A DNA stretch of 57,794 bases, counting the filler, from Sphacelaria rigidula (lineage: Eukaryota): the NCBI GenBank assembly GCA_964200075.2. It is 6 parts of 6 records of this genome, joined end to end, with 100 filler letters (N's around TTAATTAATTAA, not from the genome) between each part and the next. Parts side by side here need not be neighbours in the genome. Positions count along the whole stretch, not along the records: positions 48,247 to 57,794 come from CAXNAA020008254.1; 5 more parts are not named here. One strand, written 5' to 3'. A model generated the notes under the pieces. That model was not told the origin of the DNA. It ran no database searches and was given only the letters and a program-made list of their open reading frames with translations. The position numbers and the translations under genes were made by a program. Positions 1 to 57,794 of this stretch are shown piece after piece. Every line of letters begins with the position of its first letter. Position 1 is the stretch's first letter.

Positions 1-226
1 TGACCAATCACGGTCGTCAAAATGAGCACTTTTGTTAAGGTAGAGGTAGACATCTGGTGGACACATTCGCTGTCTAGCCTCATAACTCATTTTGAGCATG
101 CCAAATCAATCATATATTATATAACCAAAAAGTAGGTGTTCGGGCATCTTCGGTGCACTGTGTCTGTCTGTTCAGTGCTGCCTGAGCGTCGTACTAGCTC
201 CACACCTCCATCTGGTATCAAACGTC

Positions 227-293
227 ATGGCAGAACACGCGAGCGGCGCCCACGAGTACCCGACGTACGTAGATGTAGACAAGTACTTCGACG
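227..293 (+). CDS. Putative first exon of gene A (unknown protein)
   Basis: ATG at 227 reads MAEHASGAHEYPTYVDVDKYFD, followed by donor GACG|GTGAGG. Phase 1 matches the acceptor at 2363. Confidence 0.4.
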
Positions 294-735
294 GTGAGGA
301 GACCGCCGTCGCCGAGCAATTGCTCTACGGTAGTCAGGGGCCTTCGCGGCGGTAGTCATGGTGCGATATCCAAACGCACGCTGCGTACACTCGGCACGTT
401 CAACACTGTAAGATCCAGTACACTGCAGACCGACGTGCAGCCGCGGCACGATACACTACAGACTGCACAGCAAAAATCGAGGCGTAATAGTCAGGTGGTC
501 GACAACCACACCACCGCCTGTGTTACGACGCAACTATGTGCCTCTTATGCACTCCCGGTCCTTCCGCCGTAGAGTAGGCGTTTTGAGTTGTGACAAAGGA
601 ATGATTCTGAACCCAAAAAGTGTAGTGTCTACCGCAGTCTACCAGCAGGGGGGTCGCTGTCTAAGGGTTAGACAAAATATGGTTTCGCTTTGTGTAACTG
701 TTTCGCGTAATCCATTTTCCAGGATCCACTGTTAC

Positions 736-1191
736 GCCGTTTCTTCCGGATTGTATTTTGTTTGGCTCGTATTTTCCACTTCTAGACCATTTGACAAGGT
801 TTTTGACCCCCAAACAGGGAAAATCGCCACCACACGTCTTGGACACTTTGTATCACCCCACCGAGAGGAGCCTAGCCAACTTTTCCAACTATCGCTTGGG
901 TCAGAGATTTCGAGAGCGGCCCTTGTACAAAAATACGAGGAAAACATGTATTATTGCCCGTCTGCGGGTATTTTCAGGATTTTTCCAATTCGCTTGGGTC
1001 AGAAATTTCGAGCTCTCGAAATCTCTGACCCAAGCGAATTGGAAAAGTGGGCTAGGCTCCTCTCGGCGGGGTGATACAAAGTGTCCAAGACGTGTGGTGG
1101 GGATTTTCCCTGTTTGGGGGTCAAAAATCTTGTCAACTGTCCCAAAAGTGGAAAATACGAGCCAAACAAAATACGAACCGGAGGAAACGGC
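736..1191. repeat. Fold-back (long inverted repeat) module in putative intron 1 of gene A
   Basis: Arms 736-917 and 1012-1191 are reverse complements with scattered mismatches. A nested 32-bp-arm hairpin lies at 981-1046. The same family occurs at ~19030-19165 and ~24969-25446. Confidence 0.9.
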
Positions 1192-2362
1192 CTCACCATG
1201 GCTTTTTTAGCCGCTCGCGTTCTAGGGGCGATTTGTCCGTTTCATCTTACAACGCACAATGCATCATGGCCGGTTTCACCGGTTAGTTCGTACTGTACGG
1301 CGCTGATCACTTTTCTGCCAAGTGCCGTCTCTGTGGCGAGTCGGGTGCTCGCTACTGCGTGCAATGCCAAGCAAGAATCTTGAGAACGTCCAATAGGTAC
1401 TGAAAATTCCGAATGTATTTCTCCGGCCAACACTTTGACGTCGACGTTTTGCTGTAACGGTGCTAGGTTCCTAACTGTATAGACTAAACTGCACAACGGC
1501 GTGGATATAGGGGTACCAGGCTCCAGTATGCACCAAGAGCAGGCACGGTGCATGCAAGCTGACGCTAAACATGGCGATCTGCCACGACTGAACTATACGT
1601 GAGTATAGGAAATTGCATCTAAATGCGTTCTATTGCGCCACTGATCATGTACCACCATCCCTGGGAAGCACGTCGCTGACGCGGAAACCGATGACGAAAT
1701 ACACAACCGTCGAACTTCGAAACATGAAACATGTCACGTGCCCAGCTGACAAGAGCATGACCCCTGTTTCGTCCAACATGATGCCACATGCCACATGCTG
1801 AGATGAACGTACGTGCTATGATCAGTCTCTGACGACGCATATAGCGAACTACTTCCAAGCCAACGATGGGGCGGAACTACTCTATATACGCCCTGCAGGA
1901 TGTTCGCAGCTCTCATCTAATCTTACCTCCTGTGGTAGCACCCAGTTGCGTACTGGGGCGTATGCTTCGTGCCTGCTGCATTCCCGATGTCACCGGAACC
2001 GGCACATGGAACGCGGCCGCAGTGCTCAGCAAGCCCAGGGCAGCGACCAAGTTCATGTTGCACAATTGCATGAGAGTTTAAGACGCCTGAACGAGTATGA
2101 TGATATGGACTAGCACCGCGTGTCGCGTGCGCGTTTTAGGATGAGATGAACAGGATCAGGCTTGGTGGGCTTGACCCGATCTCATGCGGATGGATAATGG
2201 TCAGGAGATGCAAAGTGTTTTCGCCCTTCCTGCGCATATCTTGCTGAAGATTCAGTACTGCTGTATCATGGTTTTGAGCAGTGTGCCATGGGGTTTGCAA
2301 ACAACCATCTTAACATCGTTCTGCTATTGCTGTTAGACGTCTCTTATCGTATAGCCGCACAG

Positions 2363-2432
2363 GGCGGATGGGAAACGGAAACACAAAATCTCTCACTCGT
2401 CCTGAGGAAGGCTGTGCGACGATTCGCCCAAG
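2363..2432 (+). CDS. Putative small internal exon of gene A
   Basis: CACAG| acceptor and CCAAG|GTGCGA donor. Phases (1 in, 2 out) join exon 227-293 to exon 2781-4256 without a stop. Confidence 0.4.
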
Positions 2433-2780
2433 GTGCGAGCCCATCACCAGCACTGCTGCCTCTCTTGCCGCTTTTGTAAAATAGCATCAACATGCATGCG
2501 ATCAGAAGCCACGTGAAATATGGCGGGCGTTTTGAGAGGGGCCGAAACATGCCGTAAAATCACCACTGTAACCGGGATTCATATCCCTGTCGGCTGCCAT
2601 CGTCGAGCGGAGTGATGTATCTGTGTGCTGTGTAGCACCCGAACACAACTACTTTTTTAGTGTGTATCTTCTGCGGGTGCTGTTCCCTATTCCCGACTGT
2701 ATTCTGAAAGCTATGATGTAATCATTAAAACAGCACTGCTGGCAAGCAAACCCGTTTCGGAAATCGTCGTCTTGCACCAG

Positions 2781-4256
2781 GCATACGAACAGGGCAGATC
2801 CAGTAAAGCTAGACGCACCCTGCTCGGCCTGTGACATCTATTCGTCTTCACCGACATTTCGATCACACCGCGACAAGGCGGGGCGGCCTGGCCTACTCTC
2901 CAGCCCAAGGCAATCCCGATCCCAATTTTCTGCATCACTGAAACGATCACTGAAAGCTGGCAGACACTCACGGAAGTCCGTCCTACACTACTCTGGTGAC
3001 GAAGTTTCAGTCAGATCAGAAGGCTTCCCTTCGGCTCCCGCCGACGGCTCACTGCGGCACTCTCCGACAGTCGTCTTTAGCAGCAGTAGCGATACCCTCG
3101 GGCCGAAACTTGGTCGAGAGACTTCACCTAACGACGAGCACCGCGGTGGCCTGGCGAGCGCGTTGACGAACTCTGGCGGCGGCGGTATCATTGTAGAAAG
3201 GTCGCCCGCGACAACGCAATGCCACGGATCTGCTGGGTCTTCGGTGGCGTCCAGCTCTACGATTACATCAGAGGAGGAGCTGACAACGTGTCCGGGAGGT
3301 GGAATGGTACGGGCGTTTCAAGACAAGCGTAATCGGGGGCATAAACGAGAGGAGGAGAGCGAACTTGCCGATGACCAGGGTGCAGCAGCAACCCATCGAT
3401 CTGGCGTCGAGACACCGAAGAAACAAATTGGACTTGGGCACAACAGGAGCAACAGTAGGAATTCGGCAGTGTGGCGTGAGAGAGTGAGAAGGAACAGATC
3501 CAGATCCATATGTGAAGGACGGAAGCGTGTTGGCAACGGGGCACCAGCGAAGGGGAGACCATCGTCTATGGTTAAATGCTGGGAGGGACGATTAGGAGAG
3601 AGAGGAAGAGACGAGGAGGAGCGAGCGGGGGTTCATAGCAGCCACACAGTGAAGGGTAGGCCCGCTTGTTGCGCCGAGTCCGTTCTAAGCAGCAGTGCCG
3701 AGAGAGTGGTCGAGAACTGTAAAGTTTCCAGTCCTGGGACAATCACTCGCAGAACAAGCAACGGCAAGGTGTCCGGTAGCCAAGCAGCTCGAAATAGCCA
3801 GGGGAAGACTCTGCGCGATGAAGGACGAGATACACCCTCTCGAGCTGATAAAAATGACGACGATGATCGGAGTGTACTCTCCTTGTCACCGCTACGGACG
3901 TCGGGAACATATCAACATCGAGACTGCGACGAAAGCCTCAGTGCTTCCAGTGCCGGTGGTAGCGCCGCCGTCCAGGAACAGCTTTCTGTATCCTCCCTAC
4001 CACCCATGGGCACCGCAGCGACTGCGACCGCCGCAGAATGGATGCTCGAAGAATTGTCCCTCGAAGACAGCGGAGCTTCGGGGTCTATTGCATCTTCGGC
4101 CGATAGACATGCCACAGACGGCGGTGATACGGTTAAAGGTGGCAACAATGAAAGCAGCGAAAGTAATGGTGGCGGCGGCGTAGGCCGGAAACGGGGCGAA
4201 CCTCTGGCGTCTCGGCAACGACAAGGGTCAGCTAGCAATGCCCTCGTGCGCACCAG
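2781..4256 (+). CDS. Large exon of gene A, low-complexity S/G/R/E-rich, probably disordered
   Basis: The frame is open from 2722 to 4260 (the ORF track shows 3163-4260). Acceptor TCTTGCACCAG| and donor CCAG|GTAAAG. The 5' boundary is uncertain, with an alternative at 2734. Confidence 0.7.
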
Positions 4257-4435
4257 GTAAAGTTTGAGAGAACAGAGAGGAATTTTGGGGACCAGGGTCT
4301 GTGGTGTCAGCGGAATGAGTTTTCGTGTAAACACCGTTTAACCGATGCAATTCTAAAGGTGTGGCGAAACTACAGCACATTTTGTTATCCTTTGAGTCTA
4401 CAGTTCGTGTTGATACGGATCGACGTCCGAAACAG

Positions 4436-4546
4436 GTCAGCGGGACGGGGTTTGACGAGTTTGATGGCCCGCATTCGAGAGCAGGAAGAGCGTGACGGAA
4501 GCGGGATTGCATCGAATGGGACAACTTTTTTTGATCGGGAGTCAGG
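4436..4546 (+). CDS. Gene A exon (RSAGRGLTSLMARIREQEERDG...)
   Basis: AACAG| acceptor and CAGG|GTGAGG donor. Phase 2/2 is consistent with both neighbours. Confidence 0.7.
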
Positions 4547-4969
4547 GTGAGGGCATCGGGGCTCGTGGGCCATTAGCTCATGTTGATCAACTGTGCAAAG
4601 TCGCACGTGGCGTGCGACAGCAAAATATGGTGTGGTAACGATCAGCGAATTCTCAGCAAGTACTTCAATGGATGGCGTCTCAGGGGGCGTGAACACGCCT
4701 GGCTTTCCTTTCCCTGCCATATCTGACGGCCGATTCATATAAGAATGAAGTTTGTCCCACCTGTCCGAACCACCTAATGATTCTTACGTGGTCTTGAGCG
4801 TACCCACGGCTCATACAGGTCATCCTTCTTGGATTTTTTTTCAAACTGGCGCAAACACCGTTCCTGTCTCGTCTTTTTGCTCCCACGTTTTGCTTGTAAT
4901 GTATATTCAAAGCTCTTCGCTTCCGTTCGGTCGCCTCATGCCGCTCATTGCTGTGGAATCTAATGACAG

Positions 4970-5144
4970 CCAGCCAGATCTGTCTGACTTTGATGACGGC
5001 GCCAGCTCACCAGTTTTCACGGCACCGGCAGCGTCTTCCACGACGAGTGCGTCTTGGACTGCGCCAATTTCGACTCCTTCGATCAACGTTAGCGGGCACC
5101 AACGAGCTGCTTTGGAGTTGCGAAACTTGACGCTCGAGAGAGAG
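4970..5144 (+). CDS. Gene A exon (QPDLSDFDDG...LELRNLTLERE)
   Basis: CTAATGACAG| acceptor and GAG|GTAGAT donor. Splicing to 5355 gives the coiled-coil-like LELRNLTLEREVEQLKAHLRS. Confidence 0.7.
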
Positions 5145-5354
5145 GTAGATCTACCGGACTACATGTCGGTCGAACATGTGCGCGCAACGCGCAGTGCGAC
5201 AACACCTGTCAAAAGCATGTGCTGCTGATGCGATGATTGCGTTGGTCTATCTATCTCGGTGAAAGAAGGGTTGGGCGAAACCCATCGCCATGTGTACACA
5301 TGCGCTGGGCTGCACTCACACTCATACTCGGCTTCGTCTAATGAACAAAAGCAG

Positions 5355-6198
5355 GTGGAACAACTGAAGGCGCACCTTCGCAGCATGGGAGGCCGCAAGG
5401 TTGTCGGGGATCGTCAGCGAAACACCGTCTCGCGCCGACCTAGGCCCCGCCCCCATCACCTCAAAGAACGATCTTTGGCTGTCGGTGCGGTGGGGGGGGC
5501 AGCACACTCGACAGGAGGGCCTGCTGGGCGCGCCCGAGCGGCTACCACGGCAACAGCCGGCGCTGTTGCCTCGACTACTCGCCGATCCTCGGCTCCGCCG
5601 ATGTCCATCGTGTCCGAGAGTCCTTCGACGAGTTTTGGTCCTCGAGAAAACAGCGGAATTGGGGGTGATGGTGGCAGTGATGTTGTCTTGAGTAGTGCCC
5701 AAAGTGCAAAAGGCGACGGCCGCGGCAGAAGTAAAAGTGTTGACATGGTGAGGCACCAACACGATAGCAACAGGAGGAGACTGAGCGGCACCCGAGAGGG
5801 GAATTGCGCCGAGACAACCGCGGAGCACACCGAAAGGACTTCACCACATCAAGCCGCGCAGCAGAAGAAGACACCTTCCCCTCCAAGGCTGAAAGACCAC
5901 CGCCTCTCTGGTCCACATACTAGCGCTGCTATGGTGAGCGGGAACCTATCCTCTCCGATGCGACGACTGCGCAACGTGAGACTTCGTTCACCTGAATCGG
6001 CATCGGAGACATGCGGTGAACGGCCGGAGGACGCGTGGCTACAATCTGGAACGAGCGGAATGAGTGAAACGTTCCAATCGGAAGGGGGTCGGGCGGGGGT
6101 AACGAGAGGGGAGACTTCCGACGATGTGGGAGGGCGGTATGGTCTCGACGCATCGATCGTTGACATAAAGCACGATGTGGATGATCGTGGAGATGCAG
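5355..6198 (+). CDS. Gene A exon, low complexity
   Basis: Lies within the 322-aa ORF 5259-6227. AAGCAG| acceptor and GCAG|GTGAGG donor. Confidence 0.75.
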
Positions 6199-6424
6199 GT
6201 GAGGTACCCACCTTAGTTAACAACTAGAAGGGAAAGATAGAGGGTAGGGGAGGGAGTTGCGGATTGGCTATACCTTCAAACTTTCAACTCCGGTGGTATA
6301 GATTCACGGTTGTTGGTCGCTTTTGAATACTCGACAAACGAGCTACCTATCCCAGTTCAAATGACACCACTACTCCCGCGCTTCCCTCCGCCGGTCCCCT
6401 TTTAATCCGACTTTCACCTTTCAG

Positions 6425-6611
6425 AGGAAATGAGGACGACTCATGAGACGCGAGCTTTGAAGGGTACTGTAGAGTCAAGACCTCTGCCGCGATTGCGTGC
6501 AGAGGAGCCACGGCGAAGACGAGGAGCGTCGGAGAAGGCCCGTGCTGGCATCACTTCAATCGGACTAGGGGGAGTGGTATCGGGGATGAAGCACTCTCTT
6601 ATCGGTCGAAG
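6425..6611 (+). CDS. Possible gene A exon (3' boundary uncertain)
   Basis: Pyrimidine tract plus TTTCAG| acceptor in phase 1, matching the previous donor. The donor GAAG|GTCAGC is tentative. Confidence 0.35.
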
Positions 6612-7536
6612 GTCAGCCTATGGGCCGTTGTGGAATAGACAATGTGTCGGGAATACATCTTTGCAGTGACATATTAGAGACTGAGACCACACGTGTATGA
6701 AGAGCCAGAGCAAGCAGGTACAAGTAGGAACGGTCCGAATGGACCAGATTCCCGAGGACCCTGTAATGCCGACGTAACTAGACACTTGGGGGATGCCAGG
6801 AAGAGCCTAATACAGGACGGCCTAAACTCCCTCAAGGTCTGGGTCGCCCCTGGCGCCCACTTCTCGTCTGACTCCACTTCTTGCCTACATATACAAGAGG
6901 AAGTCATCGCCAGCCTCGGAGTTCCTTCGGCATCAGGACGGCAGTCTCCCCCCGTAGGCCCCTGACTACTCTAGCGATACGCCTTCCTTACAAATGGATG
7001 AGGAGGGGGAAGCTACAATCAAGATGGGGCAGACTCTGCTTGCCCTTGTTGGTAGAACAGACGTTTGGCGGAGGAAAAATTGAATATCCTTCTCGGCGGG
7101 GAATGAAACTAGAGGGGGGGAACACAGGGACAGGCATTTTACCGTTCGTCATACGAAACCCTTCAAGCGTTAGAGTCTAGAACGACCGAACAAGTGTTGG
7201 TCTGTACTATATGGTCTTGTCTACGTGCGGAGCAGGGTTGTTACCATGATGGGAAGCCACTTCGATTCCTCGGACCAGCCACCGGATAAAAGAGTGAGCT
7301 TCACACGAAGAAGCAAGTATGATGAGAGTATGCCTAGGACAGCACGTTGACACCCCCTAGATTCAAAAGGGTGAATAATCCATTTCCTTGGGCGCACAAG
7401 ACAAATTCCAAAACCTTCGGCCAAAGGTGGAGAACATAATAGAGACCTAAACCAACACGTCAGAGACTTTTGCTCTTTCCGTTGTTGACTAGGCTGCCGC
7501 GGGGATGTCGCTGCCACTCCTCCTTTGCCGTTGCAG

Positions 7537-8431
7537 ACGAAGCAGTGGTGGACTACGAGTTCAGGTGGTTGCTCCAAGCAGCAGCAAAGATGACGGGGTG
7601 GGGACTAGCATTCCGAGCAGTGGTCGCAGCAGCGGACGAACCAACAACAGCGGCAGAGCTCATCCCCGTGCGCCCCTTGACCACGCCGATAGAAAAAGCG
7701 GAGTAACACTTCCAGCTGCTGGTCATCATGATAATACGGTTGGTGTCGAAGCGTCGACGGAATGCGAAGAGGACAGCAAGAAGCATACATTATCGTCCCA
7801 GGTAATTGCAACAACGATACCGCGAAACGGAGACACTACGACGACGAAGATTCTGGCGTCGAATGAGCGTCGTCATCGGAGGGGAGGCGCGGGAGGAAAA
7901 CCGGGAGACGAACAACACAGTCTCCACCAGCGAGGGGGAAATATACTAGCACCCACAGGTAGTAGTAGTAGCAGTAGCAGAAGTAGTAGCACCAGTGTCA
8001 GCAATAGTAATAGCGCTATCGCGATTCATCGAGGGTCGACGGCTAGGTCGGAAGCACCAAAAATTCAATCTCCGGCGCTTCAAGATTCTCCCCGGCAAAC
8101 AGAAGCGGTGACGTCATGTCCAACTCTACCAACTTCTCCAGCACCTACCACGACGCCCCTCAGCGCGGAGCTCGTTGGAAAAGAAGATTTCACTCGTGAG
8201 GTAACATTGGCATCGCCGACGACGACTGAAGGAGGAGAACAAGCTGTCGTTGAGGACGGTGGGCCGAGGTTGTTGCCAGGGCACCGCTGGCCCGAGATAC
8301 TAGACGCGCGGTGGGCGGAGGTTGAGTTCGTGCTGTGCCGGGCGGTCGAGAGTGAGAAGAGTCTAAAGTATACGGCGGAGGCTACCGAAGATGGTCTGGT
8401 GTTCATGGACAAACTTGAGAAAAAGGCTCAG
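7537..8431 (+). CDS. Gene A exon, ending in an ordered-looking segment (HRWPEILDARWAEVEFVLCRAVESEKSL...)
   Basis: Lies within the 323-aa ORF 7505-8476. TTGCAG| acceptor and CAG|GTGACC donor. Confidence 0.7.
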
Positions 8432-8803
8432 GTGACCATACTTTCGGATGGAACGCAACGTTTGTGCGATTCGTAGGCAGATGTACTCTCCAGCTCTTCG
8501 TATGCTTGTAATTTCGCCAGACGAAGTTCGACGCATACACTAGGGAGTTGTAGCATCAGTTGTAGCGTCACAGCACAAGAATCTACTAGTTGATACGTAC
8601 GCGCTACCATGTCGTTTTTGTTCGCTTTACGTAGTCTTTTCGTCTCTTCTCGAATGACCGTGCGCCGTTGCTTTCTACTCCGATAGTTCATCTGTGGATG
8701 TAGAGATAGTCCATCTGAGTGAAGCACGTGAACCATCTGCATGAAGTACGTGTATTCGCCCAGAACTCTTCTAAAAGAATGCTGTTGGTGTTCTCGTTCG
8801 CAG

Positions 8804-9013
8804 GAACTTGGAGTGCTAAAGGGTCAGCTGAGTCGGTGGCTTCTCCCGTACAACGCCGATACCTCGGTGGACGAACAGCAAGCCGCAACACCTAGACGTT
8901 TTCAAGAGGCGCTGCAGAAGTCGATAGCCGCGGCGTCGACCGCGGAGGGAGGGCTGTTGACGGAGGAAGAGGCGGAATATCTCACAGCAGGCGCCCGTAA
9001 AGTGCGACAACTG
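8804..9013 (+). CDS. Gene A exon (ELGVLKGQLSRWLLPY...ARKVRQL); the gene continues beyond the contig
   Basis: TTCTCGTTCGCAG| acceptor and CTG|GTGAGG donor, phase 0/0. Confidence 0.75.
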
Positions 9014-9478
9014 GTGAGGAAATCAACCCGTTGTTCAAGTAACAATGAAGAAACTATGCTATCGAAACGAGAGCGGTGGGACATTCAAAATGATACGATC
9101 TTCAAACGGTAGCTGGTTAGTCTCGGTGTATTCTCAAATAGAGGATACTACTACTATTGCTGAAGCGATGGCCGTATATATCAGCACTAACGACACCATA
9201 CATCTCGAATTTTGTAGGCCAGTAGTTATGGGGCCACCCGCGCTTTCTTACCGAAAAAAAGTGAAGGATTGGCTGCAAAGGTTGAGGCATACACGGAAAC
9301 ACGCGAGCTTAACTTACTACACCCCTTGTCTGTTCCGAAATCCATCCCCAATACTGTATACATCTGAATTTAGGGTACCCGTTGATTGAAACTAAGACAC
9401 ACGGATGGCCACATAATCTTGAGACACTTCCGTGTGTTTGAGGCGGAAGACTTACGGGAGGGGAGATTTTCTTTGAGT

Positions 9479-9541
9479 GGGTGTACTCATGATTATGCAT
9501 GCCATAGTCATCAGACCATTGACCTCGCATCCCTACAAAGC
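9479..9541 (-). mobile_element. Short 5'-truncated LINE 3'-end fragment (family of 32220-33893)
   Basis: The reverse complement GCTTTGTAGGGATGCGAGGTCAATGGTCTGATGACTATGGCATGCATAATCATGAGTACACCC matches copies at 37918, 40238 and 57051 and the LINE terminus at 33844-33893. Confidence 0.75.
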
Positions 9542-9550
9542 CGGGATGGA

Positions 9551-9650
9551 NNNNNNNNNNNNNNNNNNNNNNNNNNNNNNNNNNNNNNNNNNNNTTAATT
9601 AATTAANNNNNNNNNNNNNNNNNNNNNNNNNNNNNNNNNNNNNNNNNNNN
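9551..9650. other. Artificial assembly spacer (N44-TTAATTAATTAA-N44); identical spacers at 19200-19299, 28849-28948, 38498-38597 and 48147-48246
   Basis: Five identical 100-nt spacers containing a six-frame stop linker, spaced exactly 9649 nt apart. Confidence 0.97.
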
Positions 9651-9745
9651 TCAGTAGTCTAGTTGGTTGTCTTTTAAACCGTCACAAAAGTTAGTCGTGG
9701 GGGTTCAATCCCCGGTTGTCTCTTAAACCGTCACAGGTTGAACGT
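9651..9745 (+). repeat. tRNA-like SINE head fragment
   Basis: A-box-like TAGTCTAGTTGG and B-box-like GGTTCAATCCC, with an internal duplication of GGTTGTCT(T/C)TTAAACCGTCACA. No cloverleaf. Confidence 0.4.
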
Positions 9746-10445
9746 ACACAAAAAACAAAAGTCCACAAAGAAACCACTACTATTAAATACTCGACTTGTC
9801 AACGTCTACGACTACCCCCACTGCTCTTGAGCGGTTGGCTGCTCTGTTCAGGTGACTCCTTTGTCAGCCAAATTTGAGCCACTAGTGCTGAGGGGATAAA
9901 TTCGTATGTGTCAGGATTGTTGGGAGATATAGCACGGGGGTGGCGGGTGAGCATGCTCTGTAATCAACCCAGAAATGCACGGGGCAACTCGCACTCTTGT
10001 TTTCCCGACGGCCACCGAGTGGTGCCACGATAATTGTTATTGTTACTGTTACTGTTACTGTTGCTATTATCATCATCATCGTCATCACCATCGTGAGAAA
10101 TAATAAGAAATGTTATTTCCGCGTAGTAGCCCGATCTCTCGAACCCGTGGTCACAGACGTGGGTGTCATCATAGGGGTGAACGGATTTGTCTCTCAGGTT
10201 TGAACGTTTAGAAGAGCCCTTTGTTGCACCCAAAAAACCCGTGTGGAGTATGTGGCAGCATGCCACGATTAGCACTCCAATGGGCTAGGGATATCCCAGT
10301 CTTTTTATCTCTTGCATTCCTTTTTCTACGTTTTATTTATACTTTTCTGTTTTTCATTTCTTTCAATTTTCTGCATTTTTGTTTCTGTTTGTGATCACGA
10401 GCTGGATTGTTGCAATCAGCTACGAAATGCGAGATAATCATCTAG

Positions 10446-10518
10446 TTGTTTGTGTTTGTGTTTGTGTTTGTGTTTGTGAGTGTTGTTGATGTTGTTGCTG
10501 GTGTGTGTGTGTGCTGTT

Positions 10519-10564
<46 letters not shown>

Positions 10565-10585
10565 TTGTTGCTGTTGTCGTTGTTG
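10446..10585. repeat. Compound microsatellite (TTTGTG)n/(TG)n/(TAG)n/(GTT)n
   Basis: Directly visible. Confidence 0.9.
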
Positions 10586-10669
10586 TCGCTACTTCCTTTC
10601 TTCTTTCCTTTCTATGGCTGTTGCTTCCGTCTTTTTCTGTTCCTTACCTTCTCCCTTATTCTTCTTTTT

Positions 10670-10766
10670 CCTGCTGCCCCTGATCACTGGCTGGATTGCT
10701 GCAATCAGTTAATTAATGTGAGATAACCGCTCAGTCAAGCAATCGATCAATCAATCAATCAATCAA
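10670..10766 (+). repeat. Non-LTR retroelement 3' end with (AATC)n tail
   Basis: TGATCAC.GCTGGATTG.TGCAATCAG motif, also present at ~10392, followed by an AATC tandem tail. Confidence 0.45.
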
Positions 10767-11156
10767 AATGAACTAAAATAACGACAAATGTCCTGGTCCA
10801 CATATTCTTGTGTATATCCTAACTTTCGGAGTCTTCGAGCGAGACACATCTTAGCCCAAACATGCAACCCCTACCGTGGCATGGCTTCACCGTTGTTGGG
10901 GAAAAGGTACCACACACATACATGTGGTTTGGCCGTGCGCCCGAACCATTCGAACAGGGTAGCGTCACCCGCCGCAATCGAAACCCCTCACGTTGTTGCC
11001 CATGGTCAGAATGGGTGAACGCGCACGGCCGAGAACTTTGTGATCCTCTAGTTAGTGTATTCTCCAAGATCCGAAGGCTACGAATGGGAGTGTGTTTCTG
11101 GATCGGTTCTGCTCATATCTGCAGGCAGAACACTCGTGGGTGTACCGTATCGGGGC

Positions 11157-11616
11157 TGTTCGTGATAGCGGCTGTAGTATCGACTGATTTGCGTAGAACA
11201 TCTGATAGGACGATCTGAATAACGGAACTGTCGATCTATAAGGTACTGAGCTGCCGCATAATTGAGAATTGCGAGGAACGTTTGCGGCCCTTTCTGTAGC
11301 TTATGTAGGAATACCCTTTGTGGATACTGCATTAGTCCGAGCATGGTATTTGTGGTGTGGGGAACAACTCGAAGTTTTGTGGTACGTAAGGAAGTGCGTT
11401 GGTCCGAGTTCCGTTGCTGGAACCATGTAGAACGTTGCTGAGGTTCCGGAACGTTTCCGGAACTTGTCTTTGGTTCTTTGGTTTCCGGAGTTTAATGTTT
11501 GTAGATGACATGAGCTCACCTACCGTGCTCACTCCACTTTCCCGACCCGTCTCTCCGGACCAAGGTCTCAATAATACAATACATATTTTTCTCCAGGAGT
11601 CACGAGTTTACCAACA
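11157..11616 (+). repeat. 5' LTR (460 bp)
   Basis: TGTTCGTGATAG...CACGAGTTTACCAACA, homologous to 16864-17274. Confidence 0.9.
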
Positions 11617-11702
11617 CGCTATAGCGCATCAGTCGACTGCTGCTTCGTCCCCCTGGACTGTGCACGAGACTGTCGAGGGAGGCTTGATCAACCTGCCTCA
11701 TC

Positions 11703-14700
11703 ATGGCTGAACCGGCGAACAAGGATCCTGCGGTTGACCCAGTTGAGGGTGGGTCGCAGGAAGTTGGTGAGAGAATTTATTCCATAGAGACACAGTTGTC
11801 TCAACTTACGACTCTAGTATCGTCGCTAGTTGAGCAACAGAGAGAGAAAGTGGAGTCCTCTGGTTTTGTAGCTGCCGCGCCGGGAGGCGGAGGGCCAGAG
11901 ACTAGTATGCATCTTTCTGACGATGCTACTGGTGGGACAGCGGGAGGTACGGGCGGCGATGCTCAAGACTTAGGCGTGTCCGGCATGCGGGTTGGACGTG
12001 GTAGTCTCGCAGACTCAGGCTTGAACCCTCATGTATCTACTGTAATCCGTTACTGGTGGGACCGCGGGAGGTACGGGCAGCGATGCCCAAGGCTTAGGCG
12101 TGTCCAGCATGCAGGTTGGGAGTAGTAATCTTACAGGCTCAGGCTTGAACCCTTATGTTTCTGCTGTAAATCGTTCCTCTGTTGCTGCAGTAAACTTTGG
12201 TTCGATCGGGACTGTAGGTGGGGCTTTAGGTCAGTCCTCTGCTCCGCCCGCTCTTACTCTGTCGAATAAGTGATGGGAAAACGTCGCCAGTGGAAACACT
12301 CTGATTCCTGGGGCTGACATTTTTGACACAGGAGAAAAGTTGGGTAGGGGTCCTTTGAAAGTTCCCAAAGCTCCTATTTTTGACGGTAACGACGTGTCGT
12401 ATCCCTCATGGTCGCAAAACTTTCTGTCGAGTGCCCGACACAACAATCTATATGAGGCGTTTGTTTCTGAGGCTGCGATTCCGATTACAGACATTGATTT
12501 CGACTCACCAACATGATACTGTTGTTGAAATTTTATACAGCCAGTAATCTAGCTGCTTGTTTCGTTCTGGGTTTTGACTGTAGCCAGTCAGCGGTGCAAT
12601 AGATTCCGGTTTATAAAGGGCCCCAGCAATGACCCTGGGTGCAGTACCGTTTCACGTGGATCCTCGATGGTAGATATCTTCCAAGCTGAGCCGCGTAAGC
12701 TCGTAGGATACGACACTGTGCTCCTATTGTTTGTGAGTAGCGTACTGTACTCTCGTAGGTGGAAGAGAAACTGAAGTCGCTACGCATACGAGAATCCCGC
12801 AACCTTCTTTGCATCCATGAGAGAGACGCTTGGTGTTCTACAAATGCTTGAAGTCAAGAAAGATGACAGAGAGGTGTGCAACCTGATGCTTGAGGGACTG
12901 TCGCACGAGTACAAGACTTTGCGTGAAACTCTTGTGGTGTTCTGTCCGAATGACCCATCGTTCATAGAGAGGAGGGTCACTTGAGGAAGGACTGCCTGGC
13001 TCGCGTGATCGCTAATCCTACCCAGACCGGAAAATCCGAGGATGCCGAGGATGAGAACTGTGAGAGGTCTAGTTTGGTGTTGCTCTCTCAAACCAGCTTG
13101 AACAACTCGAGTGATCTGACGTGCCTGGTAGCATTTTACGATGCCATGCTGCGTGAGTGCTTGTTCAGTGATGATGCTGTTCGTGAACTCTCTTCTCTTG
13201 TAAGGAAGGATAGGTGTGTCGAACATTGGTATGCAGACACGGGTACTGCTTTCCACATGACTGGTTCTCTTATCTTGTATGAAGGATGAAAAGCCTTGCC
13301 ACAAGAACGTAAAAGGGATTGGTGGTGTGACTTGTGAGGTAGCTCTCTCTGGAACACTGGAGTTGGTGTTTGTGACTGCTGACAGTGAATTTTCCATAGA
13401 GTTGTAGAACGTGTTGTACTCTCCCAACTTAGGTTATCACCTCTTTCCCCCAGCGCAGAGTTTGATGGCAAGTCATGGAATGGTCTTGGTGGTCCTGATG
13501 GTGTGATGACTGCTTACGACGAACATGTTATTAATAAGAACTTCGATGGCATGCTAATTGCGACTGCGTATCGTCTGGGAGATGACTCTGTTGGTTCAGT
13601 GTTGGCTGCCCTCACTCCTTCAAATCCCAAGCATGAAAAGAACATGGATGTGAACGAGTTCCATAACATTTATGCTCATTCACACGAGGGATTACTTCGT
13701 ACTACTGCAAAACGACTAGGTACCGAGTTGGCCGGTGACATGCATGCTTGTACGGGATGTTTGATGTCGAAGGCTATTAGGAAAGGAATTGCTCATGAAA
13801 CTAAACGTAGATTGGATAAAAAGATATGCAGAGTTTTTGTTGACCTGGGAGGGAGGAAGGACGTCGCGTCCGTAGGGGGTAAACACTACCCCATGACTGT
13901 GAAGGATGATTTCACAAGGCGTGCATGGATGTATGTCCTGAGAAGTAAATCAGACGCTGGGAGTGCTTTCCGAAGTTTTCGTACTAGTGTGCGTGCTGAT
14001 GGAATCCCATCATTGGTTGAGATTGCTAGGTCTGACAATGGAGGGGAGTTTTTCGGGGGGGAGTTTTCATCCGTATGCAATGAGCTTTTGATCAAACACA
14101 AGTTCACTCCGGCTTACAGTCCCCAATATAACGGTGTTGCAGAGCGTGGATTGGGATTGATTGAGGAGGCCGCTGTGGCGGCTCGTATTCAGGCGAAAGT
14201 TCTGTTTGGGCATGTGCAGTTATCTAAGACTGACAGACTCTGAGCTGAGGCAATGCATTACGCTTGCGAGGCACTTAATCCCACAGCGTGCTCTGCTAAC
14301 CCTGACTCCAAGTCGCCGTATGAAATGTGGTATGGAGAACCTCGTCCTGCTAAACCGTATCCGTTTTTGAAGCCGGCTTACTGCAGGTGGCAGCGACCGT
14401 CGAAGCTGCTACCGAAAGGTGAGAGTTGCTTTATGTCGGTCCTTCGAGAGACCACCCGCGTGATTGTCATTGAGTACTTCCGAGGGCTGGGACTATTCAG
14501 GAAACGAGAGATGTGACGTGGGAGACATTGCCGTCACAGCTCCCTCCACCGCAACCTCCTCTGCCGATTGAGATCGCGGAAGAGAGAGGGGAGGAAAGTG
14601 ACGACGATGTAAAAGCTGAAGTACGGCCACTTGCAGGAAGGGGAATTCAACACATTCGTATTCGTGTGAATCGTGATGCAGTGTTACCCTATGGTGCAGG

Positions 14701-16793
14701 AATCGATGAGGTTGGCAGTGTTGATGTAGGCAGGGTAGTCCAGTCCCCTTTTGTTCCATCTTCCCCCTCTGTACCATCTTCGCCCGTGAACAACTCCTCT
14801 AGTAGAGCGGCTCCCTCTGTGTCTTCTCCAGCACTTGAGATAGAAGGGGGGGGGCACGGAGGGCAGGAGACAGGGGAAGTAGAGACGGCGGATCCGGGAG
14901 GAGATGATGAGGTAAAGTCGATTGGGCCGGGAGGGCATGGTGATGTAGAGTCGATTGGGCCGGGAGAGCAGGAAGTAGAGGCGGAGGCACCTCCTCCAGC
15001 CGCTCGTCGTCCGCGGCATGTCACTGAGCTTGCTAATTTTAATACTGATGCGCGTGAAGATGATGAAGTAAGAGAAGGTAGAACTCGTGCGTAAACTCGT
15101 GCTGTAAATCAGTAGAGCGGTCTGGCCTTGTGACCACCCTAGGACCCATCTCCGTATCAGAGATAATGTATGCACTCTTCGCGGAACAGAGAGCAGGTGA
15201 CGCCGTGGAATTGCCGAAAGAACGCGTCCAGAATGTTGAGTCAGAGCCTGGTAGCTATCAAGAAGCCCGGCAATCAAAGCACGCAAAGATTTGGGATGGA
15301 GCCATGTCTGCAGAAGTTGAAGGCTTGATAAGAGCAGGAACGTTCACGTTAGCAGTAAAGATCCCAGTAGGCTGTAATGTGATTGATGCTAGATGAGTTT
15401 TCAAAAAGGAAGCAGACGAAACACGGAAGGTAGTGAAGGCCAAGGCTAGGCTCGTAGCGAAGGGCTTCAAGCAGAAGTACGGTGTGGACTATCTGGAGAC
15501 TTTCTCGCCTACTACAAATGCTGCATCGATGTGATTGCTAGGAGCGTTGGCGTGCAAGTACAAGTTGGAGTTACTCCACTGGGATATTGAGCAAGCGTTT
15601 GTTCGGTCGGAATTGGATCACGAGGTGTTCATGAAGTTGCCTCCTGGCTGCGGTTCGATGTCAGGAAAGGTTGTCCGTTCGAACAAGAATTTGTACGGAT
15701 TGAAGCAGGCGTCTAAAACATTTTACAAGAGGCTAGTGCCGGACCCGAAAAGGATTGTTTTCCAGCAGTCTCTGTCTGACCCCTGTGTCCTGCGTTTCAT
15801 GATGGGAGACGAGGTGGTGGGTATGGTCGCGATTCACGTGGACGATATTCTGTATGCAGGAACTAAGAGTCTTGCCAAGGTGGTGGTGAAATCGCTAGGC
15901 GACTTTCTTCCTACGAAGAATTTGGGTGAGGTCAAGTTCTTTCTTGTTTGCGCATTTATTCGCGACCGCGAGGCTGGCATGATTGAGATTTCTCAAGAAA
16001 GTTACATCAGGGGTGTTCTCGAGAGATTTAATATTTTTCGCACCAGCTCGATCCCTGCTTCCCTTGCCAACGATAACAGGTCCTTGATGGAAGATGAGGG
16101 GGTAGGAGAGGTGCCGTTCTGAGAGGTAGTGGGGAGCCTGATGTGAATCGCCAACCAGACAAGGCGCGACATCTCGAATGCTGTGCGGGCGGTGGCGAGG
16201 CACTCTCACGAGACAAAGGAGAGTCACTGGAAGGCAGCCCAGAAGAATTTGAATTATCTTCTGGAAACGGTGCATCTAACTCTGAAGTTCAAGCAGGACA
16301 GTACGGTAGATGTAGGCACGTTGGTGTACGTAGATGCCGATTTTGCGAGCAAGGCTACTGACCGTAGATCCGTTCCGGGAGCGTTGGTTTTTGTGGCTGC
16401 CATGCTTGTAGTTTGGATTTCTAGGACGCAGAAATGCGTTTCACAGTCGACTTCTGAAGCAGAGTATCTTGCGATGGGTGATGATGTGAAGGAGACTCTG
16501 TTTGTGACGGAATGCTTCAGTTCTTGAGGCCTAGTGTGAAGCCTCGTAAGATTGAGACACTCGATAACGACGCGGGTGCGATTGCGCTTCCAGAGAATCC
16601 GCTTACCTCGTGCAGGAGTAAACACATTGACGTGAGGCACCACATTCTTAGGAATTTGACCGAGGAGGGTGTGATCGAGATCACGCATGTTCCCAGCGAA
16701 GTACAGCATGCGGACATCCTCACGAAGGCTTTGCCAAGAGATTATTTTGAAGTTCATCGTGGTTTTGCCCTTGGCTTGAGAAATGAGAAGTAG
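11703..16793 (+). pseudogene. Copia gag-pol polyprotein with many stops and frameshifts
   Basis: gag (LMLEGLSHEYKTL), protease (WYADTGTAFHMTGS), pre-integrase (HSHE...CTGC), integrase (DLGG, KDDFTR, SDNGGEF, TPAYSPQYNGVAER), RT ([32 protein letters not shown]) and RNase H (YVDADFA, SEAEY, KHIDVRHH, ADILTK). Confidence 0.95.
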
Positions 16794-16854
16794 AAGTCTC
16801 AGTCATAATTTGGTTTTGTGATAATGTATTTGGTCCGGTAGATACAACAACCCC

Positions 16855-16863
16855 AAGGGAGGG
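16855..16863 (+). promoter_or_regulatory. Polypurine tract of the Copia element
   Basis: AAGGGAGGG immediately before the 3' LTR. Confidence 0.75.
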
Positions 16864-17274
16864 TGTTCGTGATAGCTGCTGTAGTATCGATTGATTTGCG
16901 TAGAACATCTAATTGGACGATTAAATAACGGAACTGTCGATCTATAAGTTGCCGAGTTATTATATATTTGAGAATTGCGAAGAACGTTTGCGATCCTTTC
17001 TGTTGCTCATGTAGGAATACTCTTTGTGGATACTGCACTAGTCCGAGCATGGTATTTGTGGTGTGGGAGACAACCCGAGGTTTTGTGGTACGTGAGGAAG
17101 TACGTTGGTCTGAGTTCCGTTGCTGGAACCATGTGATGGTTTCTAGAGTTTCTGGGATGTAGATAATGCGAGCTCGCCTACCATGCTCACTCCACGTTCC
17201 CGACCTGTATCTCGGGACCAAGGTCTCAATAATACAATAGATATTTTTCTCCAGAGGTCACGAGTTTACCAACA
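16864..17274 (+). repeat. 3' LTR (411 bp)
   Basis: TGTTCGTGATAG...CACGAGTTTACCAACA. Confidence 0.9.
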
Positions 17275-17374
17275 TGTGGTTGGGTATTTCCTTGGGAATA
17301 CAGTTAATGATTTCCGTCGTTGCAAGCGTGTGTATGGGAGTAGACGAAAATATTCTGTTTGATTGAGTTTGTTT

Positions 17375-17537
17375 GACGAGAGTTGACGCGGAGCGGTAGT
17401 AAGTTAATGAGTCATTATCCAATCCGCGAGACCACAATGCAAGGCGTATACCGGGGAGCGACGGGTTGATCCCTTGAGAACACGCACTCGTCCCTAGGAA
17501 GAGGAGGGTTTGAAAGTGTAACGCCAAGACAAAAAAA
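17375..17537 (+). mobile_element. SINE family B, 5'-truncated copy
   Basis: Shares ATCCAATCCGCGAGA...GGGTTGATCCCTTGAGA...GAGGG with 43692-43968. Confidence 0.7.
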
Positions 17538-18732
17538 GGAGCTGAGCGACTCGCCCAAGTAGATGAGGTTTCTCGCCGTGACAGCATGCACGGTGTCCCA
17601 AGGCATGTTGCGAGGACTCTTGGTGCGATGGGGTCAAACACAATTGGTGTCGGTTCCATGACCGATTGGACACCCCTAAAAAGCAGTCCCAACGACCGCT
17701 GCGAACACGCTCCCTAGTTTTGTTCAAGGTGTTGCCGTAAAGAAGTTACTCATTGGCCAAACAACAGCAAGCTTGGTAGTCGCAGATAGATGGAGCAGAT
17801 GCGCAGTCTGGCGATCGATGATTGATATGTCTATTGCCAAGGGTGAAGGCATCTCTGGACATGCACAATCTTTGCTGTGTACAGAAAACGTTTTGCCCCG
17901 ATCACTCCACGGTGACGTACATATCATACCAAAGTATGGTATATTTCCAGCATATTTGTCCTTTTTCACCAGCGTTTCCTCGAGGATATCGAGCACGCGT
18001 TCTCCATATAGCGAAGATGAGCCCACAGAGAGCACCACGCAACAAACCGCGCGATATTCCTTGTTGTAGTTATTGACATCTCCTTCGTTGCGAATTGAGT
18101 ACCCTCGAGCTGGTGCAAGTCAAAGGTCACGGTTTTCAAGCAAATAGAACGCTCCGGCAGTCTGTCGTCGAATCTGCTGCTGCTGTTGATGATCTCCTCC
18201 GCTCTCTCGTGGTCATGTACGTTGTCTTATGTTAGAGTACGTCTAACAGAGAGTGTGTGCTATGCATCAAAATCCGGGGACTTGTATTTGCGAAGACATG
18301 GTCTAAGAAGGGAACGGCTTCATCTCATTCTTGTGCATGAAGCCAAGACGTCTCAGGCTGATTCGGTCATCGTTTCAGAGTAGATGCCCGGTGGCTATAC
18401 GTCCACGTGGGTTACCCCACCTGCCGCACGCCGCGCTATACGATATGGCATGGGCGATGCTGGAGTGCCGGCGGTAGACGACAGAGAATTCTATAAAATG
18501 AGGCTGTACACTAAAATGAGGTTCACGCCCAACAATAGTGATTATGAAGAACATACCACGTGTGGCCAAGTACTTTTGTGCGTTCTCTTTCGAATTGTTA
18601 TTATTGTTATTCTCAGGGCGTGTCTTTGTACATTCATTTTCGATAAAAAAGTGCGGTGGGAGAAGCCAAATTCCGATTTGATGGATCGTCACTTTAACAT
18701 AAATGACGTGGACGTGAATGGCGACCTATTTG

Positions 18733-18903
18733 ACTGATTGATTGATTGATTGATTGTCGCACTTTAGCTGACCACCAGGACCCCCGATGGGGTTGGCGTC
18801 GGTTGGCGATGACGCTATAAAACACGCCACTCACTGCGTAAGCCAGGTAACCAGGTCACAGTTCTTTTTTGCACGCTTGCGTTTTTTTGCGGTAACCATG
18901 ATG
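18733..18903 (-). repeat. Dispersed retroelement 3' end with (CAAT)n tail; second copy at ~38174-38298
   Basis: A ~125-bp near-identical block (GGACCCCCGAT...GACGCTATAAAACACGCCACTCA...CATGATG) occurs in two contigs, with an adjacent (GATT)n tract here. Confidence 0.7.
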
Positions 18904-19029
18904 AACACTATATCCGTGAGATTCAGAGGGTAGTTTCAGATTCAGAGTGGATGCTCTAGCGTTCCTAAGGCCGGATGTTATGGCACACAGATTTTTGGCC
19001 CACGGATTGTTCACTTTATAACGTGTGAG

Positions 19030-19165
19030 CCACGTTTTGATCCTCAAACGGGGAACATCGCCAACACACGTCTTGGACACTTTGCACCACCCTGCCGAAA
19101 GGGGCCTAGCCCACTTTTCAGATTCGCTTGGCTCCAAGATTTCGAGAGCGGTCGCTGAACAAAAA
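19030..19165. repeat. Single arm of the fold-back repeat family at the contig end
   Basis: Aligns by eye with ~800-930 (CACACGTCTTGGACACTTTG...TCGCTTGG...GATTTCGAGAGCGG). Confidence 0.8.
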
Positions 19166-19663
19166 TCCGTGTGCAACAAAATCTACGGCGATCTCAACAN
19201 NNNNNNNNNNNNNNNNNNNNNNNNNNNNNNNNNNNNNNNNNNNTTAATTAATTAANNNNNNNNNNNNNNNNNNNNNNNNNNNNNNNNNNNNNNNNNNNNG
19301 TAAGAACAACCAACACTTTCCAGAACATTCCGAGAATCGATCTGGACCGTCGTTCTCAGTACCATTTCTGGAAATCCCCAGTACCGTTTCCCATCGGTCC
19401 ACCACATTTTCCTCCGACAGTCTCGTGATGGTATCCTGGATCTCACATTTACCACGATTGAAATCACACGATTAAGATGCCCCGCCTTGATTTACGTAGC
19501 CTCTTGCGTCCAATATTTGCTGTCGTTGAGCTTCTTGTGCGTAGTCTTCACGCCTACTCGTGATAAACGATATGCGATATACGTGGTAGGTGAGCTGCAA
19601 ATATGTGCACGATTTCATGAAATAACTTTCTTACGCCCGATGCACGCGTCGCCCTTGTTGTTG

Positions 19664-19696
<33 letters not shown>

Positions 19697-19702
19697 CGAT
19701 AG

Positions 19703-19889
19703 CTTCCGCGCGTGACGACCCACGTGTTCGCCGAGGATACCGACCCCAACATCCTGAGTCAGCCGAACATCACCACGAGCGAGCTGAAGACGATGTTTGA
19801 GGATATCCGGGACAAGTTCGGCCCATGCTACGATCGGCGAACTAGTTCAGAGTTGGGCGCACGCACCCCGTGGGAGGACCTCTGCGAAG
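19703..19889 (+). CDS. Exon of unknown gene B (possibly a transposon-associated Myb/SANT-like protein)
   Basis: GATAG| acceptor, GAAG|GTGAGA donor and GC-rich codons. Splices in phase 1 to 22174. Confidence 0.6.
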
Positions 19890-20429
19890 GTGAGAGAAGC
19901 GTTGATCTTTCAGGAGGCAGGGTATCGGTAAGCGGACGAAATATCATGGGCCACGGCGTCTCGCGGTTTGACTAGATTCACGATATTACTTCCAGAATGG
20001 AGGGGGGGGGGGACGAAAGATCGTCTACGTTGGACTTCGGAAACGTTGGGGTGGTGCTTGATTTGTGGCGCAGGTACATGAGTAATCAACGCATGCGTCG
20101 GGCGCTTATTGTGGTATTTTCGTGCTTCGCGATTTTTGCAATTTTTTTCTCTTCCCCTCGTCGCAGCAAACATTTCATCCCAGAATTTGGGGGATCAAGA
20201 GATATCAGTATCCGCTCCACAGGCCTAAAAGAAATCATTTTTGCAACCAATAGAGAGCGACGCACGGGTTGAGCGGTCCTCGGGGACCTACACAGCCCCT
20301 GTTCTGAGTTTTCGGTGTTTTCGCTCGAAGGAACCAATCCCGGTCGTTCTCGTGGAAAAATGTCAACGTCATTTATTTCAAGATTCACGTGTTCATTACG
20401 CTAGAGCCGCATACCTATGTTTTTGGACC

Positions 20430-21341
20430 AGTGTGTGTTGTGTTGTGCGTTGTCGTCCCTTCTATTCTTGGCGCCGGTCTATACCTTACGGTATATGTGG
20501 GCGCATCAGCCGGGGTCACACAGGAGGAAGGTCAACACAGGAGCGTATTCTTTTTTATTTGTTTTTAGTACCCCACCTCCCTTTTGCGGTGCTTGCCTTT
20601 TATTTTTCATCGCAAGAGGGGTCCAGCAGTGCCTATTCCTCGTCGACCGTCAAGTCGAATGTTGTGTACAGTAGTGGACGGTCTAACTATTGAGGGGTGT
20701 TTTGTTCTGTTTTTCGCGTACTACTCTTCGATAAAAATCGAAACTGCCAGCGTCGGTAGATTTTGGCACAATGAACAGATCATCCTCGATACATAGTGCC
20801 CAAGTCAGTGTTAGTTGAGGCTATCGGGCGATATTGGCAAATACCCCGTTTATCAGGAGGGTGTTATTGACGGTGAAACACAGTTTTTCGGCTCTGGTGC
20901 AATGAGTAGGTAGAAAAAAAAAAAAACTGTACATTTCTTGACAGATGATCTGGACAGGCTCGGTTGACCGAAAACATCGAAAAGTAAGAAGCTGGGCTGA
21001 AACGTCGCGGGACCCCCAATGACCGGTCAGCCCGTAAGTCGTTCAATACTGAGTACAGAAGTTTTTTTTTTTTTGGAATGTGGAGCGGATAAAAACATCT
21101 TCAGATCCCCAATGTGATAAGCGGTGGCAATCGAAAAGAGCCCAAGAATATCGCCGATGACGAAAAATTCACAAAACGCCACAAAATGAATAGTTAGACC
21201 GCCCACTACTGTACCCACGACATAGTCGCTATTCACTGTTGGGCATGGTGTGAGAAAAATCCCACATCGCCCCGAGAATTGACCCCACGACCCAACCATC
21301 AGAAGGTTTGGAAGTTACTAACTGAGCCACCGGGGCGACCG
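20430..21341 (-). mobile_element. tRNA-derived SINE family A, interrupted by a Tc1/mariner MITE
   Basis: Minus-strand head GCCCCGGTGGCTCAGTTAG (A box) ... GGTCAATTCTCGGGGC (degenerate B box). The 3' part matches 29316-29536 and ends in a CA-rich tail. Confidence 0.75.
20669..21211. mobile_element. Tc1/mariner-type non-autonomous element (543 bp)
   Basis: TIRs CAGTAGTGGACGGTCTAACTATT / AATAGTTAGACCGCCCACTACTG (1 mismatch), flanked by TA on both sides. Confidence 0.85.
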
Positions 21342-22173
21342 GTTTTCTAGTCACGTCGAAAATACGCCCCTGATAAACGGTGTCTAAACTCAGTATCGCC
21401 CCGACAACATCAACGTGGGAATTATGTTGTGAGCACAACCTGCCCTATTCCCTAATCTCTACAGACTGTAGCACTTCCGAGTCCTGATGGAAACTATGTG
21501 AGGTATAACGAAAAAGCATAAACACCAAAAACTGCCAAAATGTGTTATTGCCCGTTTGTGGTAAAAGAAACACAGTTATTTGGTTGTTGCGCGATGAATA
21601 GGTGAAAAATCCTACGAAGTGGATTTGTACAAATGTTCAAGGAAACGAACGGGATTGGGTTACTCCTCCGAACTATGTACGTATCAGTTAGGCAGTTTTG
21701 TTGTCCGGTGTTAACACGGAATTTCCTCGCATACTGCTCTTCATCACCACTCGAAAATGCTGGAGTTGGTAGATGTTGGGAGAAGGGCCGGTCAGCCCGT
21801 ATGCGCTCAACATTGACTGCAGAATGTGAAGCGGATACTAGTTTCTCACGATGCCAAAACGTTCTGGGACTAATTGTGCACTGGGACGGGCGGTGGGAAG
21901 CAAAAAACATTGTAGGAAATCGTCAGCTCCTCAATTATCACAAAATCGCCCGACGTAGACCTTTGCGTACTGTATAGTATCTTTCGTGCATGCAGCCCCT
22001 CACAGAGAACGACACACACCACCCCCCCCCCCCCCCCGCCCCNNNNNNNNNNCCCCCGCCCGCCACTTTCTAGTCTGTATCTGTTCTGTCGTTCCCGCCC
22101 CCCCCCCCCGCCGCAAGCCCCCCCCCCCCCCCCCCCCCCGCCCCCCCTGTTTCCAATCCTCTCCCCTTGATAG

Positions 22174-22796
22174 GAGACACGGACGTCTTCCTTATGGGAG
22201 AAGCCATGTTTATGTATCCAGAACTACTCCCGATTGTCGACACCCTTATGCCCGAGGATGTACGGCGAGAGGACGACGGCACGAACGACCCTTACACCCT
22301 CGTGGGTGACTCCGCGTCCCCGACCGGCGCCTCCCGTAGGGCACAGGCGAAGCGCAGGGGGGTGGAGCTGTACAATAATCGCCGTGATCAAGCTAAGGCG
22401 AGGAAGCTGTCACGGGCTCGGGAGGCCGAAGACATGGCGGAGCGATGCACGGAGAGGGCTCTGTCTAACGTCTCGGCGACGCTCGGCACGCCCCCTAATA
22501 ACATGAACTCCGAGTGGCGCAGTAAGACGGACGAAGCAGAGTGCGTATCCGCCCGTCTATGCCTCCGCCTCGAGCAGACCAGGGCGTACGAGAAGTTCAC
22601 GGCTGAGCTCGATAAGCAGGCGGAAACAGATCCCGAGGGAAATGGTTTCATGTCGCGGTTTCTGAAGCGGCAGCTCAAGAACCTCGAAGACACCATGCTA
22701 CACCCGGACAATGCCGGTGACGGGGGGGGAGTGGGGGTACGACCGGGAAGCGGGGCGGGGGTGGGGTCGGACGCAGGTGGACATACATTTCGGTAG
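22174..22796 (+). CDS. Probable terminal exon of gene B (GDTDVFLMGEAMFMYPELLPIVDTLMPED...; helical or coiled-coil C-terminus)
   Basis: 209-aa ORF with high GC3, a pyrimidine-rich TTGATAG| acceptor and stop TAG at 22794-22796. Confidence 0.65.
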
Positions 22797-23119
22797 TACG
22801 CAACAGATGCCGTACATGGACGACCGTTCGTCGTGCTTGTTCTCCTGTGGGAGAAAAATGTGGGCGGAGTGCTCAGGATATACATATAGGTATCACTATC
22901 GGTCCTCGGCGGCAAGGCCGTACCGGCGGTGGAGACAGAAGCACGGAACGTGCGTTGTTCTGTTGTTGACTGAATTCGGATGGCGCTTATTGTGCTACCT
23001 GTTTTATCGTTATTTTTTTCTCTTTTTGCGAGCGTTCCGTTGGCAAATTTTTGTTGCTTATCGGGAGCAGCACCCCCGCCACTCACTTTCTTCCCTGCAT
23101 TGTCTTACGTGAATGGGGC

Positions 23120-23695
23120 AAATGTGATGCTGTGTGTATGGTGTTGAGGGCGCCGTGTCCCTTGATCCTCACAATCTGTCGAGGGCAGGGGAAGCTGTTT
23201 CGATGTTTCGGCTTATCTGTTGGGGTAGTGGTTGAACGGTAGGGGTATTGCCTCCAGCGATGCCGTGTTTTTTTTGCTGCCTTTTGCTTTGTGGCTACAC
23301 AGCCTGTGTTTGATTTCCAGATGTCGCCTCATACGCCACCTGTTTTCTTATTAGTTTATCCCGTCTTGCACGAAATGATTTTTTTTGCAAGATATCGTGG
23401 GAATATTTGTTTATTATCGGGGACAGTACTCCAGGCATTCACTTTTGTTTTCCTTGCATTGTCTTGCGCCAAGCATTATGTTTTGCTTGAGTTTTCGGGT
23501 TGTGAAAGTGGAAAATGTATTGCCATGCGTTTGACTTTGAGGGCGCTGCGTCCCCCGACGCTCGCAATCTGTTAAAGGAATGCGAACCTGATTTGATGTT
23601 TCGGCACATATTTTCGGGCATCGGTTGGAAAAATAAGGATATTGCCTCAGGTGATGACGTGTTTTTCTCGCCGCCTTCTGTTTTGTGGCTGCGAC
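23120..23695. repeat. Degenerate direct repeat, two ~180-bp copies ~390 bp apart
   Basis: AAATGT...TTGAGGGCGC.G.GTCCC...CAATCTGT...TATTGCCTC...TTTGTGGCT at ~23120 and ~23512. Confidence 0.6.
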
Positions 23696-23903
23696 GCTGT
23701 TTCGGTTAACGGATGTCGCCCAATAAACTACAGGCTGGGTCACGCCTATCACCCCGAACATGGTCATTCGCAAAACCTCAGGTCGGTGTTTGGAGTTAGA
23801 CTCTGAAACTTTGCACACGTGTGTGTACTGTGGATCATTACAAACGTTTTTATTTGCGGGGTTTTTGTCCTCGTCAGTCATCAGGGGGTCCAAGGGTTTT
23901 CCG

Positions 23904-24848
23904 TAGAGTTGTGAACTGGCTGCCAGTTTGACTGACCAGTTACAGTTAGCTGGTACAAGTGGTTAACTGATCGGTTTTGTAACCAGTTGAATCAATTATT
24001 TTACCCGACATGTGTGTCATAGTCTAAAGTTTTCTGTGTACATATGTATCATACTCGAGTCAATATTTCCGAAGTATTGTACTACAATGACCGTGAGGAT
24101 GGTCTTACAGAGGGAGTACATGACCGGACAGCGCACACACCTTGATGTAAACATCGCAGACAGCATGTTCTATAATATAAAAAACAATGGAGATCGGGCA
24201 CGGACAATTGTTGATTGAACGATTCTGAAATGTTAAGCAAAACTGCGTTTCGTAGCGTTGTTGTGTGTGCTTTGCTTTTATTCTGTCGGCATCAAGCGTT
24301 AAGCGTTCAGTATTGGCTGGTCAAGTGATACCGAAGCATGAGGAAGAGTCGAGATTTCTGTTAATTTTTCATGTCTGACGAAGTCACATTCAATAACGTT
24401 GTCAAGTTGCCGTGCTACTAGTAGTTCCTGGCGCTTGGGTGGTACACCCGTAACGCTATGTATGCTGCACTACTGTGTCACCGCTTCGTTTTTTTTAATT
24501 CACATCGCGAAGTTCAGTGATCTTTCCTTTTTCCCCATACATGTATATTTTCGTTCACCGATTACATGCTCGAATTGCCGGCGCGTGGTGGCTAGAATTT
24601 ACCGTGATATTGAAGAGATGTGAAGCGAAATGACGTAGTTTTATTGCCTCCGGCTGCGCCTCGGGCGGGGCCCCTTCACCAGCCCGGAGGGGGCGTTTAC
24701 GGGACTCCGCCGCGTTGCCTTGCCAGGCACTACTAACGGAGTCGCGGGGCGGCTTCACCGCCAGTTATCCAGTTTTAACTGATAACTATAACTGTTTGTA
24801 ATCTTTTGCAACCAGTCAACTGGTTAGCCAGACTAGTTCACAACTCTA
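23904..24848. mobile_element. hAT-type non-autonomous DNA transposon (945 bp)
   Basis: 14-bp perfect TIR TAGAGTTGTGAACT, 8-bp TSD GTTTTCCG/GTTTTCAG (1 mismatch), and subterminal CCAGTT/AACTGG motifs. Confidence 0.85.
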
Positions 24849-24968
24849 GTTTTCAGGGATTCTGGGAGGATCGCATGCCCTTCTGGGACCCCCGAGAACT
24901 ATCGGAAAACAGATCAATGTAAAAGTTCTGAGGTGATCTATGGCCCACGTGTGCAGATTTTCTAAGAA

Positions 24969-25446
24969 CGTTTCTTACGGATGGTTTTGTTTGGCTGACG
25001 TTTTCAGTTGTGGGACATTTGACCCAGTGTTTGGCTCCCAAACAGGAACTACGGCCATCACGTGTCTCGCACGCTTTGCATCGCCCAATTGAGAGGACTC
25101 CAGCACACTTTTCCGATTCTCGTGGCTCCGAGGTTTCGGGAGTGGCCTCCGAACAAAAAGCCAACTAGGCATGAACAAATGCGGTGTCTGCAGGTTTCTG
25201 TAGAGATTTTCGATCTTTCCATGCCGCGATCACATTGGTTCATGTCCAGTCAGATACTTGTTCAGAGGCCATTCTCGAAATCTCGGAGCAAAGAGAACCG
25301 GGAAAATGGGCTAGACTTCTCTCGGTGGGGTGTTGCAAAGTGCCCAAGGTACGTGATGGCCACATTCCCTGTTTGGGGGCTAAGGAGTGGGTCAAATGTC
25401 TCTAAAGTGCAAAATCCAGCCACCCCCCCCCCCTCCGTAAGAAACG
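24969..25446. repeat. Second, more diverged fold-back module of the 736-1191 family
   Basis: Inverted arms ~24969-25155 and ~25257-25446 resemble each other and the contig-1 arms. Confidence 0.75.
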
Positions 25447-25984
25447 GTCTAAACTCGAAAAACCGGCGGACGGTTTGGCGGACATGTGCGCCGAAGTGTA
25501 CCGCCCCCCGTAAAACTTCCTAACTAGTTGGTTACAGTAGAGAAACAGCTGTTTCGGGTACGTTTGGCGTGCAATGGACCTCCTATAGCGTCAGTTTATC
25601 CACTTCTATAAGGAAACTTTGTACAAATGTTCCTTGGACTACCCAGGAATGAGTGCGTTCTTTACATCTTGCTTTGAGGAATTCTGCACGGGCTTCCGGG
25701 GGGTATCCACGCCAGGACTCCGGAAGTCGGTAAAGAGCGAAGAAACTTTCAATGGTTGTACAGTACATTTTCCCAGTTTGAGTATCAATACTTTCGAAAC
25801 TGCCAACTTTGTAGGCGATCTGAGCTTTTTTACGACATATACAAGGGAAACGGTCAGGGGGCTGACTGGCTCTTCTCGGTGCATCGATGTAAATCCGACG
25901 ACGCGAACACCCCGCATCACCGAACTACCACGGTTTGGGTTATTGTTCGATCCCGCAGTCATCCTGCTGTGAGGGCGCGGTGTT

Positions 25985-26135
25985 TCGATCCAAGGAGCTG
26001 GTGGTTGCAACCTGGAACGTGCGCACCATGGCTGAGAGAAGAACCAAGGGTCCAGGCTACGCAGAGGACCTGTTGATTTTTGCCTCCGAGTACGACCGTG
26101 ATTTCATCGCCCTACAAGAGACCCGTCGCGATAGA
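25985..26135 (+). pseudogene. LINE APE-endonuclease N-terminal fragment
   Basis: ELVVATWNVRTM...DFIALQETRRD, which are APE motifs I and II. Confidence 0.8.
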
Positions 26136-29100
26136 TAACCTTCCAAGCGCCAACCATGAGAAGATACCTGACGCATAGACGGTGTTGTATTGTAGGGAAG
26201 AATAGGTGGCCTTGGCAGGCGTGTGCTCACTGGAACACAAATGATTGTTTTACTATTCAAAACCAAGATAAGGTCACAAAAATCAGCATCAAAAGTTACG
26301 CTTCACACTCAAGCACACACCGAAGGGCCCCAAAAAACACACCATACATATAAATGGACTAGTCCAGGGACAAAGTTCTGGTACATTCTAATCGATTTTA
26401 CCCGCACCAATTTTCCCGCAGGTGTATGATGGTTGATTGTACCCTGAATGTGACGGTCAAACAGGGGTACTATGGTCACGGGTAATTGTCGGATATTCCG
26501 GTGCTTTGTTTTACATAAGGGCATGATGAAACTGACAAGTTGGAAGGATGCCAAACCATGGAGTGTGGCTATGATTCGACGTATGAGGAAGCGATTGTGT
26601 GGTGGATTACTAGCCCGAGATGTGGACTGTGGATCAGGCTGAAATGTGGCGCTGTGAATCAACTGGAGTGTGGTCTATCATGTGTTTGAGGTACGTTGGC
26701 TAGTTGTATTTTCGATCATGGGAAGTTATGCTTTTATGGGCTTGATAAGGTTGATACGCAACCCCCTTGCCCCACTCCACCACTCTATCAACTCCACCTA
26801 CTCCACCAACTCCACCATCTCCGCCTTCCTCCACCTTGCTCCCCTCGACTTCAGCTTCTTGCTCCATTTTTCTACTCCTGCTTCCACCGTCATATTACGG
26901 GTTTCAGCAGTTAGTGAGTTTGTTGTGTTGAGCTTCGTGTGTTGATTTCCAGGGTGATTGAGCATATTTGGCGTCGAGCATATCTGTGTATTGGTTTTCT
27001 GGTGTTGAGCCTTCAGTGATCTAATAATATAAAATACAGAACAATTGTGTGGATTTTTCTCCCAGTTTGTTTTTATATACGGACCTGCTGTGCTGGCCGT
27101 GACCAGCTGCACGGCAGAGTTTGTATCGTGGCACCCCAGCCACGAGGTACGAAAGTGCCCCTCTTCGACTTACTTGATGGATAGCTAAAGGTCTGTGTGA
27201 AGCTGCCCATGTGGGAGCTTGGTGGGTTGGCACCATGGTATCTCCTGGCACTCATACTGAGAGACCCCGGCCAGTTCATTAGCTACTCCCTCCATATGAC
27301 AAGTGGCGTCGATAAACGGACCTTGTTCTGCTTGGTTAGGAAATCTTTTTGTTGCTTGGCGTTGTGTTTTGCTGCTCAAGCTGGAGTGAGTAACTCGATT
27401 TTATTTTTCTGCGTTTTTTTTCTTGTATTTAGTGAGGTGCCCCTGGTCTATTCTGATTGTCGTGGGCCTCCGCCCACTCTGGGCTCGGTTGCATTGTACA
27501 ACGGTAGTGAAGACTGCTGTACGTTGCCCTCGCTTCGCGTATTACTGATACGAATCTGCCCCTCCGTTGGTACACTGCTTGTAGCTGCTGAGCGATTTAC
27601 TGTAGCTACCCTTGGGTCCTGTTCCCGCTTGTTTACATCCACGTAAGTGCCATGGTGACGCACTTTGTTGGAACCCGACTACGCGTCGGTCTGGCCGGAA
27701 TTGCGTTCAACGTCCGCCTTGTGCATGTAGCCAACCGTTACTCTGTCTCACTATAGTGTGCTCACTCTGCTTTCGAACAAGGTATCGCACGTGCCACTGT
27801 GCCTCGTGCAAACTGTGTGCCCGCCGACCACTACTACATTGATGGTTGATAGTTGGTTTCAACGGCTCATGCTGTAGTAGCATATGGTTGATTTGTCTTG
27901 TGCCGAATTAAACCGCCCCCCCCCTGTACCTCGGCGAGCACCCCAGATATTTGTAGATGCGCAACCCCCCCCCCCCTCCTCCCCCCCTCCCCCCCGGGCG
28001 CCCTTTTGTGTGCTGCAGTACCCCACCGCGCAGCATTGTTCTGAGATGTGGGAAGCTGAACCGTCAGTCGTGGAGACTGTAGCTTCCCCCTGGGACAGCA
28101 CACGCATGTAACACCGGACGTCGCGTTGTTGACGTTGGCACAATTGATTCCAGTCTACCGTGTTTGATTTCCGCCATTCTGGGACAACGCCGCCTGACCG
28201 ATTTCCTTGTCATGGTGTATGTTTTTGTTTTCCGTCCACGGTACGACGAGTTGAGCCTCTTTTCAGGACTCGCCTGATAATTGACGAATTGTGGTTTCAG
28301 CGACAAAAGTTGCCTTCGGATGGAAGCCCACGAGTTTTGCGTGACCACCCCCTCGATGTTTGCTCACATCACTTCAGTCAGGCCTGATTGACCTTTTCCT
28401 GTATTTACAGATGTCTCCCGTCGGGAGTACTGTGAGTTTAGCGACAAAATTGTGCCTATTTGTAGTATCAGATGGTCCCCGCCCCTTGTCGAGGAAGGAG
28501 AAATGGCCCCGTAACCGCGCAGGGTTTTCTAGCACACCACGTCCCCCCCTTATCAGTGCAAAGTATAATCTTTTGCTGTACTGTGGAAATAATACTCGGG
28601 CTCGAACATTTTGCCTTGTAGAAGAGACGCCTTTGGACACAGCCCACGTGCCCGCTCCATATGCCGCTGCCCTGGCTGCTTCCCAGCACCCCCCCGATCT
28701 GGTCAGATATCAGATCGTAGCCCCCCAACACTGGTTGTATCGTAGGCCTATACTTGAGTCGCTACGACACACCGTCCGCATCCCTCGGCGATGCGGCGAG
28801 CGATGAGCTCACCTTGGTGGATTTCAGAACCCCTCAATCCGATCTGGTNNNNNNNNNNNNNNNNNNNNNNNNNNNNNNNNNNNNNNNNNNNNTTAATTAA
28901 TTAANNNNNNNNNNNNNNNNNNNNNNNNNNNNNNNNNNNNNNNNNNNNTGAGTATTTTACTCGAGTACTCAAAAGTACATACTCTACTCGACCTACCCTT
29001 GGTGGCCTACAAAAGGTAAGCGGTTTCTGGAGGCGAAATGTCCGTTTTCGAGTGGCCATATCTCTAGAGTAACATGTTTTTAATCCTTTTTTTTTCAAGT

Positions 29101-29315
29101 CCCGGGTGCCAATGGCCCCGCCCCGAATGATATGCATGAAAACTTTGTAGCGAAAGCGGTCAAAATGGCGTGTTTGCCTGTTTTCGCGTTTCTGGCCATT
29201 ATTCGTCCCTTTCTTAAGGAAAAAACGAGAAGGTATACCTTTTCTAGGCCACTACCCAAAAATCAACCACACTTTTTCGATCGACAAAAATGTGCGATGA
29301 CACGTCTTCATTAGA

Positions 29316-29536
29316 AGTGTGTTGTGTGTGTGTGTTGTCGTCCCATCTATTCTGCACGCCGGTCTAAACCTTTCGGTATATGTGGGCGCACAAGCCGGGG
29401 TCACACGGGAGGAAAGCCAACAAAAGAACTTTTTTCTTTTTTCATTTGTTTTGTAGTAGCCCACCTTCCTTCTGCGGTGCTTGCCTTTATTTTCTATCGC
29501 GAGAGGGGTACAGCAGTCCCTGTCCTCGTCGACCGT
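29316..29536 (-). mobile_element. SINE family A, 5'-truncated copy
   Basis: Matches 20430-20650 (CGGTATATGTGGGCGCA..AGCCGGGGTCACAC...CCTCGTCGACCGT). Confidence 0.8.
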
Positions 29537-30059
29537 TATGACACGCCCTTAGCACAATATTTTTCGATCGAAAAAGTGCGGTCGAAAAAGAAGACTGCGA
29601 TTTGATGGGTTGTGAATTCAACCATTGTAGTTTATTTTGACGGCGGTGGTTGAAATCACGACCCATCAGGTAATATTTTTTGTTTTCCACCGCACGTCTT
29701 CGATCGAAAAATGGTCAGCTGAAGACACACCCTGAAAACTGCCTCCAGCAGTTGCATTATAGTAGTCCCGTGGCTTATTATGATCCCACCTATACATGTA
29801 CCTCAAGAACACCGCTTTTCACGGCAGACAAAAACTCACAAGGGCATACGGTAAATGTGTGGTCAAGATGTTATTTTTGCTGTTCGCACACCAGGCGTCA
29901 AGTCGATTGGCGCCTGGAGCGGGTTCTACATGTACGGGGCAACATGAGATCTTGCATCTTCCAGACAGACGGCAACCAACTACTGCTACTGCAATAACAA
30001 TATTCTTGTAGGCAAGTACAGCAGTACCACAGTCCTGCCTAACAGTAGACATAGCACAC

Positions 30060-30415
30060 CTTGCTTGAGCAATAGACGAAAATGCTCCCAACGTGGGCCT
30101 GGCCCTCTGCTTGTTGAACCCCAGCAAAAGCGGATTTTCCCACGTCGGTCGCTCTACATCGCTAAGAAGGGGGTGCAGTGCCGCCAAGAGATCATCCGCT
30201 TCTTCCTCCTCATCATCAGCAGGCTCCGCGTCAGCAGCCGGCGCCACAGGCGATGAGGAACGAAGGTCTCGCTTTCCGTCCTTGCCTTTGATTTCAGCGG
30301 AAGGCAAGTCCTTGTTCTTGACACGAGAGCGCCTTGTGAAGACCAGGGTCACGACAGCCACTACCGTCAGAGCGAGGATACCCGCGACCGCCGCACTCGA
30401 TACGCGTTCTGGCAT
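30060..30415 (-). CDS. Exon 1 of a glycoside hydrolase family 2 (LacZ-type) beta-galactosidase with an N-terminal membrane anchor
   Basis: ATG at 30415, then hydrophobic AAVAGILALTVVAVVTLVF. PTWENPLLLGFNKQRARPTLGAFSSIAQAR resembles the LacZ N-terminus [29 protein letters not shown]. Donor CAAG|GTGTGC. The rest of the gene was not found in this contig. Confidence 0.75.
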
Positions 30416-31188
30416 GATGATGCAATCGATTGCGGACGGGTACCTACGGAACAAAATAGTATAGTGCGGGTACTGAACTGTGCTCTCTGAGCACAGAACA
30501 GTTGCAGGTTCAATTGCACACCTACTGAATGGGACTGTTTTACCTAGCAGGTGATCTTTGTGAATCTGACTCTTGAGCGCATCTCTTCCACGTACAAGTA
30601 GCCGTGTAGGATCTGATGCCTCTATAAACTCCAGAGTCCCCGAAAAGTACATTCCATACACCTCCCCGCGCTGTGTTCAGACCCGTGGTCAACATGAAGT
30701 TGATTCTTATCTTCAACACCGGGTGAATGTAAATAAAAACGCAAGAGGTATCATGCTTACGCCGTTGCTCTGGGAGGCAGTGCAAAACAAGTTATAAATA
30801 CTTCGACTTTTTTCCCCTCAAAAATGGATGGTGATGGCGCGGCAGGTAGCAACATCAGCGAGACTGGTCTTGCCAAACAGCCGAGAACTGTGCCTTTCAT
30901 CCACTGTGACGAGGAAATATATTGATATCTGAGATCGATATCCAAAGACTGATGATTGGGTAAAATGGTAAAATGGGACACGGTGGTGATTGTTGCCGTT
31001 CTCAGCAACAAAGAAGCGCGCTCTCGAGCTGGACTTTCAAGGATCGAATGTATACAATCATCTCCGAAGGAGGTACGGTAAGAGGGGCTCGCAAAGGAAT
31101 AAGCGCAAACGGCAACGGTGACAATTGCGGCGTAAATTGTCATGGTATGCGATAAACCAAGCCAAACAGTCTGCATGTGGCCATACAG

Positions 31189-31435
31189 CCCCGACGATCA
31201 TGACGGCTTCGAATCCCAGAGAAGGGTGGCGGATAACCAACAGGACCGATGAAGACGAGGACAGACTCGTAGTGGCGAGCTCCAAGAAAAAGTCAAAAAA
31301 GAGCGATAAAGTTAACGCAGTTATCGTGCCCGATGCTCCCTTGCAGAAGTTTAGCAGCGCGAGCGCGCTGGCCGTCTCCGGAAAGAGTGGAAGCAGTAAC
31401 GCGGGAGGAGCAGTGCCAGCAGCAGCGAAGGGAAG
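31189..31435 (+). CDS. Exon of unknown gene C, divergent from the GH2 gene
   Basis: CATACAG| acceptor or ATG at 31200, reading MTASNPREGWRITNRTDEDEDRLVVASSKKKSKK..., with strong donor GAAG|GTAAGC. Confidence 0.55.
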
Positions 31436-31589
31436 GTAAGCTGAGGTGGTTAATTAGATTTGGTCATTGGACCCATGTGTATATATAATCGAGGTTGATA
31501 CCGGCTAGCCAAAAAAGTAAGAACGGAATACTGTACTTTTGTCGTGATGAGGTATTTTCAATTAAACAGGTTACGCTCCAGTGAGCGCA

Positions 31590-32205
31590 CAGGTACGAGT
31601 ACCTCTAGACTACACCGAAAGTACTCGGTGCACCGGGTACTCGGGTACCCGTTGGAGTGTCTCATTTTGTGCCATGACTATGGTCTTATGCTTGATCTCG
31701 AACTGATGGCGAGGGAAGACCCTTAACAGACAAGTATAATACATGTTACTGCGTCGTGACAGCATGCGGGGCGGATGCCATCTAATAAGGCGCAATTTTT
31801 CAAGGTTGTGTTCTGTAGAGCACGGTTTTCTGTACTGTATATCCGGGGTATATTCCCGGGTATTTACCGTGCCCGACACTTTCATACCGCTACCCGACAG
31901 TTCTGTAAACTATGCAGGACTTTCATATCCTTGCCCGATAGTTTGTGAGTTCTGTGAGTTCTGTAATAAGCCTCCCGTACCGTTAGCGGGGCACAGGTAT
32001 GCTCTTGATAAGATAACCCGGTTGCGGGTACGATCTTCTGGGCAGCCTCCGTACCCTGCCCGACAGTTTCTTCTGTGAATTTTGTACGCCTCCCATACCC
32101 TCACTCCACAGTTCTGAGAGTTCTATACATAACGTGTGCCCGTACCCTGAGCGTGGGCATGCCCTTGAAGAAATACCCGATTGCGGGTACGGTTTGCTGT
32201 AAGCC
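31590..32205. repeat. Degenerate minisatellite-like or TE subterminal repeat region (GTACCC/GGGTAC, AGTTCTGTG motifs)
   Basis: Recurrent CGGGTAC, TACCCG and AGTTCTGT motifs. A related palindrome GAGTACCCGGGTACTC lies at ~35368. Confidence 0.55.
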
Positions 32206-32219
32206 TACCATACTGCGAG

Positions 32220-33893
32220 GAAAGACACCGGGCTGACAACGTATTGTTCCTTGCTTGGCGTACAAAAGGCTAGTTATTATGACACAGTATGGAGAAATGG
32301 GCTGTGGGAAAAGCTGTGGGAAACTGGGATCAGGGAAATGGCGTGGAGAATTGTTGCGAAGATGACAGAATATACCAAAAGTGCTATGATGCTAGACGGA
32401 GAAATACAGGGATATTTTTATATATTACAAGGAGTTGCACATGGATGTACGTTATCACCCACTCTATTCAAGGTATTTATTCATGACCTGAAAATATAAT
32501 AGCAACAGAAGCAGCAAAACAAGGAGTCAAGGGGGGTGAAGATATGGTACCAGTCGCGGATGGTTTCGTGGGGATCTCAGGAATCTAGCTTTGCAGAAAC
32601 AAATGGAGAAGGCACGAGAACACACTAGGAAATAGAGTGTGACAGCGAACGTTCACAAATGCGTCGTACTCGTCTGTAACGAACATGAGACAAACCCGGT
32701 AGAGTTTCAATGCAAGTGGAGAGAAGAGGAACTGCTAATCGTAGACCAGTATACATACCTTGGCGTAGAGATCTTAAACAAGTGTTCTTGGGATGCACAC
32801 ATGAATGAAGTTACATGGTAGAAAAGGGCAAGGCGCAGATAGGCAGGATCGACGTGACTCAGGGACTCGCGCCTAGATACTAGGATCACGACATGTATTC
32901 TGATAAACGTAATTGTACCATAGCTGGAATATGCAAGGGGAGTATGGGAGGGGGACGTGAAGTTGGTGAAGAAGATGGAAACAGTACAGATGACAGCAGC
33001 TAAGAATATTCTCGGGTACTCGAAAACGACGAGTAATACGACCTTGAAAGCAGAGTTGGGAATGTACCCACTTGACACTAACACAGACATGAGAAACTTG
33101 AGATGGCAATGTAGCGTACAGAATATACAGATAAAGACATTGCTAGCCATAGTCAGTAGGCCTGTATGGAAGAAAACGACGAAAGGCCAGGCTGAAATAA
33201 GGTGGGATAGAGAAGTCGACACAGAGTGGAAGGAGATAGAAGGAAATCAAGACGAGATACTGTCCATAGGTGAAGGTGCGGGTGACAAAACAAAGTAAGA
33301 GACATGATGGAATAAGGGGAAAAAAAGCGCTCAGACGCAAAGTAGACGAGGAAGAACACCTAGAAGTATACGGGGGGTTGAGAGAGGGGATACGGGTGAA
33401 AACATACCTGTATGGCCCAATGGACGCGGCGCAAAGTTTGAAACTGCGATTTCGGGTGGGGAACCTGGACCTGCCAGAGAGAAGGAAGAGATGAACCAGT
33501 AGTCGAGTGGAGGAAGGTGTAGATGCACGGTATTGCCCCTGTGGCAAAGCAGTAGAGAGCAGAACTCAAATTGTGGCAGAATGTGAACTACACAAGGAGG
33601 AACAGGACGTGCTAGAGGGGGAAATGAGGGACGTGAACGAAGGTGGTATGAAATCATTTGATGCATGGGACAGCAGGGGGAAAACTATTGTTACACTAGG
33701 AGATAGATGGTGGCCAGAGTCGGCGAAACGGGACGGGGATAAGATATGTGAAAGGTTTTTGTGTAATGTATGAAAGAAACGTAGCGAGCACCTAAATGTT
33801 GGGGGTGCCTCTATTGGGAGTGGGAACGGTGGTCCGTCTCGAAAGGGATGCGTGGTCAAGGGTCAAACGACTAAGGCAAGCAACAAATGAGTA
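32220..33893 (+). mobile_element. 5'-truncated, degenerate LINE (L1/Tx1-like): RT plus C-terminal Cys/His knuckle
   Basis: VQKA.YDTVWRNGLW, GVAHGCTLSPTLF, YTYLGVEI and CPCGKAVESRTQIVAEC, with many stops and frameshifts. Ends ...ATGAGTA directly against a C-rich tract. Confidence 0.9.
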
Positions 33894-36583
33894 CCCCCTG
33901 CCCCCCCCTCCCCTTCCCTCCCCTCCACTTCTCTTTGATGGCAATTTTCGAAAATTATCATGATTTTTTTTTTTTGTGAAATCTTGTTGAAGAAATTGAT
34001 CAAGAAAAAATGACAAAAACGAAAAGTCTGGTGAGCTTTGCGAGGCTCGCATATTTGCTTCTGCTCTTGGTCCGCCCTGTCCCGATGACCTGGGATGCCG
34101 GCCATGCTCACACACATGTATGCACACAACCGCACGGCAGCGATAGCATGTAGCCACAGTAGCAACATTGTCTCACGCCTCGCCAAACTTGCCCAGACTG
34201 CTGGCAGGCACCCGAGGCACACGATACGGAACATGATCCCAGAAATGTAATCATGGTAAGTGATGAGCTTGGGGGGGGCGGTGTGCCCGCCATCTCAGCG
34301 GTCTCGATGCCAAGGGTCTCTGTACACCGCAGCTGACCGCATCCACGCCTCGGCTATAAACTAGAGAGCAGGAGGTTGGGTGTCCCCCCCCCCCTTCCCC
34401 CTCCTACCCCCCCCTCAAAAACTCAATTTTTATTTATTGGGACCCACGAGTCCCGAAATATTTTTCCGACAGACCCCCGTAGGTGCCCATGAGATGCTAA
34501 AGGAGCGATGGCGTGCGAAGTGAGTCAGGTAGGCAGACCATGCATCAGCAGCTCAGCAAGGATACCCGTAGGCTGCACGGGATTTCGAATACGCCTGCAC
34601 CTTTCACCCACCCGTCCCTATCCCCGGTCGTGGGGGGAAGTTTTTCGATACTAAAAAATTGCAAAAGAACAAGGACACTAGAACCAGGTAGTTGTTTAAT
34701 ATCCACTGGAATCGGGAAGTTTTTCAGGTCACCTCAAGCTCAATTAGACCCCAACACAGAACAAAGAACTGGAATCATGTATAGCTCTCTACACTAGAGT
34801 ACGACAATACCAAAGTTCTAAGAGATCAAGCGATTCCCGATACCACACGGGAACGCAGACGCTTTCGTCGATGTCACGCTGAAACCAAACAGTTTGTGAT
34901 GCCACCATAAAACGTGGGGGTGTTCAGATCGCAAAAAAATCAAGCAGTTTCCCAGACCGCATGGTATCATGATTATTTTTAATACCATATTATCAACGAC
35001 TAGTTTCTAGGTAGGCAACACGCACTTGGAGGAGGGCAGTGTATGTCGGATTGTGCGACCACCCACTTCCCCGAAGACTCTCCAGTCCTTCCCTCCACGA
35101 AAAAAGAAACACGAAATATTATTTTTTCGGCAGCCGTGTAGTGTGTAAGTTTTGTCTACTGTGTTCCCACGTGATGCTTCGAATGCTCCATGAGGGAAAA
35201 TGGTGCTCATCCACAATCACGTGGAACATGGCAATATTAGTGGTGACGAAGATACTTGCGAACATCCATTCGGTTTCGCACCTTTTCAATCCTCACAAAA
35301 GCGCGATCGCGACGGCACGATTGTTATCTGTGTGCACCGTCTCCCCAAAACCGCACTCGACGGTACCCGAGTACCCGGGTACTCGCTTTGTACCCGTTTA
35401 TTTTGAAAGAAGAGCGGTTTTTCTCAGAACTACGGCGTAACGGAAATGCCCTCGAAAAACGGATCCAGAACCTGAGTTAAAAAAACACGGCATGCCGATA
35501 CCAGCCTGGAATGCCTAAGCAGTTGGGGGAAAAGTTGGTGTGTATTTCAACAGCTATATAGGCATCACAATAGAAATCGTTAACGACTAACTCGTGCAGA
35601 GTTGCTGGCAAAATTTCGAGGATCATTGTTTTCGAATGCTTATGAAAATATTCTGAAATTTTCCCCGTGGCATCGTTCAATGTTCGCGTTTCTAGCCTGC
35701 TGTATTGGTATATGTTGAATGAGCTGGGCGGGTGGGAAATGTGTACTCGAACCTTTGCATGCCATGGTGATAGTTTCATGGGCCCGATTTATCTGACTCT
35801 TCAGCCCAGCATAGTCCCCAGCATAGACAATTCACGAAACAATGCGATGCAACGCAGGACTGAACCGCACAAGACGGCACCCCATCCGTCAAGTTGAGGG
35901 ATAAGGCGGGGGTCATTAGCTTGCCATGGATCATGACTCAATAAGATGGGTTTTTCCAGTTTCATTCTGTGCGCCATTGAGGTCTTCCACCAGCGACGAG
36001 GCGCCCTTTTGTTTCTGGTTGTTGCCCCTCCAGCATTAAGCTGGCATTAATGAGCGTCCGTAGGAGCACAGGCGAATGCTAAGCTGAACTCTTCGACTTT
36101 GTGGAGGCGTAGGTGGTGCAGTTTACGGGATTTCGTAGAGTAGGACTGGCGTAGCGATCCCGTGTTGCTCACGCTTTGTGCTGCGCGAATTTCCACCTCG
36201 CGGTCGTTCCTTGCAGTATCACCATTCATCGGCTACTCCTTTTTGCTTCCTCCGCATTGCCGAGTTCAACGCGTGTTGATGGTGTCCCGGTCATTTGGCG
36301 GGGGAAAAAAAAAAACGTTTCGCTTCTCGAAGTTTGTAGAGTAAGCCGGCCCGCGAGGTCCTTCGTCGCTGTCAGAAGCGAACATGTCTGTCTGCTCTCC
36401 TCTATATCGTTGCGTGATATCACGCCTCTCGACAACGAACACCTACTGTATGTTACTCGTGCATCCCAGGACTCTCGGTTTGTCACCCCTGCGATCGCTC
36501 TCCCGCAAGTGGATAGCTCGTTCCACACAAGCTCAAGCCTGTGGATTCATGAAATAACGATAATCTTCTGTAACGGAACACAG

Positions 36584-37145
36584 GATCGGATCGCCACCCG
36601 AGAGCGCACCATCAGGAGTGGGCTTGACCCATAAAGGCAGCAGCAACAGCCTTACCGGTGTAGCATGCGCTGGAAGACGTTCTGATGTCGTGGGAACGGA
36701 CAACACAGAGAGGTAGGAGGGCTACATAACTGCGCTGGCGCGCTCGGAATGAAGTTCCACGCATGATTAATGTGCTGTAAGTAAAAATGTTGAGAAGTTG
36801 GTGCGTCATTTCTTCTTCCGATCACTAGTACACATCGTCTGCAGCAGCTATGCGTCCGCACCCAGCCAGCTCATCCGAAGGTATGCTGTGATACAACACC
36901 CCCCTACTGACACTGACAACACTACCTACCCTGCCAAGAAAAAGTAGTGGGCAGCTTTCTACGTGGGTAGGCTAGCTGGAATGCTCGATCATTACCACTT
37001 CAAATCATCTTACGGCGCACAGTGTATCTCGGCTGGTGGAAACTACACGCACATGCCTGAGCTACGACCGCCGTACCGTCGCCCTTTCAAGCCCTCAGCG
37101 CAACGCGGGCCTGGATTACAGACTCAAATCGCCATGAAGGAATAG
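36584..37145 (+). CDS. 3' exons of gene C: 36584-36712, 36845-36880 and 36971-37145 (stop)
   Basis: Three phase-2 exons with AG/GT borders splice to ...GTDNTESSYASAPSQLIRRLAGMLDHYHFKSSYGAQCISAGG...MKE*. The phase matches the donor at 31435. Additional exons are possible. Confidence 0.5.
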
Positions 37146-37917
37146 GGTCCTTCAAAATTGAGCGCAATGTTCGATGAGTAGTTCGGAAATCCGCGCAAAG
37201 GATGAAGATTAGACTCTATGATAGGAACCACACAAGTTCCCATACACCACAGTTATAGCCAATGAACATACATTATTGGAAATATTCAAGAAGAGCGTGC
37301 GCATACAAATACGCGCACGTCAAATTTTGAAAGTTTGAGTTCCTGCCCAAGAGGGTTTTATTTTAGGGGGGCCGATTATGTACGACGTAACGCGCTTGAA
37401 CTCACGCAGGGCGGGTGTAAGCCGTCGGAAGGAGGGCAGTATGAAGCTAGCCACTACAACCAAACGAATAGGTCATAAGCTCGTACAAGAAACGACCAAA
37501 AAGATCGTGGCGCGAGAAAAGGCGGAGGAGGCGCAGCGCAAGGCCACCGGCATACCAAAGCAGAAGGCACTCCAGGAGGGTGAGTCCTCCCTACGCGGTA
37601 AGAACGGTCACCCAACCCTAGCTTGAGTGAAAGAGCAGACTGCTCTACCGGCGTTTCGACCTCCAAAGGGGTTGTAGTCCGCGTCGTCTCCTCGAGCGTG
37701 CAACCTACCATGAAACGGGGATGTTTTACTTTGCTAGTCCTCGACCATGAGCGAGGCCTGCGTACTCCCACCAATATCCGCTGGGATCGTCGTACAAAAT
37801 GATGGACATGTCCACCTTGATGATGAACATGTTCAGTGTTTTAGGGTATCGGGGAGGACGTGTCAGAGCGCTTTTGCCATTTCCACGATGTCTCGCCACC
37901 CCCCCCCCCAGCACTTT

Positions 37918-37954
37918 TGGTCTGACGACTATGGCATGCATGATCATGAGTACA
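37918..37954 (+). mobile_element. Very short LINE 3'-end fragment between direct repeats
   Basis: TGGTCTGACGACTATGGCATGCATGATCATGAGTACA, with CCCCCCAGCACTT(T/C)TGG on both sides. Confidence 0.75.
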
Positions 37955-38997
37955 CCCCCCAGCACTTCTGGGGATATTACAATTTATTGTTTATCACCCA
38001 GAATTTATATCTGTGTTCGACCTCTGAACATAGATACGGAGCTGTTGCTCAAAACTTGATTCGAATTTTCGTATTTGATATCAGGAACACTCTCAAGCAG
38101 TCCCCCCACCCTACTCCCGTCTCCGTCTGGTCCGGCGAGAACCCGGCGTGCTCCGTCCCGGTTTTGTAGGGGCGGACCCCCGATAGGGTTGGCGTCGGAT
38201 GGCGGTGACGCTATAAAACACGCCACTCATTCCGTAAGCTAGGCAACCAGGTTACCGATTTTTTTGCGCGCTTGCGTTTTTTTGCAGTAATCATGATGGT
38301 AGTCGAGCTAGATCATGTTGTGCGGTGTCGGAGAACCTTAGCTCCGCACAAAGGGCATGATCGTACCACGTGGTATTCACATGGTGAGACACCCATGAGG
38401 TAGTGTATAAGCCATCGCTGTCTCTGGCAGTGGCGATACCAAAAAATAAAGCAACTCATTGTAGGCTGTCGTCCAAATGCAAGATAATCAGTACGCTNNN
38501 NNNNNNNNNNNNNNNNNNNNNNNNNNNNNNNNNNNNNNNNNTTAATTAATTAANNNNNNNNNNNNNNNNNNNNNNNNNNNNNNNNNNNNNNNNNNNNCAA
38601 CCCCGTCCGGGAGGGGAGGGGGGGAAATGGGACCCCCACGAAGGAAACAACCAAAATAGGACCCCCCCCCCCCCCCCCCCACTGGTCAACTCTTTTGGGA
38701 CTGGGCCTCCGGAACGACCGATGAGGCTGGTTAGGAATGATGTGTCTAGCGTATGCACGAAACAGTGGCTTCATGTTACTGAAAATCCGCGTATGTACCC
38801 ACAAGGATATTGAGAAGACCGAAAGTTTCATCCGATCTATGTTCAGGTGCAGGTACAAACTGCAATTCGGGAATTGTGCGCATCAGGTAATGCACAGATG
38901 TATCAAGCAGTATGTGTCGCGGTAGAGAGCTTTCAACAGGATGCGGCGACCGCCGCCCGCCACTTGTGGCTGTGGATGATATTATTGCCCCCATCAC

Positions 38998-41900
38998 CTT
39001 GCCACACAGCCCTTTGTGGTCAGGGTGGGCCGCGATTCCCCTCTTTGTTGCAAGCGGCAAATTCTCTTCGAAGGGCATGGGCGTTGCGCTGCACATACAG
39101 TACAGTAGGCCTCTCCGATTGCAGCAGCAGCTGCCGCTGCATACTCCCTTACAAGTTCTGGGCAATTCTCCGTCACGGAGATCAGTTACCTATACACAGC
39201 TTGTTCATTCTCGTCGATTACACACGACCTCACGGCATGCTGTGCCGCCTCAACAGAGGGATACGGAGAACTCATGCCTCTAGCCCCGTTTCTTGTTGCT
39301 ACATTCAGTCGCCTTGTGAACATACATGACCACATATATAGTAGGTTACGCTTATTCCCGAATTTCCCCCGAGCACCCTGTGTCAGTGTAATAACTACGT
39401 TTCACTATAGGATGGTGACCCCAAAAACCACCGGGAGAGCGGGGTTCGGATCTATATAAAATGCAAGTAAATGACGAAGAAGCGGGAAAGCGAGCCCCAA
39501 CTATCGCGGCTTTTTTTTGCTACGAGGACTTTTTTTGTGGGCCAGGGACGGGGTAAACACACCAACTTGGCGGTGACATCACGCCCGGCGCCAGACTACC
39601 CCACTGGTCGTTAGGATTTGGTCGATGAATTACGCCTTGCCGTGATTGGGCAGGTTGCTCCCAGACTTGTTTAATATTATTTTACTGATTCATGGAGAAC
39701 CCCTTGTTACTGAGCTTCAGTCCCAAAAGGGTTGAGCATGTGGAATTTTCTTCTCCATTGGGGCACGAGCGACGTGAAATATTGATTCCCGTGAGCACAC
39801 GTGGTAGCATGACGGCCAAGGTAGACCTCATGCCCCAGGACCTTTTGGCGTGCTTCTCTAGTAAGTATGTGGGCACGTTATTTAAGGAAGAGCCCCCCCG
39901 TCGTGGGTTGCGTTAGGACTCGTGGGCCGAGAGGATGTGGATATGTCGCAACGGTATGAAAACACACAATCGAAAATCTCGTGGTCCGATGGGATTTTTT
40001 CTACCAAAAATCCATTTGAGAAAGCAACATTCACATCCACATTCTTACAATAAGCCACCATACAAAATATATAAAACAATAATAGACATGTTCGTGGTTG
40101 GTTCAATTTGTGTTTACAAGACCGGCACTATTTCTTTAATCAAGGCTGGTGTTTCTTGTTTCCCTTTCCCCCTCTCTTGTTTTCCCCCTCAGTTTACTCT
40201 GTTTCCATGTTCGTCCTGCCCGTTCGTGCCCCTCCCAGCTTTGTAGGGGTGCGAGGTCAATGGTCATATGACTACGGCATGCAAGATCGTGAGTACACCC
40301 TCCCACCGCCCACCCCTTCCACTTTTCTCCCGTTTCCTGTACCGAGTATTTCCGCTTCATCTGCCTTGTACACGTCCGTATTGTGGCCACGACGGGCTTC
40401 GCAGCGGATCAATTCACGTGCTACAACGGACCAACGGGCCGACCAACGGACTTACCACCCGACCAACCATCGGACCGACCGACCGACCGACCGACCAACC
40501 AACCAACCGACCAACCAATCAAGCTATCGAGCTCCGTCTGTACAAACCTGGGTAGCACGCCATGGCTCGGGACGCCTTCGGCGCGATCCCGACTCCGTTT
40601 CCAGAGAAGGAGGGCTGCGAGTGCATCTCTCTCGGCTTGCCACGCTGCCCCCGCTGTCGATCGTTGGGCTTGTCCACGTCGGAGAAATCATCGGGGTCTA
40701 AATCCGACATCACATCGTCCACCTTGACGGTACGGTAGTAAGAATTGCGGTTGAGTGGGTATACGGGGGGGAGGCAGGGGGGAACGCGGGGTGCCACGCG
40801 TGTTATCCATGTTATTATCCACCTTGATCATAAGATGGTGGTGATGACGGTGGATCAGGCGGGAGGGCGGGGGGTGCGGGTGGGGGGGGCTACGCGTGCC
40901 AGCCATATTATTATCTGCCATTTTGCAGACGTTGTGAGTTATTTTCCATCATCAATAAAATAAAAAGATCGCGCTGAGATGTGTGTAGGAGGTATGGAAG
41001 GCATTGTAATTCTTGGTGACGGGCCGGGTTGCAGCTTGCTCAAACGGACGGGAGTTAATGTACGCATTGGTGTACGTGTCAATTTGTTTTTGGTGACGGT
41101 TCCAGCAAATTCTGTGACTAGTTTTGAGGTGTAGAAAATGGGCAAACGACCACAAGAACATTCGTTTCTGTTCCGGAAAAGACGTGCGGGGATTGGAGGA
41201 GGGGAGCGATGGCTCCAGGGAACAGGGCCTCCAACATATAGAGTAGCATACTTTCGACATGATCAGTAACATGGGGATGGTTTTGTAGTGAATCAAATCA
41301 TCTGCGCAAAGCGCGATTATCGGCGAGCATTCAAGATCGGCACCCGGCAAACACTGAGGATCCATTTCGAATCAGGCGAAGAGCTGAAATATGGGACATG
41401 TCCTCTTTCACTGTTCTGTGGTGTATTCAGACCTTGCGAAAACGGTTTGGTATCCGCTGAGATTGCCTGAGCTGCTCCTTTGCTGTGTTTGTCTCTCTGT
41501 AAAATACACTCTAGTATCAGCAGGGACGCAGTGCTGTCTGCACGCTGACTGTTGAATAATCATGGTGTGTTGACTGTTTTGCCTTCCGTAAAACGAACAA
41601 GGTCCCGTTCAGACCCATCACCTGCGCGATACCAAACATGGCTGCGTAAAGACCAAGGGCAGATCGAGTAGGGTATACTCAATTGCGGGGAATTTTGAAG
41701 GACGTACCAGAGGTACTCAAATTAGGGTAGAGTGTTCGGAGTCATACCCGAAAAATAGCTGGAAATGGATCCCTGAATCCCTACCCCCAGTTTCTGTATT
41801 TTAAGTACGACCTTCGAAATACCCCGCAATTGAGTATACTCTACTCGACCTGCCCTTGGTAAAGACACACAACCAGCGCCGGCATACACCGCTCGACCGC

Positions 41901-42716
41901 CTGGGCCAGACCCCTTGGTGCGATGAAAGAAACAACGCACGGCATAGTGCGGATATACTGCACCGCCAAGGTACTGGTTCACCCGTCCGCATGGCGGCTG
42001 CTGCCGCTAGCATCGGCGTCAGCGCTCGCGGCCACGGAAAGACAAAACCAGTTATACTAAGATGGGGATATACACACGAGCATCGCAATAACCCCCTGCG
42101 GCGGCTATGTACCGCTCGCTGTCTGCTTGTCTGCTTGCAGCTTCGTTTCTCTGCTGCTGCTCTATCCGACCCGGCGCGACTGATCACTCATGGACTGTGG
42201 TACGTACATTACAGGTGTGACTCGAGTGTGCGGGCCAATCACAAGTATTTTTCGCCACCTAATTCACTACGAAGGTCGCATTTCATTGGCGCAACATTCC
42301 GCCGATTCCTCACTGAAGGGCCTCTGATTGGTTGCATTTCAATTTTCACTGCAAAAGTCTACCCCCATGTATGGGCGTTGTGCCTGAGGTAGTATGGAAC
42401 ATGACTAATGCACAATGCAGAAAACTGGGGAAGGGAGGGATTGATCCCTTGAGATCATGGACAAATACGACTAGCCAAAACATGAAATTTTGAACACGTG
42501 AAGAGTATCAGTGCGGTATCTCAGGCGTTACGTGACTTGAGATATACCTGGATCATGACCACTGATAATACATATCTTTCATGACGGGGGCGGGAGGGCA
42601 GGAAGGGAGGGCATGCGTGGTGGAGTGTGAATGACGAGCGGAACACGTTCGCGCCGGAAAGTACTGTGAACAAGATATGCCTTTATAACTGCAGCAGCAG
42701 CAGCAGTCAACAGCAG

Positions 42717-42759
<43 letters not shown>

Positions 42760-45700
42760 ACAGCAAGCTCAATGAGCAAAAGACGACAGAAGACAACAAA
42801 AGAACGAAAGCAACAAAAAGGACTAACATCGTCACTGCCATCATCGTCATCGTCGTCCTCCTCGTCGTCACCGCTAGCAATATCTTCGAATGGCCCCCTG
42901 CGCGAAAACAAATTCAAAAACAGGACACAAATATACGTATGAGTACATAAAACAACACAGGCTCTTGAAAACAACAGCAGGACGAGTACAAGGATCAAAG
43001 TTAAAAAAAAAGAGGAGCAGGCTCAAGGGCCGAACGATGTGGAACGATGGTTGAATGGACAAAAGACAACGAAAACGACACCGCACATCGATGCTAATAT
43101 TACACCAAAGAGCGTACAACATCATTGCTTACTCAATATGTATCAAAGCAGACGAGCACGACAGCTTGGATGCGTATCCAGCGAGGTCCACATGATATTT
43201 GGATGCACGTCGACAAAAACAGGGGTGCATATGATATGATACCGGTAACTACCGGTGACGAGGATGGCGGGTAGGTGACACGGAGACATCAGGTTATTTT
43301 CCACTCGCTCGGAGGCCCAACGTGATGGTCTTCGTTTCTTTTTCAAATTTTACACATACAGCACCCAGAGGTAAAGCAGCAGCTGCAGCAGCACACCAAT
43401 ATACACAGAGGTCACGGAATCTGCCTCACCGTGATCCCCTGGGATCGCGCTTGCTCTCTCATTACAAACGCACAGTAGAATGACACCATTGCAGAGGACG
43501 TTGGGGCGACAAAAAAAAATACAAAAATCAACATGGGATACCCGGGAGCGAGACATGTTCTCCCCTTAGGGTTTTAGGGTGTATTGCTGATATTATCGGT
43601 AGGTTGTGGGGGAAGCTGATCTGGGGTTATTCTTCATTGTGAGGAGTAGAAGCGTCGGTGTAGGAATATTGAGCCTACGTGTATGATCCGCGCCCCGGTG
43701 GTGTAGTGGTCCGACTGTCGCCGTAAGGGTGAAGAGAACGTGGGTTCGATTCCCGATGCGTTGGGGTTTTTTTCTTGGTAATATATGATTTTCCAAAAGT
43801 AGTCGACAAGGTTTGTGTGACGTGAGTCGACGCGGTGCGGGAGTGCTGATCCAATCCGCGAGATCAAAATGAAAGACACGTACCGGACGAGACACGGGTT
43901 GATCCCTTGAGACCACGGACTCATCCCGAGTCAGGGGAGGGGTTCGAAGTGTGAGGAAAAAAAAAAACGTATGTGACCACGGGTCCGAGAAATCGGGCTA
44001 ATGTGCGAAAGTGATGAAAAATGAAAAAAAGAAGAAGAAAAATAGACAGATAATATAATCGACAAGCTACATACTCAGACCGCGGGAATGCACATCCCTG
44101 GGAAAAAATATGAAGAACGAAAAAAGAATGCAAGCGTTTGATGTCGAGCTGGATGCACGTCGAACTCGAGACATCGCAAAGTGAATCAGAAGCACAGCGA
44201 AACTCGACGCACATCAAGCAACAATTAAGGGAGATGATTTACGAGCGTAAGTTTGCCTGGTGGATGCGATGGTGACGACATTGGATCATTAAAGCTGAAA
44301 ATCCAGGCATACATTTACACGGCCGTTCTACCTCAAGAGATTTCGCAGGGGCTGGCCATCTCTCGTACCCTATCCATTGGATTCCATCTTTGTGTTTCTT
44401 GTCTTGACTGTAGCATTTTGTTTCCTTGGTTTGGTCATAACTGACATTCATTTTTATCGGGACTGCCTATCCGCGTCCACGCGTTCCTTTTCCGTTCTCC
44501 CTTCTCCCCATTTCTTCTAAAATTATTTTCTGTTCTGTTCAGTTTGCTCGCCTCTCATTTTTTCGCCAGCTACTTATTTTGAATTGAAATATCACGCGAT
44601 TCTCAAATTCTTTACCTTGGCCAGAGTGTAATTTTTTCTGGTATAGCAAAGGTTGTGAAGACACGATCAACCAGGATTTTTGCCACTGTGTTGGCTGATG
44701 TTGTTTGAAATCGGCATAAACTGTACGTATCGCGTACGATGATCCATGACAGATGAAAGACAAGACATATTTGCACGGCACACTGGTTGGCGAATTTGAA
44801 ACCGTCTTGGGTTTGACTAGATCTATCGATATCTGCTCATGTTTCTGTCCTTCTTTTCCTTTTAACGTTCCCTTCCTCCAAGTTTCCTTCAGCTACCGTT
44901 TTCGTTTTGTCGTATCCTGGATACGCCTACCTTGTCGAAAATGATCACTACTGGGTCCCTTGATATTCAGTTAACGTGCGACAAGTGATCATAAACAATT
45001 AATCAAACCCGCGATCGTAGGGTCGGTGGTACCGACCCACTCCTGACGTCAACTTGTGTACCTACGGCCCCGGCCCGTTCGGGCGGATGTCGTAGGCTCG
45101 AATCCCCACGAATATCATCATGATGTTTTTTTTTTACTGAAAAATTAGTTTCCGTCGGTGAACGTGTGAGGGTGTGAAGAGCAAATGACGATCCGACGGA
45201 AATGGACGAGCTGCAGGAGTGCCGACTTATCCAATGCTCGACAATAATCAGAAGTGAGCGGGCTACAGGAGTGCTAACCTATCCAATGTTCAACAACAAT
45301 AGTGAGTGGACGGGCTGCAGGAGTGTTGATTGACTCAATGCTCGACGATAATCGTAAATGGACGGGCTGCAGGAGTGCCGACTGATCCAAGGCTCAACGG
45401 CAATCGCCAGGCAGGGGGCACAGCATCGGGGGAGACATGGCTTGATCTCAAACCATGGACTCGTGCTATAGAGGGAATGGGCTGGACTGGTGGAATGAGG
45501 GTTAAAAGGTACGAAGAAAAATATAACAAAATTAAAAAATTGAAGTTGTCAACACAAATTATATCAAGTAATTGCAGATAGAAGACGAAACGAACAGAAA
45601 CAAAAAAACTAGGGAAAAAAAAATGTTGCTGATTTTCTTCTTGCCTGGCTTTGATCGTGATGGCATCGGACTCGGCATCCAGGGACGGGATGATGCCTCC

Positions 45701-46384
45701 ACCGTCTCCGCCATCGCCATCGACTGCCGGTCCGAACCATGGCTTAGCCTCGAGCGTCAGGCGAGTGTGGCGGGTGGTATTTCGCCGTTTGACCTGGTTG
45801 ATGCATCTGCAGAAAGCCGCAGTAATTAACAGGAACGTGCGAAATAGAACACGTCATCGATCTACTGTGGATTAGAAGCAACTGGTTCTTATCCCCATTC
45901 TGGACTATAGAAACTGTCTGTTTTCTTTGTTCATTATCGGTTTGAAAAATGGAATGCGCATCTGACCCTAAGTGGTCTTCCGTTGTTGTTGGCGGTGATG
46001 ACCTTGTTATGGAAGTTATGATACGCAAGCACAAAGAGAATCAATCATCAGCATTGACAAACAACAACAATAAAACACAGAAGGAAACACAGACACAAAA
46101 AGCAACACGGCACAAGTACGGCTTTTAGAAACAAATACTTTTTCAATAGTGTAAAAATAAATTAAAAATGAAACAATAAAATCTTGAACCAACTAAACGT
46201 TTGCGTGCCTCGCTCTCTCACCCCAGAGCCTTGCCTCCCGACTTGTTTGACTGCTGTTTTGCCACTCCGACTTCCCAATCCGGCCACCTCCGAGCGCTGA
46301 GGAAAAACGCCTGACGGTGAGCCAGGGGACGCCCCGAAGGAATCCCCTTGATAACGAAGTTCATCTTGGATGATGACGTCTGCA
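38998..46384 (-). CDS. Unknown gene D, candidate exons 46222-46379/46384, 45645-45748, 42828-42897, 40548-40722 and ~39157-39099/38998
   Basis: Consecutive exons are phase-compatible and read ...GRQGSG|AKPWFGP...ITIKA(R)|GPFEDIASGDDEEDD...GSDD|VDDVMSDLDPDDF...MACYP|ELVREYAAA. The last exon is uncertain. Confidence 0.55.
40238..40297 (+). mobile_element. Short LINE 3'-end fragment with TSD CCCTCCCA
   Basis: CCCTCCCA|GCTTTGTAGGGG...GTGAGTACA|CCCTCCCA. Confidence 0.75.
40425..40520. repeat. (GACC/AACC)n microsatellite
   Basis: Directly visible. Confidence 0.85.
41654..41858. mobile_element. hAT-type MITE (205 bp)
   Basis: ~50-bp imperfect TIRs starting CAAGGGCAG and a perfect 8-bp TSD GTAAAGAC (41646-41653 and 41859-41866). 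A related TIR end lies at 28975-29001. Confidence 0.9.
42690..42762. repeat. (CAG)n(CAA)n microsatellite, intronic
   Basis: Directly visible. Confidence 0.9.
43692..43968 (+). mobile_element. tRNA-derived SINE family B, full length
   Basis: GCCCCGGTGGTGTAGTGG (A box), GGTTCGATTCCC (B box), a conserved body and an A-rich tail. Other copies lie at 17375, 55880 and 56560. Confidence 0.8.
45010..45125 (+). repeat. tRNA-like (Pol III) SINE head, family C
   Basis: A-box-like TAGGGTCGGTGG within the hairpin GGGTCGGT/ACCGACCC, and B-box-like GGCTCGAATCCC. Confidence 0.45.
45201..45408. repeat. Tandem repeat, 4 x 52 bp
   Basis: Unit approximately AATGGACGGGCTGCAGGAGTGCCGACTTATCCAATGCTCGACAATAATCAGA. 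Confidence 0.85.
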
Positions 46385-47008
46385 CTTTTCAAGGATTTTG
46401 GGGGGTAGAGAGCAGATGTGATAGATTCAGGTTCTATGGCGAGACGTAAAAGTAGGGGGGGGGGGGGGGGGGGGGGGGAAAAAAATTTAAGGGGGGGGGT
46501 GTTTTTCTATATTAATTTTTTTTTTTTGGAGGGAAGACANNNNNNNNNNGAGTTATGGAGTTATAGTGAGTGGTTTGGGTTTTGAATATTTGAAAAATTA
46601 TCTATGAGGGGGTATTCCTTATTAACTCATCTCTATTTTCTTCGAATTTCCCGACCTTTTCGGACAGTGGATACTATACCCGAAAAATGTGAGAGCAGGT
46701 TTGTCAACCAGTTCAGGCAATAATAGATCAAGTTAAGACTGACTACAGATTGCTCTGAAAATCTAGCGTCGGAATGTTTTTCAGTATATATTTTTGCACG
46801 TAGGAGAAAAATTCCAACCGGTCGGAAAAATTAGAAACAAAGCCTGATAAATTGTCCGATTGATGAGACGTTTACTCCAGGAGAGGACAAATTAGTGAAC
46901 AAAAGTGTGTTTTTAGAGAGTGGAAACCCCGAAGCGTGAGCGAGAGGAAATGTGTGAATAGACATCTATCGACTTGTGTGGGAATTGTCTCGTTTCCCTA
47001 AAAATGGT

Positions 47009-47148
47009 GCAGCATACTCGACGTTTTCGTAGAAAAGATACAACATGCTCGACGTTTCCTGGAAGACGTACAGTATGCTCCACGTTTACCTACAGAAGGT
47101 ACAATGTGCTACATGTTGTCCTAGAAGAGGTACAACATGCTTGACATG
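47009..47148. repeat. Degenerate ~30-bp minisatellite, ~5 units
   Basis: Recurring TACAACATGCTCGACGTTT.CTAGAAGAGG-like unit. Confidence 0.7.
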
Positions 47149-48246
47149 TTTTTCTTCGCCTCGGGCTCCCAGCCAAAAATGTGCGAAACTCTACCTCTCC
47201 GGTGTATGGCAGTGCTGTGCGAAATACAAGTAGAAATGTTCGTTCTTGTTTTCAAAACCGTCAGAGCCACTGCCAATAAAAGTTATACAAGCGTATAGTT
47301 GTGCACAGAATGAAGAACAGGCGGCTTGGGAGGGGGACCTGGAAATAATGTCAGCGAAGGTATGGATTTCATCACACGTCACGACAGAACCAATCAAATG
47401 AATGTCTGTGCAGCATATATATACATATGTACATGTAACATTTTTAGCATTTTTCACCACTTTTGCCGATTTTTTTCAGGCGACAAGGCGTTTTTTCCCG
47501 CGCTTTCTTTTGCAGCGCACTAAGAAGGCTCAGCGGTACGTTACCGTTCAGGTTCGGGTGTCATCTGGTACCTGTGGCGCGTGTTCTGGCCACCGAAAGT
47601 CACTCAAACTGGCCCTTTTTCGCGGATTGTCAATCCCGCACCACAAAAGCCTTTCAAGATCATGGACAACTTGAAACAGGATCCCGAACCACAGAATCCT
47701 GTGGAAGATCATGGAAACCTTGAAAAATAATTACTTTTGGCGGAGTATTTTTTTCCCCCGTGTTTCTCTTTGTCGCGTTCTCGTTTATTTGGAAGCACGA
47801 ACACACCGGTCATGCCTCCAATGTCACGAGAACATGCGAGCAAAGCAGTTGAAAACAACTGAACATTACCTTGGCCTCAGTCAGCAGCAAACACAAGACA
47901 ATGGGTCGTTGGCGAGTCGAACAAGGCACAGCAGCACGGCAGCACAGGAATGTTTTGCCGCAAAAAACAACCACTCTGTTGAAAAAAAAAAGTCCGGTGA
48001 TGTGTAAGCCACAGTGATGTACAAAGAACACGCCAAGAATGTTCCACGCATTCCAATTTTTCGGGAACTGTCTCCCGCTGTCATGTCTTTGTGGCACGAG
48101 AGCTACTTCGCCCTCTGGCACCTCGGAAATACCACACATGTCCTACNNNNNNNNNNNNNNNNNNNNNNNNNNNNNNNNNNNNNNNNNNNNTTAATTAATT
48201 AANNNNNNNNNNNNNNNNNNNNNNNNNNNNNNNNNNNNNNNNNNNN

Positions 48247-48346
48247 CTGTGATGCACACTGTTCATGATCACTGTAGAGAAACCCTGTGGAGAGGAACCC
48301 TGTGATGCACACTACTCATGACCACTGTAGGGAAAACCCTGTGGAG
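48247..48346. repeat. ~53-bp tandem repeat at the contig edge
   Basis: CTGTGATGCACACT..TCATGA.CACTGTAG.GAAA(A)CCCTGTGGAG occurs twice. Confidence 0.75.
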
Positions 48347-49038
48347 CGTCCTGTGCTACGCTGGAAAACACTGTACAGTAAAGTTCCCGCCAGAAACACT
48401 GCGCAGTGTACGTAAACCTGTAGACCCCCTCCACAGGGTGCTATCTGTCCACGTGTGAGGGGCTGAGGTGAGACAGAAAGTATCACGTCCTCAATACTTA
48501 GATCGGATCCCCCATTTTTTCCGTGCTTGATGTGGGAGCCGCGGCCCGTATCCGCAATGTTACCCGGTATGGCATTCGTATACCATACCATGTGCCGTAG
48601 CCTGCGACCAAATAACTCTCCGAACATCATATACTCAACATTCGCCACTACGCCGTTCATCGCGAGGTATGAATTGTTCGGGCGCATACTCTATGCCCAA
48701 AAGCTCGATAGTGACAGCAAGGGCACACCCCTTCCACCGATCTTTTCGGCGCTCTACCGACTTCCCCTGATGGACTCGACGAGCGTTTGGTAGTAGTCAC
48801 CCGCGTAGCCTTAGTGGAGTGTTGTACGCTATGCGTACACTCAAGATGTCAACGCTGCGGCATTTCATGCAGAACTACGGAGATACGACCTGCTGATTCC
48901 TCGTGAGCAAGTAGGATCGCCGACCACAGCACGCCTTCTTCAGCGCAATGGCGATGACACGTTGCGGCCGTCTGGGTCAAGCAACGGTAAGAGGTGTGGG
49001 CGCTTGCCGGGTCATGAGAAAATATGCTCGAACGGGCC

Positions 49039-49249
49039 TGTAATGCGTGAGAGGACCGCGTGCTTTGAGGATCGCGCCGTGGTTCAAAACACCTCAGGAT
49101 TGATGTTTTTCAAAACCAATCGGGCCAGTCCCTGCAGGTACCACGCCCCTGACCATAACCCCAACACTAACCCTAACCCTAACTCTTACCATGGGGATGT
49201 TCAAATTTCGATGCGGTCCTCTAAGCACGCGGTCCTCTCACGCATTACA
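49039..49249 (+). mobile_element. 211-bp MITE with TGT...ACA ends, 5-bp TSD GGGCC and internal (CCCTAA)n
   Basis: TIR TGTAATGCGTGAGAGGACCGCGTGCTT, with the TSD at 49034-49038 and 49250-49254. Confidence 0.9.
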
Positions 49250-50001
49250 GGGCCTTCAAAAGGTGGCCATGAAGAAGGATGATAGACACTTACTAATATT
49301 TTTTTCAGGGCACATATTGTCTAGCCAAAAATACAGTAATCATTCGCCGTACCAGAAAGCGCGTTTGACTACCAGGTTCCGTGATAAAATTCCGCGCTAT
49401 CGGGATCTGCTTTAGACTGGTGCATTCGCGTATGCTAAATATTCTGATGGTATGCTGTAGAACTGAACGACTCCAGCAGCCGAGCGACCATCGCAGATGA
49501 TACATCTTTCGTATCCACTTCGCGTCCCGAAGCTCCAGCAGTTGGCTCTTGCACCCACTCGTGGCAGACATCGTACCCGTCAAGTCGAATTGCTCTCAGC
49601 CTCCAACGAAACAGGAAGGTAACAGGATGCCGGGGCTGGTACGAGTTCTCTGGAAGAATGTTGCACTCTTCCGACCTGATTGAGGCGCGGGAGCGCAGAG
49701 GGGATTCAACGCCAGGTCAGTTTCAAGTGGAATACGCAGCATGCCCTCGCTATAGTACACTTCAGACTTCGGAGTGGTGGTGTATGGTGAAAAACATGTC
49801 CATCGGCGCCGAGGAATGTCAGATATTGACCCCGTGGTCTATGCGAACGTTGCGTGCGACACACGCTAGATCTGCAACAAACGGGGCACGACTCGAAGCC
49901 ATCTCGCACGTTTACTCTGTGAACTTCCACTAGTTTCTTTCTTTGAAATACCGACGTGACCATTTCGATGCGAACAGTATTTCACGTCATTTAAAACAGA
50001 G

Positions 50002-50212
50002 TGTAATGCGTGAGAGGACCGCGTGCTTAGAGGGCCGCATCGAAATTTGAACATCCCTATGGTTAGGGTTAGGGTTAGGATTAGTGTCGGGGTTATGGTC
50101 AGGGGTGTGGTACCTGCAGGGACTGGCCCGATTGGTTTTGAAAAACATCGATCCTGCGGTGTTTTGAACTACGGCGCGGTCCGCTAAGCACGCGGTCCTC
50201 TCACGCATTACA
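50002..50212 (-). mobile_element. Second copy of the 211-bp MITE, opposite orientation, 5-bp TSD CAGAG
   Basis: 29-bp perfect TIR, TSD at 49997-50001 and 50213-50217, and GGTTAGGGTTAGGGTTAGG inside. Confidence 0.9.
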
Positions 50213-51394
50213 CAGAGTACCCGGGAAAACCCCAGAAGGATATGCAGCACAACGTCTACCGCACAAGGCCCACAGACGAAAGTTTGCGAGAGGAAGGGGT
50301 GACCGCACATGCTTTGAAAACGACATGTTGTATGGTACGAATAGACAACATAGAAACACAGGATCCTGGAAATTGGGGTTGAATTTTCAGATGATGCCGA
50401 ACCCACCTTCTGAAAATTCACATTTTCCCCGGAACAGGTTTGCAAAAACAACCTACCGAGGCTTTTATTCGTATGCTGAAACTTCCCCTACTTTATCTCG
50501 TCGCGCATTATTGCTCCGGTGTCTCAAGCCATATGTATCTCCTTTCGTACATTTCAATCGGCTCTCACAAGGTGAAGGGAGGCGGACTAAAGGCCCAATT
50601 GCTGCATTGCAATGTGTCCGGATCGCCAAGAGGCGTAAAATTCGGCAGAACGGATCCTTGGTCCAACGGGGCGTACACAGCTACCTGAATTCCTCATATT
50701 TGTTGTTTTCACCCATGACTCCGAAATTGTGGTGATCGGTTGTATCGCGTGTAGTCGTTGTCGATAGCTACCAGTAGGTGAAGGAATGCAACCACAACGA
50801 AGGATTGGTGCGGATACGAATAGTTTAGTTTCTCGTTTTTTATGCTCACTCGAAAGCCCCATCCTCAATGTTGATGATCGGCTGTTACACGTGGAGGGCG
50901 CTCTACCAACACTCGAAACTAATGTCTTGGAGTTCATGCTTCAGCTCGACATCGGTGTAGCACGAGTGTCGACAACATCGGTGTAGCACGAGGCCCGAAA
51001 GAGCTCATATGTGCCGGGAAACAATCGCAAGAAGTGATCATATTTTCAAGGAGTAGCTTTCACAACAAGACAAGCCACTGCCAGCCCAAATAGCCCAACG
51101 ACATTAAACAGACACCGATCGTGTGCTTCATTCGCGCGCTCTACGATGAACGATGCTACGGTAGGGGTGCACTTTTTTCGCGAAATCATGTCTAATTCAG
51201 GGGCTCCTAACAACTCTAGATGCACAAAAATCTGTGTCAGGGCACCCTCGTTTACAAATTCATTCGGAATATCCCCAGCACATTGGAGTAGTAATCCTGG
51301 CGTACTTTCACATATTTTCATAGGTCGCGTTTTGCATGAGATGAAGGGAACCTAACAATTCTAACTTCAGAAAATATTTGTGCATCCCTACCGT

Positions 51395-54300
51395 AGCATC
51401 ACTCACCCCTGCCATTCGATACCGAACGCCTTCATGCCTTCCGCAAGGCAGCGGATCCAGCCCTTGTGCCTGCCGTGAACCTCTCTTTTTTGCCCCTTCA
51501 CGGCTACAATTTCACCGAACATGACGTGTTTCGGTATCCGTCCGGGTGACATGCGCGTGACGAAACCGGTAAAATGGAGTCTCCTCTTCCTCACCGTCGT
51601 CTCGATGCTTTCGCACCCTGTCCTCGCGAGGGTCTCTCGGTGTGACAAAACGTGGTCTGTGCGATTGCGCTTGTGCCATCCAAGACAGCGCCTGAGCAAC
51701 GCATGGTGGGCCGTGCGCAGTGTACTGTAGTGACCGCTGAGAGGGGTCCATGTGACGCACCCGTACAGGAGTGCTTCGACAGCCTCGGCTTTGATCATGC
51801 GGACCTTGAGGTGGACGGCCGCGTTCGGTCGATTGTACACTTGGACTTTGTACTTGTGGTAGCTCAACCATGCCCCTCGTACGCGCTTGTTGATTTCCAC
51901 CGAGAGGTCGCCACTCTCCGTAATCGACCCCCCCAGGTAAACAAAGTTGTCTGTTTGTTCGTATACCTGACCAGCCGCATTGATGTCGAGGTGCCCCGCC
52001 TGTGAGTGCAGTCGCATGGTCTTCGTCTTTGCTTCCGACGCGGTCAACCCGAACTCTCCGCAGATCGTCACAATCAAAGTCATCATCTTCTCGAGGCTCG
52101 ATGATGTATGTCCGCGAGACGATGCAGGCGTCATCGGCGTACAGCATACTCCATAGAGACCGTTCCTCTTCCGCCGCTATTGCTGTGGCCACATCTGGCT
52201 CGACCCATGCCATAGCACATTCCTGGTGGAAATCTCCCTTTTCGCGCTTCCGGGCTCGCACCAGGTCCCCCGAGATGTCAGGATGATCGCGGAAGACTGC
52301 CAGGGCCACCGTGAGTACTGCCGTAAAGAAGATGTTGAACAGTAGTGCCATGTTGGAGGTTCTGATCGATGTCGAACCATTCCGAGAATTTCCCCGCCGT
52401 TCGTGCGCACCCGAGCTTGCATGCCATCGTGGAATTGGCGGATGATCGAGAGCATGATGGGTGGAACGCCATAGCGTTGAGGCGGAGCGACTTGGTGTTG
52501 AGGAGGGTGTGAAACCACTGTACCCACCGCGGGCGGATGAGCTTCACGTCTCTGAGCAGTTGACCCTTGTCGTCGCGGATGTATTGCTGCTGTGAGCCAC
52601 ATGGTTTTCTCCCTTCGACATCGATTCCCTTCAGGTACCGGTAGAAACCGCGTTGGTCACCTCTCGCGATGTGCGCTTCAAGTCGGCTGCCGTAGGTCTC
52701 GAAGAATCTCTCCTCCGCATGTGCTCTAACATGACGAAGTTCCTTGTTGGCCTTCTTCAAAACTCTCTTGAGGTTGGTGTCAGTGGGCGTTGACATCGAT
52801 GCCCTCCGTGCTTCTTCCCTCGCCATCCATGCAGCTTGGATCTTTGCCTTGGTCTCGGCACTCGCGCATCAGCCGTGGGAGCCTCGTTGGTTTCTCTCGT
52901 GGGGCGCGGTGTCTACTGCGGCGGATATCAGCATCTTGGTGAGGGCTGCAGCCATGTCAGCGGCGGTAGCATCTATGGGAAAGGGGTCGAGAGGGAAGGC
53001 CGTTTGCAACGTCATTGCTCTCAACGTCGGGTCAGCCATCAGCCTTTCAAAATCGGCCGTTCTGCGTCTGGATGCATATTTCCGCAACTTGCGATTGGGC
53101 GCAAAGCGACCACGGAGCCGGACCTTTGCAGCTACGAGGTTATGGTCAGACTCGCATTTTCCGGGTGGTGGGCGGCGGACGGAAATGTTGCGTACGAGTT
53201 TTCGGTCCGTCTGTCTTGTGAGGATGAAGTTAAGGCGATAGCATCCCTTCCCGGCGTTGGGGCTTTGGAGAGTGTACGAGATGCCCCGCTCGGGTGTTCT
53301 GAAGAACGTATTTAGCACAGCAAGGCGTTGTTCCTCTGCAAAGGCCAGTAGCCTGCCACCGTTTTTGTTCAGTACGTCCGGCCTGTATTTGCCGAGTACC
53401 TTGCTATCATTCTCTCAATCCCCCTCCCCTCGTTTTCCAGTGCGGGCGTTGGCATCCATCATGACGAATATGTGTTCCTTGCCAGGTACTTGTGAGACGG
53501 TATCGGATACGTCATCCCAAAAGTTGTTTTTGCCGCGCAGCGGAGCGGTCTCCGGCGGGGCATACCCAACTACAATTGATACTGCGTCGGATTTGCCGTG
53601 TAGTTCAAGCTCCACCTTCATAAGTCGAGCACTGAGGTACTCGACTGTGGCACCTTTTCCTCCCATCTCCTCCAGGATTGACTCCTTGATAGCGATCCCT
53701 ACCCCATGTTGTCCTGCCCTTCCCTCAGCCCCGCTTGTATCACCAGAACAAAATACCGTAAATCCCGCCGCAGTGAACACCGACTGACCGTCTCTCCTAG
53801 TTTCTTGTAAGCCTACGATATCGCATCCTAGATACTGACAAGGTTTCAGGATAATCTCACTGTGGCCAATGCCGTTCACACCTCTGAAAGCGAGCGTGCG
53901 AACAGTGTAGGTGCCGACAGTAAGCTCGCCGATCCTGGCCCTCGCCCTCGCAGTCGTTTTCCTCTTGTCGGCAGCCCTCCGATCTGCTCGTCTTTTATGC
54001 CTCTTTTTACTTGCGGCGTGTTTTATCTTCTTCTCCGTCCCTTTACATACAAGTATATATTTCTGTTCCGAAATGGACACTGCTCCGTGCGTGCTTGTTA
54101 TCAGACATGATTTCGGGGGCAGCAGTCTCGACATGCCTCGACCGGTTCCACCACCGCATCGTTTCTTGTGCTTACACACGCGTAGATACCTAGCAACTCT
54201 ACTCTCCTTGCTACGTTTCTCACGCTTTCGGCGACGGTTACCTGGTGTCGCTGCCGCGGGCCATGTAGCCGCGGCAACTTTTGCCGTTGGGAAAAACTCC

Positions 54301-54620
54301 GTCGGAAAAAATTCCGCCGCATCAGGATTTAGTGCCGTCATCATCGTGGAGCGTAAGCAGCAGGTAGGGCAGCAAGACGGTTGCTACGCTATTTCTGCTG
54401 TTGCTGTTGTTACTACTGCTGTCGACGAGGATGTCTTTTCTACACCTCAGGTGTGTGCGTGCAGGTTCGCAGTTCACACACCCGCCCCAGGCCGGGCGGC
54501 CCGGGGAGGGAAGAAAAAAGACACAGTATTCCAATCCGAGACTCCATTGTGGGGCAAAAATCAAGCGTGCGCGTTTACCCACATGTGACTCCTGCAGCAG
54601 GACTCACGAGCGCGCTTTGA
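51395..54620 (-). mobile_element. RTE-like LINE (single APE-RT ORF plus 5' UTR), inactive, internally deleted and 3'-truncated
   Basis: APE motifs (TYTVRTL, DIVGLQETR, MDANAR, LNTFF, SDHNLV) and RT motifs ([40 protein letters not shown]). The outer boundaries are approximate. Confidence 0.9.
51403..54344 (-). pseudogene. LINE ORF with an N-terminal PAM2-like motif, basic linker, APE endonuclease and reverse transcriptase; disrupted
   Basis: ORF pieces 54344-53415, 53318-52869, 52826-~52470, ~52470-52350, 52351-~52110 and 52134-51403. In-frame TGA at 53415 and 52869, and a deletion of the early RT domains near 52470. Confidence 0.88.
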
Positions 54621-55499
54621 AAATCTGGAGGTCAAGCGGAGCGAATCTCGCGAACTTTGACTGATCCAACTCATGCTACCACCTCGAGGCATGGGGGTCA
54701 TAGGTTCATGGGAATGCGCCATTCACTTGAGGATCTGTGCTCGTTCTTGTGTGTGCATGTGCAGGCGGAGCTAAGCGAAGGGAAAGCCCAGAGAGGCCAC
54801 ACTTTCCCTGAGAGTATAACAGTACTTCGGCTAGGGAAATGGATGATAGCCCAATGCGACGGACCGTCAATTAGAACATGTATTTCCGCATGCGTGGGGG
54901 CGGGTTTACGACACATGTCAACCCTGGTACTCACTCCATATACTACATACCGAAGTAGTCATTTTCAAACAACAGCGTAAGGTCGTGGCCATGGTGATTT
55001 TCCTCTGGAGACAGTTTTCTGGACGTTTTTCAAGTGATACTGATACTTGTCTCAACATGAGCGAGAAACAACGGAAGAAACAGCGCAAACACACAAAGCG
55101 AAGCAAACGATAGCGACGGTAAAAAACGATTTGTTTTTCGACACAAATCTCGATGTTGCCGCCCTTCAAGAGAGTTTTGTCGGGACACAACCCGAGCAAA
55201 ATGACGATAGGTGATGGTGATTTCTCTTTCGGAACATGCTTTCACATGTTTGTCGACGACTCAAGCCTATTTGCCATACTCCAACCGCAACAACCACAGA
55301 ACAAAACTAAAACTCAACGCGACGTGCTACTCTTCCGGAACAACTCGCAACCGTCATTGCACGTCGCATCCGTCGAGAAGCAGAACCAAAGTAAAGATGA
55401 AGCAATAAACCATCCATACAAACATCACAGCCAACATGTATGACGAGCACCACGCCGAGCTCAACCATAATCACGACGGCCACAAAATGGTCGACTCAC

Positions 55500-55620
55500 C
55501 ATAGTTGTAGGCTCCGAGGGGAATGGGCAAGACAGGAGCTAGGCGCAGCGTGACGACCGTCTTGAAGCCCTCCTCAGACACCACTCTCTCCAACGCGCGG
55601 AGAGCGGGTCGCTTTTCCAA
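55500..55620 (-). CDS. Internal exon of a VTT/SNARE-associated Golgi protein (DedA/TVP38/TMEM64 family)
   Basis: CTGCAG| LEKRPALRALERVVSEEGFKTVVTLRLAPVLPIPLGAYNY |GTGAGT fits the G.K...LLRL.P..P....NY motif of this family. It is too short for the ORF track. Confidence 0.8.
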
Positions 55621-55879
55621 CTGCAGGTCGCATGACGCGAAAGTAGCGTTGTCAAGCTTTTCATTTTGTTATTTTGTCAAGTCTTTGTCGCATTTTTCAC
55701 CCACTCCCCTTCTGCGTGATAAATCCATGGTCCGAAGGAATCACAACCAACTTTTCCCTGGTGCTTGGCTGGCCCCTCGTTGTCGAGTATTGGATTAACC
55801 CTCAAGCAGTCCGTCGAATTTTATCGGTTCTCCCTAATGCCAACTCACGGACAGTCGTCCACGTGTTTTTTGTGTTCCT

Positions 55880-56165
55880 TATTTTCGATCATTTATCTGT
55901 CGCGCTTCGAACCCCTCCCCTTCTTCGGGATGAGTCCGTGGTCTCAAGGGATCAGCCCAGTTCTCCCCCGATACACGCCTTGCATTTTGATCTCGTGGAT
56001 TGGATCATGACGATCGGCACTCCCGCACCGCGTCAACTCACGAACAAACTCAGTCGACGGCTTTGTTTACTCACGTTCCCACGCTTCCCACGGTGGAAAT
56101 CAGATAATACGGGAATCGAACCTTCGTTCTCTCCACCCTAATGGCGACAGTCGGATGTTTTGCGG
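55880..56165 (-). mobile_element. SINE family B copy (a more diverged copy is adjacent at ~55680-55800)
   Basis: The reverse complement contains TCCGACTGTCGCCATTAGGGTGGAGAGAACGAAGGTTCGATTCCCG and the body of 43692-43968. Confidence 0.75.
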
Positions 56166-56559
56166 GACGGAAACGACATAACTAACTTTCTGCTGGCGGT
56201 ACCCAGACTGGTGAATGCCCCTCGAACTACCACGTGAGTCATTTGATAACCAAAACGTACTGATTTCTCGTTCATGAACCGAGACTAATTCAACAAAGGT
56301 AATTGCAAGATGACGTCGAGTGAAAAAATGGCAGTGTCTGAAAAATGTGACCACTTAGAAAAAAGCACATGAATCACCGAACAGTCCAATATTTTGACCA
56401 CCAACGAATACAGATTATGTTCTTCTCCCCAGTCATTGAGACACATGTAACTAAGGGTAGCGGACATAACGCACAGACATACTGCCGCGCCTCGTTGATC
56501 GAATAGATGCAAGTAGTACCAACCAGGTCGGAATAACGCGAGTTTGACTCGCGGCACAT

Positions 56560-56735
56560 TTTGTGTCGAGAGTTGACACGGTGCAGGAGTCCTGGTCATG
56601 ATCCAGTCCGCGATATCAACATGCAAAGCGTGTACCGGGAGATTGACCTATCCCTCGCGACTACGGACGCGTCCCGAGGAGGGGGGAGGTAAAATGTGTA
56701 ACAAAATAAAAACACTAGTGAAAAAAAAAAAAACG
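56560..56735 (+). mobile_element. SINE family B, truncated copy with A-rich tail
   Basis: GAGAGTTGACACGGTGCAGGAGT...ATCCAGTCCGCGA...GAGGGGGGAGG, then A-runs. Confidence 0.65.
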
Positions 56736-57050
56736 GTTGAGGGAAAAAAAGGTTGAGATTGTCACGAAAGAGACAGATTTCCCACCGAAGCAGGATTATT
56801 TTGCATAATATTTGGCCGCATGACCAACAGGGACGGAGTGCACATATAGTTATCTATATATAAGTATTACATACATGAATGTGTATGCGTATGACCGACA
56901 TATATGGATGTGTACCTGTATTACATCTATGAATGATGTCGAATGCAAAACTAGAAATTTACCAAGTGAAGAGCCATTATTTTCATTATTATCACGGGGC
57001 AGGGCGGAGAAATTTTCCGGACACGTAGCCCCCCCCCCCCCTCCCCCCAG

Positions 57051-57097
57051 GCGAGGTCAATGGTCTCATGACTATGGCATGCATGATCATGAGTACA
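57051..57097 (+). mobile_element. Short LINE 3'-end fragment inside a C-rich tract
   Basis: CCCTCCCCCCAG|GCGAGGTCAATGG...CATGAGTACA|CCCTCCCCCCCCG. Confidence 0.75.
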
Positions 57098-57294
57098 CCC
57101 TCCCCCCCCGGAGGACATGTTTTCGAAAAAATGTCGTGATTATTTCCTTCTTTTTATCAACTTTGTCGCAAGAAATTGATCTAAAAACACTGTTTTGTAT
57201 TTTTCTGATACTGTTGTTACAAGAAATTGATTAATGACACTGACAAAACCCGAAAAGTCGGGTGGGCTTCGAGTGCTTTGTATATCTGCTTCTG

Positions 57295-57472
57295 CTCCTT
57301 AATATATTGATATAAGTGACATAATGTAAGGAACATATATATACTGTATATGATATATAATATAGTATACTTCGTATAACATAAAATAGGGTATGAATTA
57401 AGGAGCAGAAGCATACATAAAATATATAATACATAATACACTACATAATATTCATCATATAATATATAATAC
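57295..57472. repeat. AT-rich low-complexity tract
   Basis: Degenerate (TA)/(ATA) repeats. Confidence 0.7.
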
Positions 57473-57794
57473 AAGGTTCCCCTTCGGGAGGTTGGTACTG
57501 ACCTCTCGGGGGTGACGCAAGTCGAACATATATCAGTGGTATTAATTTTTCATATTATGGAGACATTTGTGTGGGAGAATATGTACCTTCCAGTAGATCA
57601 CATTAATTAAATACCCACAGAAGTATTCCCGTCGCCCGTCGCACTACTTGGAAGTCGTACGAGTTGGGCCAGTAGCCTGAAAACGGATTTAAGCTCTAAA
57701 AGCAATATCTCATCGACACAGACGAGTTGGGCCGTGATCCGCATATCGTATTGATCGTCTAATCAAGGGGAAGGTGCCCATCTGCTCAAAGGTT

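Follow-up and report, generated by a model that had tools for sequence, protein, structure and literature searches.

How the protein of a LINE retrotransposon comes to choose its own mRNA, a behaviour referred to as cis-preference, is a long-standing question. In the case of human L1, Ghanim et al. 2025 (PMC7617806) described a segment of ORF2p, termed PIE (residues 272-297), which is predicted to bind RRM1 of the poly(A)-binding protein (PABP) PABPC1, and proposed that this contact is made co-translationally, setting cis-preference and protecting the tail. The L1 proposal, which rests on that predicted ORF2p-PABPC1 contact, is cited in a coronavirus preprint (10.1101/2025.10.09.680815), and the main text of PMC7617806 contains no mention of PAM2 or MLLE. 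PAM2 is the motif, with the consensus LNxxAxEFxP, of cellular PABP ligands including Paip1, Paip2, eRF3, ataxin-2 and LARP4/4B (PF07145; PMC7356810, PMC6486636); in LARP4/4B it is N-terminal and lies in a disordered region (PMC7356810, PMC6486636), and an F-to-W change in it is tolerated by MLLE (PMC7356810). LINEs with a single ORF encoding both an endonuclease (EN) and a reverse transcriptase (RT), and with a short tandem-repeat 3' end, have been described as RTE-1_Ec32 and RTE-2_Ec32 in Ectocarpus (PMC12477816) and as RTE-1 to RTE-3 in Saccharina (PMC4421812).

Here, we describe a PAM2 motif at the start of the single ORF of a LINE of Sphacelaria rigidula. Like the L1 PIE, it is a segment near the N-terminus of a LINE protein that is proposed to bind PABP; the PIE would contact RRM1 and lies behind the endonuclease (PMC7617806), whereas the algal motif lies ahead of the endonuclease and would contact the C-terminal MLLE domain. 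L1 has an ORF1 and a poly(A) tail, whereas in the algal elements there is a single ORF and the tail is a microsatellite. Unlike in the cellular ligands, the motif is here carried on a retrotransposon polyprotein. PABP tethering for cis-preference is already known as a proposal for human L1 via RRM1; what is new is an apparently selected PAM2 route, probably through MLLE. In the literature searched (subscription journals, Repbase notes and the PMC4421812 supplements lay outside its coverage) nothing on a PAM2 in a retrotransposon came to light. Placed where the protein of a single-ORF LINE begins, a ten-residue, well-understood motif would be a far simpler handle than the one proposed for L1, and makes the PABP-tether model testable by single-residue mutation with known structural meaning.

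The element lies in a window of 57,794 nucleotides (assembly GCA_964200075.2; six parts joined with filler), where the following features are found:

51404..54516, minus strand: degraded copy of a family A LINE (RTE type, single ORF), with its 5' end intact, an internal deletion and its 3' end lost.
54345..54516, minus strand: 5' leader of 172 nt with zero ATG and two GC-rich hairpins at its start (54440-54516).
54339..54344, minus strand: start codons ATG ATG, the element's first AUG, with a purine at -3.
54303..54338, minus strand: PAM2 motif TALNPDAAEFFP, residues 3-14, with the core L5 N6 P7 A9 F12 P14.
54285..54314, minus strand: direct repeat of 15 bp, imperfect (12/15 bases identical), in which EFFPT is encoded two times.
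53931..54074, minus strand: basic (K/R-rich) tract, residues 91-138, predicted as one long helix (AlphaFold2).
53418..53927, minus strand: N-terminal part of an apurinic-type endonuclease domain, up to the first premature stop; weak PF03372 match, folded in the model.
51404..52478, minus strand: reverse transcriptase remnant, frameshifted and partly deleted, with YADD at 52141-52130 (tblastn against the intact relative L111).

This copy is dead: it carries stops at 53417-53415 and 52871-52869, frameshifts and a deletion of ~560 bp at 52476-52478, and its 3' end beyond 51404 is gone, cut off by another repeat. Longer copies can be aligned with it in two blocks, 54516-52476 and 52478-51404. The 5' region of the element has 43 matches in the genome, and most of the best 30 of these 43, which were aligned, share a 5' boundary at 54509-54522. 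An in-frame stop in the leader (54386-54384) is present in 21 of the 27 copies with a full leader; 18/27 have no ATG in it, as here, and the others have scattered private ATGs, so that the motif follows the element's first AUG, which supports an earlier, sequence-only reading of this DNA. The leader is predicted to fold unusually stably (z -3.45; none of 200 shuffles was equally stable). A search of Rfam with the leader and five relatives gave no family at a useful score, and an HDV-like 5' ribozyme in the leader is unsupported.

From position 54344 the minus strand translates as MMTALNPDAAEFFPTEFFPTAK, in which LNPDAAEFFP (L5-P14; 54332-54303, minus strand) matches the consensus LNxxAxEFxP of PMC7356810 exactly; the first AUG lies 12 nt upstream of the Leu codon and the motif core opens at residue 5. 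The sequence-only reading was therefore right about an exact match at the N-terminus of the ORF, and also about its surroundings: the endonuclease domain opens at about residue 140-142, with the K/R-rich tract in between. On the 321-aa frame the motif scores 15.7 bits (E 0.012) with PF07145, short of the model's gathering cut-off of 20, and in the genome search 19.1 bits, or 22.4 with neighbours in frame, against the same cut-off of 20; some family A and B copies reach 20.0-22.8 bits in the genome search. The pattern L[NSD][PA]xAxx[FW]xP arises in 12/200,000 shuffles of the 139-aa extension ahead of the endonuclease, and occurs once only, at the motif site, in the 115,584 six-frame residues of the window. 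Core residues are present in 26-30 of the 30 family A copies (P14 in 27/27). AlphaFold2 assigns pLDDT values of 34-37 over residues 1-30 and below 50 over 1-40, with most of residues 1-85 of low confidence, so that the motif is predicted to sit in a disordered, accessible region, as in LARP4/4B. A phmmer search of the PDB with the 25-residue peptide, a query too short to inform, returned 0 matches. Behind this region, the basic helix (block pLDDT 83-91 over residues 91-130) belongs to a tract found in every lineage aligned, and likely binds RNA or serves as a nuclear import signal.

The sequence-only reading had also noted that EFFPT is duplicated by a 15-bp repeat and had likened this to the tandem motifs of eRF3. 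The duplication stands, as an imperfect one: three of its 15 bases differ, all three synonymously. The likeness to eRF3 fails. There, PAM2 motifs overlap and one Phe is the anchor of the next motif, whereas the second EFFPT has no Leu, Asn or Ala at the consensus distances and reads DFFLT in a sister lineage (P0005/P0060); we rejected it as a separate PAM2. [ED]FF is present in the sister lineages P0005, P0001 and P0056 and may, as a segment kept in lineages A and I, add contacts.

Lineages K and M of a first tree have uncertain starts and are not counted here. Of the nine related lineages whose N-terminus is known, six have a PAM2:

Family A: LNPDAAEFFP.
Family B: two separate motifs, 15 residues apart (tandem PAM2).
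D/D': Trp form, LNPKAPAW and LNAKAPVW.
Lineage E: LNPGAVEFFP.
Lineage F: LNPQVRPFVP.
Lineage H (L111): LNPDAEVFVP, in an intact 1244-aa ORF.
Lineage C: degenerate, MxPNxAKSFP.
Lineage I: intact ORFs (P0001, P0056), no canonical motif.
Family J: no motif.

In a motif-blind genome search with the endonuclease, 70 of 150 matches were examined and clustered into 31 of family B, 24 of D', 13 of J, one of A and one B-like; E, F and D were added from public proteins. The named relatives of the element, and likewise those of a host PABP exon, come from brown algae, and the host is therefore probably one too. Among 42 metagenome loci the motif is present in one (L111), most of the others being without an N-terminus; viral contigs held no relatives of the element, and the matches in the ESM Atlas were unnamed endonuclease-fragment clusters only. 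Set against family A, 5-6 of the six core residues are retained in lineages H, E, F, B/G and D, as against 18-32 of the 125 other residues of the extension (14-26%), and wherever a lineage has a PAM2, the motif starts no later than residue 13. The conservation in other copies, relative to the linker, that was called for as a check was thus found: the motif is ancestral in family A (30 copies) and kept across diverged lineages. In an endonuclease tree of 22 rows with unnamed outgroups, from which 15 rows present in the first tree are absent as short, frameshifted or redundant, the motif-less lineages fall within a supported clade with A and F and three motif changes are needed; a tree holding the motif-less lineages together is rejected with p-AU 0.02, for a test group named after the first tree had been seen and with a root resting on one distant row. 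The simplest reading of these comparisons is an ancestral motif with repeated decay. Because lineage I has intact ORFs without a canonical motif, C is degenerate and J has none, the motif is accessory rather than essential.

A signal of selection on the motif core comes from copies picked blind to the motif (30 of A, and 15 of B plus 16 of D' covering the motif), in which variants present in at least three copies were counted. The premise is that such shared variants mostly represent change in active lineages and single-copy changes decay after insertion. The 24 core codons have 10 silent and 0 replacing shared variants; the corresponding counts are 4:12 for the 23 variable codons of the motif, 68:134 for the remaining 329 codons of the extension and 151:153 for the endonuclease. 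The core differs from the variable motif codons with a Fisher P of 2e-4 and from the other extension codons with P 3e-5. The core positions follow the consensus and were fixed after residue counts of families A and B had been seen; at the published L, N, A and F/W positions only, the counts are 8:0 against 6:12 (P 0.002). At the core codons, changes confined to one copy are neutral (13:41). A larger motif-blind set (30 A, 40 B, 38 D') gives 13:3 for the core, 5:14 for the variable motif codons and 50:107 for the rest of the extension, with P 0.002 and 2e-4 for the same two comparisons. Its three shared core replacements are P11 of B (mostly to Ala), L24 in the second motif of B (mostly to Ser) and P12 of D' (to Ser). 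B and D' supply most of the signal, family A alone giving 1:0 at the core against 1:3.

The likely partner is PABP. The host PABP gene is on contig C725 and runs off the contig end before the MLLE exon; searches for this exon with PF00658, a back-translated signature pattern and the domain of P0269 did not find it, which, with the gene cut by the contig end, is no sign of absence. P0269, a brown-algal PABP orthologue that shares 96% identity with one host exon, contains a complete MLLE domain with the signature KITGMLLE, and of the 12 pocket residues given for the human domain in PMC7356810 nine are identical, two conservative and one changed, as numbered by counting from the signature motif. 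A predicted complex of the P0269 MLLE domain with residues 1-34 scored 0.34, 0.32 and 0.33, with the mark set at 0.34 and controls at 0.01, 0.03 and 0.00, and was given no weight. The motif probably binds the MLLE domain of PABP, and the Trp variant of D/D' is a further likeness to LARP4/4B.

The element fits the RTE type by its ORF layout and 3' repeat, and is set beside the Ectocarpus and Saccharina elements by description. The intact relatives L111, P0001 and P0056 have a single ORF with PF03372, weak in the window copy and strong in these relatives, and PF00078, and no C-terminal zinc finger or RNase H Pfam match at E up to 1. L111 encodes endonuclease and RT in its one 1244-aa ORF, measures 4579 bp (4584 bp for RTE-1_Ec32; PMC12477816) and has (AATAC)n at its 3' end. 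In family A, the copies L067, L080 and L035 terminate in (AATC)n, the window copy's own 3' end being lost. As these ends are not poly(A), a copied poly(A) tail, on which reverse transcription begins in L1, would not be its starting point here. A non-autonomous element of Ectocarpus has no more than the last 12 bp and (CAA)n in common with RTE-1/2 (PMC12477816), which points to 3'-end sequence as the template signal, and template choice likely rests mainly on it. The suggestion that PAM2 substitutes for an ORF1 protein is not supported: there is no sign of an ORF1 in lineages that lack the canonical motif either (family J has a leader of ~440 nt without a long ORF, and the P0001 contig, which may be incomplete, leaves in its 4181 nt little space beside an ORF of 1236 aa), and a Gypsy Gag carries PAM2 too.

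The reading that we favour, to which we give a probability of roughly 55%, is that a selected N-terminal PAM2 docks, through the MLLE domain, onto the PABP bound to the mRNA of the element itself. Once the first few dozen codons have been translated, the peptide would have left the ribosome and could then dock on PABP sitting on the same mRNA; this would keep the growing protein at the 3' end of the RNA, where reverse transcription starts, favour RNP assembly in cis and shield the tail. It keeps the PABP tether of the sequence-only reading, now with support from a motif that is ancestral in family A and shows a selection signal and from a canonical MLLE pocket in a brown-algal PABP; the tandem reading and the replacement of ORF1 are not supported. 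That the match arose by chance or is a neutral relic carried by descent is largely refuted by the sequence comparisons and very improbable: the motif is lost or degenerate in 3/9 lineages, all own-genome copies examined are decayed and the Pfam score on the ORF is under the cut-off, but shuffling seldom reproduces the pattern, the core is kept while its flanks drop to 14-26% identity, shared core variants show a silent excess in both copy sets, and the duplication in B and the F-to-W exchange in D/D' both keep the binding pattern.

Two other readings accept that the peptide was selected. It may bind MLLE and work in trans, steering the protein or RNP to PABP-rich granules or competing with host PAM2 proteins (eRF3, deadenylase adaptors), and so raise the stability or translation of the element RNA without choosing a template; the motif on a Gypsy Gag, where no TPRT-type cis-preference is needed, the avidity that the tandem motifs of family B would add, and the microsatellite 3' ends together with the trans-mobilised partners in Ectocarpus (PMC12477816) speak for it. 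The position of the motif within the first 13 residues in every PAM2 lineage is, however, what co-translational capture would lead one to expect, and we consider action in trans unlikely, the data not directly separating cis from trans. Selection for a different partner, either oligo(A) RNA, as for the PAM2w region of LARP4A, or the MLLE domain of a non-PABP protein, is improbable: the LARP4A region binds oligo(A) and MLLE in a mutually exclusive manner (PMC6486636), and the Trp form in D/D' and the strongly basic extension would suit such a partner, but a W-to-F change in LARP4A weakens RNA binding and not MLLE binding (PMC6486636), and Phe is present in five of the six PAM2 lineages. For the PABP-tether model, the single, tandem, Trp-variant and motif-less lineages form a natural series, in which intact ORFs are available both where the motif is present (L111) and where it is absent (P0001, P0056).

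A Ty3/Gypsy family, confirmed by RT, RNase H and integrase, accounts for many of the genome's PF07145 matches; its Gag begins MSGNPLNPQAQPFYP. PAM2 is present at residue 6 in 20 of 30 loci selected by the Gag core (two of the 20 being one contig) and in 0/20 loci of distant Gag relatives, and looks like an independent gain, which suggests that transposons imitate the PAM2 ligands of their hosts as a recurrent strategy. It is possible, if on balance doubtful, that retrotransposons have at least three separate handles on PABP, namely the human L1 PIE on RRM1, the ancestral PAM2 of brown-algal RTE LINEs on MLLE and the Gypsy PAM2 on Gag, and that in the LINEs the peptide loops the translating ribosome to the RNA 3' end as a cis-preference device. 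Deleted copies recur in which the first ~450-540 nt are joined at the basic tract to a variable 3' piece, and in the same tentative picture these would be footprints of the co-translational complex.

Among LINE copies with an intact 5′ end, the points at which the element sequence breaks off cluster at, or shortly upstream of, the basic tract of the N-terminal extension in families A, B and D′. When 30 family A copies were compared, 9 of 10 breaks lay at codons 91-121, and five of them fall within 6 nt; the way in which the family A loci were selected worked against early breaks. Family B has 4 of 12 breaks at codons 93-117 (L294, L316, L318 and L319), and family D′, the Trp form, has six at codons 57-84 (L328, L340, L341, L344, L346 and L351), not counting two additional ends there that are contig ends.

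Family A copies broken at codons 91-121
window 54065-54070, shared break site, ~275-280 nt past the ATG (L005, L007, L012, L015, L029)
further broken copies (L011, L016, L025, L028)

The element sequence picks up again further downstream in six of the nine family A and all four family B broken copies, frequently in the 3′ UTR. Speculatively, the clustering may come from template jumps at purine-rich sequence, or from ligation after cleavage where ribosomes had stalled.

The PAM2-bearing copy itself sits in the last contig of the window (G000:C8254), the contigs being separated by N spacers at 9551-9650, 19200-19299, 28849-28948, 38498-38597 and 48147-48246. Its 3′ end is truncated by a ~250-bp repeat (51153-51404), whose depth, in contigs of sequencing runs matched to the window, is far above that of the LINE. 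At the other end, each RTE family examined opens with a GC-rich hairpin that differs in sequence between families and has no match in Rfam; fold z is -3.45 in family A and -1.53 in the intact relative L111, and the remaining hairpins were assessed by eye. Beside PAM2, three short blocks of the extension, H/NRRGKR, VSKxxIR and GRRGxGxLxP, are kept in many lineages.

5′ hairpins and conserved blocks
window 54440-54516, minus strand, family A hairpin
L111:160-260, hairpin
5′ ends of families B, D′ and J, hairpins
alignment A2 columns 58-105, extension blocks

PAM2 also occurs in a Ty3/Gypsy family, where LNPQAQPFYP stands at the start of a Q/P-rich Gag that ends in a CCCH-like finger; it had no occurrence in 20 of 20 loci from more distant Gag families. 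Different Gypsy families carry Gag N-terminal regions with long Arg-Ser dipeptide runs, resembling SR splicing proteins. Two PF07145 matches fall outside every repeat family found in the analysis and are candidate host PAM2 proteins.

Gag loci and PF07145 matches in the host genome
Ty3/Gypsy family with the PAM2 Gag, loci: L061-L064, L094-L100, L243-L272 (e.g. G000 C13376:5354, C4812:7413)
Arg-Ser Gag loci: L273-L275, L278, L281, L283, L285, L286, L288-L292
G000:C9562:5039-5068, plus strand, PF07145 match (L101)
G000:C5534:2593-2622, minus strand, PF07145 match (L102)
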